64,000 nt of DNA from an uncultured bacterium. GTDB taxonomy: Bacteria > Desulfobacterota_D > UBA1144 > Nemesobacterales > UBA2774. Of this stretch, positions 1-64,000 are shown one piece after another; positions within the stretch are counted from its first letter, which is position 1, and every line of letters starts with the position of its first letter. The notes beneath the pieces were generated by a model that was not told the DNA's origin, did no database searches, and saw only the letters and a list, made by a program, of their open reading frames with translations. The stretch is taken from NCBI GenBank assembly GCA_963705505.1, contig CAVPJU010000006.1:608001-672000 (forward strand), written 5' to 3'. Both the position numbers and the translations under genes were made by a program.

Positions 1-841
1 GGCAAGAATATGTTTCGTCGCACAGCCGTCTCTTAGCCAGCAGATAAAGAAACTCGAGCAGGAGCTCGGTCAGAAACTCTTTGAAAGGCTCGGGAGGAGC
101 ACAGTGCTCACGGAAGCCGGAAGGGCGCTCCTGCCGAGGGCGAGACTTATACTGAAAGAGACGAGGGATATAAAGGCGGGAATCACAGAGGACGTGGGCT
201 CGGGGACAGGTCAGCTCTCGGTCGGGTTAATACCTACTATTGCGCCGTATATTTTGCCGGGAGTCCTGAAAAGGTTTTACGAATCGTTTCCAATGGCTCA
301 AATCAGCGTCAACGAAAACCTGACAGAAAGGCTTATCAGGAGCCTGGTCGCGCTTGAGATCGAGATGGCCGTGATGAGCCTTCCAATCGATGACAAGCTG
401 ATAAGGACAGAGCCTCTTTTCGATGACCCTCTGGTTCTCGCGCTGTCGCCCGGTCATGAGCTTGCGGAATCGGAGAATGTAACGATCGAGGACCTCAAGA
501 ATATCCCGTTCATCGCTCTCGATGAGGAGCATTGTCTCGGCGAGCAGATTAATAATTTCTGCTACGAGAGGCAGATCAATCCTGAAATTATCTGCCGCAC
601 ATGGAATCTGTCGACCATACAGCACTGCGTAGCATTCGGAAACGGTGTTTCCCTCGTGCCGAAGATGCTTGTCATGACAGATTCTTCCAGGCAATGCGTG
701 TACAGGACTATTAAGGGTCAATACCCGAAGCGTACCGTCGTTGCGGCGTGGCACCGGGACAGGAAACTCTCAAAACTAGCTTCAGAATTCATTCAGATCG
801 TAAAAGATGAGTACGAATACCTTCTTAAAAACTCAAATTAG
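1..841 (+). CDS. LysR-family regulator, OxyR-like (5' truncated by window edge)
   Basis: Frame is open from nt 2 (ARICFVAQPSLSQQIKKLEQELGQKLFER, the LysR HTH). Effector domain has IPTIAPY and HCLGEQINNFC, the OxyR-type C-x8-C pair. Confidence 0.85.
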   Translation, partial: ARICFVAQPSLSQQIKKLEQELGQKLFERLGRSTVLTEAGRALLPRARLILKETRDIKAGITEDVGSGTGQLSVGLIPTIAPYILPGVLKRFYESFPMAQISVNENLTERLIRSLVALEIEMAVMSLPIDDKLIRTEPLFDDPLVLALSPGHELAESENVTIEDLKNIPFIALDEEHCLGEQINNFCYERQINPEIICRTWNLSTIQHCVAFGNGVSLVPKMLVMTDSSRQCVYRTIKGQYPKRTVVAAWHRDRKLSKLASEFIQIVKDEYEYLLKNSN

Positions 842-922
842 GCCGGCTCCGGTGACGCATCTCCCATTACATCTGAATTTCGAATAACGTGTGCCTGATG
901 TAAACTTAATGTTCTCGACCGT

Positions 923-2101
923 ATGAAAAAAATATATCTCGATTACAATGCCACTACCCCCCTCGACCCGCGTGTCCTGGATGCGATGATGCCTTATTTC
1001 AAGGACGACTTCGGGAACCCTTCGAGCATCCATTCGTTCGGTATGAGGGGCAAGGGCGCGCTCGATTGCGCAAGGGAGCAGGTCGCGGCTCTGATAGGAG
1101 CCGACGCGAGGGAGATATTTTTTACATCGGGCGGGAGCGAAAGCAGCAACCTCGCGATAAAGGGGGCGGCATACGGCCTGAATAAAAGGGGGAACCATCT
1201 CATTACAACGACTGTGGAGCATGAGTCCGTGCTCGACACATTCAAATCTCTCGAGAAGGAGGGTTTCCGTGTCACCTATCTCGGCGCGGATAGAAGCGGT
1301 CTTATCGACCTGGACGAGCTGAGAGACGCCCTTACGGATAAAACCGTGCTCGTATCGTGCATATATGCGAACAATGAAACGGGAGTGGTTATGCCGATCG
1401 GGGAGATCGCGGGCATAGTGAAGGAGAGCGGGGCGGTTTTTCACACGGATGCGGTGCAGGCCGCGGGTAAGATAGGCATAGACGTGGGTGAGGTGCCTGC
1501 TGACCTTCTGACTATATCGGCTCATAAATTCTACGGGCCCAAGGGTGCGGGAGCGCTCTATGTGAGGGACGGAATTAACAAGAGGGTTCCGCTCCATCCC
1601 CTTATTCACGGAGGGGGGCAGGAAAGGGGTTACCGGTCGGGAACCGAAAACGTGCCGGGAATCGCGGGCATGGGTATGGCTTCCGCAATAGCCGTAAGCG
1701 AGATGAAAAGGGACGAAAAAAGGATAAGAGCGTTGAGAGACGGGCTATGGGAAAGATTCTCCGGGGGAATTAGCAGCATAAGGCTAAACGGTGAGCCTGA
1801 TAAATTGCTCTGGAATACGCTCAATGTATTTTTCGAGGGCGTGAGGGGGGACGCTCTTGCCATGGCTCTTGACCTTGAGGGTATAGCGGTATCGACGGGC
1901 TCCGCATGCTCTGAGGGAAAGGTCGATCCCTCTCATGTGCTCCTTGCTATGGGGCTCACTAGGGAGGAGGCATCTTCCTCGGTCAGGTTCAGCCTGGGAA
2001 GATTTACAACGCACGAGGATATAGACGTAGTCGCCGAAACCGTAACGGCTGCCGTAGAGAGGATAAGGGGAGTCCGCGGCATGGATTCCGCGGCCGTATA
2101 A
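923..2101 (+). CDS. iscS: Cysteine desulfurase (IscS/NifS type)
   Basis: YLDYNATTP, HTDAVQA, PLP lysine in SAHKFYGPKG, catalytic STGSACS. Confidence 0.92.
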   Translation: MKKIYLDYNATTPLDPRVLDAMMPYFKDDFGNPSSIHSFGMRGKGALDCAREQVAALIGADAREIFFTSGGSESSNLAIKGAAYGLNKRGNHLITTTVEHESVLDTFKSLEKEGFRVTYLGADRSGLIDLDELRDALTDKTVLVSCIYANNETGVVMPIGEIAGIVKESGAVFHTDAVQAAGKIGIDVGEVPADLLTISAHKFYGPKGAGALYVRDGINKRVPLHPLIHGGGQERGYRSGTENVPGIAGMGMASAIAVSEMKRDEKRIRALRDGLWERFSGGISSIRLNGEPDKLLWNTLNVFFEGVRGDALAMALDLEGIAVSTGSACSEGKVDPSHVLLAMGLTREEASSSVRFSLGRFTTHEDIDVVAETVTAAVERIRGVRGMDSAAV

Positions 2102-2110
2102 AAACGATCG

Positions 2111-3151
2111 CTAAGGAAATACGGGCGGTATTTCGAGACCTTCCGATTCCTTAAATCCCATCATGAGATTCATATTCTGGACCGCAGCACCCGATGCGCC
2201 TTTAACGAGGTTATCTATGACCGAGACTATTATCGCGGTTTTATTCTCGGTGTCGGCCCTCATTCCAATGTCACAGAAATTCGAGCCCCTGACCTGTGAA
2301 GTCGAGGGATAGAGCTTCTCGGGGGATATCCTGATGAACCTCTCGCCTTTGTAATGCTTTTCAAAGAGGCTGATAAGCTCTCCGGTCGTTCTCTTCTTTT
2401 TCAGCCTTACGTATATAGTGGAAAGGATGCCCCTGTCCATCGGGATGAGGTGCGGGGTAAAGGAGATCTTTACGCCGAGTCCGGAGTAGTCGGATAGCAC
2501 TTCCTCGATTTCGGGCATGTGGCGGTGCTCTCCCACCTTGTACGCCTTGACGCCTTCGTTTACTTCGCAGAAATGGTTGTCGAGAGAAGGGGACCTCCCC
2601 GCTCCCGATACCCCTGATTTCGAATCGACTATTATCGAGTCAGGCTCTATCAATTTCGCCTTCAAAAGCGGGGCAAGGCCCAGAATGGCAGAAGTCGGAT
2701 AGCAGCCCGGATTGGCGACCAGTTTGGCGCGCTTAATCTCAGACCTGTTTATCTCGGGAATACCGTATGCGGCTTTGGAAATGAGCTCGGGGCAGGGGTG
2801 CTCTCCGTACCAATCCCTGTAAATTTTGTGGCTGAGCCTGAAATCCGCTCCCAGGTCGATTATTTTTAGGTCCCGCTTATAGAGTTCACCGACCGTTTTA
2901 GCCGATTCCCCGTGGGGCAGAGCCAAAAATACTACTTCGATATCCTTCGGCAATGCTCCGGGGTCGAGGGGTTCGAGCCTGAGATCGAGAAACCCTCCCA
3001 GGTGCGGGAATACGTCCGATATACCCTTTCCGGCGTGTTTATCCGCTGTTAAATAAGCGACTTCCACGTGCGGATGGACGAGCAGCAGCCTGAGGAGGTC
3101 TCCGCCCGTGTAACCGCTTGCGCCCAGTATCGCGGCCTTCTTTTTCTTCAT
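2111..3151 (-). CDS. argC: N-acetyl-gamma-glutamyl-phosphate reductase
   Basis: GASGYTG, ANPGCYPT, SGVSGAGR, DNLVKGASG motifs. Confidence 0.97.
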   Translation of the reverse strand: MKKKKAAILGASGYTGGDLLRLLLVHPHVEVAYLTADKHAGKGISDVFPHLGGFLDLRLEPLDPGALPKDIEVVFLALPHGESAKTVGELYKRDLKIIDLGADFRLSHKIYRDWYGEHPCPELISKAAYGIPEINRSEIKRAKLVANPGCYPTSAILGLAPLLKAKLIEPDSIIVDSKSGVSGAGRSPSLDNHFCEVNEGVKAYKVGEHRHMPEIEEVLSDYSGLGVKISFTPHLIPMDRGILSTIYVRLKKKRTTGELISLFEKHYKGERFIRISPEKLYPSTSQVRGSNFCDIGMRADTENKTAIIVSVIDNLVKGASGAAVQNMNLMMGFKESEGLEIPPVFP

Positions 3152-3337
3152 AGGGATTGAAAATATCAGGGAAAAGTATTAAATACAAGTTCTTACAGAT
3201 TTTCCTTTATCGATGGTATAGTTATACGGGGTTTTAACTCTCTCTCACATATCTTGACTCCAATTGTTTGAAAGGGTAGTTTCTTTAGGTTTTGTTCTTT
3301 AGTAAAACGAAAAAAGGGATTTTCGGAGGAATTTCTG

Positions 3338-4345
3338 ATGTCGACCAAAGTTGGTATTAACGGGTTCGGGAGGATCGGCAGACACATTCTGCGTATAGGG
3401 CTTGGACGTAAGGACCTGGAATTTGTAGGGATCAACGATATTTCCGATTCCAGGACACTTGCACACCTATTCAAATACGATTCTGTTTTCGGTCCGTACA
3501 AGGGAGAGGTAAAATCCGAGAACGGGCATATACTGGTTGACGGGAAAGCGATCAGGGTCTTTTCGGAGAAGGACCCGAAGAACATCCCGTGGGAGGATGT
3601 GGGGGCCCAGATAGTTGCCGAAGCGAGCGGTATTTTCAGATCGCAGGAGACGGCTTCCGCTCACCTGGGAAGGACTGTAAAAAAAGTAATCATAACTGCG
3701 CCGGCCAAGGGCGAGGTTGATTTTACCACGGTTCTCGGGGCTAACCAGGACCGTTATGAAAGTGACAAACACCACATTATTTCAAACGCATCGTGCACCA
3801 CGAACTGTTTTGCAATGATCGTCAAGGTGCTCCATGAGAATTTCAGTATCGTGAGGGGCGAGATGACGACTATCCACTCCTATACCAACGATCAGAGGAT
3901 ACTGGACGCCCCCCATAAAGACCTGAGGAGAGCTCGGGCGGCAGCCCTGTCGATAATCCCGACCGATACGGGTGCCGGAAAGGCCATACAGATCATATTC
4001 CCCGAATTAAAGGGTAAATTGAGCGCGGTCGCCATGAGGGTCCCGACCGCAGACGTATCGGTAGTCGATTTCACATGCGAAACCAAGAAACATACGAGCG
4101 TCGAAGAGGTAAACGGGAAATTCAAAGAGGCGGCTTCGGGTGCGCTGAAGGGGTATTTGAGGTATGTCGATGAGGAGCTTGTATCTTCCGATTTTATAGG
4201 GGATCCGCATTCGGCAGCTTTCGATTCGGCGCTTACGTCGGTCGTGGACGGAAACCTCGTAAAGGTTATAGGATGGTATGACAACGAATACGGATATTCA
4301 TCGAGAGTCGTTGATTTAATTCAATTCGTGGGGGAAAAATTTTGA
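3338..4345 (+). CDS. gap: Glyceraldehyde-3-phosphate dehydrogenase, type I
   Basis: INGFGRIGR, ASCTTNC, WYDNEYGYS; GGAGG RBS. Confidence 0.98.
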   Translation: MSTKVGINGFGRIGRHILRIGLGRKDLEFVGINDISDSRTLAHLFKYDSVFGPYKGEVKSENGHILVDGKAIRVFSEKDPKNIPWEDVGAQIVAEASGIFRSQETASAHLGRTVKKVIITAPAKGEVDFTTVLGANQDRYESDKHHIISNASCTTNCFAMIVKVLHENFSIVRGEMTTIHSYTNDQRILDAPHKDLRRARAAALSIIPTDTGAGKAIQIIFPELKGKLSAVAMRVPTADVSVVDFTCETKKHTSVEEVNGKFKEAASGALKGYLRYVDEELVSSDFIGDPHSAAFDSALTSVVDGNLVKVIGWYDNEYGYSSRVVDLIQFVGEKF

Positions 4346-5565
4346 TGAACAAGCTCGTGATATCCGACCTGCCCGATTCCGAATTCAACGGAAAGCGGGT
4401 GTTCGTGAGAGTGGACTTTAACGTTCCAATCAGGGACGGAAAGATCAGCGAAGATTACAGAATAAGAAGGGCTATACCGACGATCGATTATCTTGTCGAA
4501 AGGAAGGCAAAGGTCATACTGGGCTCACACCTCGGAAGACCCCAGGGGATCGCGCTTTCTGAATTGTCCTTAAAACCCATTGCCACGCGTCTTTCTGAGC
4601 TTCTTGGTAAATCCGTAAAGTTCACGGGCAAGGTTATAGGTCCGGAGGTTAAGGCGTCCATAGACAGTCTTGAGTGCGGCGAGGTCATGCTTCTCGAAAA
4701 TCTGAGGTTCCACAAGGAAGAAACGGATAACGACCCCGCGTTTTCAAGGGAGCTCGCGTCCTATGCGGATATATATGTGAACGACGCGTTCGGGACGTCG
4801 CACAGAAAGCATGCATCCACCTACGGGATGGCTTCGATGTTCGATCTGAGGGTCGCGGGGTTTCTCGTCAGCAGGGAGCTGAAATTCCTTACGAGACTTC
4901 GTGAGAACCCGGACCGGCCGTTCATAGTAATAGTCGGGGGAAGCAAGATCAAAGATAAAATCCACGCTTTGAAAAGCCTTATAGAAAAAGCGGACAAGGT
5001 TCTTCTGGGCGGAGGCGTCGCATATACGTTCCTTAAAGCGCAGGGTGTGAATATAGGCAACTCTATAGTGGAGGACGAGTTTGTAGACTGGGCAAGGGAA
5101 GCGCTTGAGAGGTACGGCAATAAGATCTTTCTCCCGGTCGATCACGTTGTTGCGGGCGGCTTCGAGAGAAGGAAGAATTGCATGGTGGTAGACGGCGAGA
5201 TACCGGACGATCTTCAGGGGTTCGATATCGGACCCAAGACGGCGGCCAGGTTTAACCATCTGATAAAGGGCACAGGATCGATCTTCTGGAGCGGGCCGAT
5301 GGGCGTTTTCGAAGTCGGCGACTTTTCGGCAGGCACCACACAGCTTGCAAGATCGGTAGCCCTCGCCACGTGGAGGGGAGCCACAACTGTGGTAGGAGGG
5401 GGTGAAACCATAGCGGCTATAAGAGAAGCCGAGGTTTTAGACCTGGAAATCACTCACATCTCGACGGGCGGCGGTGCTCTCCTTGAGTTCCTAGGAGGCG
5501 ATGAGCTCCCGGGTATTTCGATCCTTAACGATAAAGAAGAGAAAATTTCTTTAGCTGCGAATTAA
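4345..5565 (+). CDS. pgk: Phosphoglycerate kinase
   Basis: RVDFNVP, SHLGRP, LLENLRF, NDAFGTSHR, STGGGA; TGATG overlap with the gap stop. Confidence 0.97.
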   Translation: MNKLVISDLPDSEFNGKRVFVRVDFNVPIRDGKISEDYRIRRAIPTIDYLVERKAKVILGSHLGRPQGIALSELSLKPIATRLSELLGKSVKFTGKVIGPEVKASIDSLECGEVMLLENLRFHKEETDNDPAFSRELASYADIYVNDAFGTSHRKHASTYGMASMFDLRVAGFLVSRELKFLTRLRENPDRPFIVIVGGSKIKDKIHALKSLIEKADKVLLGGGVAYTFLKAQGVNIGNSIVEDEFVDWAREALERYGNKIFLPVDHVVAGGFERRKNCMVVDGEIPDDLQGFDIGPKTAARFNHLIKGTGSIFWSGPMGVFEVGDFSAGTTQLARSVALATWRGATTVVGGGETIAAIREAEVLDLEITHISTGGGALLEFLGGDELPGISILNDKEEKISLAAN

Positions 5566-5686
5566 AAACTGCGGCCTCTTTCCGGAATTCATATACTGAA
5601 CCCCGGCTCTTTAAATCTATCCATCCCGTCAAAACCGTGTTAATCTTTAAAAACACTTATCCGGTATTAATAAGCGGAGTAAAAAC

Positions 5687-6772
5687 ATGGCAAAAATAAA
5701 TATAAAACAAGGTGCGGACTCCATAGCCGGGCTTTTGGGTAAGGAAGCCTCGTACCTCCTTGAGCATAAATGTAAAACCGTTTCTAAGAATATGCTGCAT
5801 CTGCCCGGACCCGATTTCGTGGACAGGATTTTTGCGCCCTCCGACAGGTCCAATCCTGTATTGAGGAACCTCCAGCTGATGTACAACACGGGCAGGCTGG
5901 CAGGGACGGGTTATCTCTCGATTCTTCCCGTGGACCAGGGAATAGAGCACTCGGCAGGGGCTTCTTTCGCGCCCAACCCCATTTACTTCGATCCGGAGAA
6001 TATAGTCAAGCTCGCGATAGAGGGCGGGTGTAACGCGGTGGCGTCAACGCTCGGTGTATTAGGTGCGGTTTCCAGGAAGTACGCGCACAAGATACCTTTT
6101 TTAGTAAAACTCAATCACAACGAGCTCCTTACATACCCGAACAAATACGACCAGATTATGTTCGCCAACGTCGACCAGGCATTTCAGATGGGGGCTGTGG
6201 CGGTAGGGGCGACAATATACTTCGGCTCCGAGGAAAGCGACCGTCAGATTCAGGAAGTCTCCGAGGTCTTCAGTTACGCCCATACGCTGGGATTGGTCAC
6301 TGTACTCTGGGCGTATCTCAGAAACTCCGCGTTTAAAACGGAGAAAACGGATTTCGATTTATCGGCCGATCTCACGGGGCAGGCCAACCACTTGAGCGCG
6401 ACGATCGAGGCGGACATAGTCAAGCAGAAGCAGGCCGAGAATAACGGGGGCTTTCTCGCGCTTAAATTCGGCAAAACGGACCCGAGAGTTTATTCGAAGC
6501 TTACATCCGACCATCCCATAGACCTCACGAGGTATCAGGTCGTGAACTGCTATATGGGACGGGCGGGGCTTATCAATTCAGGCGGAGCATCGACCGGAAA
6601 AGAAGAGGACGACCTAGCACAGGCGGTCAGGACTGCTGTCATAAACAAAAGGGCGGGCGGCATGGGACTGATTACAGGCCGTAAATCGTTCCAGAAGCCG
6701 ATGAAAGAAGGCGTCGAGATATTGAATGCCGTGCAGAATGTCTACCTCAGTGAAGAAGTAACCGTGGCCTGA
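5687..6772 (+). CDS. fbaB: Class I fructose-bisphosphate aldolase (DhnA/FbaB type)
   Basis: [44 protein letters not shown]. Confidence 0.95.
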
Positions 6773-6961
6773 CATAAAATTGTCCTGTTCGAGAGCTTCC
6801 GGGAGCAGGGATTAATAGTTCACTCTCCGATATTTAACCTTTGTGTGAAAACCTGAACCCATAATTTCGGCCTACCTTATTTTTCCACACGATTTATACT
6901 TGAGATCGGCGGAGTTTACTTTTTTCTCCGGACGCTCTCGGGTTTTATTCGGTTAACTGTG

Positions 6962-8089
6962 ATGAACTGGAAGATAGAAGGGCTGAAAAGGTTAGACGGA
7001 GTCCTTGGAAGAATCTCGTGCTCCGTCTCAAAATTAATTGTCAGCCCCAGGAAAAAGACGAGTGAAGGTGCCCTGAAGATACTCGTTATAAGACCGGGCG
7101 GGATCGGCGATGCGGTCCTTCTATACCCGGCTCTGGCTGAGCTGCGGAATCATTTCCCGGACGCTGTGATTGATATTCTGGCCGAGAAGAGAAATGCCGG
7201 AATTCTCACCGGCTGTCCATACATTACCACGCTATTTCAATACGATAAGCGTCCTCACGAGACTCTGTACGGAGTGATGAAAGAGGGCTACGACATAGTT
7301 ATCGACACCGAGCAGTGGCACAGACTCACTGCGGCTCTCTCATATCTGACACGCGCCCCGGTCCGCGCAGGTTTTGCCACGAACGAAAGGGCCCGGCTTT
7401 ACAGCGCTCCGGTTCCCTACAGCCACGAAGATTACGAGGCGTACAGTTTTCTCAATCTGGTATCGGCGGTAACGGGTAAAAAGTACGAGTTCGATAAGGA
7501 GAGACCCTTTATACCGCTCGACCGCAGTTCGTACGACGGGATTAGTTCAGCTATTTCGGATTTCAGGAGAGACAAAAAGGCCGTCGTCGGATTATTTGCG
7601 GGCGCTACGGTTCGTGAAAGAAGGTGGGGCGTAAATAAGTTCGCGGAGCTTGCGGCGGAATTGTCACGGGAGCATATAGGAGTGGTAATAGTGGGCGGGG
7701 AGACGGACAAAAGCGATTCTGAAATATTTCAAAAAGCGGACACTAACGGATTCCTTTTGGACTGCATTGGGAGAACTACGCTAAGGGAAACAGCCGCCCT
7801 CATTTCAGGGCTGGACCTGTTTGTGTCAGGCGATACGGGACTCATGCACGTTGCATACGGCGTCGGCACGCCCACGGTGTCCCTCTTCGGCGCCGGTATA
7901 CAGAGGAAATGGGCGCCGGCCGGGGGGGATCATATAGCTATTAACAAGAATGTTCCCTGCAGCCCCTGCACGAAGTTCGGATATACGCCGAAGTGCCCTT
8001 ATGACGTAAGGTGCCTCTCCGGTATAACTGTAGGGGAAGTAAAGGAATCGGTAGTGACGCTTCTGGCCCGGTCCTTAAACGGCCGGTAA
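6962..8089 (+). CDS. Glycosyltransferase family 9 (LPS heptosyltransferase-like)
   Basis: RPGGIGDAVL, DTGLMHVA, PTVSLFG, CSPC motifs. Confidence 0.88.
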   Translation: MNWKIEGLKRLDGVLGRISCSVSKLIVSPRKKTSEGALKILVIRPGGIGDAVLLYPALAELRNHFPDAVIDILAEKRNAGILTGCPYITTLFQYDKRPHETLYGVMKEGYDIVIDTEQWHRLTAALSYLTRAPVRAGFATNERARLYSAPVPYSHEDYEAYSFLNLVSAVTGKKYEFDKERPFIPLDRSSYDGISSAISDFRRDKKAVVGLFAGATVRERRWGVNKFAELAAELSREHIGVVIVGGETDKSDSEIFQKADTNGFLLDCIGRTTLRETAALISGLDLFVSGDTGLMHVAYGVGTPTVSLFGAGIQRKWAPAGGDHIAINKNVPCSPCTKFGYTPKCPYDVRCLSGITVGEVKESVVTLLARSLNGR

Positions 8090-8123
8090 TGAAGAAGTGT
8101 TAGCCGATATTTAATCCCTGAGT

Positions 8124-9005
8124 TCAAACACCCTTATCTTCGAGTCCCGGAGGAAGTTCTCCGTAGTATGGGGAGCCCTCCTCATAAAGGGCCTTTATCT
8201 TGTCCCTGGGCATGTCCGGCATGTCTTCTTTAAGCCCGAACATCCTGCAAATATGCCTTAATTCCTCTTCCCTGCCGGGAAGCGGGTCCATCGGCTGTAT
8301 CATCTGTTTATTCGTGAGCTCCTGCTTAACGTTTGCGTCTTCCATGAGCGGGTTTCCGTATTTATTCAGGTGGAAGAGCCTGTCGAATCGTTTTCTGGGC
8401 CTCTGTCCCGGCGATTCCGCGGCATAGCCCACAGACATAAGCCATATAGGGACGATATTTTCCGGGACGCCGAGCACCTTGGGAAATTCCGCCGGTTTTC
8501 GGCCGGTAGCCAGCAGGCAGCAGCCCAGGCCTAATTCTGTTGCAGCCAGAAGGGCGTTGGCTATGGCTTGCCCGGCTTCGATCCTGAGCAAGTCTTCCGT
8601 TCTGTCCTTCGGAAAGCTCATGAGGCGCGGGTAAGTGACTTCCGTAAGGAGCTGATAAGTCCATCCGTGGGCGGCTGTTATTGCCCTTGCCGGAAACAGG
8701 ACTGCAAATGACTGGACCAGCTCCTGATACCAGGAATCGAGGTTTATCAGCCACGCTATGACTATCGGGGCCTGCCTCAGGTGAATCTCGTTGAATGGGG
8801 ACGCGCATTCGATGATCTTCTCGAATTCGTCTTTGGGATAGGTTCTTTTATCGATCACTATTGCTTCGGTCGAGTTGCAGTTACCCTGGCATGATGCATA
8901 ACGCGCAGCCTGAAGCATCGTCTGTATTTTCCAGTCCTCAACTTCTTTCCAGGGTTTATAAAAACGGATGCTCCTTCTGCTTCCTATCGCTTGCATTAGT
9001 TCCAT
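8124..9005 (-). CDS. Nitroreductase-family flavoprotein with C-terminal extension
   Basis: RRSIRFY, LAATELGLGCC, SVGYA, RPRK FMN-binding motifs; AAGGAGG RBS. Confidence 0.85.
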   Translation of the reverse strand: MELMQAIGSRRSIRFYKPWKEVEDWKIQTMLQAARYASCQGNCNSTEAIVIDKRTYPKDEFEKIIECASPFNEIHLRQAPIVIAWLINLDSWYQELVQSFAVLFPARAITAAHGWTYQLLTEVTYPRLMSFPKDRTEDLLRIEAGQAIANALLAATELGLGCCLLATGRKPAEFPKVLGVPENIVPIWLMSVGYAAESPGQRPRKRFDRLFHLNKYGNPLMEDANVKQELTNKQMIQPMDPLPGREEELRHICRMFGLKEDMPDMPRDKIKALYEEGSPYYGELPPGLEDKGV

Positions 9006-9084
9006 AGACTTTACCTCCTTCAGTCATTAAAGCAGTATCACGTTTTCTTGTCAACGGTTGTTCGACGGGCGGTGGTTTCGGGTT

Positions 9085-9852
9085 TTAAATCTCGAGCTCA
9101 AGAAGGTCATGCGCCTCGATTACTTCTGCGCTCACATTTTTTCTTATCCTGTCGACGACTTTCATCTCATCGCATGCGGGATAAAGATGTGTAACGATGA
9201 TTTTCCTTGCCCCCGATCTATTAGCTATCTCTATCACTTCACCCGGTGTGAGGTGGCCGCTCCTTTTGGAAGCCTCGTCCGGAAGAGCGCATTCTATTAT
9301 AAGCGCATCCGCGTTCCGCGAGAGCTCTATCAGGGCCTCGGAGTAGTCAGTATCTCCCGAGTAGACGAGGGATTTCCCCTCAGCCTCGATTCTCAAGGCG
9401 AGGCTGCTCTCGATATGAGGGGTCCTGGCAGCGGTTATAATAAATCCTTTGAGATTTGCAGATACCTCCCCGATCTCCTCCACTGAAAGATATTCGGGCA
9501 ATATCCAGTCGTTATATGCGTTCTTAACCGCTTCGAAGAATCTTATAAACCCCTCACCGCCCCATAAGGTCAGCGGCTTTTCGCGCTTTGAGCCGTAGGG
9601 CGAGCCGTATGCGTATTTGGTTGCGAAAAGGAACGGCACCAGGTCTCCGGTATGGTCGGGGTGGAGGTGCGATAAAAAGATATGATCGATATGTAAATAA
9701 TTAATCCCTGCACGGCCTAGCTTCCAGGTCGTTCCGTTCCCGCAGTCGAGCAGTATCTTGACGCCGGGTATCTCGAGCGCGTATCCCGATGATCCGCGTT
9801 TTGTGTAAGGCACGCAGGTGCCCGAACCCAGAATCGTAAGCTTCATTTTCAA
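9085..9852 (-). CDS. MBL-fold metallohydrolase (RNase Z-like)
   Basis: ILGSG, LLDCG, SHLHPDHTGD, YSGDT, GHLTP, THLY. Confidence 0.88.
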   Translation of the reverse strand: MKMKLTILGSGTCVPYTKRGSSGYALEIPGVKILLDCGNGTTWKLGRAGINYLHIDHIFLSHLHPDHTGDLVPFLFATKYAYGSPYGSKREKPLTLWGGEGFIRFFEAVKNAYNDWILPEYLSVEEIGEVSANLKGFIITAARTPHIESSLALRIEAEGKSLVYSGDTDYSEALIELSRNADALIIECALPDEASKRSGHLTPGEVIEIANRSGARKIIVTHLYPACDEMKVVDRIRKNVSAEVIEAHDLLELEI

Positions 9853-9919
9853 TTCCGCTTTATTGAGTTATTTTAATAATCGAGCAATCTAGCATTATTT
9901 TTCAAAAGGGCAAACGGCA

Positions 9920-10690
9920 TTGAAAAACGTAATTACATTAATGACCGATTTCGGATTACAAGACCATTATGCGGGTGTGATGAAGGGGGTGATTCTCGGA
10001 ATAAACCCCGATGCGACAATAATAGATATTACTCACGGAGTCGATGCATATAATATAATCGAGGCCTCCCTCAGATTAATGAATTATTACTCTTACTTTC
10101 CTGAAGGAACCGTTCATGTCGTCGTTGTCGATCCCGGCGTGGGCGCAGGAAGGAGGCCCATCGCCGTCGAAGCCGGGGGATATTTCTTCGTGGGGCCCGA
10201 TAACGGAGTTTTCTCTCTTATATACGGAGGCAATGAAGCTCGAATGATTATCGAAATAACTAATCCGAAGTATATGCTCAAGGAGGTGAGCAATACGTTT
10301 CACGGGAGGGATATATTCGCGCCCGCGGCGGCGCATATTTCTTCAGGATTGGAGATTCGCAAGCTCGGAGACGAAGCCGCTTCGCCGGTATTACTCGACA
10401 TTCCCAAACCCTCTACGGGTAAGAATGAAGTTTTGGGCGAAGTAATATATGAAGACCATTTCGGAAATCTGGTCACAAATATCCCCGGGAAGCTTGTGGG
10501 TAGAGGCTCAAAGGTCTATGTCGGCCGTGTGAGAATAGACCGCATCTCGGAATCATACGGGGAAACGGGAGCGGGGGAGCTGCTGGCATTAATCGGCAGC
10601 TCGGGGCTCCTTGAAATTTCGGTGAATCAGGGAAGCGCAAGCGAGGTCTTGAAAGCTGAAGAGCGTTTAATCAGAGTTATTGTAAAATAA
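9920..10690 (+). CDS. SAM hydrolase / SAM-dependent halogenase superfamily (DUF62)
   Basis: TDFG, VVDPGVG, GPDNG, SNTFHGRDIFAP, DHFGNLVTN. Confidence 0.9.
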   Translation: MKNVITLMTDFGLQDHYAGVMKGVILGINPDATIIDITHGVDAYNIIEASLRLMNYYSYFPEGTVHVVVVDPGVGAGRRPIAVEAGGYFFVGPDNGVFSLIYGGNEARMIIEITNPKYMLKEVSNTFHGRDIFAPAAAHISSGLEIRKLGDEAASPVLLDIPKPSTGKNEVLGEVIYEDHFGNLVTNIPGKLVGRGSKVYVGRVRIDRISESYGETGAGELLALIGSSGLLEISVNQGSASEVLKAEERLIRVIVK

Positions 10691-10768
10691 GCTTTTATAA
10701 TAATCAGTTGTAAAGATATCTGTTTTAATCGGGATGATGAAGTACGTACCGGGTTATGATCTGAGGGA

Positions 10769-11194
10769 TTACGCTTCCCATTCGATCCGGTATTTCTTTC
10801 CGAATACGTGAATCTCCTTTGCCGACTTATATGTGAACATATTCTCCCAGAAATGGTCTTCCGGGTCTCTTATTCCCCCATTAGCCAGCTCTTTTATGAG
10901 CGCCCAGTATTTTTCGTCTTCGGGAAGGTCAGGCAACAGATCGAAGAGTGTCGCGATGTCCGGCCTTTCCGACGGGTCTATCTTTTCCCAGCTCACCCAC
11001 TCTCTGTTCTTTTTCGATATGAATAGCTTGTCTCCCGAATTGTTGAGATGGGTCTGATTGAGCGCCCACGCCGGAATGTATTCGGTGTGGTAGTATTCGA
11101 AAGCGCTTTCGAGTATTTCGCTCCACTTGAGCGTAACAGTTTTTGCACCGGCGGATTCGGGATCTGCTAGATTTATGCCTTGCCTTTTAGCCAT
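10769..11194 (-). CDS. Hypothetical Trp-rich, acidic protein
   Basis: 141-aa ORF filling an intergenic gap, downstream of a sigma54-like promoter; no family recognised. Confidence 0.7.
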   Translation of the reverse strand: MAKRQGINLADPESAGAKTVTLKWSEILESAFEYYHTEYIPAWALNQTHLNNSGDKLFISKKNREWVSWEKIDPSERPDIATLFDLLPDLPEDEKYWALIKELANGGIRDPEDHFWENMFTYKSAKEIHVFGKKYRIEWEA

Positions 11195-11306
11195 CTGGGT
11201 CTTCCAAACTCAGGAGTCTGCTTCTCTCTCTTTTTAAAAGAATTAATTGCTGTGATTATCCGTTAGAGCCACTGAGCTTATTTATAAAATATCCTAAATT
11301 AATTGG

Positions 11307-11322
11307 AGCAAAATCCATGCCA
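11307..11322 (-). promoter_or_regulatory. Sigma54 (-24/-12) promoter
   Basis: Minus strand reads TGGCATGGATTTTGCT (GG-N10-GC), about 110 bp upstream of ORF 11194, followed by an AT-rich stretch. Confidence 0.7.
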
Positions 11323-11494
11323 TAACATGTCGAGTGCGTAACCGACCAAAACCCCTGCTTTTTTTTGTATTTCAGTCGAATATCTCTCTAAATTATTACA
11401 ATTTTCGTCATTTGTATAACCAAATCATGGAATTTAATTAAACAAGTGATTCGCTAAGTAGTCCGGAGGGAGGTGTATGAGAGGGCAATGAATT

Positions 11495-12439
11495 TTAAAG
11501 AATCTTAGATGAAGTGACGGGATTTTTTTCTTCCTTCCCATTCTTTTCCAGTATGCTCCTGACCCAGCCGACTATGGTGTCGGAAGCAGCTTCGGGGTTC
11601 TCCATGCAGTCGTGTTTCGCGTCAGGTATATGTTTGACTTCAACCGAGCTGTTGCCCGCTTCGATTGCCAGCCGGGCAAGCTCACCGCTCTCCCAGGTTT
11701 CCAGAATATCGTCGTTCTGACCCTGAAGAAAAAGTATTGGGATTTTCACTTGGGGAATGACAACATAGGTTTTGGCATTCCTCGCTTCGGGGCTTCTCAT
11801 AAACCACCATGTCTTGTAAGTGTAAATTTCGTTATGAAAAGGGCTGAACGTATCGCCCCAGGCTCTGTTTACTAAAAAGATCTGGTCCTCGGCGCTTGTG
11901 ATCGGAGCAGGACCCAGCACTTCGCCCGCCTTTTTATATACTTCGTCATAAGGCGGGACGCTCTTCCACCTGTCCCACCTCCTTTTCTGGGAGTCGGGCA
12001 GTGAGTATGCGCAGCCTTCCATTATCAATCCCCTGACGGTGCTTTCAGGTTTATTCGCGGCATAGAAAGCGACCAGATTTGCCCCCAGGCTGAACCCCAG
12101 GATGAAGATATTGGCGAAACCCTCTTTCTTGAGGAACTCCGCTGCGGCCTCGATATCGTACCCGGCCAGGTCGAATATAGCGTTTCCGAATATTTGTCCC
12201 AGGTGAGCCATCCTGGTATTTATCGAAAATGAATTAATGCCGCGCTCCGTCAGTATCTGGGGGAGCTGCCTCGGCGTACCCCGCGCGAGGAAATGCCCTA
12301 ACACACCGTGGACCATGATTATTATGGGAGTATTATAAAGGTCTTCCGGTTTTTCGTACTCCCCTGTAACAAGGAGTGAATGGATTAAAAAATCATCTTT
12401 TGACTTGATACTTATGAGTTTGCGCTGTCTCTTGACCAT
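11495..12439 (-). CDS. Alpha/beta hydrolase
   Basis: HGVLG oxyanion region, GFSLG nucleophile, QGQNDD acid, DAKH histidine. Confidence 0.85.
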   Translation of the reverse strand: MVKRQRKLISIKSKDDFLIHSLLVTGEYEKPEDLYNTPIIIMVHGVLGHFLARGTPRQLPQILTERGINSFSINTRMAHLGQIFGNAIFDLAGYDIEAAAEFLKKEGFANIFILGFSLGANLVAFYAANKPESTVRGLIMEGCAYSLPDSQKRRWDRWKSVPPYDEVYKKAGEVLGPAPITSAEDQIFLVNRAWGDTFSPFHNEIYTYKTWWFMRSPEARNAKTYVVIPQVKIPILFLQGQNDDILETWESGELARLAIEAGNSSVEVKHIPDAKHDCMENPEAASDTIVGWVRSILEKNGKEEKNPVTSSKIL

Positions 12440-12440
12440 T

Positions 12441-13365
12441 TTAGCGGGGAACTACTTTGGATCCGAATCTTCTGTCCAGCCACTTTTTTATGACCTCGCC
12501 CAATTCTTCCTCTTTCCCGTCGAAATTGTGATTTGCATCCAGATAAAATGCGGTCACATCGCGGTTGCCCGCTTGCTCAGCTATTTGCGCGAGGTTTTGA
12601 GCTTCCTTCGGCCTGAGCTCATCATCTTCCCGCCCCTGGATGAGCAGTATGGGAATTCTTATCTTGGAAATGTGCTTGAAACACTTTGCCGCCTCAGCTT
12701 CCGGTCCCGCGAGGTACCACCACGTCTTGTAAGTGTAAAGCTCCGTATGTTCGGGGTTGAGAGTATCTCCGCGGGCTTTGTAAATGATGACCGTACGGTC
12801 TTCCGATGAGACGTGAGGGTCCGGCTTGAGCGTTTCTTTTACTCCTTCTGTAAATCTCGTCATACGAAGGGTTGCTCCCCCATTTGTTCCATCTGCCTCG
12901 AATCGTGTCAGGTGTGGAATAGGGCGTGGAAAGAGCGATAACCCCCTTGAGGCTTGTGAATACGGACGGGTCGCTGCGCAGTGATAGATATCTAAGGACT
13001 ATGCTGCTGCCGAGGCTGTATCCGGATAGTATAATTTTGGAATAACCCATGTTCTTCAGATATACGATTGCGGTGTCTATCTGGGGGATCGTGTCATCGA
13101 TAATCCCGTAGCCGAAAAAAAGGCCGAAAGTCGCCATTCTGGTATTGATGGATAATGAAGAGTAGCCGGCTTCGGCCAGCATGGGCGGCAGATAGCGCTG
13201 GCTCCCGTCGAGGAAATTCCCGAGAAAGCCGTGGATATGTATGATGACGGGCTCTTTCTCCGGCCTGCCTGAGTGGGGGAGGCTTCTGTAAAATAGTGCA
13301 TCGATTTTGCCGTCCCCGTACGGAATCGAAAGAAGTTCCTGCTCGACTGTATCTTGGTTATTCAT
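12441..13365 (-). pseudogene. Alpha/beta hydrolase split by a 1-nt frameshift near 12845 (pseudogene, assembly error or recoding)
   Basis: The N-terminal part (HGFLG, GYSLG, ...PSYDEIY) and C-terminal part (VKETLKP...YTYKTWW...QGREDD...ANH) lie in different frames but together align end to end with the paralog at 11495-12439. Confidence 0.8.
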
Positions 13366-13384
13366 GGTTATCCTGAGAGAGTCC

Positions 13385-14743
13385 CTAAAAAGTTATAACC
13401 GCCTCATTGGTATCGGCATTCAAGTCTATTTGACCTGCTTTCCTGTTTGTCTCTATTTTAGTCTTCGCGGATAATTTGATGAGCTCCGGTGAGGGTTTTA
13501 AAGTGATTTTTTTGACGTTATCCGCGTCGACCCTGATGCCGCTATTCCCCGCAACCCCCACCTGAATCCGTACAGGCTGAGTCACTTCGAAGGGCATGAA
13601 TTCGGCCCAGTATATTTGATTTTTAAATATTCCGAAAGGGGCCGTATAGTAAATGTTTTCCGGATATTTATTACGCTTGAATTTGCCGAACCAGTCAAAC
13701 ACGTTCGGGAGGTCTTCATCGACCGTGAGCCACGTATGCCCTTCATTGGGATAATAATTGAACTTCACCGGGGCGCCTAACTTCTCGACTATCTCGTGCA
13801 GCACGATTCCGTCGTCTGCCGGCACGGCTTCGTCGCCTCCGCCGTGGGAGATATACATGGGCGTATTTGCCAGGTTCGACAGCATCCTCTGAGGGAAGTC
13901 GAGGGTCGCTAAAAATTTCCTGAGGTCACCCGGGTTCATGTTATTGATTTTATCTTTGTAGTATCTGAGCCTGTACGGTCCGAACACGACTGCTGACGCC
14001 GCAATCAGGTCAGGGAAGTACATTGATACGAGCAGAGCCTCAAGACCCCCGTTTGACATGCCCGTTACATAAATCCGGTCTTCATCGATCGTGAATCTTT
14101 CTTTTACGTCGTTTATCAGCTCTGAGAATATATTCAGTTTTCCCTGTCTTATATAATCTCCTCCCAGATCCGGAGACGGCATTATGCCGATGTAACCGTA
14201 CTTGCGGCAAAACGAATCTATTTCCTGGGACTTTATGTAGTTGTTGAGGCATATGACAGCCGGAAGAGGCTCGCCGTCACGCGTTTCCGGCAATACATAA
14301 TAGAGATCGAAATTCCTTTTATATCTCTCGGACGTGAATATGCTATGTTTGATGCCTCTTCCCTCGAGGGAGAACTTATGCCTTTCCGGGTCGTCTTTCT
14401 GAAGGAGGTTGCCTTTTTCACCCACATATACGATCGAGTTCGCGCCCCCGGCGGTATCCGGGTTCAGGTCGGGGTTATTGGGGTCGGTTATCCAGCTTCC
14501 GTCTATTATGTATTTGTAGTCATACGACCTGTTTGGCGCGAGCTTGAGTATCACGCGCCAGACGTTGTCGCTCCCCTTGGCGAGTCTCACCGTTCCGTGC
14601 TTCCAGCCGTTAAAATCCCCCGATAGAAAGACCTCTCTTGACCCCGGCGCATAGTAGCTGAACAGGATTCCTTCATCAACCTGCTCGGGTTTCGTCGCCC
14701 ACCTGCCTTCGTACTGTTTGACGTTCTTATTCTCCCCTGCCAT
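13385..14743 (-). CDS. CBM48/AMPK-type glycogen-binding domain fused to a serine esterase/peptidase domain
   Basis: N-terminal VFLSGDFNGW...YDYKYIIDGSWITDPNNP; C-terminal GMSNGG, GGGDEAVP, GHTW triad. Start placed at the ATG behind AGAGGAGA. Confidence 0.82.
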   Translation of the reverse strand: MAGENKNVKQYEGRWATKPEQVDEGILFSYYAPGSREVFLSGDFNGWKHGTVRLAKGSDNVWRVILKLAPNRSYDYKYIIDGSWITDPNNPDLNPDTAGGANSIVYVGEKGNLLQKDDPERHKFSLEGRGIKHSIFTSERYKRNFDLYYVLPETRDGEPLPAVICLNNYIKSQEIDSFCRKYGYIGIMPSPDLGGDYIRQGKLNIFSELINDVKERFTIDEDRIYVTGMSNGGLEALLVSMYFPDLIAASAVVFGPYRLRYYKDKINNMNPGDLRKFLATLDFPQRMLSNLANTPMYISHGGGDEAVPADDGIVLHEIVEKLGAPVKFNYYPNEGHTWLTVDEDLPNVFDWFGKFKRNKYPENIYYTAPFGIFKNQIYWAEFMPFEVTQPVRIQVGVAGNSGIRVDADNVKKITLKPSPELIKLSAKTKIETNRKAGQIDLNADTNEAVITF

Positions 14744-15105
14744 AGCAATCTCTCCTCTGAAAGTTATAGACTCGCTGATACAGAGACATTTTGCTAAATG
14801 TATAGTAAAGTCAAGCAAATTGTCATAAGTTTTTTAGGATATATTCGTTTTTCGTCTTCATTCGAACACGAATGTATGAATCCCGGTCCTGAAACGAGAA
14901 GATATTTTATAATATCGACATGACTTTTGAAAGACGGGGATCGAGCCTTATATTGACGGAGCTTCCATTCGTCAGTTAGCCGGCGCTCTCCCGTCATCTA
15001 CTCCGAATAAACCTTGTCAGCCACAGAAGCGGCTCGGGAGGGGGCCCTCCCGGCATGTAAATTTACGGTATATTTAACCGTGGCGTTTTTTTACGCCCGC
15101 GGTAA

Positions 15106-16215
15106 ATGGTACAGGATATGACTGAAAACTTACCTGAATCGCTCAGACAATTCACGGACAGCTCCCGCCCGAAAGAGCTCCGGTTAACGGCGGCCCGGGG
15201 ATTGGTGCCCGCAACACCGAAGGACCTCACCCTGATTCTCTACTTTCTTACTCTGGATGAGGACCAGGATGTCGCCGGAGAAGCGCATAAGACCCTGAAT
15301 GGAATGCCCCCCGATGTCGTTTCGACTGTGCTTGCCGACACCGGCACACACCCGGGGCTGCTCGATTATTTTGCGCGGATACTTGAGGATGAAAACAAGC
15401 TTCAGCGTATCGCCCTGAATAACTCTACAACGGACGTCACCGTCGCTTATATAGCTGAGCATACTCACTCCCAGAGCTTGATAGGGCTCATAGCGAACAA
15501 TCACGAGAGAGTCGTGCGTTCCGCGGAAATAGTGGAGTCTTTGAGCAGGAATCAGGCTGTCACACGTTCCACCCTCGACGGAGTACTTGAATTCTTAAAA
15601 CTGTATCTCGGCAAGAAGTTCGGCATGCCCGACCTGTCCGTGAAAGACATTGAAACGGTGCCGGACACGGATGATACCCCTCAATACGCTCCCGAATTGA
15701 TCGAAGGGATTGAGGAGTCGTTCCTCGACGATATCGATCTCGATAGCGAGCTTATTGAAGAGACGGAGGAAGAGGAACAGCATGCGCCTGAGGTGCACAA
15801 TCAGGCTGTTATGGTCAAGATAAGCATGCTGAATATCGGCCAGAAAATAAAGCTTTCCATATTGGGCAACAGGGAGGCCAGGACTATATTGATAAAGGAC
15901 CCGAACAGGATCGTCTCGAAAGCAGTGCTCAAGAACCCGAGGCTCACGGATAGCGAAATCGTGCTGATATCTCAATCCAAGATCGTCAACGAGGAGATAC
16001 TTCGGGAGATTGCCGAGAGCAGGAGATGGGCGAGGCTGTATCAGGTCAAACTGTCTCTTGTAAATAACCCGAAGACGCCCCCTCACATATCGATAAATTT
16101 GATAAGGCAGCTAAGGGATCTTGATCTCCGGAACCTGAGATGGAATAAGAATCTGCCGGGTGTGATTACAACCGTTGTAAAACAGATAATGCGGGAAAAG
16201 AGAGACAAAAAATAA
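15106..16215 (+). CDS. Conserved hypothetical alpha-helical repeat protein with acidic linker
   Basis: Repeated (L/V)xNPx(T/L) units and an Asp/Glu-rich centre; long ORF co-oriented with rluD. Confidence 0.7.
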   Translation: MVQDMTENLPESLRQFTDSSRPKELRLTAARGLVPATPKDLTLILYFLTLDEDQDVAGEAHKTLNGMPPDVVSTVLADTGTHPGLLDYFARILEDENKLQRIALNNSTTDVTVAYIAEHTHSQSLIGLIANNHERVVRSAEIVESLSRNQAVTRSTLDGVLEFLKLYLGKKFGMPDLSVKDIETVPDTDDTPQYAPELIEGIEESFLDDIDLDSELIEETEEEEQHAPEVHNQAVMVKISMLNIGQKIKLSILGNREARTILIKDPNRIVSKAVLKNPRLTDSEIVLISQSKIVNEEILREIAESRRWARLYQVKLSLVNNPKTPPHISINLIRQLRDLDLRNLRWNKNLPGVITTVVKQIMREKRDKK

Positions 16216-16249
16216 AATTCCGCCACGGACACCCTGACCGTAGTATGCG

Positions 16250-17215
16250 ATGATCGAAGAGGCAAAAACTGAAACCTTTCTTATCCCCCCGGGCCTGTCC
16301 GGCAAAAGGGCGGATGTGGTACTCTCCCGATTCCTGCCCGGCCACACGCGTTCTCAGATAAAAAGACTGATCGCCGAAAAACATGTTTTAGTGGATGGGG
16401 AGCCTATCAAGCCGTCAAAGAAATTCGACGGGGGCGAAGTGGTGCGGGTTACTCTGCCGGCGCCCGAGCCTATGGATGCGGAGCCCGAGGATATACCCGT
16501 TAATATTCTTTACGAGGATGATTATATAGCCGTCGTTGACAAGCCGCCGGGGATGACGGTTCACCCCGGCGCCGGTGTCAGGAGCGGGACACTCGTAAAC
16601 GCGCTCCTCTTCAAATGCAAAAACCTTTCAGGCATAGGGGGGAAGATCAGGCCCGGAATAGTACACCGTCTGGACAAGGATACCTCGGGGGTTATGGTCG
16701 TGGCGAAAAACGATTTGTCACATAACTCGCTCGTTAATCAGTTTAAAACGAGGTCAGTTCAAAAGAAATACCTGGCAATAGTCGAGGGCAATGTAAAGAA
16801 GGAATCGGGTACGTTTTCCTCGAAGATAGGAAGACACCCCGCGGACAGAAAGAAGATGTCTTCAAAAGCTAAATCCGGAAGGGAATCGCTTACGCTCTGG
16901 AAAGTGGTGAAGAGGTTTAAAGACGCGACACTCGTCGAGGCGGCACCTAAAACAGGAAGGACTCACCAGATAAGGGTTCATTTCTCGGAGAACGGCTATC
17001 CTATACTGGCGGACGCTGTTTACGGCCATAAGAAACAGAAATCACCTACGTTAAATCTTGCCGCAAAGAAAGTAGGGAGGCAGGCGCTCCATGCCTCAAA
17101 AATCGGCTTTCTGCATCCTCATACTCGGGAGTTCGTTGAATTCACGGCTCCGCTTCCCGGCGACATGAATGATGCCCTTAACATTCTCGCTGAATCCGGG
17201 GAAAATAATCTATAA
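16250..17215 (+). CDS. rluD: RluA/RluD-family pseudouridine synthase with S4 domain
   Basis: RPGIVHRLDKDTSG, TGRTHQIRVH, RQALHA; adjacent to pgeF. Confidence 0.92.
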   Translation: MIEEAKTETFLIPPGLSGKRADVVLSRFLPGHTRSQIKRLIAEKHVLVDGEPIKPSKKFDGGEVVRVTLPAPEPMDAEPEDIPVNILYEDDYIAVVDKPPGMTVHPGAGVRSGTLVNALLFKCKNLSGIGGKIRPGIVHRLDKDTSGVMVVAKNDLSHNSLVNQFKTRSVQKKYLAIVEGNVKKESGTFSSKIGRHPADRKKMSSKAKSGRESLTLWKVVKRFKDATLVEAAPKTGRTHQIRVHFSENGYPILADAVYGHKKQKSPTLNLAAKKVGRQALHASKIGFLHPHTREFVEFTAPLPGDMNDALNILAESGENNL

Positions 17216-17218
17216 GTT

Positions 17219-17902
17219 ATGGCCTGGATGAAATCAAAAATACTGTCGTCGCTTCCCGGTGTGGTACACGGCTTTGCCGACAGGGGCGTCAAGGGAGACC
17301 CGGCTGAAATTGCCGGGTATTTCGGGCTCTCCGGCATTGCGCGGTTGAATCAGGTTCACGGAAGAGATGTCTTTGTGCTCAAGGACAAGGCCGCCGGGGG
17401 AGGGAAGCTTTCGGACGGTGACGCGATCGTAACGGGTTTGAGGGGTATCGGCATCGGCATTTCGACCGCTGATTGCGTACCGATTCTCCTTGCCGATAAT
17501 GAGGGGAATATAGCGGCTGCGGTACATGCGGGATGGCGCGGGACACTGTCCCGGATATTGGACGCTACGCTTGAGAAAATCAATGCAGGCTATGGCCTCA
17601 CGCCCTCTCATTTGAGCGCGGTTATAGGCCCTTCCATCGGGAAATGCTGTTACGAGGTTGGCGACGAAGTCGCCTCTCTCTTCAGAGACGGGTTCGATTA
17701 CTGGAGCGAATACCTAATATCGACAGATGGTTGCAAATATATGCTCGACCTGCCCGGGGCCAACAGGAAGGCGCTTGAGGAGGCGGGTGTGCCGAATATC
17801 GAAGTCCTCGATATCTGCACCAAGTGTAATCAGAATTTTTACTCCTACAGAAGGGAGGGGAAGGGGGTCGGGAGCCAGCTTAGTTTGATAGGTTTTATTT
17901 AG
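17219..17902 (+). CDS. pgeF: PgeF/YfiH laccase-domain protein
   Basis: NQVHG, TADCVPIL, HAGWRG, IGPSIGKCCYEVG, FYSYRR. Confidence 0.92.
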   Translation: MAWMKSKILSSLPGVVHGFADRGVKGDPAEIAGYFGLSGIARLNQVHGRDVFVLKDKAAGGGKLSDGDAIVTGLRGIGIGISTADCVPILLADNEGNIAAAVHAGWRGTLSRILDATLEKINAGYGLTPSHLSAVIGPSIGKCCYEVGDEVASLFRDGFDYWSEYLISTDGCKYMLDLPGANRKALEEAGVPNIEVLDICTKCNQNFYSYRREGKGVGSQLSLIGFI

Positions 17903-17989
17903 GGTATTCCGAAAAAGTGTTATATTTTTTGACTGGGTATAATATCGGGGAAATCTCGCGAAAATATAAATCTAAGATTGGAGGCAAGA

Positions 17990-18424
17990 ATGCTTCAGAT
18001 TATGTGCTGGGTCGATTCGGAAGACTACTGGTATCTGCATTCTCTGAATGAAACGAATCAGAGCCTGGATTATTACGGGTATAAATTCGAGATAGAAGGG
18101 GGCACAGAGGGGATCGGGACGAGCGTTGTGAGGCTGCTTATAATCGAGTTTATAAGTGCGAAAATGACGGTAGGGTTCGTTACGCCGGGGAATTTTAAAC
18201 TGGAGGACAGTGACTTAACACTCAGGTTCATTTCGCACGAGGAACCTACGAAAGATGTCCCGGTATTATGCAAGATTTCCGATGAAACCAAACGCGCGTC
18301 CTACATGGGCGATGACCAGGAGAAAATCGAATATATAGGCTTTACGCTCGAAAAGTTTTATGAGAGTCATAATGCCAAGTTTTACCTCCACGATTTGAGG
18401 CCCCCTTCGGAGCATAAAGGGTGA
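17990..18424 (+). CDS. Hypothetical protein
   Basis: ORF with GGAGG RBS before ATG 17990; no family recognised. Confidence 0.7.
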   Translation: MLQIMCWVDSEDYWYLHSLNETNQSLDYYGYKFEIEGGTEGIGTSVVRLLIIEFISAKMTVGFVTPGNFKLEDSDLTLRFISHEEPTKDVPVLCKISDETKRASYMGDDQEKIEYIGFTLEKFYESHNAKFYLHDLRPPSEHKG

Positions 18425-18563
18425 TGTTCGCTCCATGAATAATAGCTTATTTCGGGGACTGCTTTTTCTTTAAGAGGAAAAAATCCCCGGGAAAATTGTA
18501 TCTCTATTAAATCTGAATTCTAATATCCGAGACTATTGAGCTTAATTGGAGGAATAACGAATT

Positions 18564-19772
18564 ATGAGCAGAACTGACAAAATCGTTTTGGCTTATTCAG
18601 GCGGCCTGGACACATCCGTGATTCTCACATGGCTCGCCGAGAAATACGACGCGGAGATAATTGCATTTGTCGCCGACCTCGGTCAGGGCGAAGACCTTGA
18701 AGCGGCGAGGGAAAAAGCGTTAACGACAGGCGCGAGCAAGGTTTATATCGAGGATTTGAGGGAAGAGTTCGTACGCGATTTCGTTTATACGGCGATAAAG
18801 TCGAGCGCTGTTTATGAGGGCAGCTACCTTCTGGGGACTTCTCTCGCCCGGCCCCTCATAGCGAAAAAGCAGATCGAGATTGCAAAGAAAGAGAACGCTT
18901 TCGCAGTATCGCACGGCGCAACGGGGAAAGGGAATGACCAGGTGCGTTTTGAGCTCACTTATTATGCCCTCGACCCGGCGATTAAAGTCATAGCGCCCTG
19001 GAGGGAGTGGGATTTGAACTCCAGGAGCTCGCTCATCGAATACGCCGAAAAACACGGGATACCTGTACCTGTTACTCAGCAAAAACCGTACAGCTGCGAC
19101 AGGAACCTTCTCCACATAAGCTACGAGGGGGGGATACTCGAAGACCCGTGGTCAGAACCCCCTGAAAGCATGTTCGAGATGACCGTATCGCCTGAGAGGG
19201 CGCCCGCTGAGCCGGTTTATATAGACATAGAATTTGACAAGGGGGTTCCGAGGAAGGTCGACGGCAAGGAACTCGGCCCTGTGGATCTCCTCACCGCCCT
19301 CAATAAAATAGGCGGGGCAAACGGCGTGGGCAGGGTAGATCTCGTGGAGAACAGGTTCGTCGGTATGAAGTCCCGCGGGGTCTATGAAACACCCGGGGGC
19401 ACTATACTCCACGCCGCTCACAGGGCGCTTGAATCCATAACCATGGACAGGGAGGTCATGCACCTGAGGGATTCGCTCATCCCCAAGATCTCGGAGCTCA
19501 TATACTACGGCTTCTGGTATTCTCCGGAAATGGATATGCTCAAAGCGGCGGTAGAGGAATCTCAGAAGAATGTGACCGGGACCATAAGGCTCAAGATATA
19601 CAAGGGCAATATAATCATGGCGGGGAGGCGATCCCCTTATTCGCTTTATAAAGAAGACCTGGCTACGTTCGAGAAAGACAGTATTTATAACCAGGCGGAC
19701 GCGACGGGCTTTATAAAATTAAACGCGCTCAGGCTTTCTGTCCGCAAGCTCCTTGAAAAGAAGGGACGGTAA
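18564..19772 (+). CDS. argG: Argininosuccinate synthase
   Basis: [35 protein letters not shown]. Confidence 0.98.
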
Positions 19773-19783
19773 GCTCTACGTCC

Positions 19784-20791
19784 ATGAAGACCTCTGACTT
19801 CGATTACCATCTTCCGGAGGAAAGGATTGCATACCGCCCTGAGTCTCAAAGACAAAATTCCAGGCTGATGGTGCTCGACAGGAAAAAGGGGGAAATAACC
19901 CACAGGAGGTTCTTCGAGCTTCCCGGTTTGTTAAACCCGGGCGATCTTCTTGTCCTGAATAATACGAAGGTGTTTCCTGCAAGGCTCTACGGGAAAAAGA
20001 AAACGGGGGACAGGGCAGAAATTCTGCTCGTCGAGAAGCTCGACGAAAAGGCGTGGAAGTGCATGGTCAGGGGTCCGAGGCAGGGACTTGAAATCGATTT
20101 TGAAGCAGGACTCTCGGGAAAGCTCTTCAGGGATGACGGGGGCGGATGGATTATCGAGTTTAACGGAGCCGCAGACTCATATATAGAGAATTCGGGCAGG
20201 ATGCCGCTTCCCCCGTACATAAAGCGGGAGCCGGACGAGGAGGACAGGATTTCTTACCAGACGGTCTATGCCGAGATACCGGGGGCTATAGCCGCGCCGA
20301 CAGCGGGCCTTCATTTCACGCCCGAGATTATGAGCGAGGTTAAACGCAGGGGAGTCGGGATAGCATATGTTACACTCCATGTCGGTATCGGCACATTTCA
20401 GCCCGTAAAAACGGAATTTGTCCGGGAGCACGAGATGCACGCCGAGTTCCGTGAGATACCCCGTGAAACGGCAGAAGCAGTCAACGGTGCGAAAGCCGGA
20501 GGAGGAAGGGTCATTGCGGTCGGAACGACGGTGCTGAGGACGCTCGAGTCCTCGGTAAACGAAGCGGGTGACGTAATACCGTGCAAAGGCCGGACCGGCC
20601 TCTTTATTCTCCCAGGGTACGGATTCAAGGCCGTTGATGCGCTGATCACGAATTTTCATCTTCCGCGCTCGACGCTACTGATGCTGGTCTCGGCGTTTGC
20701 GGGCCGGGAGTTCATTTTCAGAGCATATAAAGAAGCATTAGACGGGGAGTACAGGTTCCTCAGCTACGGGGATGCCATGTTTATAAATTAA
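19784..20791 (+). CDS. queA: SAM:tRNA ribosyltransferase-isomerase
   Basis: PLPPYIKR, AAPTAGLHFT, TNFHLPRSTL, YRFLSYGDAM. Confidence 0.97.
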   Translation: MKTSDFDYHLPEERIAYRPESQRQNSRLMVLDRKKGEITHRRFFELPGLLNPGDLLVLNNTKVFPARLYGKKKTGDRAEILLVEKLDEKAWKCMVRGPRQGLEIDFEAGLSGKLFRDDGGGWIIEFNGAADSYIENSGRMPLPPYIKREPDEEDRISYQTVYAEIPGAIAAPTAGLHFTPEIMSEVKRRGVGIAYVTLHVGIGTFQPVKTEFVREHEMHAEFREIPRETAEAVNGAKAGGGRVIAVGTTVLRTLESSVNEAGDVIPCKGRTGLFILPGYGFKAVDALITNFHLPRSTLLMLVSAFAGREFIFRAYKEALDGEYRFLSYGDAMFIN

Positions 20792-20803
20792 ACGGGGGTT
20801 GCA

Positions 20804-22060
20804 TTGCGTGTCGAAATCGAAAGTATTGCATTTGGCGGAAGCGGTATTGCTAAAAAGGACGGCAAGGTCTTTTTCGTAAAGGGCGGCCTCCCTCACGACA
20901 TACTCGATATAAAAATAGTAAATGATAAAGGTAGTTATGCCGAAGCCGTAATCGAGGCGATTGTGGAGCCCTCGGGGGAAAGGGTCGAGCCTCCGTGCCC
21001 CGTATTCGGTCTCTGCGGCGGGTGTCAGTTCCAGAACCTGAGATATTCGGCGCAGCTCAGGGAGAAGGAGAACGTACTGAGGGAAACGGTTGAAAGGATA
21101 GGGGGTTTCAGGGATGTCCGTATAGATACTACCATCCCTTCCCCTTCCGAGTACGGGTATAGGAGCCGCACCCTTCTTTCCGCCTGGTATTTTTCCGGGG
21201 GCTGGCATACAGGGTATTTTCAGGAGAAGAGCCGGAACACGGTAAAAGTCGTTTCGTGTCCCATTACCGATAGATGGATCAACGGTGCGATCTCCAGGCT
21301 GTCAGACGTTTTATCATCGATAGGAGACCCGCGTTATCCGCTGGAAAAAATATACATGTCTTCTGACGGAACGAGCGCTTATATTACGCTTGTGCCATAT
21401 TTCAGGAGCGGACCCGCCTCTCTCGGAGCGCTCGTAAGGCACCTCCGGAGGTTTGAGGAGACCAAAAACGTCTCGGTGATCGGGAATAAAGAGGTTCAAT
21501 TCGAGTTCTCGCATTCGGGTTACAGATTTTTGACGTCCCCTTCCGTGTTTACACAGTCGAATACCCCTGTAAACGAGGCTATTATCGATACTGTCCTCAG
21601 CTGGTCGGAATTAAATGGGACGGAAACAGTACTGGACCTCTACTCAGGGATCGGCAATTTCTCGATCCCGCTCGCTAAGGGTTCGAAACAGGTAATTTCC
21701 GTAGAGATAAACAAAAGGGCGGCCGGATTCGCACAAAAAAACGCGGAATTGAACGGGCTTCAAAATATAATTTTTCACAATCTATCATGTGAAGAATATT
21801 TACCGGGTCATAATATGAGCACCCAGCCGGTAGATATAGCGGTGCTCGACCCTCCGAGGGAGGGGGCGAAAGGCGCGGTTGCGGAGATTACGCGCTTATC
21901 GCCTCGAAAAATTATTTACGTATCCTGTGACCCGGCGACTTTAGGACGGGATTTAAAGATGTTCGGGGACTCGGGTTATGAGCTTGCCGGGATAAGGCCG
22001 TTCGATATGTTCCCCCAGACCTATCACATAGAATCGGCCTCACTTTTGGTCAGATCCTGA
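20804..22060 (+). CDS. rlmD: 23S rRNA (uracil-C5)-methyltransferase with TRAM domain
   Basis: CPVFGLCGGCQ, DLYSGIGNF, LDPPREG, YVSCDPATL, DMFPQTYHIE. Confidence 0.9.
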   Translation: MRVEIESIAFGGSGIAKKDGKVFFVKGGLPHDILDIKIVNDKGSYAEAVIEAIVEPSGERVEPPCPVFGLCGGCQFQNLRYSAQLREKENVLRETVERIGGFRDVRIDTTIPSPSEYGYRSRTLLSAWYFSGGWHTGYFQEKSRNTVKVVSCPITDRWINGAISRLSDVLSSIGDPRYPLEKIYMSSDGTSAYITLVPYFRSGPASLGALVRHLRRFEETKNVSVIGNKEVQFEFSHSGYRFLTSPSVFTQSNTPVNEAIIDTVLSWSELNGTETVLDLYSGIGNFSIPLAKGSKQVISVEINKRAAGFAQKNAELNGLQNIIFHNLSCEEYLPGHNMSTQPVDIAVLDPPREGAKGAVAEITRLSPRKIIYVSCDPATLGRDLKMFGDSGYELAGIRPFDMFPQTYHIESASLLVRS

Positions 22061-22104
22061 TGCTTTTAACCGGGCTCAGAGCGGCGATAGATATTCAAAC
22101 TGTT

Positions 22105-22893
22105 TTACATCCGGTTGATTCTTGAAGGCTTGGTTATTTCCGAATCACCGTCTTCTCTGCTTTCCTCTCTCCCCCCGTTATTAAATGCGCCGTTGATCAG
22201 ATCGTAAACGGATCTCGCCAGATCCTTTCTTGAGGCCATTGATTGAGGGTCGATTTTATCGAGCAGCATTAATTCCACATCTATGGATTTAACCGGCAGC
22301 AGCTTGAACAGGTGATCGAAAAATTTCATGTCCCCGTAATAATGAACCAGGTCTCTGTTCTTTTCGGTGATCTCTTCTCCGTCGATGCTCCTGTATTTGA
22401 TGCATAGGGGTAAAATTTCCACGCCGGCTTTTTCGGCAATGCTTAACAAGGGGGTTTTAAATGGCAGGACCTGATCCCCGTTTGAAGTCGTCCCCTCGGG
22501 AAAAAGGGCCACATTGATCCCCATACTTAAAATCTCGGAAATCGATTCTATCTCGTTCCTGAGTCCCGATCTGTTCCTCCTCTCAACGAAGAACCCTCCG
22601 CTGAGCTCCGTGGCCTTACCGAGAAGGAACGAGCCTTTTACCTCATCCACGCTCGCTATAAAGGACGCTGGAAAGATCGAGGATATTACGAAGACATCCA
22701 GGTACGAGAGGTGGTTCGACAGGATCAGGAAATTTGTTTCGCCGCGGAGACCGCTTCCCCGGCTCTTCGGATGGACCTTGATGCCTAAGACCTTGATCAA
22801 GAGGACTGCGTGAAAGGCCATTGCCCTCGTGGACCAGTTTAATTTCCTTTTTCTATCTCTTGCTATGGTTCGAAGGACGGTGGTAACAGCCAT
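22105..22893 (-). CDS. PlsC-family acyltransferase, OlsA-like; natural start probably 22946, out of frame across an A9 tract
   Basis: NHLSYLD and FPEGT motifs; lies directly downstream of the olsB-like gene. Confidence 0.85.
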   Translation of the reverse strand: MAVTTVLRTIARDRKRKLNWSTRAMAFHAVLLIKVLGIKVHPKSRGSGLRGETNFLILSNHLSYLDVFVISSIFPASFIASVDEVKGSFLLGKATELSGGFFVERRNRSGLRNEIESISEILSMGINVALFPEGTTSNGDQVLPFKTPLLSIAEKAGVEILPLCIKYRSIDGEEITEKNRDLVHYYGDMKFFDHLFKLLPVKSIDVELMLLDKIDPQSMASRKDLARSVYDLINGAFNNGGREESREDGDSEITKPSRINRM

Positions 22894-22938
22894 ATAGGAT
22901 GCGACTACGCAAAAAAAAAGATGAGTTTTACATATTTT

Positions 22939-23799
22939 CTAATCATTCGATGCCTTGTATCTTTTTTCAAAGGATTTGGAAAGAACCTCGAGGTCGAGGA
23001 CCGTAAAGAAATCTGCGCATTTGAATTTTTTGTCGAGCGCCGGCTCTCCGCAAATTACCGATCCCGCTTTTAAGTAGCTCTTGAGAAGGGGAGGGATGAA
23101 ATCCTCGATCGATTCCGTCTTGATCGCGAACTTATCAAAAGCGCCTAAATAGTAGTCGAGCTCCTTGATCCTGTGATTTTCTTTAGGAAAAACCCTGAAG
23201 TTCTCGGGGGACAGGTAGAGCTCTTTTATATATTTGTAAATAAGACTGATTTCGACGATATTTGTAGTGCCGATACTTGAACACCCGAAGAGATATTTTG
23301 CATTGATCTTCCTGAAATATTCGGATAACCCTTTCCACAGAAGGGCTATCCCTATACCGTTCCTGTAATCCCTGTGGACGCACGCTCTCCCCAGTTCGAG
23401 CTTAATGCCCTCGGCGTTTTTAACCTGGTCGATCGCAAACTCGGTCTCCGAATAAAATTTGTCCGAAAAAGTAGAGGAGATAAATCTGTACGTCCCTACA
23501 ACCGTGTTGTGCTTTTTGTCCAGAATGATTAAGTGGTCGCAAAGAGAGTCGAACTTGTCAATATCGGTCCTGGAAAAGTTATCTTTATTGAGTGTTTCCT
23601 TGTAAAAGACCTCGTACCTGAGGTTCAAGGCTTTTTCGAGCTCGAAAATGTTTTCAACCGTTTTGATCACGAACTTGTTGCTTTCAATCAAAAGAGGAAC
23701 CTTTGGCTTAAACTGTCTTAACTTCCAGCGGAAAGCTCTTCTCAGAACGTTTGAAGAGGTAACCGTATTTGTTAGAGACATCACTTTTTTTGCCAGCAT
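22939..23799 (-). CDS. GNAT-fold N-acyl amino acid synthase, OlsB-like
   Basis: LRYEVF, DKFD..CDHL, VGTYR, ELGRACVHRDYR, PPLLKSYL...ICGEPALD. Confidence 0.85.
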   Translation of the reverse strand: MLAKKVMSLTNTVTSSNVLRRAFRWKLRQFKPKVPLLIESNKFVIKTVENIFELEKALNLRYEVFYKETLNKDNFSRTDIDKFDSLCDHLIILDKKHNTVVGTYRFISSTFSDKFYSETEFAIDQVKNAEGIKLELGRACVHRDYRNGIGIALLWKGLSEYFRKINAKYLFGCSSIGTTNIVEISLIYKYIKELYLSPENFRVFPKENHRIKELDYYLGAFDKFAIKTESIEDFIPPLLKSYLKAGSVICGEPALDKKFKCADFFTVLDLEVLSKSFEKRYKASND

Positions 23800-23827
23800 G
23801 CATATCTCCGATTTGTGTGTTAACTGT

Positions 23828-23892
23828 TTAATACCACTTTAATGTTTAAACCGTATTAAGCATCTATGAATTCTATGTTTATAAAATGTATC
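23828..23892 (-). promoter_or_regulatory. Pho-box-like 11-bp direct-repeat array upstream of the olsB-like gene
   Basis: Hexamers start at + strand 23843, 23854, 23865, 23876, 23887 (minus strand TAAACA, TTAATA, TTCATA, TAAACA, GATACA); weak -10 (TATTAA) 9 bp downstream. Confidence 0.6.
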
Positions 23893-23976
23893 AATTATAT
23901 CAAATAAATAGGCATAAAGTCCAGTTATGGCAGCCGACCGAAAATGAATAGTATATTCGGTTTTTGAACTTTCGCT

Positions 23977-24019
23977 TTAATACATTTTTAATATTCCCTT
24001 AACGACAGTGATTTACAAT
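23977..24019 (+). promoter_or_regulatory. Pho-box-like promoter
   Basis: TTAATA-N5-TTAATA-N5-TTAACG-N9-TACAAT. Confidence 0.7.
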
Positions 24020-24410
24020 GCATATCGCAAACGGGAAAGAGTCATGAAATGTACGAAAAATAGTTTTATCTGCCGTGCTTGGAATAACTGTTAGTATCGA
24101 ATATAATTGGATTTTTAAGAACGGACGGGTTCTCGCGCCGGACTAAACCGTTTCGGATTTAAATAAAATGCGGACCAGGCACGGCTATATTGAAATGTTG
24201 AAAAAAGATAGAGTGTGCGGCGCTAGGTCATTGGCGGGTCCGCAAGTCAATTTTATAAGCCTGCGGGAATGGCTGAGGCCCGGATGTGCGCCGGACCCGG
24301 CGGGGTGATATACTCTTTAGGAGTACGGAATTGCGCCGCGGTATAGTAGAATACCGGATGACGCCTTGTTTGGATGAATTTCTCGCGGGCTAGTAACAAA
24401 TGAGCTGATA

Positions 24411-25472
24411 ATGAAAGTATTGCTCGGAATACAAGGTACGGGAAATGGTCATATCTCCCGGTCAAGAGAGCTGTTGAAGTATCTTCTAAAGCGTGTCGAT
24501 GTGGACGTGCTCGTGAGCGGCTACCATCATGAGGTCGATCCCGGATTCGAAGTCAAATATAAGCTCCCGGGCCTGGGATTCACGTTCGGAAAACGGGGAG
24601 GGATCGATTACTGGAATTCTATCAGAAACTTCAGCCCGTATAAATTGCTCTCGGATATATATAAGATTCCAGTCGACAAATATGATCTTGTCGTCAGCGA
24701 TTTTGAGCCTGTCAGCGCCTGGTCCTCGAAGTTAAAGGGGGCTCCCTGTGTTTCTATCTCTCACCAGGCATCATTCCTGTCTCCGAATATACCGAGACCG
24801 CCGCAAAAAAACCGTGTCCAGGAGCTCATAATCAAATGGTATGCCCCCTCACCGGCCCATATCGGACTCCATTTTCAGGAATACGACGATTTTATTTTTA
24901 CGCCGATAATAAGGGAGGAAATAAGACATACCGATGTGAAAAATAACGGGCACTATACGGTATATCTGCCGTCTTACGATTACAGGTTTCTGTCCGCCGT
25001 ATTAAAGAAAATAGACGTAAGGTGGGAAGTGTTCTCAAAACATCACAAGGGGGAGCCGTACAAGGACTCGAACGTCACCGTTTACCCGGTAAACAACGGG
25101 GATTTCGTGAGAAGCCTGTCGACTTGCGAGGGCATATTGTGCAATGCCGGATTCGAAACGCCCGCAGAAACACTTTACCTCGGGAAGAAACTCATGGTTA
25201 TTCCGATGAAGAGACAGTACGAGCAGCAGTGTAATGCCGAAGCCCTCGATAGGCTGGGTATACCTGTAGTCAGGGGGATGCATAACGGATTTGAGAATAT
25301 TCTTAGCGACTGGATCAACTCAACTTTTGTCTATAACGCTAACTACAAAAACAATCTGCCCTTAATTGTCGAAAGAATACTAGACAGCTCTTCTAAAGCC
25401 GATGTGTTGAATGATTATATTTCTGATCCGGATTTAAATAAAGATGGGGTAGGCTTGGGGCCCACCAAATAA
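24411..25472 (+). CDS. GT-B glycosyltransferase (MJ1255/GT28-like)
   Basis: GIQGTGNGHISRS, SDFEP, NAGFETPAE, PMKRQYEQQCNA. Confidence 0.85.
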   Translation: MKVLLGIQGTGNGHISRSRELLKYLLKRVDVDVLVSGYHHEVDPGFEVKYKLPGLGFTFGKRGGIDYWNSIRNFSPYKLLSDIYKIPVDKYDLVVSDFEPVSAWSSKLKGAPCVSISHQASFLSPNIPRPPQKNRVQELIIKWYAPSPAHIGLHFQEYDDFIFTPIIREEIRHTDVKNNGHYTVYLPSYDYRFLSAVLKKIDVRWEVFSKHHKGEPYKDSNVTVYPVNNGDFVRSLSTCEGILCNAGFETPAETLYLGKKLMVIPMKRQYEQQCNAEALDRLGIPVVRGMHNGFENILSDWINSTFVYNANYKNNLPLIVERILDSSSKADVLNDYISDPDLNKDGVGLGPTK

Positions 25473-25545
25473 TACCGCAGTCCGCTTTTAGCTTTTTCTA
25501 TCCGATCTTTTACTCGGTCCCCGGCGATTTATATTTCTGAGACTG

Positions 25546-26121
25546 TTACTGTTTACTTGTAAGATAATTTGATACCAGAGACAGACTTACCAGCTTCTCC
25601 GCTATGTTCTTATATAATTCCCCGATCTTTAGTAAATTTATCACCTCGTCTATATTGTGCCAATCCTGAATCAGGTATGTGAGGAGGACCCTCTTGTGCT
25701 GGTCTTCCAATGATTCGATAAACTCATAGTCCTCTCCCAATCTCTTGGTATCGAACTTCTCATACCAGTTTTTGCATTCCACCAGCGTTATTATGTGCGG
25801 GAGCAATATATCGAGCATTTGTTTTGTGTCGATCTCGGGACATATGGGCTTTCTCGATTTCAGGTTTTCCATCAGCTGCACGGAATACGTGAATTTGTGG
25901 ATAATTGAAAGTATCAGCTTGAGTGCCGTAATATAGTAGACATCGTGTTCTTTCTTGCTATGCTCGATCGCCGTCTCGAGCTTGAGCTTAAGATGAATGA
26001 GGTCGTTTCTCAGGGAAATCAACTCATCTTCGCTTCTGGTATTGATATAATTCTTCGATTTCGAAATGAGTATTTCGAACTTGCCCTCTATTAAAGATCT
26101 GTCGAAATTTTCAGTTTCCAT
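25546..26121 (-). CDS. Divergent PhoU-like helical protein
   Basis: Helical-looking sequence; C-terminal DYEFIESLEDQHKRVLLTYLIQDWHNIDEVINLLKIGELYKNIAE follows the pattern of the PhoU second repeat; strong Pho-box-like promoter. Confidence 0.55.
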   Translation of the reverse strand: METENFDRSLIEGKFEILISKSKNYINTRSEDELISLRNDLIHLKLKLETAIEHSKKEHDVYYITALKLILSIIHKFTYSVQLMENLKSRKPICPEIDTKQMLDILLPHIITLVECKNWYEKFDTKRLGEDYEFIESLEDQHKRVLLTYLIQDWHNIDEVINLLKIGELYKNIAEKLVSLSLVSNYLTSKQ

Positions 26122-26161
26122 ATTCACCCCTCTTTAGTGTACGTCGGAATTACGTGGGGGT

Positions 26162-26204
26162 AGTGTATATGGGTTTTGTTAAGATTGTGTGAAGATCGTG
26201 TTAA
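26162..26204 (-). promoter_or_regulatory. Pho-box-like promoter of the phoU-like gene
   Basis: Minus strand TTAACA-N5-TTCACA-N5-TTAACA-N9-TACACT. Confidence 0.8.
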
Positions 26205-26289
26205 GTATTCGGGCTCGAAGACTCGATAACGTTTTGCATGCAACCCGCTTTAAAATGGAATCGCATGTGATATAGAGTCCGCTCAGAGA

Positions 26290-26326
26290 ATAAAAAGGGT
26301 GAGTCCTGCGGGTCGGGACTCACCCT
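26290..26326 (-). terminator. Rho-independent terminator
   Basis: Perfect 11-bp stem AGGGTGAGTCC/GGACTCACCCT followed by a T run on the minus strand. Confidence 0.85.
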
Positions 26327-26374
26327 GATGTTTTACATTGCCCGGTGAGAGAGACGGGCAATCAAATAGCAGAT
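26290..26374 (-). ncRNA. Candidate sRNA, about 85 nt
   Basis: Own repeat-array promoter, a perfect 8-bp hairpin with UCUCUCUCAC loop, and an intrinsic terminator; no ORF seen. Confidence 0.5.
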
Positions 26375-26380
26375 GATGTA

Positions 26381-26434
26381 ATACTAGCACTTCATTATTA
26401 AGATAATTTTATTTGCGAGTTAAGGCATCGTTAA
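26381..26434 (-). promoter_or_regulatory. Pho-box-like promoter of the candidate sRNA
   Basis: Minus strand TTAACG-N5-TTAACT-N5-(ATAAAA)-N5-TTAATA-N9-TAGTAT. Confidence 0.6.
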
Positions 26435-26513
26435 CCCGGTATAGGGAAGACATAATTGGTTTCCGCGAAATGCTCGACCGGGGTAGGGAAGCGCAAGGGA
26501 CGGATGTATGGCC

Positions 26514-27500
26514 TCACATGAGGTGGTTTACAAACTGGTCTGCAATCGACTTCCAGCTCTGCGTTTCGGCATGTTTGAGCGCATTATTCGACAAGCCTTC
26601 AATATTCGCGAAAGCCCTTTCGATATTCTCTTCGAGGCTTTCCCCGATATATCCCGTCACCCCGTTCTGGATTATGTCGTTCGGGCTCGGGACATCGTAG
26701 GCGACAACGGGTAAACCGCAAGCCATAGCCTCGAGTATTACTAATCCGAATGTATCGAATTTACTCGGGAAAACGAATACCTGAGCCTGAGTGTAAATAT
26801 TTTTCAGCTGATTATGAGGCACGTACCCGGTGAACTCGACATCGGGATACCTGGCTTTGAGAGTCTTGAGATACGGTCCGTCTCCGACAAGTATTTTTCT
26901 GTATCCGCGTATCGCGCAAAAATCATCGAGATTTTTATCCTTGCTCACCCTGCCTACCGTAATGATGGTTTTCTCTTTGAATGGCGTTGTCCTGTCTCCG
27001 GGATTAAACAGGTGAGTGTCGACTCCCCTCCCCCAGACGATACAGTTACTGAGACCAAGCTGCCTGGCTATGCTTTTCGTCGTCACGAGGACTTTCTTAC
27101 TGCACCTGTGAAACCACCTTACATATAACCATGTGAGGAACGTGGGCACGCCGTAAAGTACCCAGCCGTAGTCGGCCAGTCTCGTGTGATAGGACGTATT
27201 GTAGTTGATTTTATTTTTTCTGCAGAACTGCCGCATGGCCAGGCCGAGGCTCCCCTCGGTGGCTATGTGCACTCTGTCCGGGAGATGCTGATCATAATGT
27301 TTACTCACGATGTGGGACGCATTTTTCAGTATAGGGATGTTTCCCTGGAGCTTTAGCGGCAGGTGCTCGGAGCCTTCTATGTAGGGATTCAGAACGGCTA
27401 CTTCATGATCCCTGCTGATCAGATTCGTGATATAGCTCCAGGTATGGACTACACCGTTTACCTGGGGGTGCCAAGCGTCCGTGACGAGCATTATTTTCAT
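26514..27500 (-). CDS. GT4 glycosyltransferase (Agt-like glycosyl/glucuronosyl-diacylglycerol synthase candidate)
   Basis: VTDAWHPQVNGVV, HIATEG.LG, SYHT, WGRGVD, FPSKFDTFGLVILEAMACGLPV. Confidence 0.85.
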   Translation of the reverse strand: MKIMLVTDAWHPQVNGVVHTWSYITNLISRDHEVAVLNPYIEGSEHLPLKLQGNIPILKNASHIVSKHYDQHLPDRVHIATEGSLGLAMRQFCRKNKINYNTSYHTRLADYGWVLYGVPTFLTWLYVRWFHRCSKKVLVTTKSIARQLGLSNCIVWGRGVDTHLFNPGDRTTPFKEKTIITVGRVSKDKNLDDFCAIRGYRKILVGDGPYLKTLKARYPDVEFTGYVPHNQLKNIYTQAQVFVFPSKFDTFGLVILEAMACGLPVVAYDVPSPNDIIQNGVTGYIGESLEENIERAFANIEGLSNNALKHAETQSWKSIADQFVNHLM

Positions 27501-27549
27501 TTTATCAGGCTCCCGTGATCTGCACTTAGGTTAAGGAACGTTTTTAGGT

Positions 27550-28188
27550 TCACAGCGCGTTGGTCAGATATAAAATAATTATGACGGTCGCCGCTCCGAG
27601 AAAACTGCCCGCGAGTGTCTGCGGAAATGTATGCCTTCCGAGACGTATACGGGACCATGCAATTACCGGTACTATGAGCGTAAGGGGGAGAACGCTTTCT
27701 CCGTATAAAGCCAGCGTCAGAAAAGCGAGCCCGGCTGCCGAAGTGCAGTGACCGCTTATCTTCCATCTGAGCGTGATGACAAAAACAAGAAGTATTTGAA
27801 TGAGGGCTGCCGCAGTCACTATGAGCATCAGTCTGGGCGCTCCTGCCATATACATAACAAGGAAGACAAGGGCAACGTACGCCAGTATTACGAACAACGG
27901 CTGAGCGCGCTCCTCTCTTATATTCATGTGGAAATCACTTACTTTTCCCCTGTGAACGAGCGTAAGGACGTAAACCGTAGGGGGTATTATGAGCAGGGCA
28001 ATGAAAATTAATATCCAGAAGAAGGTGGACTCACCTTGAGTCGCCAGCGCAGTTATGATTATGCATGAAAGCGCTATAAGCGGCGGGCTGAACAAGTTCG
28101 AGATTATGCGCGCCGACTTGTCACGCCAGTCGAGCGGAATGATTATCGAATCGGACGGCTGTTGATAGAGTTTCTTGTCAGTTTCCAT
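27550..28188 (-). CDS. PAP2-like integral membrane protein
   Basis: Multiple hydrophobic segments; KISGH and WSRIRLGRHT motifs. Confidence 0.7.
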   Translation of the reverse strand: METDKKLYQQPSDSIIIPLDWRDKSARIISNLFSPPLIALSCIIITALATQGESTFFWILIFIALLIIPPTVYVLTLVHRGKVSDFHMNIREERAQPLFVILAYVALVFLVMYMAGAPRLMLIVTAAALIQILLVFVITLRWKISGHCTSAAGLAFLTLALYGESVLPLTLIVPVIAWSRIRLGRHTFPQTLAGSFLGAATVIIILYLTNAL

Positions 28189-28912
28189 TTTGAAGCTCTC
28201 TGCTCGAATTATATTGGGACCAGTATCCCCAGTCGTAACTCTTCCACTTGTCCGGGATCAGGTTGAAGTATAATGCGCTGCACCTGGTAATCGAGTGGAG
28301 GGTCTTTCTTATTACACCTCTTTCGAGCCGTCTGTGGTCTCCGGCGTATACTACTAAATCGAATGTAAAGTACGGCCTGTATCCCATACGCTTTAAACGC
28401 CAGGCAAGCTCCGAATCCTCATTACATGTAAGATCGAGGTCGAATCCCCCGGACATCTCATAAGCCTCCCTCTTGATAATGCAATTTGAACCCGAAACAG
28501 CAGGTACCCCGAGTAAGTGAATGAGACGCTGCCCGTAAGCAAACCATTTATAATAGGCACGAAAGCGGTCCAGGGAAAGCTTAGGTCCGTAAATCAGGTC
28601 GTATTCTTCGAGTTTCGCGATATTCCTGAAGTATGCCGCAGAAAAAACTATATCCGCGTCGGTAAAGAGCAGCCAGGGGGTTTTTGCAGCGTCGGCTCCT
28701 ATTCGCCGGGCTTCGGTGACAGTTCCGGGATGCCTGATAAGGTTAGTATAGTCCGGTCTCAGTGAAGAAACAATATCCGGCGTCGAATCTTCGCTTGCAT
28801 CAACAACAATGAGGTGAATGTCTTCGGGTACTGATTTTAGAAAATGACGTATATTATGAGACTCGTTTCTCGTGGGGAGGATTATAGTTAAGTCACCCGG
28901 TTTTATTCCCAT
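28178..28912 (-). CDS. GT2 glycosyltransferase
   Basis: ILPTRNE, IVVD, FTDAD, GGFD, NED. Start placed at 28912 because the ATG at 28921 lies only 2 nt after the predicted -10 box. Confidence 0.85.
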   Translation of the reverse strand: MGIKPGDLTIILPTRNESHNIRHFLKSVPEDIHLIVVDASEDSTPDIVSSLRPDYTNLIRHPGTVTEARRIGADAAKTPWLLFTDADIVFSAAYFRNIAKLEEYDLIYGPKLSLDRFRAYYKWFAYGQRLIHLLGVPAVSGSNCIIKREAYEMSGGFDLDLTCNEDSELAWRLKRMGYRPYFTFDLVVYAGDHRRLERGVIRKTLHSITRCSALYFNLIPDKWKSYDWGYWSQYNSSRELQNGN

Positions 28913-28922
28913 AACAATCATT

Positions 28923-28976
28923 ATTTTAATTACTATCTATTAAGCGGTGTTGAATTTCACGTTAATTTACCGTTAA
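28923..28976 (-). promoter_or_regulatory. Pho-box-like promoter of the GT2-PAP2-GT4 operon
   Basis: Minus strand TTAACG-N5-TTAACG-N5-TTCAAC-N5-TTAATA-N9-TAAAAT. Confidence 0.7.
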
Positions 28977-29075
28977 AAATCATTAAATATTCGAAACCGG
29001 CTCTAAATATCTATTGCAATAATTATAGATCATATACGGGCGTCGGAGAATTACTACGTAATCAACCCTATTTCC

Positions 29076-30260
29076 TCAATTTTTTGAAACGCTGCCCTTT
29101 TCAAAACTTATTTTTAACACCCCTTCTTCGAGATTCGCTTTCTCCACGTTCAGTTTCGCGAGGAAACTGGGCAGGAATATATTCCTCCTCTGATTCTCGA
29201 TCTGTATTGTGAGCTCCTCGCCCACCTGATGAAGCTTTACTTCTTCCTTGCTGACGAAGGGCAGTTTTAACATGAGGTGATAGACACCTTTTTCTTTAAC
29301 GACATCGTAAGGTTTTCCTTTATAAAAGATATCCACGGGGTCTTTCTTTGCGAACAGCGTGCTGCCGAATTCGAGGAGGGCGTCTATTCCGAGAACCTCC
29401 TTGGAAAACAGGGGCGCTTCGTGCAGAGGTATTGAGCTGAAAAGCTCTCCTACATCTTTTCTGTAATTCTCCTGGAATTTCTGCCATTCCTTAAAATAGG
29501 GATGGTCGAGTTCTTTCGGCATCGCCCTGTTCACTATAACGGAATCCACGTTATACCCGTAAAGATTAAGATAGGTATAAGCCCTTTGCGTTTCTTTTAT
29601 GACCATCTTTTCGAGATTAAGCACAAGTCTTATCGATGTAATCTCGGGGTTCGAAAATATCTTGTGAATTGAATTCAGTTTTTCGAAGAGATCCTCGATT
29701 GCAATGTACGTTTCTTCCTCCGGCAATGGCATATCGGATACGACTTTGACGGCGGGACGTACTACCTTCAATAGTCTCCTCTCAATCGGAAAGACCTTTA
29801 CTATCCACCACCTCGCCACATCCGGAAGGGAAAGGAGCCTTAAGGTCTCTCCGGTAGGAGCGCTGTCCACGATGATTACATCGTATTGTCCTTCCTTAAA
29901 GTGGCTGTAGACCCATAGAAAGCATGAAACTTCCTCCATGCCCGGAAAGATGCTGAATTCTTCCGCCAGAACGTCATCCACCTTCATCCAGTTGAACAGG
30001 GACTGAATGTACCCCGTTAATTTGCCCCAGTATTTATCGACCGAATAAAAAACATCGATCTCCTGTGCATAGAGATTCTTCATGATTTTTTTTGGCTCGG
30101 GTCCTATTTCCATGTCGAAAGAATCTCTCAAGCTGTGTGCCGGGTCCGTGGAGACGACTAGTGTTTTGTATCCCCGTTTTGCCGCCTGAAGCGCAGTTGC
30201 AGCCGCAGCCGTCGTCTTTCCCACCCCGCCCTTGCCGGTATATAAAATTATCCTTGTCAT
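29076..30260 (-). CDS. ArsA/Get3-family ATPase with C-terminal HSP20-like domain
   Basis: GKGGVGKTT, STDPAHSL, DSAPTGETLRLL; beta-rich C-terminal tail. Confidence 0.9.
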   Translation of the reverse strand: MTRIILYTGKGGVGKTTAAAATALQAAKRGYKTLVVSTDPAHSLRDSFDMEIGPEPKKIMKNLYAQEIDVFYSVDKYWGKLTGYIQSLFNWMKVDDVLAEEFSIFPGMEEVSCFLWVYSHFKEGQYDVIIVDSAPTGETLRLLSLPDVARWWIVKVFPIERRLLKVVRPAVKVVSDMPLPEEETYIAIEDLFEKLNSIHKIFSNPEITSIRLVLNLEKMVIKETQRAYTYLNLYGYNVDSVIVNRAMPKELDHPYFKEWQKFQENYRKDVGELFSSIPLHEAPLFSKEVLGIDALLEFGSTLFAKKDPVDIFYKGKPYDVVKEKGVYHLMLKLPFVSKEEVKLHQVGEELTIQIENQRRNIFLPSFLAKLNVEKANLEEGVLKISFEKGSVSKN

Positions 30261-30397
30261 ATAAGTCCGTTAGTCCCGCCGTATTTCAATTTTCAGAGGG
30301 TTTGATTCACTTATAATAGTACCTTACTCTTTATCTTGACATAAATTGCGCGGAGCTTAATATATTAATTCCGTATCTTTTATTCGAGGTAATAGAA

Positions 30398-30538
30398 ATG
30401 GCCGAAAAGGGTAATACCGAAAATCAGGGGAATTCTTACGACGCAATTTTTGCCTTACTGGCTTTCGCCTTAATTCTGGGTACCGCGCTACTCGCCATAG
30501 GCGGGATTTATTACAACTTTATCAACCCGGTTTTTTGA
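30398..30538 (+). CDS. Small single-pass membrane protein, 46 aa (below ORF-track cutoff)
   Basis: MAEKGNTENQGNSYDAIFALLAFALILGTALLAIGGIYYNFINPVF; GAGGT RBS; TTGACA...TATATT upstream. Confidence 0.7.
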   Translation: MAEKGNTENQGNSYDAIFALLAFALILGTALLAIGGIYYNFINPVF

Positions 30539-30818
30539 ATCTGTTGGCTGGGTGCTTGTCCGTCCCCGGCTGAGACGCATCCGTAAGCCCTCGTATTCAC
30601 GAACAATTTCCGTGTCTCAATGCGGCCGCTAATTCAGTGCGGAAAACTATCGCTCTCAGTGCTGACTAAATTCCGCCAACGCCTGCTTTATATCCGCAAG
30701 CTGTCCATGCCACAATTGCACGGGCTCCGGATTTCGATACCGACTCTCCGGAATTGTCCGGAGGTATGTTTTGTTTAGGAGTCCCGCAAGTGATATAATG
30801 GGTAAGGAGGACAGATAA

Positions 30819-31379
30819 ATGAGTGAAGAAAATCCATACGGAACCGGACCGGGCCCGGAAACTCCCGGCTCACAGGAGAGTTTTGCCAAGAAGATCCATA
30901 CGGAAGAAGCGATACTGATTACGCTCATGGCCTTATCCGCAATAGGTATCGGCGTTACTAATTTCAAGCCTGTTGAGAGTTTCTGGTACTGGGCTGCAAT
31001 GGTTCCTGTCTTCGGCGCCGTAAGTATTTATATGGGCTGGTCGAAGGCGAGACGAAGGGGGGAAGGGATGTCCAGAATTATCCGCGTACAGCTTCTCCAC
31101 TGGATAGGTCTTCTGGCCGCCGTTGCGCTTATTTATTTCTTGTTCAAGCGTACCGGTCGTATAGATTATAACCAGCTCGCATTAATATCTCTGCTCGCTC
31201 TGTCGCTCACGACATTCCTGGCGGGTGTTCACTTCGATTGGCGGTTTATGGTCGTCGGCTTAGTCCTCGGGGCATGCGTTGCAGGCGCGGCCTTCGTGGA
31301 ACAGTTCATGTGGATGATAGTTATCCCTATAGTCGTCGCTCTCGTCCTTATTGTTTTCTGGTGGAAGCGCTCTGTCTGA
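30819..31379 (+). CDS. Hypothetical multi-pass membrane protein
   Basis: About six hydrophobic segments; AAGGAGG RBS. Confidence 0.8.
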   Translation: MSEENPYGTGPGPETPGSQESFAKKIHTEEAILITLMALSAIGIGVTNFKPVESFWYWAAMVPVFGAVSIYMGWSKARRRGEGMSRIIRVQLLHWIGLLAAVALIYFLFKRTGRIDYNQLALISLLALSLTTFLAGVHFDWRFMVVGLVLGACVAGAAFVEQFMWMIVIPIVVALVLIVFWWKRSV

Positions 31380-31699
31380 AATATTTTTTTTCGACCGTGC
31401 CGCATGCGGTGAATCTATTCTTCCAATAAGATTGGATAATAAAGTATTGCCAAATCCCGGTGATCCGGTGTCGGAATGAGGATATTTCATGAAGAGGGGA
31501 TAAGGTTTTACTCGGGGAGCGGGTCGATAGTGGAGTATCTTGACTTCGAACAAATGCGGTTTTAAAAACCGGGACGGGATTGAATCCTCACTGTTTTTTA
31601 GAATGCTTCTCGCAATAGTTCTTATTTTTCCTGGAAATATTGATTTTTATTGAACTTTTCTGTACTATTGACTCAAAACTAGCTTCAAAGGAGAGGGAG

Positions 31700-31996
31700 A
31701 TGGCCGAGAAGAATCCGATGACAAAATCTCAGTTATCAAACCATATTGCCGAACTGGCGGGAATTACAAAAAAAACAGCAAACGAAATTTTAGATGAGTT
31801 GGCTGCTGTTGCTTATAAAGAGGCAAAGAGAAGCAAACAGTTCACAATCCCGGGGATCGGGAAATTGGTGCTATCTAAACGTAAAGCAAGAATTGGCAGG
31901 AATCCCGCTACAGGAGCCGAGATCAAGATACCGGCTAAAAAAGTAGTCAAGTTCAGGGTTGCCAAGGCGTGTAAAGACGCCGTATTGGGCGAATAA
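31700..31996 (+). CDS. hup: HU-family DNA-binding protein
   Basis: MTKSQL..., IPGIGK, RKARIGRNPATGAEIKIPAKKVVKF. Confidence 0.93.
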   Translation: MAEKNPMTKSQLSNHIAELAGITKKTANEILDELAAVAYKEAKRSKQFTIPGIGKLVLSKRKARIGRNPATGAEIKIPAKKVVKFRVAKACKDAVLGE

Positions 31997-32287
31997 TTAA
32001 ATCCTTGTAAAAAACAGTCGTTTTCTGATATGCATCCGGCTTTATGCGTGAGTTGCGTATATATAATCGGATGTAAGGGTATTGTCTTGCCATGTTGAAT
32101 ATTTGCTTCCCGTACAGACTGAATTAAATAATCACACAAGTATTTTTTTTAGCAGTATAATTGTCAGTGTGTACATGGAGGATTGTTCTATTTAGCGATT
32201 GAACGCGTCGAGCTGTATGTTATCCTGCGCTTCGATATCTAAAAAGAAACCGGGCCGGTAAATATTCATGACAGGAGGACCCGACGA

Positions 32288-32665
32288 ATGCCGAAGGTAT
32301 TGCTGATCGAAGATGAGGAATCTTTAAGGAACCTATATACAAAAATCCTTAGCACTAAAAATTATACGATCGAGACGGCTGCAGACGGAATAGATGCACT
32401 CTCGGTATTGGAGACATTCAGACCGGATGTGATAGTTCTCGATATAGTTATGCCGAATTATAACGGTTTGGAGTTCCTCAAAATTCTCAAGAATAACGAC
32501 GATTTTAAAAGCATACCGGTTGTTATGCTTACCGCCCTCTCTGAAATGAGGAAAATCACGGAATGTCTCGAAATGGGAGCAGTCGGGTATATTACCAAAG
32601 ACAGCACGGTTGAAGAGATCGTCCAAAGATTAAATTTATTATTGGATTCTATAAGCCTGCATTAG
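32288..32665 (+). CDS. Stand-alone response regulator receiver
   Basis: IEDE, LDIVMP, LTA, YITK; no output domain. Confidence 0.9.
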   Translation: MPKVLLIEDEESLRNLYTKILSTKNYTIETAADGIDALSVLETFRPDVIVLDIVMPNYNGLEFLKILKNNDDFKSIPVVMLTALSEMRKITECLEMGAVGYITKDSTVEEIVQRLNLLLDSISLH

Positions 32666-33860
32666 AAGTCTTCAATTCCAATATCTTGTCAAAGACCTTG
32701 CTTGCTATTTCCGATTTTGCGGATTGAGGAATTTCTTCCGTCTTGCCCTCTCCGTAAATCAAATGAACAATATTCGTATCGGCTTCAAAACCCGCTCCGG
32801 GTAACGAGACATCGTTCGCGATAATCAGATCGGCGTTTTTTCCTTTTAGCTTTTCGATTGCGTTCTTTAAAAGATCGTCCGTTTCGGCGGCGAAACCAAC
32901 GACGAATCTGCCGTTTTTGTTCTCTCCTACTGTTTTAAGGATGTCCTTTGTCCGTTTGAGTTTGAGCAGCATTTCTTTTTCATCTTTTTTGATCTTGGAG
33001 TTTATTCTTTCAGAAGGGGCGTAATCCCCTACAGCCGCAGCTTTAATTACGATAGTCGACCAGTCGAGGTGTTCCATTACCGATTCATACATGTCTCCGG
33101 CGCTGACTACGTCTAAGAATTTAACCCCTCTAGGGGGGTCGAGATTCGTTTTTCCGGATATGAGCACGACCTCGGCTCCGCGCATGAGACCCTCTTTGGC
33201 AAGTGCGTAACCCATTTTCCCGCTCGAAGGGTTCGAGATAAATCTCACCGAATCGATGAACTCCCTGGTCGCGCCTGCGGTCACTATCACTCTTTCTCTG
33301 CTGAAATCCTTGGGCGTCAGAGTTCTTTCGATCTCGTTCACGATATCGGACGTCTCCGGCAGTCTCCCCTTTCCCTCCCATCCGCACGCGAGTTCGCCCT
33401 CGGATGGCTCGACGATTATAAACCCTCGTTTCCTCAATTTATCCAGGTTTTCCTGGACCACCTGGTTATTGTACATATTCACGTTCATAGCCGGGCATAC
33501 GATAACGGGCGAGAGTGTCGCGAGGATTACGTTTGAAAGCAGGGTATCGGCTATACCCGATGCGATTTTTCCAATGAAGCTCGCCGTCGCGGGAGCGATG
33601 ACTATCACGTCCGCCCTGTCCGCGAGGCTGATGTGCCCTATCTCGGATTCCCACTCGAGGTCGAATGTTTTTGCGGCGACGCGGTTCCCGGAGAGTGTCT
33701 GGAGGGTGAGCGGGGTCACGAACTCCATGGCATTGCTGGTCATAATGACCTGCACCGAAGCCCCTTCCTTAACGAGGCTTCTAACGAGCTCGCACGATTT
33801 GTAGGCGGCTATTCCGCCTGTTACGCCCAATATAATTTTTTTCCCTTTAATGACGGACAT
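32649..33860 (-). CDS. coaBC: Phosphopantothenoylcysteine decarboxylase/ligase
   Basis: GVTGGIAAYK, PAMNVNM, LACGWEGKGRL, VRFISNPSSGKMG, GFAAET. Confidence 0.97.
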   Translation of the reverse strand: MSVIKGKKIILGVTGGIAAYKSCELVRSLVKEGASVQVIMTSNAMEFVTPLTLQTLSGNRVAAKTFDLEWESEIGHISLADRADVIVIAPATASFIGKIASGIADTLLSNVILATLSPVIVCPAMNVNMYNNQVVQENLDKLRKRGFIIVEPSEGELACGWEGKGRLPETSDIVNEIERTLTPKDFSRERVIVTAGATREFIDSVRFISNPSSGKMGYALAKEGLMRGAEVVLISGKTNLDPPRGVKFLDVVSAGDMYESVMEHLDWSTIVIKAAAVGDYAPSERINSKIKKDEKEMLLKLKRTKDILKTVGENKNGRFVVGFAAETDDLLKNAIEKLKGKNADLIIANDVSLPGAGFEADTNIVHLIYGEGKTEEIPQSAKSEIASKVFDKILELKTSNAGL

Positions 33861-33970
33861 TTTTGGAATCGCTCCGTGTATTTTAAAAAATTAGCCTATT
33901 TCGCAGCAATCATACAAATAGTATATGCCTCTATTAAAGTAAGTAAAATTTTTTCTGTAGAACTAAACAG

Positions 33971-34001
33971 TTGACAAAGATATATTAGGTGTATATACTC
34001 C
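33971..34001 (+). promoter_or_regulatory. Sigma70 promoter overlapped by a palindromic operator
   Basis: TTGACA-N17-TATACT; the -10 lies within GGTGTATATACTCC. Confidence 0.75.
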
Positions 34002-34025
34002 TATTGAAAGACCGGGGATCAGATC

Positions 34026-34511
34026 ATGACAACACCCACTAAAGGGAAAGAAGGTAATTCATCATCGGGCTTGGATCCGAGAGCTTTCGCCGAATGCAGC
34101 GAATGTACCTGTTTTAATCTGCGTAAGGCGACAAGGGTCGTGACGCAGCTATACGACGACAGGATGAGGTCTTCGGGCCTGAGGGGCACTCAGTTTGCTT
34201 TGCTCGTCCACGCGCATGCGATGGGACCTGTCGCCTTAACGAAGCTCGCCGAGGCGATGGTGACTGACCGCACGACACTGGCGCGTAATCTTGAGCCCCT
34301 TGAAAAAAACGGCTTTATCGAGGTCGAGGACGGGGAAGACCGCCGCACTCGAATCGTCGATATTACGGAAAAAGGCCGGGCGAAGCTCGCCGAGGCTTTT
34401 CCCGCCTGGAAGAAAGCGCAGGATGAAATAAAAAAGATGATGGGCCAGGATAAATGGTTGTCTATGATGTCCCAGGTGTCTCTATTGGTTGACCAAATAA
34501 AAGAGAGATAA
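34026..34511 (+). CDS. MarR-family regulator
   Basis: CTCFNLRKATR, TQFALL, DRTTLARNL, DRRTRIV. Confidence 0.92.
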   Translation: MTTPTKGKEGNSSSGLDPRAFAECSECTCFNLRKATRVVTQLYDDRMRSSGLRGTQFALLVHAHAMGPVALTKLAEAMVTDRTTLARNLEPLEKNGFIEVEDGEDRRTRIVDITEKGRAKLAEAFPAWKKAQDEIKKMMGQDKWLSMMSQVSLLVDQIKER

Positions 34512-34528
34512 AAAATTTTTGATTCTAT

Positions 34529-34540
34529 GTGTATATACAC
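34529..34540. promoter_or_regulatory. Palindromic operator (likely MarR site)
   Basis: Perfect palindrome GTGTATATACAC that matches the site upstream of marR. Confidence 0.7.
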
Positions 34541-34580
34541 CTTATAAATAAGCTAAACATCATGCAGGGGGGCTATAAGC

Positions 34581-35936
34581 ATGGCGAGAATGGAAGAACA
34601 TCCGACCGTTATAAATTATTATAAGAGCCGGGGCAATGATGATCCGGGCAAGAAAATATCAGTTCCGTCCGGCAAATTGGACGCCGACTGGCTGCGCGAT
34701 ATATGCTGCAAGGCGGGCGCTGACGACGTAGGATTCGTAGAAATAGACCGTCCCGAACTTCTCAGGGAAAGAGAAAGCATACTCGGTTATTTTCCACATA
34801 CGAGAGCCCTGATAAGCATCGTATGTAAAATGAACCGTGAGCCGATCCGCAGCCCGGCCCGATCGGTAGCGAACCTCGAGTTCCATAATATCGGAGATGT
34901 GGTAAACGAGGTAGCTCATCGGGTGGTTTCTATACTCGAAGAAAACGGCGTCCGGGCGGTGAACCCGTCTATGGGTTTCCCTATGGAGATGGGCAGATTT
35001 CCGGGAAAGACGTGGGTAGTGTCTCACAAGACCGCGGCGGTCGCGGCGGGGCTCGGGCATATGGGCATCCACCGCAACGTGATACACCCGAAATTCGGCA
35101 ACTTTATTTTGCTCGGCACTATACTCATCGATGCGGAAGTGGGGTCATATGATAGCCCCATTGATTACAATCCCTGCCTTGAATGCAAGTTGTGTGTCGC
35201 CGCGTGTCCGGTGGGTGCGATCGCCCCGGACGGTTACTTTAATTTTTCTGCCTGCTATACGCATAACTACCGTGAGTTCATGGGCGGTTTTACGAATTGG
35301 GTGGAGGGCATAGCGGACAGCAGGGACGCAAAAGATTACCTCCGCAAATTCAGCGATTCAGAGTCCGCCTCGATGTGGCAGAGCCTTTCATACGGGGCCA
35401 ATTATAAGGCCGCATACTGTATGGCGGTCTGTCCCGCCGGGGAAGATGTAATAGGGCCTTTCCTTGAGAATCGGAAAAAGTACCTCGACGATGTCGTAAA
35501 ACCTTTGCAGAGGAAAGAGGAGACGATCTACGTTGTCCCGGACTCGGATGCGGAAGCGCACGTGGCAAAAAGGTTCCCAAACAAAACTACCAAGGCTGTG
35601 TCGAACGGTTTACGTCCGAAATCCATAAATAACTTTCTCGACAGTCTGCCGCTCATATTCCAAAGAGATAAATCGGACGGGCTCGACGCCACATATCATT
35701 TTACTTTTACGGGCAAGGAGCAATCTCAGGCGACAGTCATAATACGTAACAGTTCGGTTCAAGTCCTTAATCAGCTCGTAGGCGTCCCGGATCTGCATGT
35801 AACTGCCGATAGCCGCGCCTGGCTCGGGTTTGTAAGAAAGGAACACGGTATCATTATGCCTTTGCTTCTTAGAAAAATCCGTCTCAAGGGACCTGTCAGG
35901 TTGCTGAAAGCATTCGGAAGATGTTTTCCGTCCTGA
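34581..35936 (+). CDS. QueG/reductive-dehalogenase-like Fe-S protein fused to an SCP2 lipid-binding domain
   Basis: GADDVG, SHKTAAVAAGLG.MG...HPKFG, CLECKLCVAACP and CMAVCP; C-terminal SCP2-like ATYHFTFTG...KIRLKG. Confidence 0.8.
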   Translation: MARMEEHPTVINYYKSRGNDDPGKKISVPSGKLDADWLRDICCKAGADDVGFVEIDRPELLRERESILGYFPHTRALISIVCKMNREPIRSPARSVANLEFHNIGDVVNEVAHRVVSILEENGVRAVNPSMGFPMEMGRFPGKTWVVSHKTAAVAAGLGHMGIHRNVIHPKFGNFILLGTILIDAEVGSYDSPIDYNPCLECKLCVAACPVGAIAPDGYFNFSACYTHNYREFMGGFTNWVEGIADSRDAKDYLRKFSDSESASMWQSLSYGANYKAAYCMAVCPAGEDVIGPFLENRKKYLDDVVKPLQRKEETIYVVPDSDAEAHVAKRFPNKTTKAVSNGLRPKSINNFLDSLPLIFQRDKSDGLDATYHFTFTGKEQSQATVIIRNSSVQVLNQLVGVPDLHVTADSRAWLGFVRKEHGIIMPLLLRKIRLKGPVRLLKAFGRCFPS

Positions 35937-36250
35937 AAAACCAGTCGATCGGGATTAAGATTTGTTGATAATAATTACCGATTATTCCCGGCCCGAGCGC
36001 AATTCATGAACGATGCATCTTTCATGCCCGCATGATTTTCAGGGCGCTTTTCCTCAGTTTACATCTGTGATTGCTTATTTCCCTCCTAACCATCGACATA
36101 ATTTTTCTAAGTTACCGTATAATATTAATCTATGGCCTGTGCCGGCGAATCTTCAATCTCGAAATAAATATGTAAAACTTAAGCCTTGAAAAATTTTTCC
36201 GGATTGGAATAGGCATACAGCGCGTAACAGGAACCTGTGCGGAGGAAAAT

Positions 36251-36730
36251 ATGGACAATGTGTCTAAGGGTAAAGATCACAAGGGCGGCCCGATCGATTC
36301 GGCATCGATAATGGAGTTTGGGGAATGCACCTGCTTTAATTTGAGAAAGGCGGCAAGGGCGGTTACCCAGCTGTTTGACAATGCGATGAGACCGACCGGA
36401 ATCAGGGCGACTCAGTTCACGCTGCTCGCGCTTTCATTGGCTCACGGACCGATTACGGTTACCAGGCTTGCCGAGGAGATGGTCGCTGACCGGACCACAT
36501 TGTCGCGCAATCTGGACCCGATGGAGAAGAGCGGACTAATAAAAATAAAGGCGGGCGATGACCGTAGGACGCGTATCGTGGTTATTACCGAATCGGGGCG
36601 AAGTAAGCTCGGTGAGGCCTATCCATTATGGAAGAAAACCCAGGAAGAAATAAAGGAAACAATGGGAACGGAAAAATGGAGTGCGCTGTTATCGAATGTT
36701 TCGGAGCTGGTGAGTCAAATTCGACTTTGA
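36251..36730 (+). CDS. MarR-family regulator, paralog of 34026-34511
   Basis: CTCFNLRKAAR, TQFTLL, DRTTLSRNL, DRRTRIV. Confidence 0.92.
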   Translation: MDNVSKGKDHKGGPIDSASIMEFGECTCFNLRKAARAVTQLFDNAMRPTGIRATQFTLLALSLAHGPITVTRLAEEMVADRTTLSRNLDPMEKSGLIKIKAGDDRRTRIVVITESGRSKLGEAYPLWKKTQEEIKETMGTEKWSALLSNVSELVSQIRL

Positions 36731-37225
36731 CCGGTCGATGGTTACGGATGAAGTCTTAACTTTACGTGGATTTTCAGTATCCATGCTCATGTGAAAAAGG
36801 CCTATGGCGATAATTGCATTAAAGCTAAATGCCTTATGATGCGGTATATGTCATCCCTCCGTTATTCCAATCAGACTATCGGGCATATCAGGATCGAGAT
36901 ATCTCGTTTGTTACACGGCACTATGGATGTTTGTTTTACGAATAATATTCGTTTCGAGTAAGTCAATTTGACTGTTCGGGCAATGGATACATTCGCATGG
37001 TGTTCGAAACGGGTTTATGATGTAATTCCTTCTTAAGCAGGTAGAATTAATGCGGTTTTCAACATCATGTACGTACATCAAGAACATAATTGACCTTGCA
37101 AATTTCGGGATTGGCAGAATTGAGTATCAGAATTCCAAATGTGGGGTATTCTTTGCTGTCATATCTTATAAGACTGATCCGATTGAAATTAATTTCGTGA
37201 CAGAGAAACCGAGATTATTTAAGTA

Positions 37226-38803
37226 ATGAGAGAATCCATAAGAGAAACAACTGAGAGAGTCGCGGGGAATAGTGTTCCCGAAAGCCAGATTGTGAGTAAA
37301 AATACGGGGAAATGGGTTTTGGTGGTAACCATTCTGGGGTCCGGCATGGCTTTTATAGACAGTACTGCCATGAATGTAGTTCTGCCGGTGCTCCAGATGG
37401 AGCTCGATGCCACGATTCCCCAGGTACAGTGGATCGTCGAGGCATATGCTCTATTTATGTCCTCTCTTATGTTATTGGGCGGTGCACTCGGAGATAAATT
37501 CGGAAGAAAGCGGATATTCGCATTGGGGGTCGTAATATTTTCGGGAGCGTCCATATGGTGCGGTCTTTCCCCCAACACGAGTCATTTAATTGTCGCCCGG
37601 GCTTTTCAGGGTGTGGGAGGAGCTCTTCTCGTGCCTGGAAGTCTGGCCATCATCAATATTTCGTTCAGCGAGGAGCAGCGGGGCAGGGCTATAGGCACAT
37701 GGTCCGCATTTACGGCTATTACCACAGCACTCGGTCCTATTCTCGGCGGATGGCTTGCTGAAAATGTTTCATGGCGTCTCGTTTTTTTCATCAACATCCC
37801 GATAGGTCTTGTAGTTTTGACCACTCTTTTCTGGAGGATACCGGAAAGCAGGAAGAACAACGGGGAGGGTAGGTTAGACATCCTGGGGTCTTTTCTCGCG
37901 ACGATGAGCCTCGGGTGCATTGTGTATGCATTGATCGAGTCCGGCAACTCCGGGTTCGGTCATCCGAAGGTAATAGCGCCTTTCGTCGCCGGAGGGCTGT
38001 CCCTGGTTGCATTCATCTTGTGCGAAGCCTACAGTTCTTCACCGATGATGCCGCTTAGTCTTTTCAGGTCCAGGACCTTCAGCGGTGCGAATTTCATATC
38101 GGCTTTGTTCTGGGCCGCCTGGGTCGGGGGAGTATTCTTTATTCCATTTAACCTCATCCAGCTTCAGGGGTATTCAGCTGTGGGCGTCGGGATCGCATTC
38201 ATGCCGCTCGTCCTCGCGTTGTTTTTATTTTCCAGGTGGGCGGGGGGCCTGGTAATAAATTACGGGGCGAAGCCGCCGCTGATCGTCGGAACTATTCTGG
38301 CAGGCATCGGTTTTCTTTTATTCACTCTGCCCGGGATAGGAGGAAGCTACTGGAAGACATTCTTTCCCGCTATAGCGGTCCTGGGGTTAGGCATGGCCAT
38401 AACAGTTTCACCTCTCACTACAGCCGTAATGAGCTCTATAGACCTCGAGCACTCGGGCGTTGCTTCAGGTATAAATAACTCCGTGGGCAGGATTGCGGGG
38501 CTCCTTTCGATCGCCATACTCGGGGTTTTCGCGCTGTCCACGTTCAATAGAAACCTGGACGCTGAGTTGAGAACGCTCAAGCTCGAGCAAAGTACAATCA
38601 GGGTAATCGATGCACAGCGTATAAAGCTTGCGGCAATAGATATACCCGAATCGCTTCCGGAAACGACAAAGAAAGAGATACGCAGCGCGATATTCGATTC
38701 CTTTCTGGGATCGTTCAGGCTGATGATGAAGATATCCGCGGGGCTCGTATTCGTAGGCGCTTTAACGGCCTGGCTCACGATCGAGAAATTGAGGTCGGGT
38801 TAA
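37226..38803 (+). CDS. MFS efflux transporter (DHA2, 14-TMS type)
   Basis: DSTAMNVVLP, GALGDKFGRKR, ARAFQGVGGA, WRLVFFINIPIG. Confidence 0.92.
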   Translation: MRESIRETTERVAGNSVPESQIVSKNTGKWVLVVTILGSGMAFIDSTAMNVVLPVLQMELDATIPQVQWIVEAYALFMSSLMLLGGALGDKFGRKRIFALGVVIFSGASIWCGLSPNTSHLIVARAFQGVGGALLVPGSLAIINISFSEEQRGRAIGTWSAFTAITTALGPILGGWLAENVSWRLVFFINIPIGLVVLTTLFWRIPESRKNNGEGRLDILGSFLATMSLGCIVYALIESGNSGFGHPKVIAPFVAGGLSLVAFILCEAYSSSPMMPLSLFRSRTFSGANFISALFWAAWVGGVFFIPFNLIQLQGYSAVGVGIAFMPLVLALFLFSRWAGGLVINYGAKPPLIVGTILAGIGFLLFTLPGIGGSYWKTFFPAIAVLGLGMAITVSPLTTAVMSSIDLEHSGVASGINNSVGRIAGLLSIAILGVFALSTFNRNLDAELRTLKLEQSTIRVIDAQRIKLAAIDIPESLPETTKKEIRSAIFDSFLGSFRLMMKISAGLVFVGALTAWLTIEKLRSG

Positions 38804-39015
38804 CGGCAATTACAGTAGCGATAACAAAGCTAATAATTTTCCTTCCTTGAAGAATCCTTTCACAAAAATTTCCGTCTAAGAATATATCCGCTTGCTCAAT
38901 GTCGAGATTTTAAGAACTGCGCCCGCTTCTGTATCGATTGATTAGATATTGGATGAGTTGTATTCTATTGATATCATTAAATCTATCATAATACTTTATT
39001 TCTAAGGGGGTAACT

Positions 39016-39426
39016 ATGTCGGAGAAAGTTAAAAAAACAGACGAAGAATGGAAGAAGGAGCTGACTGAAGAGCAATATTACGTCACGAGACAAAAGGGCA
39101 CCGAAAGACCGTTTACCGGAGAATATCACGATAACAAGGAAAAGGGGATGTATAAATGCGTGTGCTGCGGTGAGGATCTCTTCAGCTCCGATACGAAGTT
39201 CGAGTCCGGTACGGGATGGCCGAGCTTCTATAAACCTGCCAAAGACGGAATGATAAAAGAGGAGGCCGACAGGAGCCTCGGCATGACGAGGACCGAGGTG
39301 GTGTGCAGCAAGTGCGGTGCGCACCTTGGGCACGTTTTCCCGGACGGTCCCAAGCCTACGGGACTCCGGTACTGTATTAACTCCTGCGCCCTAGATTTTG
39401 ATAAGGACGAGGGAGAGAAGGAATAG
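39016..39426 (+). CDS. msrB: Peptide-methionine (R)-S-oxide reductase
   Basis: [35 protein letters not shown]. Confidence 0.97.
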
Positions 39427-39535
39427 CTCGTTTCGACAGAGACTCGATCGGGTGTAAATCACCGCATACGATTTGTTATTGTTTTTAACGTGTATCTGTT
39501 TTAAGCCGTTCTATCGCTTCCTTTGCATCGACCTT

Positions 39536-40420
39536 CTAATTCGCGGAGCCGAGTTTATCCACGAAATTGCATTCGCCGAAGCCGCCTTTCTTCATTATAA
39601 AGTCCATGTCGAGCGGGTCCTCTTCCCTGCCTTCGTAGGGCGGTACTCGGATACAAAAGCAGCCGCCCTCGATTAATGTGGCATTCTTTACGAGATACTC
39701 GGGAACGACAGACCTCACGAGCGCTTCCTCCGCAGTCAGGGCGTTGCCGCTGCTGCCGTTAACCGCGAAGCCGAGGCCGCTGAAGGAAGAGGAGATTCCG
39801 TAGAGGCTGCCGAGCACGCCCGCCAGGTCCGGGTCGAGCATTATAAACGCTCCGAGGCCGATCGCATTCGCAAGGCTTTCGGCGATGATCTCGCTCGGCG
39901 TATCGGTATAGTCCTCAGCTAAACAAAATAGCACGTTCTCCGGCGAGCTCACGTCAGGGGGGCACGTGAATTGTCCGTCCAGGTCCTGTGTTAAGAGTTC
40001 AAATACCTTCGGCCAGGTCGCGAGATTGGGCTCGAGCGCGGCAGGCTCGTCCGGTATGCATCTGAAGGCCACGAGGTCCAATTCCCTTTCGTTTTGTCCG
40101 ACGGGGATGCCGAAGAAGGCGGCGGTCTTTTCGAGAGACACAGGGGGCTCGTAGAATACCGAAGCGCCGACGAATACCCTGAGAGCGCTCGGCCGTCCGA
40201 GCTGTGTCGGTACGACGTTCCTTGGCAGGAATGCAATTCTCAGGAAATCATTTGTCTCATTTACATTACGCGAGTTCTCAACGATAACTGCAGGGGCTTC
40301 CTGCCCGGACTCGGAGCCTGAGCCCTCGTCACACGAAACGCTTAAGAAATAAAATACGGAGAGCATTATGCAAAGAGCGTAATAAAGACGTATGGTTATC
40401 GAGCAGGGTCCTTTTGCCAA
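39536..40420 (-). CDS. Putative lipoprotein, acidic and Cys-containing
   Basis: AAGGAGG RBS plus TTG start; hydrophobic signal ending LSVSC followed by a Ser/Gly linker. Confidence 0.7.
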   Translation of the reverse strand: MAKGPCSITIRLYYALCIMLSVFYFLSVSCDEGSGSESGQEAPAVIVENSRNVNETNDFLRIAFLPRNVVPTQLGRPSALRVFVGASVFYEPPVSLEKTAAFFGIPVGQNERELDLVAFRCIPDEPAALEPNLATWPKVFELLTQDLDGQFTCPPDVSSPENVLFCLAEDYTDTPSEIIAESLANAIGLGAFIMLDPDLAGVLGSLYGISSSFSGLGFAVNGSSGNALTAEEALVRSVVPEYLVKNATLIEGGCFCIRVPPYEGREEDPLDMDFIMKKGGFGECNFVDKLGSAN

Positions 40421-40754
40421 CTTATTTCCTCCTTTATTAACGGTCTTCGGCTGTGATATGGGAATTATAATCCCGGTTCCTTGCGAATGTTTATTTAATT
40501 AATTTCGGCAATCCAGGAAAGTGATTCGATGCCCGGATGTACGCTTTCCGTCTATGCGTCCGGAAGAGCATCGTGTAAGTGTGATGCAGGTAGATTGGTC
40601 CGAGTATTGGAGTCACAGCTGAAGCCGGGTTCGCGAGCCGCAGCCATCTTGCTGCAACTTATGGGAAACATATCGGATGCTTTCCGATTCAGTTTCGCCT
40701 CGCGGGCTCAGCCGATTTAATGGATCGAAACGAAGCCTGCGCCTCTACTATGGT

Positions 40755-42680
40755 TTATTCGTGGGGGAAATTATATGCCAATCTAAGCTCGCGCAGCATC
40801 GACATCTTTTTGAGTTGATGCGTTTCCATTCTTTTCAATATATTATCCAGCGCTTTTAAAGCCTCCAGGATGTGGGGGCCCTTATTCAGCATTACGCATT
40901 CGGCGCGGTGTCCCATGGCTGCGTCCGTGATTTCTGCTCTCGTCGGTGAGCCCTGTTTCGCAAGGCTTTCAAGCACCTGAGTTGCCCAGATGGCGGGGAC
41001 ATGTGCCGCTTCGCATAACCATAATATTTCTTCCTGAACTTCGGCAAGACGCTCGAACCCCGATTCTACAGCGAGGTCCCCCCGGGCAATCATGACCCCG
41101 CAGCATGCGCTTTTCATCGCTTCAAGGAGCATTGCCGGCAGGTTCTCGAACCCGCGCCGTGTTTCAATTTTCAGTACTATGGAAGGCTCGGCCTTACCTA
41201 TCCGTTTTATATGCCGTATTAGTGATTTTACGTCTTCTGCTGTATTTGCGAATGACATTGCTACTATATCGGCGTTTTCCACGATAAATTCCAAAATGGG
41301 AATATCGTTTGACGTCAGCGCGGGCAGGTTGAGCTTGCTTTCGGGCAGGTTTATGCCTTTGTCGCTCCCTAGCTTGGCTGTCGGAGAATTCGTATGAGTG
41401 ATGCGTATCCGGAGGCCCTTATCTGTTTTTTCCTCTACTACTCCGCCAATTTTGCCGTCATCGAACCATACGTGCTCGCCCGCTTTAACATCGTCCAGTA
41501 TCTCGGGTATCGTGCAGCCGATTTCCGCGGGAGATACCACAATCCCGTTTATATCGCGTTCAGCGGGACGGCCAGGCGTTAAATTTCCGGTGAGAACGAG
41601 CAGGTCGCCGGGATTGAGGGATATGGAATTTTCCCGAGGGGGGAAACTGCATACCTCGATATCGCGTTTTTTAGTAGCGCCCGTCCTATGACAGTGGAGC
41701 AATGTGCCCGGGGTTATATAAGCTGTCTTAAGCGCCTCCGCCCTGTATCCATCATCCGTCTGTTCCGTGATCTTCATCGAACGTCTGGCCCCGCGCGCAT
41801 CGACGAATCTGATCGTATCGCCGACTCGGAGCTTTTTGAGCCATTCCGGCGGTACGGGTAAGACTGTTTCGGTTGTTGATATGTGTGGAAGTTCTGTTCC
41901 TTCTGCGGATGTGAGTAATACATTGGCCGGTTTTGTTACCTTACCGTAGGTATCCCGCTCCGGGCGGTATTTTATAACCGAAGGTCCTGGACTGATCGGA
42001 CCTGTGCGCAGTTTAGGGCCGGGTATATCCATAATTACCATGCAGGGTTTCCCGGTTTCCTCCCTAGCGCGGCTCAGGTTCTCGATCATCCGAGACCACT
42101 TTTCCGGATCGTCGTGCGCACAATTGATACGCATACAGTCCATGCCGTTATTCAGGAGACCGAGGACGAGTCCGTAATCCTGAGCGGCATCGCTCGGCAT
42201 CGTCACCATTATATGGACGTTCCGCCCCTGCGTTATAGGACCGAGGAGAGCCTTGGTGTGTTTTTCAAGCAGATGCCTTGCGGATTTGAAATCGAGTCTG
42301 TCCGTGTCATCGCCTGTAATTTGAACGGGGAAATCGGCGAGGCGGGATAAAGTAAGCAGTACGGCATCGATTGTTGCTAAAACGTGTGATTCGGAGCGTC
42401 CGAGCGATGAAAGCCCGAGCTCCGCTAATTCTGACTGTAGCGCTCTCAGGTCATGGCGCCTGAAGGCTAAATAGTGCAGCAGGTTCTTTGCGCTCTCCCT
42501 GTAAGTCGGATCGAGGTCCTGTAACATACCCTTTGAGTTATCGGCGAAGCACAGCATTTCCCCGCGAATCTCGCTTAACTGCTGGATCAGATGCAGGAGT
42601 TCCTTTTGTGATTTGCTGAGATCGCTTTTGGTCGAAATACTTATTCCGGCGATATCATCGTGCTTATTTCGAGATTTCAT
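40755..42680 (-). CDS. pyk: Atypical long pyruvate kinase
   Basis: RINCAHD, GPKLRTG, KGINLP, LKIET, MIARGDLAVE, WATQVLE, PTRAEITD; N-terminal helical extension, enlarged B region, no C-terminal allosteric domain. Confidence 0.88.
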   Translation of the reverse strand: MKSRNKHDDIAGISISTKSDLSKSQKELLHLIQQLSEIRGEMLCFADNSKGMLQDLDPTYRESAKNLLHYLAFRRHDLRALQSELAELGLSSLGRSESHVLATIDAVLLTLSRLADFPVQITGDDTDRLDFKSARHLLEKHTKALLGPITQGRNVHIMVTMPSDAAQDYGLVLGLLNNGMDCMRINCAHDDPEKWSRMIENLSRAREETGKPCMVIMDIPGPKLRTGPISPGPSVIKYRPERDTYGKVTKPANVLLTSAEGTELPHISTTETVLPVPPEWLKKLRVGDTIRFVDARGARRSMKITEQTDDGYRAEALKTAYITPGTLLHCHRTGATKKRDIEVCSFPPRENSISLNPGDLLVLTGNLTPGRPAERDINGIVVSPAEIGCTIPEILDDVKAGEHVWFDDGKIGGVVEEKTDKGLRIRITHTNSPTAKLGSDKGINLPESKLNLPALTSNDIPILEFIVENADIVAMSFANTAEDVKSLIRHIKRIGKAEPSIVLKIETRRGFENLPAMLLEAMKSACCGVMIARGDLAVESGFERLAEVQEEILWLCEAAHVPAIWATQVLESLAKQGSPTRAEITDAAMGHRAECVMLNKGPHILEALKALDNILKRMETHQLKKMSMLRELRLAYNFPHE

Positions 42681-42704
42681 ACCATCACCCGAACCTTCTT
42701 GAAA

Positions 42705-42736
42705 ATGATACCAGACTATTGTTAATTTTCAGTGAA
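42705..42736 (-). promoter_or_regulatory. Pho-box-like promoter of pyk
   Basis: Minus strand TTCACT-N5-TTAACA-N9-TATCAT. Confidence 0.55.
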
Positions 42737-42779
42737 GAATCTGATTAATCTTTAGTGATAAGGAACGGATTTGCAGGGG

Positions 42780-42851
42780 TGGCGACGGGTGGAATCGAAC
42801 CACCGACACGGGCCTTATGAGAGCCCTGCTCTGCCCCTGAGCTACGTCGCC
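42780..42851 (-). tRNA. tRNA with CAT anticodon, probably elongator Met; CCA not encoded
   Basis: GGCGACG/CGTCGCC acceptor stem, TAGCTCAG, anticodon loop CTCATAA, GGTTCGATTCC T arm. Confidence 0.95.
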
Positions 42852-43173
42852 CGGATATGAGTCAGAATACCGAAATAATATAAAAATGATGCGCTATTTC
42901 AGGTGAAATATGCACCCTGGCAAGCTCAAACCAAAGTCCAAAAATATATCACGGGTCGATTAACTTTCAAGCTATAGTCTCATGACACGACTCCGGAATC
43001 GAATTGCAAGGCGATGAAAGCCGGTTTAAAATCCGAATATTACAGAAATTTATAGCCCCGCAGGACAATTTCTCGGAGCTCAATTATTATATGGTTGCAG
43101 TAGCTTACGACGATTTTTAATTATTTGAAAATATACCCTTGACATCTTAAGTAAAATACTTTATTTTTATTAC

Positions 43174-43259
43174 TAATCTTAAACGCAAGACTTAACAAAT
43201 CATCCTCCATCCTCCTTTAAAAAGGGAATGCTCGCGACAATGTCCGGGCATTCCCTTTT
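43174..43259 (+). ncRNA. Candidate sRNA with two CCUCC motifs
   Basis: TTGACA-N17-TATTTT promoter, CATCCTCCATCCTCC, then a strong terminator; no ORF seen. Confidence 0.55.
43220..43259 (+). terminator. Rho-independent terminator (potentially bidirectional)
   Basis: AAAAGGGAATGCTCG / CGGGCATTCCCTTTT stem. Confidence 0.85.
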
Positions 43260-43440
43260 GTGTTTAAAATCGACTCTTTTTGAATTTTCCCCGGACAATG
43301 TGCTCTAATTCTCCTCGCCGGGTTACCTATAGTATTAAGGGCATTAAGCGGGCATATGTTTTTTCTGAAAAAACCGGATTTAGCGGGTAATATATAGTAC
43401 GTTCTGAAAAATTTTATCCCGTTTCTTCAATCAGATTGAT

Positions 43441-44049
43441 ATGAATAGAAAAAAGTTGCTCTACGTTCTGATAGCCGTGTTGTTTCTGATACTCGCCGGC
43501 TGGGGCATTTTAGTCTTTGAGATGTTTTCTATTAAGCATAAATCCAGCTTCTACGGCAGCCCTTACGATATGAGAGCCCCCGATTTCACATTGACCGATC
43601 AGGACGGGGCGAAGGTGAGTCTCCATGACTTCAAGGGGAAAGTCGTGTTTATCTTTTTCGGCTACACCCGCTGTCCCGATATTTGCCCCCTAACGTTGTC
43701 TGCGTTAAACGGCGTCGTAAACGAGCTCGGGAAAGATAAAGATAATGTAAAGGTCATATTTATAACCATAGACCCCGAAAGGGATAATCAGGAAGCGCTC
43801 AAGAAGTACGTTTCTTTTTTCAATAAAGGTTTTATCGGTCTCACGGGCACACCCGACGAAATTAAAACGGTATCCGACTCTTACCACGCATTCTATATCA
43901 AAGAGGAAACCGACTCGGATTCCGGATACCTCATGGGTCATACTTCTTCGGTATATCTCATAAACCCCGACGGACGTATCATTCTAAGATATCCGCAGAG
44001 CAAGATGGATCCCAAGGAAATAGCTAAAGATGTAAAAAGGGTTTTATAG
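43441..44049 (+). CDS. SCO1/SenC copper chaperone
   Basis: N-terminal TM; FGYTRCPDICP; DPERD; conserved His in GHTS. Confidence 0.93.
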   Translation: MNRKKLLYVLIAVLFLILAGWGILVFEMFSIKHKSSFYGSPYDMRAPDFTLTDQDGAKVSLHDFKGKVVFIFFGYTRCPDICPLTLSALNGVVNELGKDKDNVKVIFITIDPERDNQEALKKYVSFFNKGFIGLTGTPDEIKTVSDSYHAFYIKEETDSDSGYLMGHTSSVYLINPDGRIILRYPQSKMDPKEIAKDVKRVL

Positions 44050-44124
44050 GATTTGTTCCTGAAAGATGTCCCTGAAAAATACGGAATGTGATACAAAGAA
44101 AACGCTGCGCCGCTTCTATCTGTC

Positions 44125-44592
44125 CTAAAGCTCTTTAGCTTTTATGTGTGAAGGCTCTAACTCAAGCGTGTCGGAAGAGTTCTTCTTCGAATCGATTACC
44201 GCGGGCTCAGTCATTAATTTCTCCACGCGTTCGTTCATCGCGCACCTGCCGTTGTAAATTCCCCCTTCCTCGACTATGAGTGTTTCTATGAATATGTCCC
44301 CCGTCACTATGCCGGTACTCTTTATCTCGAGTTTTTCCGAATCGATAATACCTTCGATCTTCCCGTAAACTATTATTTCCGAGGCTTTAACCTCACCCGT
44401 AATTAATCCGTGCTCCCCGACGATTATAGTATTTTCGCCCGATATCTTGCCTTTTAATTTTCCGTCTATCCTGGTCGAGGAGGTGGTTGAGACGTTCCCT
44501 TCGAAGATACATTCTTCCCCGATGGATGTCGTAAAGTGATTTATTTCCGGCTTTGGAGGTTTCACGCCTTTTTTCTTGTCGAACATGCCCAT
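44125..44592 (-). CDS. Bactofilin
   Basis: TSIGEECIFEGNV...RIDG...GEVKA...IVEEGGIYNGRCAM beta-helix pattern. Confidence 0.9.
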   Translation of the reverse strand: MGMFDKKKGVKPPKPEINHFTTSIGEECIFEGNVSTTSSTRIDGKLKGKISGENTIIVGEHGLITGEVKASEIIVYGKIEGIIDSEKLEIKSTGIVTGDIFIETLIVEEGGIYNGRCAMNERVEKLMTEPAVIDSKKNSSDTLELEPSHIKAKEL

Positions 44593-44594
44593 GC

Positions 44595-45425
44595 TTATTT
44601 CAGCGATAGAAAATTGGAGGGGTTAACCCTTTTACCATCTTTTATCACTTCATAATGAAGGTGCGTACCGGTGGACCTACCGGTGCTCCCCGCTTTTCCT
44701 ATCACTTCCCCCACTTTTATTTTCTGGCCTTCTTCCACCGTAATTTTTGAAAGGTGTCCGTAGATCGTCTCGAAGCCGTCTTCATGCTGGAGCACGATGG
44801 TTTTCCCGTAGCTGCCCTGCCAACCCGTCTTTTCCACAACGCCGTCGGCAGTCGCAACAACAGGGTCGCCGTACTTCGCATCGATGTCTACGCCCGAGTG
44901 GAATCCGATTCTCGAATTGAAAGGGTCTTTTCTGTATCCGAAACCCGAGTTGATTTTCCCTTCCAGAGGCGTACCCACGGGCAGGTTTTTCATTGTGTTG
45001 AATAATTCGTCGATGTCTTTTTGTATATAGTCGATGTAGGATATGCTCAACCTGTCAGCCGGTATAAATTCTCCCCCTACCGCGAGGTCTTTCTTTATGC
45101 CTTTTTTGTCGAGCATTACCTGCATTTCCAGGAGCTTATCCTCGATATCTTTCATCCTGACTCTGAGGTTTGTCTCGGTCGTTTTGTTGACTATTAAATC
45201 CTGACTGAGCGTATCGATGGTATTTGCCAGGTGTTTTACGGACCTTGTCTTCGATTCGGATGCTTTGTAGAAAGTATAGGTCGATGCAAATGAAATCAGT
45301 GAAACTACGGTAAAAAATATGAAGCTGAAAGAAAATATTTTTAGGTGAGAGATTTTTAAATTTAGCGCTTTCGGACCTTTGCTGCCTGGAGTGATCAGCA
45401 TGATCGTAAGGTGATCCTTATCCAT
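44595..45425 (-). CDS. M23 peptidase with N-terminal TM and coiled coil
   Basis: FHSGVD, YGHLS, GSTGRSTGTHLHYEV. Confidence 0.92.
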   Translation of the reverse strand: MDKDHLTIMLITPGSKGPKALNLKISHLKIFSFSFIFFTVVSLISFASTYTFYKASESKTRSVKHLANTIDTLSQDLIVNKTTETNLRVRMKDIEDKLLEMQVMLDKKGIKKDLAVGGEFIPADRLSISYIDYIQKDIDELFNTMKNLPVGTPLEGKINSGFGYRKDPFNSRIGFHSGVDIDAKYGDPVVATADGVVEKTGWQGSYGKTIVLQHEDGFETIYGHLSKITVEEGQKIKVGEVIGKAGSTGRSTGTHLHYEVIKDGKRVNPSNFLSLK

Positions 45426-45802
45426 ATCCCACTCCTCTTTAATTATTAGGTAACCAGACCCACCGGGTTACCGGACAAAGAATTTGCCAATCCGTGCCGG
45501 ATTTGCAGAATTCCAATCATACATATATTCACCATGAAATTCAACCCCGTATTTAATTTCTTCCATAACCTTCGAAAAACGCAGTCCCGGTGGCGGATTG
45601 GGCTGGTGAATGACCCTTCTGACCATTCGTCCGGCATTCGAAGACCTTATGATGCCGTCGGTCTTGCGGCGAAATACGATTATGGATAATATGGTAGTAT
45701 TTATCTTGGATAGCGGGTCGTTCTTTAATTCATAAAAAAGAATTGAAATATCCGAAAGGTTCACCCGGGGAATTAATTTTGAAGTATTGAGGGCAGAGGG
45801 AT

Positions 45803-46609
45803 ATGGGAAAGGTCATATGTGTGGCGAATCAGAAAGGCGGTGTAGGTAAAACTACTACGGTCATCAATCTTGCTGCATCGCTTGCGGCTGCGCAAAAGAA
45901 AACGTTGTTCATCGATTTCGATCCGCAGTCCAATGCTACTAGTGGTGTTGGGATTAACAAGGATGAAGTGACGAAAAGTATTTACGATGCGATAATAGGG
46001 GATGTCGATATAAGGGATATAATCATCGACATCGAGCCCGAATCCCTCAAGGGGTACTTGACCGTAGTCCCCGCGAGTCCGGACCTCACTGGAGCCGAGA
46101 TCGAGCTTATACATCTCGAAAACAGGGAATGGAAACTCAAAGAGGCGATCAGTACCATCGCAGAAGAGTATGATTATATTTTTATAGACTGCCCTCCTTC
46201 CCTGAGCCTGCTGACTGTGAATGCGCTCACTGCTGCGGATTCCGTACTGGTCCCGGTACAGTGTGAGTACTACGCGCTCGAAGGGCTCGGTCAGCTTAAA
46301 CGCACGATTTCCCTGATAAGGCAGAGAATCAATCCGGATCTCAAAGTCGAGGGTTATCTGCTCACGATGTTCGATTCGAGGAATAAAATCTGCCACGTCG
46401 TTGCAAACGAGCTGAAGACATACTTCAGCGAAGAGGTATTCGAAACGATTATTTACAGGAACGTAAGGCTTGCCGAATCTCCGAGCCACGGTAAGCCCAT
46501 TTTGCTCTACGACATCAAATCGATCGGAGCACAGACCTACATCTCGCTTGCACAGGAAATCATCGCGAGAAACGGAGGGGAAATAGTTGAAAAAAGCCAC
46601 GCTGGGTAG
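45803..46609 (+). CDS. parA: Chromosome partitioning ATPase
   Basis: NQKGGVGKTTT, DPQSNAT, DCPPSL, QCEYYALEG, LAESPSHG. Confidence 0.96.
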   Translation: MGKVICVANQKGGVGKTTTVINLAASLAAAQKKTLFIDFDPQSNATSGVGINKDEVTKSIYDAIIGDVDIRDIIIDIEPESLKGYLTVVPASPDLTGAEIELIHLENREWKLKEAISTIAEEYDYIFIDCPPSLSLLTVNALTAADSVLVPVQCEYYALEGLGQLKRTISLIRQRINPDLKVEGYLLTMFDSRNKICHVVANELKTYFSEEVFETIIYRNVRLAESPSHGKPILLYDIKSIGAQTYISLAQEIIARNGGEIVEKSHAG

Positions 46610-47426
46610 AGGGCTCGATGCTCTGATACCGAAAGAGACTAAAGAGCAGGGACTGACGCTCCTCAGCATCAACGAGATCAGGCCGAATACACTCCAGCCG
46701 AGAAAGGACTTCGACGATACCGCTATAATCGAGCTTACGGCCTCCATTAAGGAGAAGGGCATCCTGCAGCCGATTGTCGTGCGGCAGGCGGGTAACGGAT
46801 TCCAGATAATCGCCGGCGAAAGGCGGTGGAGGGCTGCACAGAGGGCCGGTATCACCAGGGTGCCGGTAATCATAAAAGACGCTTCCGACAGGGAGGCCCT
46901 CGAGCTCGCTCTAATTGAAAACCTTCAGAGGGAGGACCTGAACCCGATTGAAGAGGCTTCGGGTTACCAGCACCTGATAGACGAGTTCGGACTCACACAC
47001 GAAGAGGTCTCATCCCAGATCGGTAAAGACAGGTCGACGATTACTAACCAGCTCCGTCTGTTAAAACTGTCCGAGGAAGCGAAGCTCGCCCTTATCGAGG
47101 GGGAGATAACCGCGGGACATGCGCGCGCCCTTTTGAGCCTTCAGTCGCTTTCGGAGGCGAGCGCGGTGCTTTCCGCAATCCGCAAGCAAAAGCTGTCGGT
47201 CAGAGGAACCGAAAGCCTTATCCGGAGGATGACCCGGGAAAAGAAATCCGAATCAAAGCCTGTAAGCGCTGACCCTTACATAGAGCGGATTACGGATGAT
47301 CTGAAGGGGTCGCTGAGCACGCAGGTTAGAATTATATATAATAAGGGCAAAGGCAGAATTGAAATCGATTATTACTCGGACGACGAGCTCGAGAGGCTGG
47401 CGTCAATCTTACTGGGAAATAAATAA
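46587..47426 (+). CDS. parB: Chromosome partitioning protein
   Basis: LGRGLDALI, QPRKDF, AGERRWRA, ENLQREDL, GHARALL. Confidence 0.96.
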   Translation: MKKATLGRGLDALIPKETKEQGLTLLSINEIRPNTLQPRKDFDDTAIIELTASIKEKGILQPIVVRQAGNGFQIIAGERRWRAAQRAGITRVPVIIKDASDREALELALIENLQREDLNPIEEASGYQHLIDEFGLTHEEVSSQIGKDRSTITNQLRLLKLSEEAKLALIEGEITAGHARALLSLQSLSEASAVLSAIRKQKLSVRGTESLIRRMTREKKSESKPVSADPYIERITDDLKGSLSTQVRIIYNKGKGRIEIDYYSDDELERLASILLGNK

Positions 47427-47458
47427 TAAGGGTATCCAAGGGTATCCGGGAAAATCGT

Positions 47459-47710
47459 ATGAAGGAGTTCAAAGTCAAAGTTGAAGTGAGGCTGAAGGCA
47501 GTGGTTCTGGACCCTCAGGGCAAATCCGTCCTGTCGGCTCTTAACAATCTCGGGTTCGAGGAGGTGCGGGACGCGAGGGTCGGAAAACTTATCGAGCTCA
47601 GGATAATGGACGGCGATGCCGAGAGCGTAAGGAAGCGGGTAGGCGATATGTGCAGCAAGCTGCTTTCGAATCCGGTGATCGAGGATTTCGTTGTAAATGT
47701 CGAGGAATAA
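47459..47710 (+). CDS. purS: FGAM synthase subunit PurS
   Basis: [20 protein letters not shown]. Confidence 0.95.
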
Positions 47711-47711
47711 T

Positions 47712-48431
47712 ATGTATAAATTCGGCGTCATAGTATTTCCAGGCTCCAACTGCGATCACGACAGCTACCATGTAATCAAGCACGTGCTGGGACAGAGCTG
47801 CGAATTCGTATGGCATGAGGATGTGAACCTGAGCGGATTCGACTGCATTATTATCCCGGGCGGCTTTTCCTACGGGGATTATTTGAGAACGGGAGCTATC
47901 GCGAGTCTATCCCCGATTATGGATTCCGTAGAGAAATTCGCATCGCGCGGAGGGCCGGTCATAGGGACTTGCAACGGGTTTCAGATACTAGTAGAAGCGG
48001 GCCTACTTCCGGGCGTGCTCATCAGGAACTCTTCTCTCATGTTCGTATGCAGGTGGGTAAACATAAGGGTGGAAAATAATAAAACCGTATTTACCGGGAA
48101 TCTGAAAGCGGGGGACGTGCTCAGAATGCCCGTGGCTCACGGTGAAGGGAGCTATTACTGCACCGGGGATGTATTGAAATCGCTCGAAGAAAATTCGCAG
48201 ATCGTGTTCAGGTATTGCGACGGGGAGGGCAGAGTGACGCAGGAATCCAATCCGAACGGCTCCGTCGAGAACATCGCGGGGATATGCAATAAGGCCGGAA
48301 ACGTGCTCGGAATGATGCCGCACCCCGAGAGGTGCTCGGAGGAGATACTCGGGGGCTCGGACGGGAGATTCATATTCGAATCTGTAGTCTCATGGCTCGG
48401 GCTCGGAAAGAAGACGAAGAGTAAAGCATAA
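47712..48431 (+). CDS. purQ: FGAM synthase glutaminase subunit
   Basis: [30 protein letters not shown]. Confidence 0.96.
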
Positions 48432-48456
48432 CGACCGGAAGAGTAAAGCATGACGA
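48416..48456 (+). repeat. Tandem duplication, 19-bp unit at 22-bp period
   Basis: GAAGAGTAAAGCATAACGA / GAAGAGTAAAGCATGACGA. Confidence 0.85.
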
Positions 48457-48596
48457 AGATACTGTTACTCGCTTTAATAATAATGATTGCTTTTTGGCTT
48501 GGAAAAATGTCTGCTGAGGGGAAGCGGAAGAATATTGCCGGAAGGAATGCCGAGCCGGAAAACCCGGTCATAGACATAAAAGCGGAAGATAAGTGA
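48450..48596 (+). CDS. Small protein with N-terminal membrane anchor, 48 aa (below ORF-track cutoff)
   Basis: MTKILLLALIIMIAFWLGKMSAEGKRKNIAGRNAEPENPVIDIKAEDK. Confidence 0.6.
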   Translation: MTKILLLALIIMIAFWLGKMSAEGKRKNIAGRNAEPENPVIDIKAEDK

Positions 48597-48770
48597 CCCG
48601 CTGCCGCCGGGGCTTCATCAATACTCCTCAATAACGCAATCAAATGTAGAGTATAGTTTGCAGGCTTTTTCAAAAGTAGAGTCAGTTTGTGCACATCATG
48701 CCCTTATGGTACTCTTAAGATTGAAATTATTTATATTTTAAAGGGGGATAGTGGGAGAGGCCGCTGAGAA

Positions 48771-49007
48771 ATGGAGACTCGCAAGATCGATAACCAGATA
48801 GATATTACCAAAGAGATTTGCCCTATGACGTATGTAAAGACCAAGCTCAAGCTTGAAACTATGTCCCCGGGACAGGTGCTTGAAGTTACACTCAGGGATG
48901 GTGAGCCGTTAATGAACGTACCCAGGAGCGTAAAGGCCGAAGGACATAAAATTCTGGATGTCCGCCAGGAGGGCGAATTCTACAAACTTCTTATTGAGCG
49001 TCGTTGA
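48771..49007 (+). CDS. TusA/SirA-family sulfur carrier
   Basis: DITKEICPMTYVKTKLKLE...GQVLEV...NVP. Confidence 0.88.
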   Translation: METRKIDNQIDITKEICPMTYVKTKLKLETMSPGQVLEVTLRDGEPLMNVPRSVKAEGHKILDVRQEGEFYKLLIERR

Positions 49008-49954
49008 TGGATTTTTCCTTAGCCAGAAAGAAATCACTGGACACGAGACTTAAAAGAGCCGGTTCCGTAATTGATTTAGTCGGGGATACCCCGCTTATCA
49101 AATTGACTCATGTTACCGAACATCTGAGTCCGGGGGTGGAGGTGTATGCCAAGGCGGAATGGTTTAATCCGGGGGGCTCCGTAAAGGACAGGCCCGCGCT
49201 CTGGATGATTCTTGACGGAATCCGCACAGGCAATCTCACACCCGATAAAATCCTCATGGATTCCTCTTCCGGGAACACGGCTATTGCCTATGCCATGATA
49301 GGCGCCGCGCTCGGATACAAGGTCGAGCTCGTAACGCCTGAGAATATAAATATTGAAAGAAAAAAGACACTCCAGGCTTTCGGATCCAGGATTATATATT
49401 CCGATCCCCTTGAAGGCTCGGACGGGGCTATCAGGCTTGCAAGGAAGCTCAAGGCTGAAAACCCGGAAAAATATTTCATGCCCGATCAGTATAATAACCC
49501 CGAGAACCCGAAATCCCATTACGAGGGCACAGCGGTCGAGATATGGGAGCAGACTAAGGGGAGGGTGACGCACTTTCTTGCCGGGCTCGGCACGAGCGGG
49601 ACTTTCATGGGCACGTCGAAAAGGCTTAAGGAGCTGAACCCGGATATAACTGTGATCGCCGTTGAACCCGCCGAAGCCCTTCACGGGCTCGAAGGGATGA
49701 AGCATATGCCTACTTCGATAGTCCCGGGGATTTACGATTCCGCGTACCCTGATGAACTGATCAGAGTTACGACAGAAGACGCATATGATCTCATGAAGGA
49801 CCTGCTGAAAAAAGAGGGCATTTTCATAGGGCATTCGGGGGGCGCTGTCGCCTTTGCGACACTGGAGTACGCGAAGAAACTTAAAGAAGGGGTGCTTGTC
49901 ACAGTTTTCCCGGACGGCGGATACAGGTATTTGAGCGGGGGCATATGGTGGTAA
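49007..49954 (+). CDS. PLP-dependent cysteine synthase (CysM-like)
   Basis: KAEWFNPGGSVKDR, SSGNT, DQYNN, GLGTSGT, FPDGG.RYLS. Confidence 0.92.
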   Translation: MDFSLARKKSLDTRLKRAGSVIDLVGDTPLIKLTHVTEHLSPGVEVYAKAEWFNPGGSVKDRPALWMILDGIRTGNLTPDKILMDSSSGNTAIAYAMIGAALGYKVELVTPENINIERKKTLQAFGSRIIYSDPLEGSDGAIRLARKLKAENPEKYFMPDQYNNPENPKSHYEGTAVEIWEQTKGRVTHFLAGLGTSGTFMGTSKRLKELNPDITVIAVEPAEALHGLEGMKHMPTSIVPGIYDSAYPDELIRVTTEDAYDLMKDLLKKEGIFIGHSGGAVAFATLEYAKKLKEGVLVTVFPDGGYRYLSGGIWW

Positions 49955-50361
49955 AGATTCGTAAGTCCGTTTATGACGGGATAATCAAGCACGCGGAGTC
50001 GGGTTTCCCTTATGAGGTTTGCGGAGTGCTTATAGGCGCCGGCGGAGAGATTACACATTACAGGGAATGCAGGAACCTCAATACGGAAAGGGCTCACGAC
50101 CGATACGACATGGACCCGGTTTCATTTAAGGAAGCTGACGAGTGGGCCAGGGGGGACGGTTTGGAGATAGTCGGGATTTATCACTCTCACCCCGACCACC
50201 CCTCATTTGCCTCCGAAACGGACAGACAGAGGGCTTGGCCCGAATGGGTGTATATGATTTTCTCGATAAACGGCGGTAAATACAATGATGCAAGGGCCTG
50301 GGTACTCGAGGACTTCGATTCCAGGTTTATAGAAGAAGCTGTAGAATTATCGGATGGGTGA
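49945..50361 (+). CDS. JAMM/M67 metallopeptidase (Mec-like)
   Basis: PYEVCG, YHSHPDHPSFASETD. Confidence 0.92.
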   Translation: MVVKIRKSVYDGIIKHAESGFPYEVCGVLIGAGGEITHYRECRNLNTERAHDRYDMDPVSFKEADEWARGDGLEIVGIYHSHPDHPSFASETDRQRAWPEWVYMIFSINGGKYNDARAWVLEDFDSRFIEEAVELSDG

Positions 50362-50373
50362 GAGGTAACAACA

Positions 50374-51195
50374 GTGCGTTTAACGGAAGAACAGATTTAC
50401 AGGTACAGCAGACATATACTGCTTCCCGAAGTGGGCGGAGCCGGACAGGAAAAGCTCCTTAAATCCAAAGTATTCTGCCTTGGTATAGGTGGGCTCGGCT
50501 CGCCTATAGCTCTTTACCTTGTCGCTGCGGGAGTGGGCACGATAGGGATTGCGGACTCCGACACTGTGGATATTTCAAACCTCCACAGGCAGGTGCTTCA
50601 TTACACCGAGGATATAGGCAAGCCTAAGACCGAATCAGCCGGGGAGAAACTCGAAAAATTAAACCCGGACGTTAATATCATCCTTCATAACGGACTGATT
50701 TCTAAAGACAACATACGCGGAATTATTAGGGATTACGATATAGTCGTTGACGGCTCGGATAATTTCCCGACGAGATACCTCGTAAACGACGCATGTTATT
50801 TCGAGAAGAAAACGCTCGTGTCGGGAGCGATATTCCAGTTCGAAGGGCAGGTGGCGGTGTTCAAACCTCAGGCGGGAGGGGCGTGCTACAGGTGTCTATA
50901 TCCCGAGCTGCCGCCCAAGGGGATGATCCCGAATTGTCAGGAAGCCGGCATACTGGGCGCGGCGGCGGGCGCGATAGGGACGATACAGGCTCTCGAGACG
51001 TTAAAGCAGATACTGGAGATCGGCGAGCCTCTTACGGACCGCCTTCTCGTATTCAATGCGCTTAATATGTCGTTCAACTCGGTCAACATCAAGAAGGACC
51101 CCGGGTGCCGTCTCTGCGGCGGGAACCCTTCGATACACGGTGTTGACGATATTTCACGGCCGAATTGTGATTTTGAAAGCTCCCCTATATCCTGA
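50374..51195 (+). CDS. MoeB/ThiF adenylyltransferase without rhodanese domain
   Basis: RYSRHILL, GIGGLGS, SNLHRQ, DGSDNFPTRY, CYRC, CRLC. Confidence 0.92.
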   Translation: MRLTEEQIYRYSRHILLPEVGGAGQEKLLKSKVFCLGIGGLGSPIALYLVAAGVGTIGIADSDTVDISNLHRQVLHYTEDIGKPKTESAGEKLEKLNPDVNIILHNGLISKDNIRGIIRDYDIVVDGSDNFPTRYLVNDACYFEKKTLVSGAIFQFEGQVAVFKPQAGGACYRCLYPELPPKGMIPNCQEAGILGAAAGAIGTIQALETLKQILEIGEPLTDRLLVFNALNMSFNSVNIKKDPGCRLCGGNPSIHGVDDISRPNCDFESSPIS

Positions 51196-51293
51196 CGTCT
51201 TTTAAACTTGACAACCCCCCCCACCTCCCACATACTAAACTCCCGAAACTCCACCTCATGTTTTAAACACACTTAAGTTCGGAGAATTCCTTA

Positions 51294-52757
51294 ATGGATT
51301 TCAGCGAAGTAGTTAAAAGCACTCTGCTAATCGGACCCGAAGTTTCTTTGATACTCGCAGGAATAATATTGATCGTGCTTGACCCCATAACGAAGGGGGA
51401 GGTGAAAAAGAACCTGTTCTGGGTCGCGCTTCTCGGGCTCGCGCTCGGTTTTATTTTAAACCTCAAGAGGTTCGGCGGAGACGCGGCCGCTTTTTCGGGG
51501 GCATTGTCTCTCGACCAGTTCGCTGCGTATTTCAACGTTATTTTCCTTTTGGGGGCTGCGATCGCAGTGGTTTTCTCAAAGGATTATCTGACGGGTGTCG
51601 TTCATTATACGAGCGAGTTTTACGCGCTCATCCTGTTTTCCACATCCGGGATGATGATACTGGCTTCCGCAAAGGAGTTCATGTCCCTCTTCCTGGGCTT
51701 TGAGATCATGTCCATTTCCGTTTACGTAATGTCGGCTCTTAACAGAAAATCGGCCCGCTCGACTGAGGCGGGCATAAAGTATCTCATTCTCGGAGGGTTT
51801 TCCTCGGCGATACTGCTTTACGGGATAGCGCTTCTCTACGGGGCTTCCGGTTCGATATACCTGACTGAAATATTTAAAAACTTCGACATAGCCAATCCGC
51901 TCTATGTCGCTGGCAGCGCGCTCGTTCTCGTAGGCTTCATATTCAAGATCGGCGCGTTTCCCCTCCATCAATGGGTGCCCGATGTGTACGAAGGAGCGCC
52001 GATGACGGCTACGGCTTTTATGTCCGTGGGGGTCAAGGCCGCGGCTTTCGCAATTCTGCTGAGGGTAATTTTCGAGGGATTCTACCAGCTCCAGGTGAGC
52101 ATAATGCCCGTCCTCTGGATAGTCGCGATATTTACGATGATCGTGGGCAACATCGCGGCGATTGCACAGAAAAACATAAAGCGCATGCTCGCATACTCGA
52201 GTATCGCTCATGCGGGATACGTCCTTGTGGGGGTGGTGGCCGCGTACGGCGGGAAGGAGCTCGGCGTGGGGAGCGTCATTTACTACCTTTTCGCGTATAC
52301 GTTCATGAACCTGGGGGCTTTCGGCGTGCTGTCATACCTCTCGAGGGACGGGCACGAGTGTGAGACCTTCGAGGACATAGCCGGTCTCTGGGGGAGGAGG
52401 CCTTTTCTCGCCCTCGCGTTAGGCGTATTTATGTTTTCACTTGCGGGCATACCGCCCACAATCGGCTTCTTCGCTAAATACCGGGTGTTTTTATCCGCCG
52501 TGCAGGCTGGGTTTTACTGGCTTGCCGTTATCGGCATACTGAGCAGCGTCGTCTCGGCGTATTACTATCTGAGGGTGTTGGTTTACGCATATATGAAGGA
52601 GGAGACGGTTGCGTTCCCTTCGTTCAAAATCGCTTCGTCCGTGGCGCTCGTCATCCTTTCCGTCGGGACTCTCGTGCTCGGGGTCTTTCCCTTCGACTCC
52701 TGGGACCTGGCTATCAAGGCCGCTGGCTCCGTCCTGCTGGCTGTCAGGGGCGGCTGA
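51294..52757 (+). CDS. nuoN: NADH-quinone oxidoreductase subunit N
   Basis: EAGIKY, FKIGAFPLHQWVPDVYEGAP, KRMLAYSSIAHAGY, SLAGIPP. Confidence 0.95.
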   Translation: MDFSEVVKSTLLIGPEVSLILAGIILIVLDPITKGEVKKNLFWVALLGLALGFILNLKRFGGDAAAFSGALSLDQFAAYFNVIFLLGAAIAVVFSKDYLTGVVHYTSEFYALILFSTSGMMILASAKEFMSLFLGFEIMSISVYVMSALNRKSARSTEAGIKYLILGGFSSAILLYGIALLYGASGSIYLTEIFKNFDIANPLYVAGSALVLVGFIFKIGAFPLHQWVPDVYEGAPMTATAFMSVGVKAAAFAILLRVIFEGFYQLQVSIMPVLWIVAIFTMIVGNIAAIAQKNIKRMLAYSSIAHAGYVLVGVVAAYGGKELGVGSVIYYLFAYTFMNLGAFGVLSYLSRDGHECETFEDIAGLWGRRPFLALALGVFMFSLAGIPPTIGFFAKYRVFLSAVQAGFYWLAVIGILSSVVSAYYYLRVLVYAYMKEETVAFPSFKIASSVALVILSVGTLVLGVFPFDSWDLAIKAAGSVLLAVRGG

Positions 52758-52939
52758 GCATCCCTAACGTGCCAGAATAATGAGATAATCTTCCAAATGT
52801 GCCCCTAACTCCCTGCCGTTTATTTGAGGCCGTACCCGGAGTTCGTTTCATATATTCTTATCCGCGGATAAGGACGACTTTGAAAATCAACGATTTTGCA
52901 TACTTATCCCGACTATTGTATAATTAGCTTTAAGATTAT

Positions 52940-55243
52940 ATGGCTAAAAGAAAAAGCAGTACTCGACAGGAATCCTCAGACTACATAGTCCGGGAGATTA
53001 TAGCCGCTTTTTTATTCACGGTCGGCCTATTCTCAGCCCTGAGCCTCATATTCTATAGCTCTAAGACGGGCCTCGATGTTAAAGGAGCCATGGGCGCAAT
53101 TGGGGTCTATATCTCGGGCGTACTCGGAAAAGCATTCGGCGTATGCGCTTTTGTCGTCCCCCTCGTTCTCTTTTATACCTCGGTCGTCGTTTTCATTAAT
53201 AAAGCCGGGGGGAATTTATATAGAAAGACCGCGTCCGCTCTCCTCCTCCTCGTTTCTGTAATGGTGTTTCTCGGACTCCTGTACCCGAATACCAAGCTCC
53301 TCGGTTTTAACCCCGGGGGAGGGTGGGTCGGGGATACGGCCGCTTCAATAATGAGGGACAGCGTAGCAGGCGACGTAGGCTCTTATCTGATTGTAACCAT
53401 ACTCCTTCTGGTCAGTTTAATAATAATATCGGGAGTTACTCTCTCTGACCTCTTGGGCGCGCTCGGAAGCGTCTCGATGTTTATCGCCGAGAAATCATAT
53501 GCGTTATCAAAGTATTTCATCATGTTGAGCGGCGGATTCCTTATCTCTCTGACGAAGTCCCTTTCCAAACCCGGGGCGCGTGTGAATTCCAGGCCCGCGC
53601 GGACTAAGGGGAACGGTATGATAAGGCTTAACGGGAAGAAGAAGGTTGAAGACGATATAGCCCTTTTCGACGACGATCTGCCGGAGTACGAGGACGAGGA
53701 AGAAGATGAAATTTCAGAGGACGATAAACCCGAAATAGTCGTGGAGCAGCCCAAATTGAAGGGGCTCGAGGATTTCTTTCCTAAAAAAGAAGTGATACAC
53801 AAGGACTATAAACTCCCCCCACACGATCTGCTCGACCCCAAGACGGAATCCGGAATCGAGATAGACAGGGACGCCGTTTACGAGAAGGCGAGGCTTATCG
53901 AAGAGAAGCTGAGAGATTTCGGGGTATCCGGCAAGGTTACGGAGATAAGGCCGGGCCCTGTAATAACGATGTTCGAATATAAGCCCGCTCCCGGCATCAA
54001 GATTAACAGAATAGCCGCTCTCGAAGGCGACCTCGCCATGGGGCTGAGCGCCTTCAGTATAAGGATAGTAGCCCCTATCCCGGGTAAAGACGTAATCGGG
54101 ATAGAGGTCCCGAATGCGAAGAGGGAGATGGTCGTCCTCAGGGAGCTACTCGAGGACGTGGAATTCTCGAAGAGAAAGTCCATGCTGACGCTCGCCCTCG
54201 GTAAGGACATATCGGGACTGCCCTTTTATATGGATCTGAGGAAGGCTCCTCACCTCATGATCGCGGGAACGACCGGTTCGGGTAAGAGCGTCCTCTTAAA
54301 TGCCGTGATTACGAGCATGCTCTATAAGGCGAGCCCGTATGAGCTGAAGTTCATAATGATCGACCCCAAGATGCTCGAGCTGTCGGTGTATGAGGACATA
54401 CCGCACCTCCTCCACCCTGTAGTGACGGAGCCGAAAAAAGCCGCCGCCGCGCTCAGGTGGGCTGTAGAGGAGATGGAGAAGAGGTACAGGATATTGTCTG
54501 ATGAGGGCGTGAGGGACATAGAGACCCACAATAGAAACGTCGAAAAACTGAGGACTGAAGACAAGTGGGACAAGCTCCTTCCCTACATAGTAATCGTGCT
54601 CGACGAGCTTGCAGACCTTATGATGATTGCGCCTAGCGAAATAAAGGAATCGATTACGAGGCTCTCTCAGAAGGCACGGGCCGCCGGGATTCACCTGATC
54701 GTCGCCACGCAGCGCCCCTCGGCTGATATCGTGGCGGGGCTGATAAAGGCGAACTTCCCGGCGAGGATATCATTCTTGGTATTATCAAAGATTGATTCGC
54801 GTATCATTCTGGATACGGGCGGGGCGGAGAGGCTCCTCGGAAAAGGGGATATGCTGTTCCTCGAGCCCGGGACTTCGAAGCTCCTGAGGATACAGGGGGC
54901 ATTGATTTCTGACGAGGAGAGGGAGGGGATCACGGAGTATGTCAAATCCCAGGGCAAGCCTGTTTACAACGAAGAGATCACGTACATAGAGGAGACGGAC
55001 GGCAGCGACGACCTCGAGAGCGAAAAGGACGAGCTCTATTATGAGGCGCTCCGGACAATAGCCGAAACGCGTCAGGCGTCGATATCCATGCTCCAGAGGA
55101 AGCTCAGAATAGGTTATAATAGAGCTGCCCGGATAGTGGAAATTATGGAGAAAGAGGGTGTGGTGGGTCCCCAGGAGGTGGCGGGGAAGCCGAGGGAAGT
55201 ATATATAGACTTAAGTCAGATCAGCGAGAGGCATACGAGTTGA
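52940..55243 (+). CDS. ftsK: DNA translocase FtsK
   Basis: N-terminal TM domain; PHLMIAGTTGSGKS, IDPKMLEL, ATQRPS; gamma domain IGYNRAAR. Confidence 0.97.
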   Translation: MAKRKSSTRQESSDYIVREIIAAFLFTVGLFSALSLIFYSSKTGLDVKGAMGAIGVYISGVLGKAFGVCAFVVPLVLFYTSVVVFINKAGGNLYRKTASALLLLVSVMVFLGLLYPNTKLLGFNPGGGWVGDTAASIMRDSVAGDVGSYLIVTILLLVSLIIISGVTLSDLLGALGSVSMFIAEKSYALSKYFIMLSGGFLISLTKSLSKPGARVNSRPARTKGNGMIRLNGKKKVEDDIALFDDDLPEYEDEEEDEISEDDKPEIVVEQPKLKGLEDFFPKKEVIHKDYKLPPHDLLDPKTESGIEIDRDAVYEKARLIEEKLRDFGVSGKVTEIRPGPVITMFEYKPAPGIKINRIAALEGDLAMGLSAFSIRIVAPIPGKDVIGIEVPNAKREMVVLRELLEDVEFSKRKSMLTLALGKDISGLPFYMDLRKAPHLMIAGTTGSGKSVLLNAVITSMLYKASPYELKFIMIDPKMLELSVYEDIPHLLHPVVTEPKKAAAALRWAVEEMEKRYRILSDEGVRDIETHNRNVEKLRTEDKWDKLLPYIVIVLDELADLMMIAPSEIKESITRLSQKARAAGIHLIVATQRPSADIVAGLIKANFPARISFLVLSKIDSRIILDTGGAERLLGKGDMLFLEPGTSKLLRIQGALISDEEREGITEYVKSQGKPVYNEEITYIEETDGSDDLESEKDELYYEALRTIAETRQASISMLQRKLRIGYNRAARIVEIMEKEGVVGPQEVAGKPREVYIDLSQISERHTS

Positions 55244-55917
55244 AAAAGTTCATTATTGTCGTTTTGGGGTTATTATTATCGTCGACGGCGGCGTTTTCCG
55301 CGAAGGACGAAGCACTTGACGTCGTAGTCGACAAGATACAGAAGAAGTACGAAGAGATCGAGGATTTTCATGCTGACTTTACTCAGGAGGCGATGGTCAA
55401 AGCCTTGAACAAGGTGCAGAAAGCGGACGGCGAAGTGTGGTTCAAGAAGCCCGGGAAGATGAGATGGAATTACTATGAGCCTTTTAAAGACGAGATAGTG
55501 TCGGACGGGCGGACACTATGGTTTTACAACGCGCAGGAAAAGCAGGTTATAGAATCCCCGCTGGATCAGGTGTCTGAGACGGAGACTACTTCCACTCTGC
55601 TTTCGGGGCTCGGGAAAATCAAGGAGCTATTCAAAGCGAGTTTCTCCGGATCGAAGGAGTTTGAAGCCGACGGGAACTACCTTATCGACCTCAAGCCGAA
55701 GGATGAGGGGGAAGACTACAATAAAGTGACCATTTCCGTCGACAAAGGTACGATGATGGTCAACACGCTTTACCTCTACGACCCCTTCGGGAATTTGACC
55801 AAGGTTATGCTTAAAAATATAGGGATTGATAAAGGGGTTTCGGATTCTTTATTTGATTTCAATGTGCCGAGCGGTGTCGAGGTAATAAAACCTCCGACAT
55901 CAGCAGCCGGGCAGTAA
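55240..55917 (+). CDS. lolA: Outer-membrane lipoprotein carrier
   Basis: Signal peptide; ADFTQ, KKPGKMRWNY, IVSDG.TLW; follows ftsK. Confidence 0.9.
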   Translation: MKKFIIVVLGLLLSSTAAFSAKDEALDVVVDKIQKKYEEIEDFHADFTQEAMVKALNKVQKADGEVWFKKPGKMRWNYYEPFKDEIVSDGRTLWFYNAQEKQVIESPLDQVSETETTSTLLSGLGKIKELFKASFSGSKEFEADGNYLIDLKPKDEGEDYNKVTISVDKGTMMVNTLYLYDPFGNLTKVMLKNIGIDKGVSDSLFDFNVPSGVEVIKPPTSAAGQ

Positions 55918-55941
55918 GAAGTCGGAATGGAGGATTTCCCG

Positions 55942-56274
55942 ATGAAACGATTACTTCTGAATTCATTCTTTGTTATGACAATTGCGGTTTCAGTCGCCTC
56001 AGTTGCATATGCCCAGGATCAGGGGTTCAGCCCTTCCGAGGACCAGCAGAATTTCATCGTGTCCGTCAAAGCTCTTCCGGATATTATTCAGGCGACCTGG
56101 CAGTCGCCATTAGACCTCTGGGTTTACGCAGACGGTGTGAATCAGGGGAACGCCGAAGCTATAGCGGAAAAGGTGATACTTCTCGCGCAGACTGAACTCG
56201 GGCAGAGCCTCTGCGTTCACGTACACAACGGCGACTTCAATCCGCTTGCCACCAAATGCTGGTCGTCTCTCTAA
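55942..56274 (+). CDS. Hypothetical secreted protein
   Basis: GGAGG RBS; signal peptide ending AYA; two C-terminal Cys. Confidence 0.7.
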   Translation: MKRLLLNSFFVMTIAVSVASVAYAQDQGFSPSEDQQNFIVSVKALPDIIQATWQSPLDLWVYADGVNQGNAEAIAEKVILLAQTELGQSLCVHVHNGDFNPLATKCWSSL

Positions 56275-56408
56275 ATTTCAATCTCAGTTAAATACCGAAA
56301 AGAACTATCCGCGGTTAAACAGGTCGAAAGCGGGGGGTGAAGAGCCCCATACATGATTGGCGTCCTGGCGGGTATATATAGGGTTTATGCTGCTATTGTA
56401 ATCGGGCT

Positions 56409-57638
56409 CTATCTGTCTATCTCGCCGAGTACGATGTCGAGGCTTCCTATTGCGGCGATTACGTCTGCGAGGAGTCTTCCCTTGACCATATTGGGGAGGG
56501 CCATCATGTTGACGAATGACGGTCCCCTCACGCGCATCCTGTAGGGTTTTCCGGAGCCGTCGCTCACGAGGTAATACGAAAGCTCACCCTTCGGGTTTTC
56601 CACCGCGTGCTGAATCTCTCCCACAGGCGGTTTGAACCCCTCATAGACAAGGACGAAGTGTCTGATCAGGGATTCCATTCTGGTGTATGTGAGCTGTTTT
56701 TCCGGCAGCACCACGTCCGGGAGGTCCGCTGCGTAAGGACCGTCGGGAAGGTTGTTTATCCCCTGCTCTATAATCCTCAAGCTCTGGCGCATCTCTTCCA
56801 TTCTGCAGAGGAATCGCGAGTACGCGTCTCCCTCCGTCGCGACGGGGACTTCGAAGTCGTAATTCTCGTATCCGAGGTATGGCATCGCCTTTCTTATGTC
56901 ATACGGAACTCCGCTTCCTCTGAGGGCAGGGCCCGTGAGACCCAGGTCGATGGCGTCCTCAGCGCTTATGAACGCGACCCCCTTTGTCCTCTCGATCCAT
57001 ATGCGGTTTCTCGTGAGTAGCTTGTCGACTTCAGTGAGCGTGCTCGGAAATATCTTGAGGAAATTCCTGACCTTTTCCTCGAAATCGTCAGGCAGGTCGA
57101 GAGGGAGCCCTCCCACCCTCGGATAGGAAGTGGTGAGCCTCGCTCCGCATACGGTCTCGAGAATATCGTAGATCCTCTCCCTTTCTTTAAAGCAGTAGAG
57201 GAAAGCGCTCATCGCGCCAAGGTCGAGCGCGTTAGTTCCGATTCCGACGAGGTGCGATTCTATCCTGCCGAGCTCGAATAGTATTACCTCAGCAGTCTTT
57301 GCCCTTTCCGGTATCGCGTCCTGTATGCCGAGCAGTTTTTCGACGGCAAGAATAAAACCTATGTTGTTGCATATCGATGCCAGGTAATCCATCCTGTCCG
57401 TATAGGGCAGGCACTGCTGATACGTGATGTTCTCGCATAATTTCTCGATGCCGCGGTGAAGATAGCCGATGTAGGGGACGGCTTTAACGACGGTCTCGCC
57501 GTCGAGATAAAGGACTACTCGCAGGACCCCGTGAGTGGACGGGTGCTGCGGCCCCATGTTCAGCATCATGGTCTCGGTCCTGATTCCCGTATCGGCGTTA
57601 AAGTCCGATTCCCGGCTTATGAACTCCACTCTTTCCAT
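56409..57638 (-). CDS. nuoD: NADH-quinone oxidoreductase subunit D
   Basis: NMGPQHPSTHGVLR, GYLHRGIEK, DIVLGEIDR; start overlaps the nuoC stop (TAATG). Confidence 0.96.
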   Translation of the reverse strand: MERVEFISRESDFNADTGIRTETMMLNMGPQHPSTHGVLRVVLYLDGETVVKAVPYIGYLHRGIEKLCENITYQQCLPYTDRMDYLASICNNIGFILAVEKLLGIQDAIPERAKTAEVILFELGRIESHLVGIGTNALDLGAMSAFLYCFKERERIYDILETVCGARLTTSYPRVGGLPLDLPDDFEEKVRNFLKIFPSTLTEVDKLLTRNRIWIERTKGVAFISAEDAIDLGLTGPALRGSGVPYDIRKAMPYLGYENYDFEVPVATEGDAYSRFLCRMEEMRQSLRIIEQGINNLPDGPYAADLPDVVLPEKQLTYTRMESLIRHFVLVYEGFKPPVGEIQHAVENPKGELSYYLVSDGSGKPYRMRVRGPSFVNMMALPNMVKGRLLADVIAAIGSLDIVLGEIDR

Positions 57639-58159
57639 TACTCTGTTCCTTCTCTGAGAGCCCTTTCGAATGAGCGTTTTGAAGGCTCGCGGTCTCTGAC
57701 GTCGAAGTCCTTCCTCAGAGGGAAGGGTTCGTAGTCCTCCGGCATGAGTATCCTTCTCAGGTCGGGGTGTCCCGTGAATACGATTCCGAACATATCGTAG
57801 ACCTCCCTTTCGAGCCAATCAGCGCCGCTCCAGATATGCGTTACGGAATCTATCTTCAGATTGTTTTCGTGGACTTCGGCTTTTAGTCTTAATCTGATAT
57901 TTTCATCGATCTCGGGGCCAAACCTGTGGACGTGATATACGACTTCGTAGCGGGGTGTCTTCACTTCGAGATAATCTACCGCCGTAAGATCTGCTAAAAA
58001 CGTAAAGCCGAACGTGCCTTTAAGGCGGCTGCAGACGTCTGAAATTTTATCTTTGTCTATGAGGAGAGTGGTTTCTCCCCTGAAGTCGAATCTGGTTTTG
58101 ATAGTCCCGGGGAGCTCGGAATCCACGGCTTCTATAATGGAGTTGATATCGAAACTCAT
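57638..58159 (-). CDS. nuoC: NADH-quinone oxidoreductase subunit C
   Basis: [37 protein letters not shown]. Confidence 0.95.
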
Positions 58160-58641
58160 ACTACGGGAGCACCTTCCATATCTATCTTCTTTTGTATCTT
58201 CATGACCGCGTCGATTATCGCTTCGGGCCTCGGCGGGCATCCTCCGATGTACACATCTACAGGGAGGAATTCGTCGATTCCCTGAACGACCGCATAACTA
58301 TCGAAGGGCCCGCCGCCGCAGGTACAGGAGCCCATAGCGATTACCCATTTGGGCTCGGGCATCTGGTCATATATCATCCTGCAGACGGAAGCCATTTTAT
58401 AGGTTATGGTGCCCGATACTATCATCAGGTCCGCCTGTCTCGGCGAGAAACGCGCGACCTCTGCGCCAAACCTCGAAAGGTCGAACCTCGAAGCGAATAC
58501 TCCCATCATTTCTATAGCGCAGCACGCCGTGCCGAAGGGCATGGGCCAGAGACTGTTTTTCCTGCCCCAATTTGCGAACGCCTCTATCGTGGTTGTAATA
58601 AAGCCGTCGCCGCCCAGGAGGGAATTCGAATTTACTCCCAT
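58156..58641 (-). CDS. nuoB: NADH-quinone oxidoreductase subunit B
   Basis: [26 protein letters not shown]. Confidence 0.97.
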
Positions 58642-58988
58642 TCGAGAGCTCCTTTTTTAACAATATAGAAATAACCGCCTAATATCACTATCAGAAACAC
58701 AATGATTTCGATGAGCGCGGGAAGCCCCAGTTCTTTAAAAACGACGGCCCAGGCGAAGAGGAATACCGCTTCCACGTCGAAAAGTATGAACAGTGCGCCT
58801 ATGAGATAGTACTTTATCGAAAACTTGCCCCTGGTGTCTCCCGTAGGCGGTATCCCCGACTCATAAGGGGATAATTTCCTTTTGGAATCGCGCCTGGGGC
58901 CGACCACCGCGGAGAGCCCGAGCATTGCGGCTGCCAGGATAATTGCCAGGACCATTATCAGGAGAATGGGGATGTAATCGCCGAGCAC
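58632..58988 (-). CDS. nuoA: NADH-quinone oxidoreductase subunit A
   Basis: [20 protein letters not shown]. Confidence 0.96.
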
Positions 58989-59126
58989 AGGATTAGATTA
59001 TGTCGTACAGGGGAATTGTCAAGAATTTGTTGCAGGAGTTGCGGTTAAATCCGGCGAGGTCTAATAACGGGATGATTATGCGGCTCAATGTGTTAGAATT
59101 ATTTCCACATTTAACGGAGGTCGGCA

Positions 59127-59945
59127 ATGTTAAAAATACTGACTGTATTAGTAGTTACACTCTTCTTTACGATTAACTCCCATGCCGGTGTCCTGTTCGA
59201 GATGGAGCAGAAGGAGATGAATCCCGAATCGGCCGGTCAGATCAAGGGCAAGGTGAAAGACAATAACCTGAGAATGGACTTTTATGGAAACGGGAAAAAG
59301 CTCGAAGGCTCTATGATATACCGGGGCGATATGAAAGAAATAATTATGATCAACCACGACGACAAGACGTATCTCGTCCTGGACCAGGCGGCAATGAACG
59401 CATTAGCCAAGCAGCTCGAGCAGGCTATGAGTCAGATGGAGGAGGCTATGAAGAATATGCCGCCCGACCAGAGGGAAAAGATGAAAGAAATGATGAAGCA
59501 GAAGATGCCGGGCGCGGACGGCGGCCAGTATGTCGAGCCCGTGTTAAAGAAAGCGGGCGCGGGGAACGTGAACGGCGTTTCGTGTACGAAATATGACGTT
59601 TTCAAAGGGGATGAAAAGATCAGGCAGCACTGTGTCGCAGACTGGAACAGCATACAGGGCGGGGAAGAAATGATGACCGTCATGCTCCAGATGGCGGACT
59701 TTATGGACCAGATGGCGAAATCCTTTTCAAAAGGCGGGAGCTTCGTCGGCGAACAGGTACAGTTCGAAAGAAACGTTTTCAATCAGTTAAGACAGCTGAA
59801 CGGGTTTCCGATCGAGACCATAGAATATGACGAAGGAAAGGTTGAGGCCGAATCCACTTTTAAATCCTCGGAGAGGGGTAATATCGACGCTGCCGATATG
59901 GAGCCGCCCGCGGGGTATACACAGCAGAATACACCCGTAAAGTGA
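59127..59945 (+). CDS. Secreted protein, DUF4412-like
   Basis: Signal peptide; RMD, INHDDKTY, Met/Gln-rich helix, VNGVSC.KY, PPAGY. Confidence 0.7.
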   Translation: MLKILTVLVVTLFFTINSHAGVLFEMEQKEMNPESAGQIKGKVKDNNLRMDFYGNGKKLEGSMIYRGDMKEIIMINHDDKTYLVLDQAAMNALAKQLEQAMSQMEEAMKNMPPDQREKMKEMMKQKMPGADGGQYVEPVLKKAGAGNVNGVSCTKYDVFKGDEKIRQHCVADWNSIQGGEEMMTVMLQMADFMDQMAKSFSKGGSFVGEQVQFERNVFNQLRQLNGFPIETIEYDEGKVEAESTFKSSERGNIDAADMEPPAGYTQQNTPVK

Positions 59946-59993
59946 TCCGGTCGGATATGCTCACCGGGTTAAATTCATGAGGAGACGCAATTA

Positions 59994-60389
59994 ATGAAAA
60001 TTGTAAATAAACTGAAATTACGGAATGTGCTTACCCTCAAGATTGCCGGGTACATCGCGGTCGTAATGTTGACGGGTTTCATCTTATTGCCCGCGGAATA
60101 TGCCCATTCAGAAAAGACCGTTTGCGATTTTCAGAACAGGGATTGTTATACGGAAGCGGGTTATCCGGCCTGCTACAATAAGGTGGACATACAGAAATAC
60201 TATCAGTTCTCGGAGAGCGGGCAGACCGGGCTTGCGGAGCAGCTCATATCGGATGATACGCGCTGTGTAAAGCTAAACGGAAACGAAAAAGCAACGATGA
60301 TGGATAAAAGCTCGGGCTTCGTGAAGTTCGTGCTCAGGGGCAGCAGCAAGACGCTCTGGGCCAAGAGAGATGCCCTTTACGCGAATTGA
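59994..60389 (+). CDS. Hypothetical secreted protein with four Cys
   Basis: AGGAG RBS; N-terminal hydrophobic segment. Confidence 0.7.
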   Translation: MKIVNKLKLRNVLTLKIAGYIAVVMLTGFILLPAEYAHSEKTVCDFQNRDCYTEAGYPACYNKVDIQKYYQFSESGQTGLAEQLISDDTRCVKLNGNEKATMMDKSSGFVKFVLRGSSKTLWAKRDALYAN

Positions 60390-60557
60390 GGTATCGGTTT
60401 AAACTTTATCGCACACTCATACAGCCGGGTTATTAAGAAGCCAGACATATTAAAAACATATGATTAAAAAGCGGGTATCGGGTTATTCGTCTATTTTTGC
60501 TATTGTGAATTATAGATGTGTATCCACATGTTCGGGAGTTATCCGGAGGTCAGTGCA

Positions 60558-61286
60558 TTGATACTGAGACTGAATAGATATCTTTCCATGTGCGGTGTTG
60601 CCTCCAGGAGGAAAGCGGACGAGCTTATAGAGAGCGGGGGGGTGAGGATAAACGGGAAAGTTGTGAAGGAGCTTGGACGAAATATAGATACCGATAGTGA
60701 CAGGATCGAGGTGATGGGGAATGTATTAGAGCCCGAATTAAAAAGGTACGTTATGCTCTATAAGCCGAAGCTCTACATTACCGCGCTCGGGGAAGGGCAG
60801 GATAAGAAGAGAACCATAGAGGAGCTGATAAAGGACATACCCGAAAGGGTGTTCCCGGTGGGAAGGCTCGATTACGACGCGGAGGGCCTGATCTTGCTGA
60901 CGAACGACGGGGACCTTGCCAATAAGATACTTCATCCGAAGTACGAGATCCCGAAGGTTTACAGGGCGAGGGTGAAGGGTGTTATCGGCAAAGACGCTTT
61001 TATTGAGATGGAAAACGGCACGGAACTCGAGGACGGTCCCGCAAAGCCCGACTGGATTAAGATAATTAAACACGATAATCAATCGACCACGGTCGATTTA
61101 TCCTTTCACGAGGGCAGGAACCACCTCGTAAAGAGGTATTTCGCGAAATTCGGACATCCCGTCATGCAGCTGACCAGGATGTCCGTGGGTCCTATAAAGA
61201 TCGGGAGCCTGGAGAGAGGCAGATGGAGGAACCTCACGGATTCCGAGGTCAGAATGCTGAATCGGGCCCTGGAAAAAGGGAACTGA
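60558..61286 (+). CDS. RsuA/RluB-family pseudouridine synthase
   Basis: RLNRYL...SRRKAD, PVGRLDYDAEGL, EGRNH; TTG start behind GGAGG. Confidence 0.92.
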   Translation: MILRLNRYLSMCGVASRRKADELIESGGVRINGKVVKELGRNIDTDSDRIEVMGNVLEPELKRYVMLYKPKLYITALGEGQDKKRTIEELIKDIPERVFPVGRLDYDAEGLILLTNDGDLANKILHPKYEIPKVYRARVKGVIGKDAFIEMENGTELEDGPAKPDWIKIIKHDNQSTTVDLSFHEGRNHLVKRYFAKFGHPVMQLTRMSVGPIKIGSLERGRWRNLTDSEVRMLNRALEKGN

Positions 61287-61420
61287 GAGGGGTCTATATC
61301 TATTTCGTTTAATATGGTAGCATTCTGCGGTGAATTGAAACTTAAAAGCTTAAAACCCTTTTACAGGCGTTTCGGTATCCTCCGAATCCGATTTTCTCAT
61401 CCGCGAGGCAAGATCCACAT

Positions 61421-62035
61421 ATGCTTATAACATTTGAAGGTATAGAAGGCAGCGGCAAATCCACACAGGCAAATCTGCTGAAGGACTTTCTGTCCGATAA
61501 GGGATATACGGTCACGGTGACCCGGGAGCCCGGGTGGGGACAGCTGGGAACACTCATCCGGACGATTATACTTGAGGAAAGGGATCTGGTGCTGGCCCCG
61601 ATGGCTGAGCTTTTTCTCTTTTGCGCCGACAGGGCCCAGCATGTAAAGGACTTTATAGAGCCCAAACTGAAAAATGGAGAAATCGTAATCTGCGACAGGT
61701 TCTACGATTCCACCATCGTGTATCAGGGATACGGAAGGAAGCTCGATATGAGACTCGTGAACAAGGCCGCGAAGGCGTCTGCACTGGATATATCCCCTGA
61801 TCTCACGTTTCTTCTCAACCTCCCCGTGAGGGAAGGATTATCGAGACTTAAGGAACGCGGGTCCATAACAAAAATGGATGAGGAGCCTCTGGAATTCCAC
61901 GAGATGATAAGGCAGGGCTATATGCTCATCGCTCGTCGTGAGCCCGAAAGGATAAAAAACATTAATGCCGATAGAGATATATCGGCTGTGCATGAAGAAG
62001 TAAGAGCGCTTGTGCTGGAGCGTATTTCGTCTTGA
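61421..62035 (+). CDS. tmk: Thymidylate kinase
   Basis: FEGIEGSGKST, REPG, CDRFYDST.VYQG. Confidence 0.96.
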   Translation: MLITFEGIEGSGKSTQANLLKDFLSDKGYTVTVTREPGWGQLGTLIRTIILEERDLVLAPMAELFLFCADRAQHVKDFIEPKLKNGEIVICDRFYDSTIVYQGYGRKLDMRLVNKAAKASALDISPDLTFLLNLPVREGLSRLKERGSITKMDEEPLEFHEMIRQGYMLIARREPERIKNINADRDISAVHEEVRALVLERISS

Positions 62036-62089
62036 GAAAAGAATTGATTGCATGACGGCCGGATTTCATTCAGGGAAAAATCGACAGCG

Positions 62090-63097
62090 ATGTTCGAAGG
62101 CATAATCGGTCACGAATTTCAGAAAAATATTCTTCTCCGCGCTGCACGGGAAAATATAGTTTCTCATTCCTACCTGTTTACAGGTCCCGATGGAGTCGGG
62201 AAGAAGCTGATCGCGGTCGAATTTGCCAAGCTTTTAAACTGCCGGGCAGACGCGCCCGAAAGCATTGACCGGTGCGGCTGCGTTTCGTGCATGAAGATAG
62301 ACAAGAGGATTCACCCGGACGTAGTGCTTGTCGAATTTACGGGCGTAAAAAATATCAAAGTAGATCAGATCCGTGAGGAAATTGAAGAGAAGCTATTCCT
62401 CAGGCCCTTCGAAGGTAAGGTCAAGGTCGTAATCGTCGATGAGTCCGAGAGGATGAATCACAGCGCTCAGAACGCATTTTTAAAGACTCTCGAGGAACCG
62501 CCGCCCGACTCTTTGATAATACTCGTATCGTCCCGTCCGGAATCTCTCCTGCCCACTCTGAGATCGAGGTGTCAGATAATCGAATTTCATGCGCTTTCAG
62601 AAGATCTCGTCGCCGGAGCGGTGAGAGAGCGGAGCGGGATGTCTTCGGAAGAAGCGCTCCTGTCCTCAAGGCTTTCGGGCGGGAGTCTCGGGAAAGCGCT
62701 TACGCTCGACAGGGATATAATGGAGTGGAGAAATGAGCTTATAACGAAGCTCGGAGGTCTCCGCAGGAATTCCGCCTCGGATATTTTGAGCCTCACAGAG
62801 CATGTTTCATCGGGCGGGTCACAGGACGATGCGGAGAGGCTCGAGCTTGGTTTCAGGTTTATTTTGCTCTGGCTCCGCGACCTCGCCCTTGCCAAGATAG
62901 ATTCCGACAACCTGGCTAATTCTGATTTAAGCGAATCGATCAAAAAGGCGGCTCTTAAATGGGACATAAATGATTTGCTCGAAAGGCAGAGACATGTGGA
63001 GAAAGCTTGGTATGATATAGTCCGGGCAAATGCAAATACGAAGCTCGTTTTGGAGAACCTTTTCTTAAAATTAGCCGCAAATCCGGGAATGAGCTGA
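62090..63097 (+). CDS. holB: DNA polymerase III subunit delta'
   Basis: HSYLFTGP.GVGK, Cys cluster, HPD, NAFLKTLEEPP, LPTLRSRC; lies between tmk and metG. Confidence 0.93.
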   Translation: MFEGIIGHEFQKNILLRAARENIVSHSYLFTGPDGVGKKLIAVEFAKLLNCRADAPESIDRCGCVSCMKIDKRIHPDVVLVEFTGVKNIKVDQIREEIEEKLFLRPFEGKVKVVIVDESERMNHSAQNAFLKTLEEPPPDSLIILVSSRPESLLPTLRSRCQIIEFHALSEDLVAGAVRERSGMSSEEALLSSRLSGGSLGKALTLDRDIMEWRNELITKLGGLRRNSASDILSLTEHVSSGGSQDDAERLELGFRFILLWLRDLALAKIDSDNLANSDLSESIKKAALKWDINDLLERQRHVEKAWYDIVRANANTKLVLENLFLKLAANPGMS

Positions 63098-63174
63098 GTC
63101 AGTTAGTGCTGTAGAGTTCTTCTGCGGGAATAGCTTTTCGGATAATGTGGTTATAGGACGGAAATCAATTTAAA

Positions 63175-64000
63175 ATGTCTAAAGCCTTTTATGTGACGAC
63201 TCCGATATATTACGTCAACGACGTGCCTCACATCGGCCACGCTTATACGACGATCGCCGCGGACGCGATCGCAAGGTTCAGGAGACTCAAGGGGGAGAAG
63301 GTCTTTTTTCTGACCGGGACCGACGAACACGGACTGAAAATCGAGAGAACCGCCGAGGCCAGGGGCGAAAAACCCATAGAGCTTGCGAACCGGGTGGTTA
63401 AAAGATTCCAGAACCTTTCCCAGGCACTCCATATTACAAACGACGACTTTATAAGGACGACCGAGAAACGCCATGAGAAGGCGGTCACAGAGATTTTCAA
63501 GAGGATCGAGGATGCGGGCGATATATACCTCAGCGAGTATGAAGGCTGGTACGATGTGAGAAACGAGGCTTTCATAACCGATACTCAGTATGAGGAGATA
63601 ATGAGTCTCCCCGAAGACAAACGTCCTCTGATCGAAAAGGTGAAGGAGGAGAGTTATTTTTTCAGACTTTCGAACTATCAGGAGCGGCTTCTCGATCATT
63701 ACAGCAGATTCCCCGAGTTCGTTCAGCCGGGATACAGGATGAACGAGGTCGTCCGCTTTGTGGAGGGAGGCCTTAAAGACCTCAGCATAAGCCGCACCAC
63801 ATTTAACTGGGGCATTCCCGTACCGGGCAATCCCAGGCACGTCATATACGTGTGGTTCGATGCCCTTACCAATTATCTTACCGCTGCGGGTTTCCCGGAT
63901 GACCCGGAAAGGTTCAACAGCATCTGGCCTGCCGATATCCACCTCGTCGGAAAAGATATACTTCGTTTCCACACTGTTTACTGGCCGGCTTTCCTCATGT
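63175..64000 (+). CDS. metG: Methionyl-tRNA synthetase (3' truncated by window edge)
   Basis: My translation: MSKAFYVTTPIYYVNDVPHIGHAYTT...LTGTDEHG...YVWFDALTNY...GKDILRFH. Confidence 0.96.
   Translation, partial: MSKAFYVTTPIYYVNDVPHIGHAYTTIAADAIARFRRLKGEKVFFLTGTDEHGLKIERTAEARGEKPIELANRVVKRFQNLSQALHITNDDFIRTTEKRHEKAVTEIFKRIEDAGDIYLSEYEGWYDVRNEAFITDTQYEEIMSLPEDKRPLIEKVKEESYFFRLSNYQERLLDHYSRFPEFVQPGYRMNEVVRFVEGGLKDLSISRTTFNWGIPVPGNPRHVIYVWFDALTNYLTAAGFPDDPERFNSIWPADIHLVGKDILRFHTVYWPAFLM

Follow-up and report, generated by a model that had tools for sequence, protein, structure and literature searches.

A conserved gene cluster of Candidatus Dadabacteria behind shared 11-bp-repeat promoters as the probable membrane-lipid branch of a Pho regulon

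One conserved chromosomal cluster in an uncultured wetland member of Candidatus Dadabacteria (Thermodesulfobacteriota; genome of 2.88 Mb) probably represents the membrane-lipid branch of the Pho regulon of this genome. Under low phosphate, PhoR would phosphorylate PhoB, and dimers of phosphorylated PhoB would bind head-to-tail on 11-bp direct-repeat units (TTAAYR plus five variable bases). The units would stand in for the -35 region, with 9 bp between the last hexamer and the -10 box, and would bring in the sigma-70 holoenzyme. Promoters of this design, of which the cluster has five, would turn on olsB-olsA, an MJ1255-type GT-B glycosyltransferase, a GT2-PAP2-GT4 operon, a divergent PhoU-fold protein and a small RNA of 83-86 nt. 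The product of olsB-olsA would be ornithine lipid or another acyloxyacyl amino lipid, and the GT4 of the operon would act as a diacylglycerol glycosyltransferase of the Agt/GTcp type. Diacylglycerol would be supplied by a PlcP-like phospholipase C, whose gene lies about 62 kb away and has the same type of promoter, and possibly also by the PAP2 enzyme acting as a phosphatidate phosphatase. The analysis was carried out in silico on a window of 64,000 nucleotides, its genome and related genomes; the cluster was not present in any public RNA run. All coordinates are those of the window unless prefixed C6.

22105..22893, minus strand: OlsA-like lyso-aminolipid O-acyltransferase (PlsC type), 45 bp 3' of olsB
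22939..23799, minus strand: OlsB-like N-acyltransferase (PF13444, 95.7 bits)
24411..25472, plus strand: MJ1255/VC2487-type GT-B glycosyltransferase (PF13528, 121 bits)
25546..26121, minus strand: p193, PhoU-fold protein of 191 aa, by profile and predicted fold
26292..26377, minus strand: candidate Pho-controlled small RNA of about 83-86 nt with conserved structure
26514..27500, minus strand: GT4 glycosyltransferase of the Agt/GTcp type (PF00534, PF13692, PF13439), last gene of its operon
27550..28188, minus strand: PAP2-family integral membrane phosphatase (PF01569, 32 bits against a cut-off of 27.2, over residues 144-210 only)
28178..28921, minus strand: small soluble GT2 glycosyltransferase (PF00535, 47.4 bits), first gene of the operon
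C6:698498-699220: PlcP/LpxH-like metallophosphoesterase, about 62 kb from the cluster, with the same Pho-box promoter design

The region had been described in the earlier note as an island; since the gene order queA-rlmD-olsA-olsB-GT-p193-GT4-PAP2-GT2-arsA is syntenic among Dadabacteria relatives, it is instead a conserved chromosomal cluster. The complete seven-gene order occurs in 11 of 18 Dadabacteria-like loci, and contig ends cut two further ones. The comparison with relatives proposed in that note upheld both the gene order and the boxes at orthologous promoters, and its gene assignments (OlsB/OlsA-like, MJ1255-type GT, GT2, PAP2 and GT4) stand at family level. The promoters are as follows.

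26162..26204, minus strand: P1, Pho-box promoter of p193; TTAACA-N5-TTCACA-N5-TTAACA-N9-TACACT (TTAACA 26204-26199, TTCACA 26193-26188, TTAACA 26182-26177, TACACT 26167-26162)
26381..26434, minus strand: P2, Pho-box promoter of the small RNA; four hexamers (the third weak), N9, TAGTAT (TTAACG 26434-26429, TTAACT 26423-26418, ATAAAA 26412-26407, TTAATA 26401-26396, TAGTAT 26386-26381)
23977..24019, plus strand: P3, toward the MJ1255-type GT; three hexamers, N9, TACAAT (TTAATA 23977-82, TTAATA 23988-93, TTAACG 23999-24004, TACAAT 24014-19)
28923..28976, minus strand: P4, Pho-box promoter of GT2-PAP2-GT4; four hexamers, N9, TAAAAT (TTAACG 28976-71, TTAACG 28965-60, TTCAAC 28954-49, TTAATA 28943-38, TAAAAT 28928-23)
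23828..23881, minus strand: P5, Pho-box promoter of olsB-olsA; four degenerate hexamers at 11-bp period, N9, TATTAA (TAAACA 23881-76, TTCATA 23870-65, TTAATA 23859-54, TAAACA 23848-43, TATTAA 23833-28)
24079..24107, plus strand: sigma-70-type promoter between P3 and the GT; TTGGAA, 17 bp, TATAAT, followed by a 300-nt leader
23894..23923, minus strand: sigma-70-type promoter 5' of the olsB Pho boxes; TGGACT, 18 bp, TATAAT, with an upstream TG

The five Pho-box promoters (window 23828-28976) carry two to four TTAAYR-type hexamers at a period of 11 bp, and 9 bp separate the last hexamer from the -10 box in each; all five sites agree with the pattern first described, including the weaker promoter of the olsB-like gene (P5, 18.9 bits, the weakest of the five). 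Transcription from P1, P2, P3, P4 and P5 would begin near positions 26155, 26374, 24026, 28915 and 23821, respectively. A position weight matrix trained only on the cluster sites was scanned over the 2.88-Mb genome, and outside the cluster three composite sites of at least 24 bits were found versus none in each of ten locally composition-matched Markov genomes, and nine of at least 20 bits versus a simulated mean of 0.5. Hexamer-only triples of at least 20 bits occurred outside the cluster at eight loci with period 11 versus 0-3 loci at each of the ten other periods between 6 and 16 bp, and the 11-bp period is thus specific. When a generic sigma-70 -10 matrix, with frequencies not trained here, was tried at every gap from 4 to 14 bp, a gap of exactly 9 bp gave the best -10 box for 10 of 11 sites (four of the five cluster promoters and all six elsewhere), P5 being the exception. 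In the reverse test, with a matrix built from the six outside promoters only, P3 and P1 outscored every other locus not used for training (ranks 2 and 3), and P4, P2 and P5 came at ranks 11, 18 and 22 genome-wide. TTAA-rich words are common in AT-rich spacers, the 18-20-bit matches include doubtful loci, and in a genome-wide count no gap stood out with the weak trained -10 matrix, all of which would suit a chance origin of the hexamer arrays in AT-rich intergenic DNA, devoid of regulatory role; nevertheless, the simulated genomes, the alternative periods, the recurrent 9-bp gap and the retention of the hexamers in relatives strongly disfavour such an origin, to which we assign a negligible probability.

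Across Dadabacteria relatives the hexamers are kept while the spacers drift. The P1 triple (31.1 bits) scores at least 17 bits in 14 of the 16 relatives' loci that hold p193, and two hexamers can be made out by eye in the remaining two (L025 and L031). P2 (24.5 bits) is kept in all eight close relatives, and both it and the small RNA are missing from L021-L026, where the spacer measures only 126-145 bp. A P4 site (25.4 bits in the window) of at least 17 bits was seen in each of the 16 relatives' loci reaching the region, located 5' of GT2 or, in loci that lack GT2, 5' of PAP2, and the four-repeat layout of P5 recurs with different spacers in the distant group L021-L026. P3 has the top composite score genome-wide (31.7 bits), reaches at least 17 bits in eight of eight close relatives and occurs in shorter-leader versions immediately 5' of the GT in L025 and 5' of a PlcP-GT pair in L029. 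P3, described in the earlier note as driving the MJ1255-like gene, points at that gene but lies 390 nt from the GT start, with the conserved sigma-70-type promoter at 24079..24107 in between. The latter is the best consensus match of the region and was present in 12 of 12 loci examined, followed by leaders of 125-300 nt and variable sequence. The sigma-70-type promoter 5' of the olsB boxes has 10 of 12 consensus matches in a block conserved in relatives, and would be functional.

The best matches to the cluster matrix elsewhere in the genome were found at the pst operon (pstS-pstC-pstA-pstB-(LMW phosphatase)-phoU; 28.7 bits upstream), a phosphate porin gene (Porin_O_P) divergent from the adjoining phoB-phoR (27.7 bits), a metallophosphoesterase gene (Metallophos_2; 24.4 bits) and the ORF divergent from pstS, with weaker ones 5' of a PhoX-like gene (20.2 bits); the promoter of the PlcP-like gene comprises four repeats, N9 and TATAAC. 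Hits had been anticipated at pst, phoBR, phoA/phoX and ppk: the scan delivered the pstS operon, the porin beside phoBR and the PhoX-like gene, but the three PPK2 genes lack the motif (upstream scores of 4.9, 8.2 and 12.9 bits) and PhoA was not found. Searches of the genome for PPK1, PhoA and PhoD returned none, so that this share of the expected regulon is not visible, and the region upstream of phoB has no clear same-strand box. At 18-22 bits the motif is likewise found 5' of genes not evidently connected with phosphate (egtB-egtD, a PAS histidine kinase and others); some matches in this range are expected to be due to chance.

From its distribution, the motif behaves as the Pho box of this organism. 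OmpR-family regulators generally bind direct repeats with a spacing of about 10-11 bp, and the best NCBIfam match of the PhoB protein, TIGR02154, falls below its cut-off (242 versus 296 bits; the PhoR-type kinase matches PnpS at 409 versus 400 bits). A different member of that family, or a signal other than phosphate, might thus govern a lipid cluster that would not be a phosphate-starvation regulon, yet the best sites outside the cluster mark hallmark Pho genes (pstSCAB-phoU, the porin by phoBR, PhoX-like and PlcP-like), and we consider this very improbable. PhoB would be the binding protein, with induction by phosphate limitation. The TTAAYR core is presumably closest to Bacillus PhoP TT(A/T/C)ACA and cyanobacterial SphR PyTTAAPyPy(T/A). 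According to the part of the source available, PHO boxes are 11-nt direct repeats with a species-specific consensus, and those of E. coli, Bacillus and Streptomyces share with the present ones the tandem arrangement, a conserved core, variable spacers and a position just 5' of the -10 box (PMC4415409); the proposed geometry, with units replacing the -35 region, also resembles that of E. coli, whereas the TTAAYR core, two to four units per promoter and the fixed 9-bp gap set the present boxes apart.

The olsB and olsA genes are read as one operon. The OlsA-like protein matches PF01553 (76.7 bits) and carries HX4D (NHLSYLD) and FPEGT motifs, its best NCBIfam model being the lyso-ornithine lipid O-acyltransferase NF052553 (124 bits, below the cut-off of 300); that of the OlsB-like protein is OlsB NF052554 (138.7 bits, below the cut-off of 350). 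Because both scores lie far under the equivalog cut-offs, the amino-acid head group is left as ornithine or other, and the OlsB-like protein would be a candidate for the first step of such amino-lipid synthesis. An N- and O-acyltransferase pair behind Pho boxes, with PF13444, PF01553 and HX4D, is shared with the OlsB/OlsA pathway of S. meliloti, Burkholderia and Pseudomonas, for which the portions of the literature available place a Pho box 5' of olsB; the order olsB then olsA in one operon, the scores far below cut-off and the conserved sigma-70-type promoter 5' of the boxes are differences. Operons of PlcP and a glycosyltransferase, and olsB genes behind Pho boxes, are known precedent as far as the consulted parts of PMC4796936, PMC8528852, PMC7814305 and PMC12971839 describe them.

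The translation of the GT4 gene contains GRVSKDKN and FPSKFDTFG, the latter with Asp in place of the Glu of other GT4 enzymes, together with Gly16, His105, Glu257 and Trp316. In the available text of PMC8231724, GTcp/Agt enzymes are given the motifs GRVAXEKN and FPSXTDTFG and the residues Gly16, His104, Asp256, Glu264 and Trp320, and the Asp-for-Glu change is reported as specific to the diacylglycerol-dependent GT4 group. At the level of the translation, the motifs and residues of the window's GT4 match this pattern, which makes it a candidate glucosyl- or glucuronosyl-diacylglycerol synthase. The MJ1255-type GT (TIGR00661, 159.6 bits, below the cut-off of 195.9) is likewise a candidate diacylglycerol glycosyltransferase; in L029 and in four of five Bacteroidota loci, its orthologue immediately follows a gene for a PlcP-like metallophosphoesterase, and a literature search on the MJ1255/VC2487 family (PF13528, Glyco_trans_1_3) yielded no paper on lipids judging by titles and the start of abstracts. 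What the enzymes act on and produce, and what the PhoU-like protein and the RNA do, are to be taken as predictions.

The absence of a PlcP-type phospholipase, as stated in the earlier note, holds within the window, but the genome has a PlcP-like gene about 62 kb away, interrupted in this assembly by a frameshift. The argument that the PAP2 protein must supply diacylglycerol has thereby lost its premise; PAP2 is nevertheless the most constant partner of the GT; it occurs in 18 of 18 Dadabacteria-like loci, with Pho boxes in front of it in every locus that includes the region. The protein has recognisable ISGH and SRX5H motifs, but Gln occupies the position after the His where Asp is usual, and a clear KX6RP motif was not seen in the translation. 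The pathway resembles PlcP-Agt lipid renovation under PhoB, as in Sinorhizobium, Agrobacterium (Atu2297), Phaeobacter MED193, SAR11 HTCC7211 (GTcp) and P. aeruginosa (PA3219/PA3218/PA0842), in its Pho-box promoters, a phospholipase-C-type metallophosphoesterase with the same promoter type and a GT4 with GTcp/Agt motifs. It departs from this scheme in that the PlcP-like gene is unlinked, that genes for a small GT2 and a PAP2 phosphatase precede the GT4 gene in its operon, and that the PlcP-linked GT of related and Bacteroidota genomes belongs to another family, MJ1255/VC2487.

Phosphatases of lipid A and of undecaprenyl pyrophosphate are among the PAP2 enzymes, and GT2-PAP2-GT4, perhaps with the MJ1255-type GT, might under the same Pho control remodel the outer envelope instead of forming diacylglycerol glycolipids. 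PAP2 could, for example, take phosphate from either of these two lipids, and the GTs could glycosylate LPS or a polyprenyl carrier. The GT2 and PAP2 genes are translationally coupled (the PAP2 start overlaps the end of GT2 by 11 nt), the closest solved relative of GT2 is the membrane GT2 6yv7 (a weak match, E 7.8e-5), the genome encodes outer-membrane porins, and the acceptor of no GT is fixed by any analysis. Against this, the GT4 has both Agt/GTcp motifs and the Asp-for-Glu change of the diacylglycerol-dependent group, a PlcP-like phospholipase accompanies the MJ1255-type GT in three lineages, GT2 has no evident ArnC-type membrane anchor by length (244-247 aa) and translation, and Pfam and NCBIfam searches placed no GT-C transferase within the cluster; envelope remodelling is consequently regarded as unlikely, and synthesis of diacylglycerol glycolipids is preferred. 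GT2 matches no NCBIfam model above its cut-off, and its Atlas neighbours are generic GT2 proteins of 230-280 aa. The P4 -10 box ends at 28923, 2 nt 5' of the first ATG of GT2; a start at ATG 28912 is likelier, and the mRNA would then be nearly leaderless.

Although p193 matched neither Pfam nor NCBIfam, its earlier description as PhoU-like is supported by its family profile, which matches PhoU 1t72 (E 1.7e-6), and by its fold. The AF2 model (pLDDT 84.3) has six helices, and the best 13 Foldseek matches in the PDB are all PhoU or PhoU-like (TM 0.55-0.70). The protein probably starts at ATG 26121, the longest ORF running from GTG 26127 (193 aa). It shares with PhoU, the Pst accessory protein, the six-helix fold of two three-helix bundles, the profile match to the Aquifex protein and a predicted phosphate-regulated expression, but differs in having no PF01895 match, in being shorter and in belonging to a tiny family (24 relatives only among 1.84 billion representatives); moreover, the pst operon already includes a gene for a canonical PhoU, whereas the p193 gene lies in the lipid cluster and not by a transporter.

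The proposed small RNA is sustained by conserved structure. A single-stranded conserved 5' end (AUCUGCUAUUUGAUU) is followed by a hairpin with a CU-rich 10-nt loop, an A-rich linker, a terminator hairpin and a U run; the minimum free energy is -32.3 kcal/mol (z = -4.98), none of 200 shuffles folds as well, and compensatory changes occur at 5 of 16 pairs among 11 aligned sequences. The RNA has no Rfam match. When 41 genomes of the order were searched with its covariance model, 5 proved to carry it, each in a single copy, and all 5 belong to the family of the source genome.

The strategy into which this cluster would fit, the formation of phosphorus-free lipids under phosphate starvation, is known; the small RNA, the PhoU-like protein and two of the glycosyltransferases would be unstudied parts of it.

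The window occupies G000:C6:608001-672000 of a genome that comprises 2.88 Mb on 10 contigs, is 93.6% complete and, judged by its relatives, belongs to Candidatus Dadabacteria / Thermodesulfobacteriota. A listing of ORFs combined with Pfam and NCBIfam family scans delineated the gene cluster as follows, with housekeeping genes as its flanks (queA and rlmD on one side, a gene for an ArsA/GET3-type ATPase on the other):

22105-22893, minus strand: olsA-like gene, 45 bp downstream of the olsB-like gene
22939-23799, minus strand: olsB-like gene, called by ORF and family scan
24411-25472, plus strand: MJ1255/VC2487-type glycosyltransferase (GT) gene, called by ORF and family scan
25546-26121/26127, minus strand: gene for a 191/193-aa protein without a Pfam or NCBIfam match
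26514-27500, minus strand: GT4 gene, in the same operon as GT2 and PAP2
27550-28188, minus strand: PAP2 gene, overlapping GT2 by 11 nt
28178-28921, minus strand: GT2 gene, in the same operon as PAP2 and GT4

All five promoters described in the earlier note could be read in the sequence where it had placed them, upstream of the 191-aa gene (P1), a small RNA (P2), the MJ1255-type GT (P3), the GT2-PAP2-GT4 operon (P4) and olsB (P5). Each consists of two to four TTAAYR-type hexamers in strict 11-bp register, and a -10-like hexamer stands 9 bp beyond the last of them. In the olsB promoter, which had been called weaker, there are four degenerate repeats (TAAACA, TTCATA, TTAATA, TAAACA) and a poor -10 box (TATTAA). 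P1-P4 supplied 14 hexamers and four -10 boxes for a matrix, which was run over both strands of the whole genome. Outside the masked cluster, 9, 4, 3, 2 and 1 sites reached at least 20, 22, 24, 26 and 28 bits, respectively, compared with means of 0.5, 0.1, 0, 0 and 0 in ten genomes simulated block by block (2 kb) with a first-order Markov model. The 11-bp period also stood out when the hexamers were scored by themselves, with triples of at least 20 bits at eight loci outside the cluster and at none to three loci for every other period from 6 to 16. The trained -10 matrix is weak and did not discriminate the gap to the -10 box genome-wide. When gaps of 4-14 bp were scored with a generic sigma-70 -10 matrix that was not trained on this genome, the best -10 box lay at exactly 9 bp in 10 of 11 promoters, including all six outside the cluster; the last repeat was chosen by hand for three of these six, a choice that shifts the register only in 11-bp steps. 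In this layout, the repeats take the place of the -35 region and keep a short, constant gap to the -10 box.

At two of these promoters, those of the GT2 operon (28912-28928) and of a Metallophos_2 gene elsewhere in the genome (L002:5056-5072), the likely ATG follows the -10 box by only about 9-11 nt, and the corresponding mRNAs appear to be leaderless or nearly so. Two further promoters of ordinary type lie beside the Pho promoters:

23923-23894, minus strand: sigma-70-type promoter with an upstream TG (TGGACT-18-TATAAT), lying ahead of the Pho boxes of olsB
24079-24107, plus strand: sigma-70-type promoter TTGGAA-17-TATAAT, between P3 and the GT gene, seen in 12 of 12 loci

The conservation of this pair suggests basal expression in addition to phosphate-induced expression. 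Given the position of the second promoter, P3 acts on the GT gene through a 390-nt leader in the window's genus; in the more distant locus L025, a Pho promoter stands about 60 nt before the GT start. The leader that follows the sigma-70-type promoter is too variable, in sequence as well as in length (125-300 nt across the 12 loci), for a riboswitch to be suggested.

If the cluster belongs to a phosphate regulon, the same design is expected at the genome's pst and pho genes, and the genome-wide scan proposed in the earlier note indeed placed the pst operon and a porin gene next to phoBR among the best outside sites. Sites on the window's own contig (C6) and on a second contig of the genome (C2) were the following:

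C6:557030-557083: directly upstream of pstS-pstC-pstA, 28.7 bits
C6:447555-447608: upstream of a Porin_O_P gene, 27.7 bits
C6:445017-445059: upstream of the Metallophos_2 phosphoesterase gene, 24.4 bits
C6:557268-557321 (L001:5269-5322): four-repeat Pho-type site upstream of a 193-aa ORF divergent from pstS
C2:11502-11544: before a PhoX-like gene, 40 nt from its ATG, 20.2 bits

The pst operon continues with pstB, a low-molecular-weight phosphatase gene and a canonical PhoU gene, and the porin gene is transcribed divergently from phoB (L002:7695-8384) and from a gene for a PhoR/PnpS-type kinase. A matching site also precedes an MFS Sugar_tr transporter gene. In the reverse direction, a matrix derived from six outside promoters only ranked P3 and P1 second and third genome-wide, with P4, P2 and P5 at ranks 11, 18 and 22. 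Among the public sequencing runs listed as containing the cluster, none is an RNA run. The expectation of a motif at ppk was not borne out: no PPK1 was found, and the regions upstream of three PPK2 genes scored at best 4.9, 8.2 and 12.9 bits. PhoA and PhoD were likewise not found in the 93.6% complete genome, and the region upstream of phoB holds no clear same-strand box. Sites of 18-22 bits also occur before egtB-egtD, a PAS histidine kinase gene and other genes with no evident link to phosphate. The hexamer triple at the ergothioneine genes egtB-egtD (L003:4814-4873; G000:C6:546813-546872; 19.7-20.4 bits) may point to a thiol under phosphate control or be a chance match. The 193-aa ORF beside pstS (L001:5410-5991; with its promoter, G000:C6:557268-557990) has no Pfam or NCBIfam match, and its identification as a paralogue of the 191/193-aa protein of the cluster was rejected (BLASTP E 20).

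A search with the MJ1255-type GT yielded 23 loci in relatives, 18 from Dadabacteria-like MAGs and five from Bacteroidota. Synteny, which the earlier note had proposed to check, was found to be strong: the seven genes stand in identical order in 11 of the 18 Dadabacteria-like loci, two others are broken by contig ends, five hold subsets of the genes, and PAP2 and the MJ1255-type GT occur in all 18. The term "island" used previously is therefore incorrect, since the order between queA/rlmD and arsA is maintained across these loci and marks a conserved chromosomal cluster, not a mobile element. Split tblastn matches in queA, olsA, GT4 or GT2, that is, apparent frameshifts, were noted in L014, L016 and L030 (three of the relatives' loci) and look like assembly errors of those MAGs, not true gene loss. 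The promoters are retained along with the genes. P1 scores at least 17 bits in 14 of the 16 loci having the 191-aa gene, with two hexamers visible by eye in the other two; P4 is present in all 16 loci that reach its region and precedes PAP2 where GT2 is missing; and P2, P3 and P5 are kept in eight of eight close relatives. In the more distant Dadabacteria-like loci L021-L026, whose proteins are about 65-70% identical, the 5-bp spacers have changed while the hexamers and the 9-bp gap are kept, as in their P1 (e.g., TTAACA-tattc-TTAACA-cattc-TTAACA). This is how a site bound by a protein would be expected to diverge.

The assignment of the acyltransferase pair as OlsB/OlsA-like was upheld at the family level by the right domains (PF13444 and PF01553), an HX4D motif and operon adjacency. 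The GNAT domain of the OlsB-like protein scores 95.7 bits against a cut-off of 22.4, and the PlsC-type domain of the OlsA-like protein displays HX4D (NHLSYLD) and FPEGT. Both proteins fall below the NCBIfam equivalog cut-offs, at 138.7 versus 350 bits (NF052554) and 129.1 versus 320 bits (NF052555) for OlsB and 124.4 versus 300 bits for OlsA. Because the domains are right and the scores lie far under these cut-offs, the pair is named amino-lipid synthases, with ornithine as the most probable head group.

The GT4 of the three-gene operon can be compared with the Agt/GTcp diacylglycerol glycosyltransferases, which, according to PMC8231724, are marked by GRVAXEKN and by FPSXTDTFG, where an Asp that cannot be exchanged for Glu takes the place of the usual GT4 Glu; His104 is described there as catalytic, and Arg163 and Trp320 as residues on the acceptor side. 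At 328 aa, the protein has the right size for this group, and in a comparison by motif only it matches both signatures with GRVSKDKN and FPSKFDTFG (Asp249); at the same motif level, Gly16, His105, Glu257 and Trp316 occupy positions matching residues of that paper, His105 and Trp316 being candidate counterparts of His104 and Trp320 by their matching distances. The GT2 is a generic small soluble enzyme of its class, for which an atlas look-up returned only generic small GT2 clusters. The PAP2 protein reaches 32 bits against a cut-off of 27.2 for PF01569 through its C-terminal motifs only; SGH and SRX5H, holding the catalytic C2 and C3 histidines, are visible, the Asp of C3 is Gln, and the C1 motif KX6RP is not evident in the translation.

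The third glycosyltransferase, of the MJ1255 type, matches PF13528 with 121 bits (cut-off 25) and stays below the TIGR00661 family cut-off (159.6 versus 195.9 bits). Neither it nor the PAP2 protein had a match in PDB sequence searches, and no lipid-related paper on the MJ1255/PF13528/VC2487 family appeared among the titles and abstract openings of the literature searched. In L029, one of the relatives' loci, the gene for this GT lies directly downstream of a gene for a PlcP/LpxH-like metallophosphoesterase behind a Pho-type site, and in four of the five Bacteroidota loci a 28%-identical homologue of that enzyme precedes the GT. This pairing resembles the plcP-glycosyltransferase operons described in PMC4796936 and PMC8528852. 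In Taibaiella and Edaphocola (L033-L036, at about 7000-9000 in these loci), the PlcP-like gene is immediately followed by the gene for an MJ1255-type GT of 45-48% identity; an AT-rich site fitting the Dadabacterial hexamer matrix was noted just upstream in L034-L036.

The statement that no PlcP-type phospholipase is present holds for the window but not for the genome, in which a homologue of the L029 enzyme is encoded about 62 kb away:

C6:698498-699220 (L037:1498-2224): PlcP/LpxH-like metallophosphoesterase gene, with the sole matches in the genome at C6:698492-699152

Its promoter follows the same design (TTAACA-N5-TTAAAC-N5-CTAAAA-N5-TTAAAT-N9-TATAAC). In this assembly, a frameshift near L037:1918 splits the ORF into two frames; the gene is intact in eight of nine same-genus genomes. 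Contigs from three of four public runs are one base shorter at L037:1918, but these contigs are 90-99% alike and hence come from other strains; the break in this genome may be real or an assembly error. With such a gene in the genome, diacylglycerol can come from PlcP. The earlier suggestion that the PAP2 protein supplies it is accordingly no longer needed; dephosphorylation of phosphatidate by PAP2 is nevertheless a possible source, favoured by the constant linkage of PAP2 and GT.

The 191-aa protein had been described as PhoU-like, and its profile match and predicted fold now both point in that direction. It has no match to PF01895 or any other Pfam family even at E up to 10 and only marginal pairwise similarity to the genome's own PhoU; a search of 1.84 billion representatives yielded no more than 24 relatives at E ≤0.001. 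A profile of 17 sequences of the family matches Aquifex PhoU (1t72) over positions 39-180 with E 1.7e-6. The AlphaFold model (pLDDT 84.3, pTM 0.82) predicts six long helices, and the top 13 Foldseek matches are all PhoU or PhoU-like (TM 0.55-0.70). Despite the missing Pfam match, these two lines of evidence identify it, as modelled, as a divergent PhoU-fold protein with two predicted three-helix bundles. Its Pho box is among the strongest of the cluster. Since the pst operon encodes a canonical PhoU as well, the genome has both; that the divergent protein serves in feedback or as an adaptor is a guess.

The candidate small RNA downstream of P2 (26377 to 26292, minus strand) gained support from a fold better than chance (MFE -32.3 kcal/mol, z -4.98) and from compensatory changes in 5 of 16 pairs among 11 aligned homologues. 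It begins with an unpaired 5' stretch, followed by a hairpin whose loop is CU-rich, a linker rich in A and a terminator. Rfam gave no match within 21500-30500 at E up to 1, and no Hfq (PF17209) was found in the 93.6% complete genome. Of 41 sampled genomes of the order, five contain exactly one copy each by a covariance model; all five belong to the window's family (four of its eight other members), and the 32 genomes of other families yielded no match. There is no terminator between the GT4 stop codon and P2, so that the RNA could also be made from the 3' end of the GT2-PAP2-GT4 operon. In a duplex scan of 7343 crude ORF starts, matches of the loop region were unremarkable, and the top target of the 5' seed was the ribosome-binding site of an enoyl-CoA hydratase gene (-16.9 kcal/mol versus a mean of -6.6, sd 2.0), where a 14-nt stretch is complementary to the conserved 5' end of the RNA (L045:2150-2195; G000:C1:103650-103695). 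This site is kept in nine of nine same-genus loci. Four genomes of other genera, which have no such RNA, lack it, and so do two more distant genomes having an RNA homologue (-4.3 and -6.6 kcal/mol); the hydratase is therefore only a weak lead.

Taken as a whole, the regulatory and functional reading of the cluster as a Pho-regulated system of lipid replacement is held with good confidence. The PhoB-controlled exchange of phospholipids for ornithine lipids and glycosyl-diacylglycerols is already known. More speculatively, and with the balance leaning against it, the cluster may represent a second, unstudied layer of phosphate-sparing lipid control beside PlcP-Agt and OlsBA. In such a layer, the MJ1255-type GTs would be the true partners of PlcP and a new family of lipid-renovation glycosyltransferases shared with Bacteroidota; the GT2-PAP2 pair would channel new phosphatidate into diacylglycerol and from there into a different glycolipid; and the Pho-box small RNA, with no Hfq found, and the PhoU-fold paralogue would feed back on the response.

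The phosphorus-free lipid swap is a major means of saving phosphorus in bacteria and has been elucidated chiefly in Proteobacteria. The novelty here lies in a regulon model for an uncultured phylum, with five Pho promoters within 7 kb and four unstudied components, namely a GT family travelling with PlcP in two phyla, the GT2-PAP2 pair, a small PhoU-fold family and a family-restricted Pho small RNA. The cluster thereby gives a complete and testable model (site consensus, promoter geometry and targets) for a phylum widespread in soil, wetland and sediment, and the hexamer motif is usable to read phosphate stress from the metatranscriptomes of these habitats.
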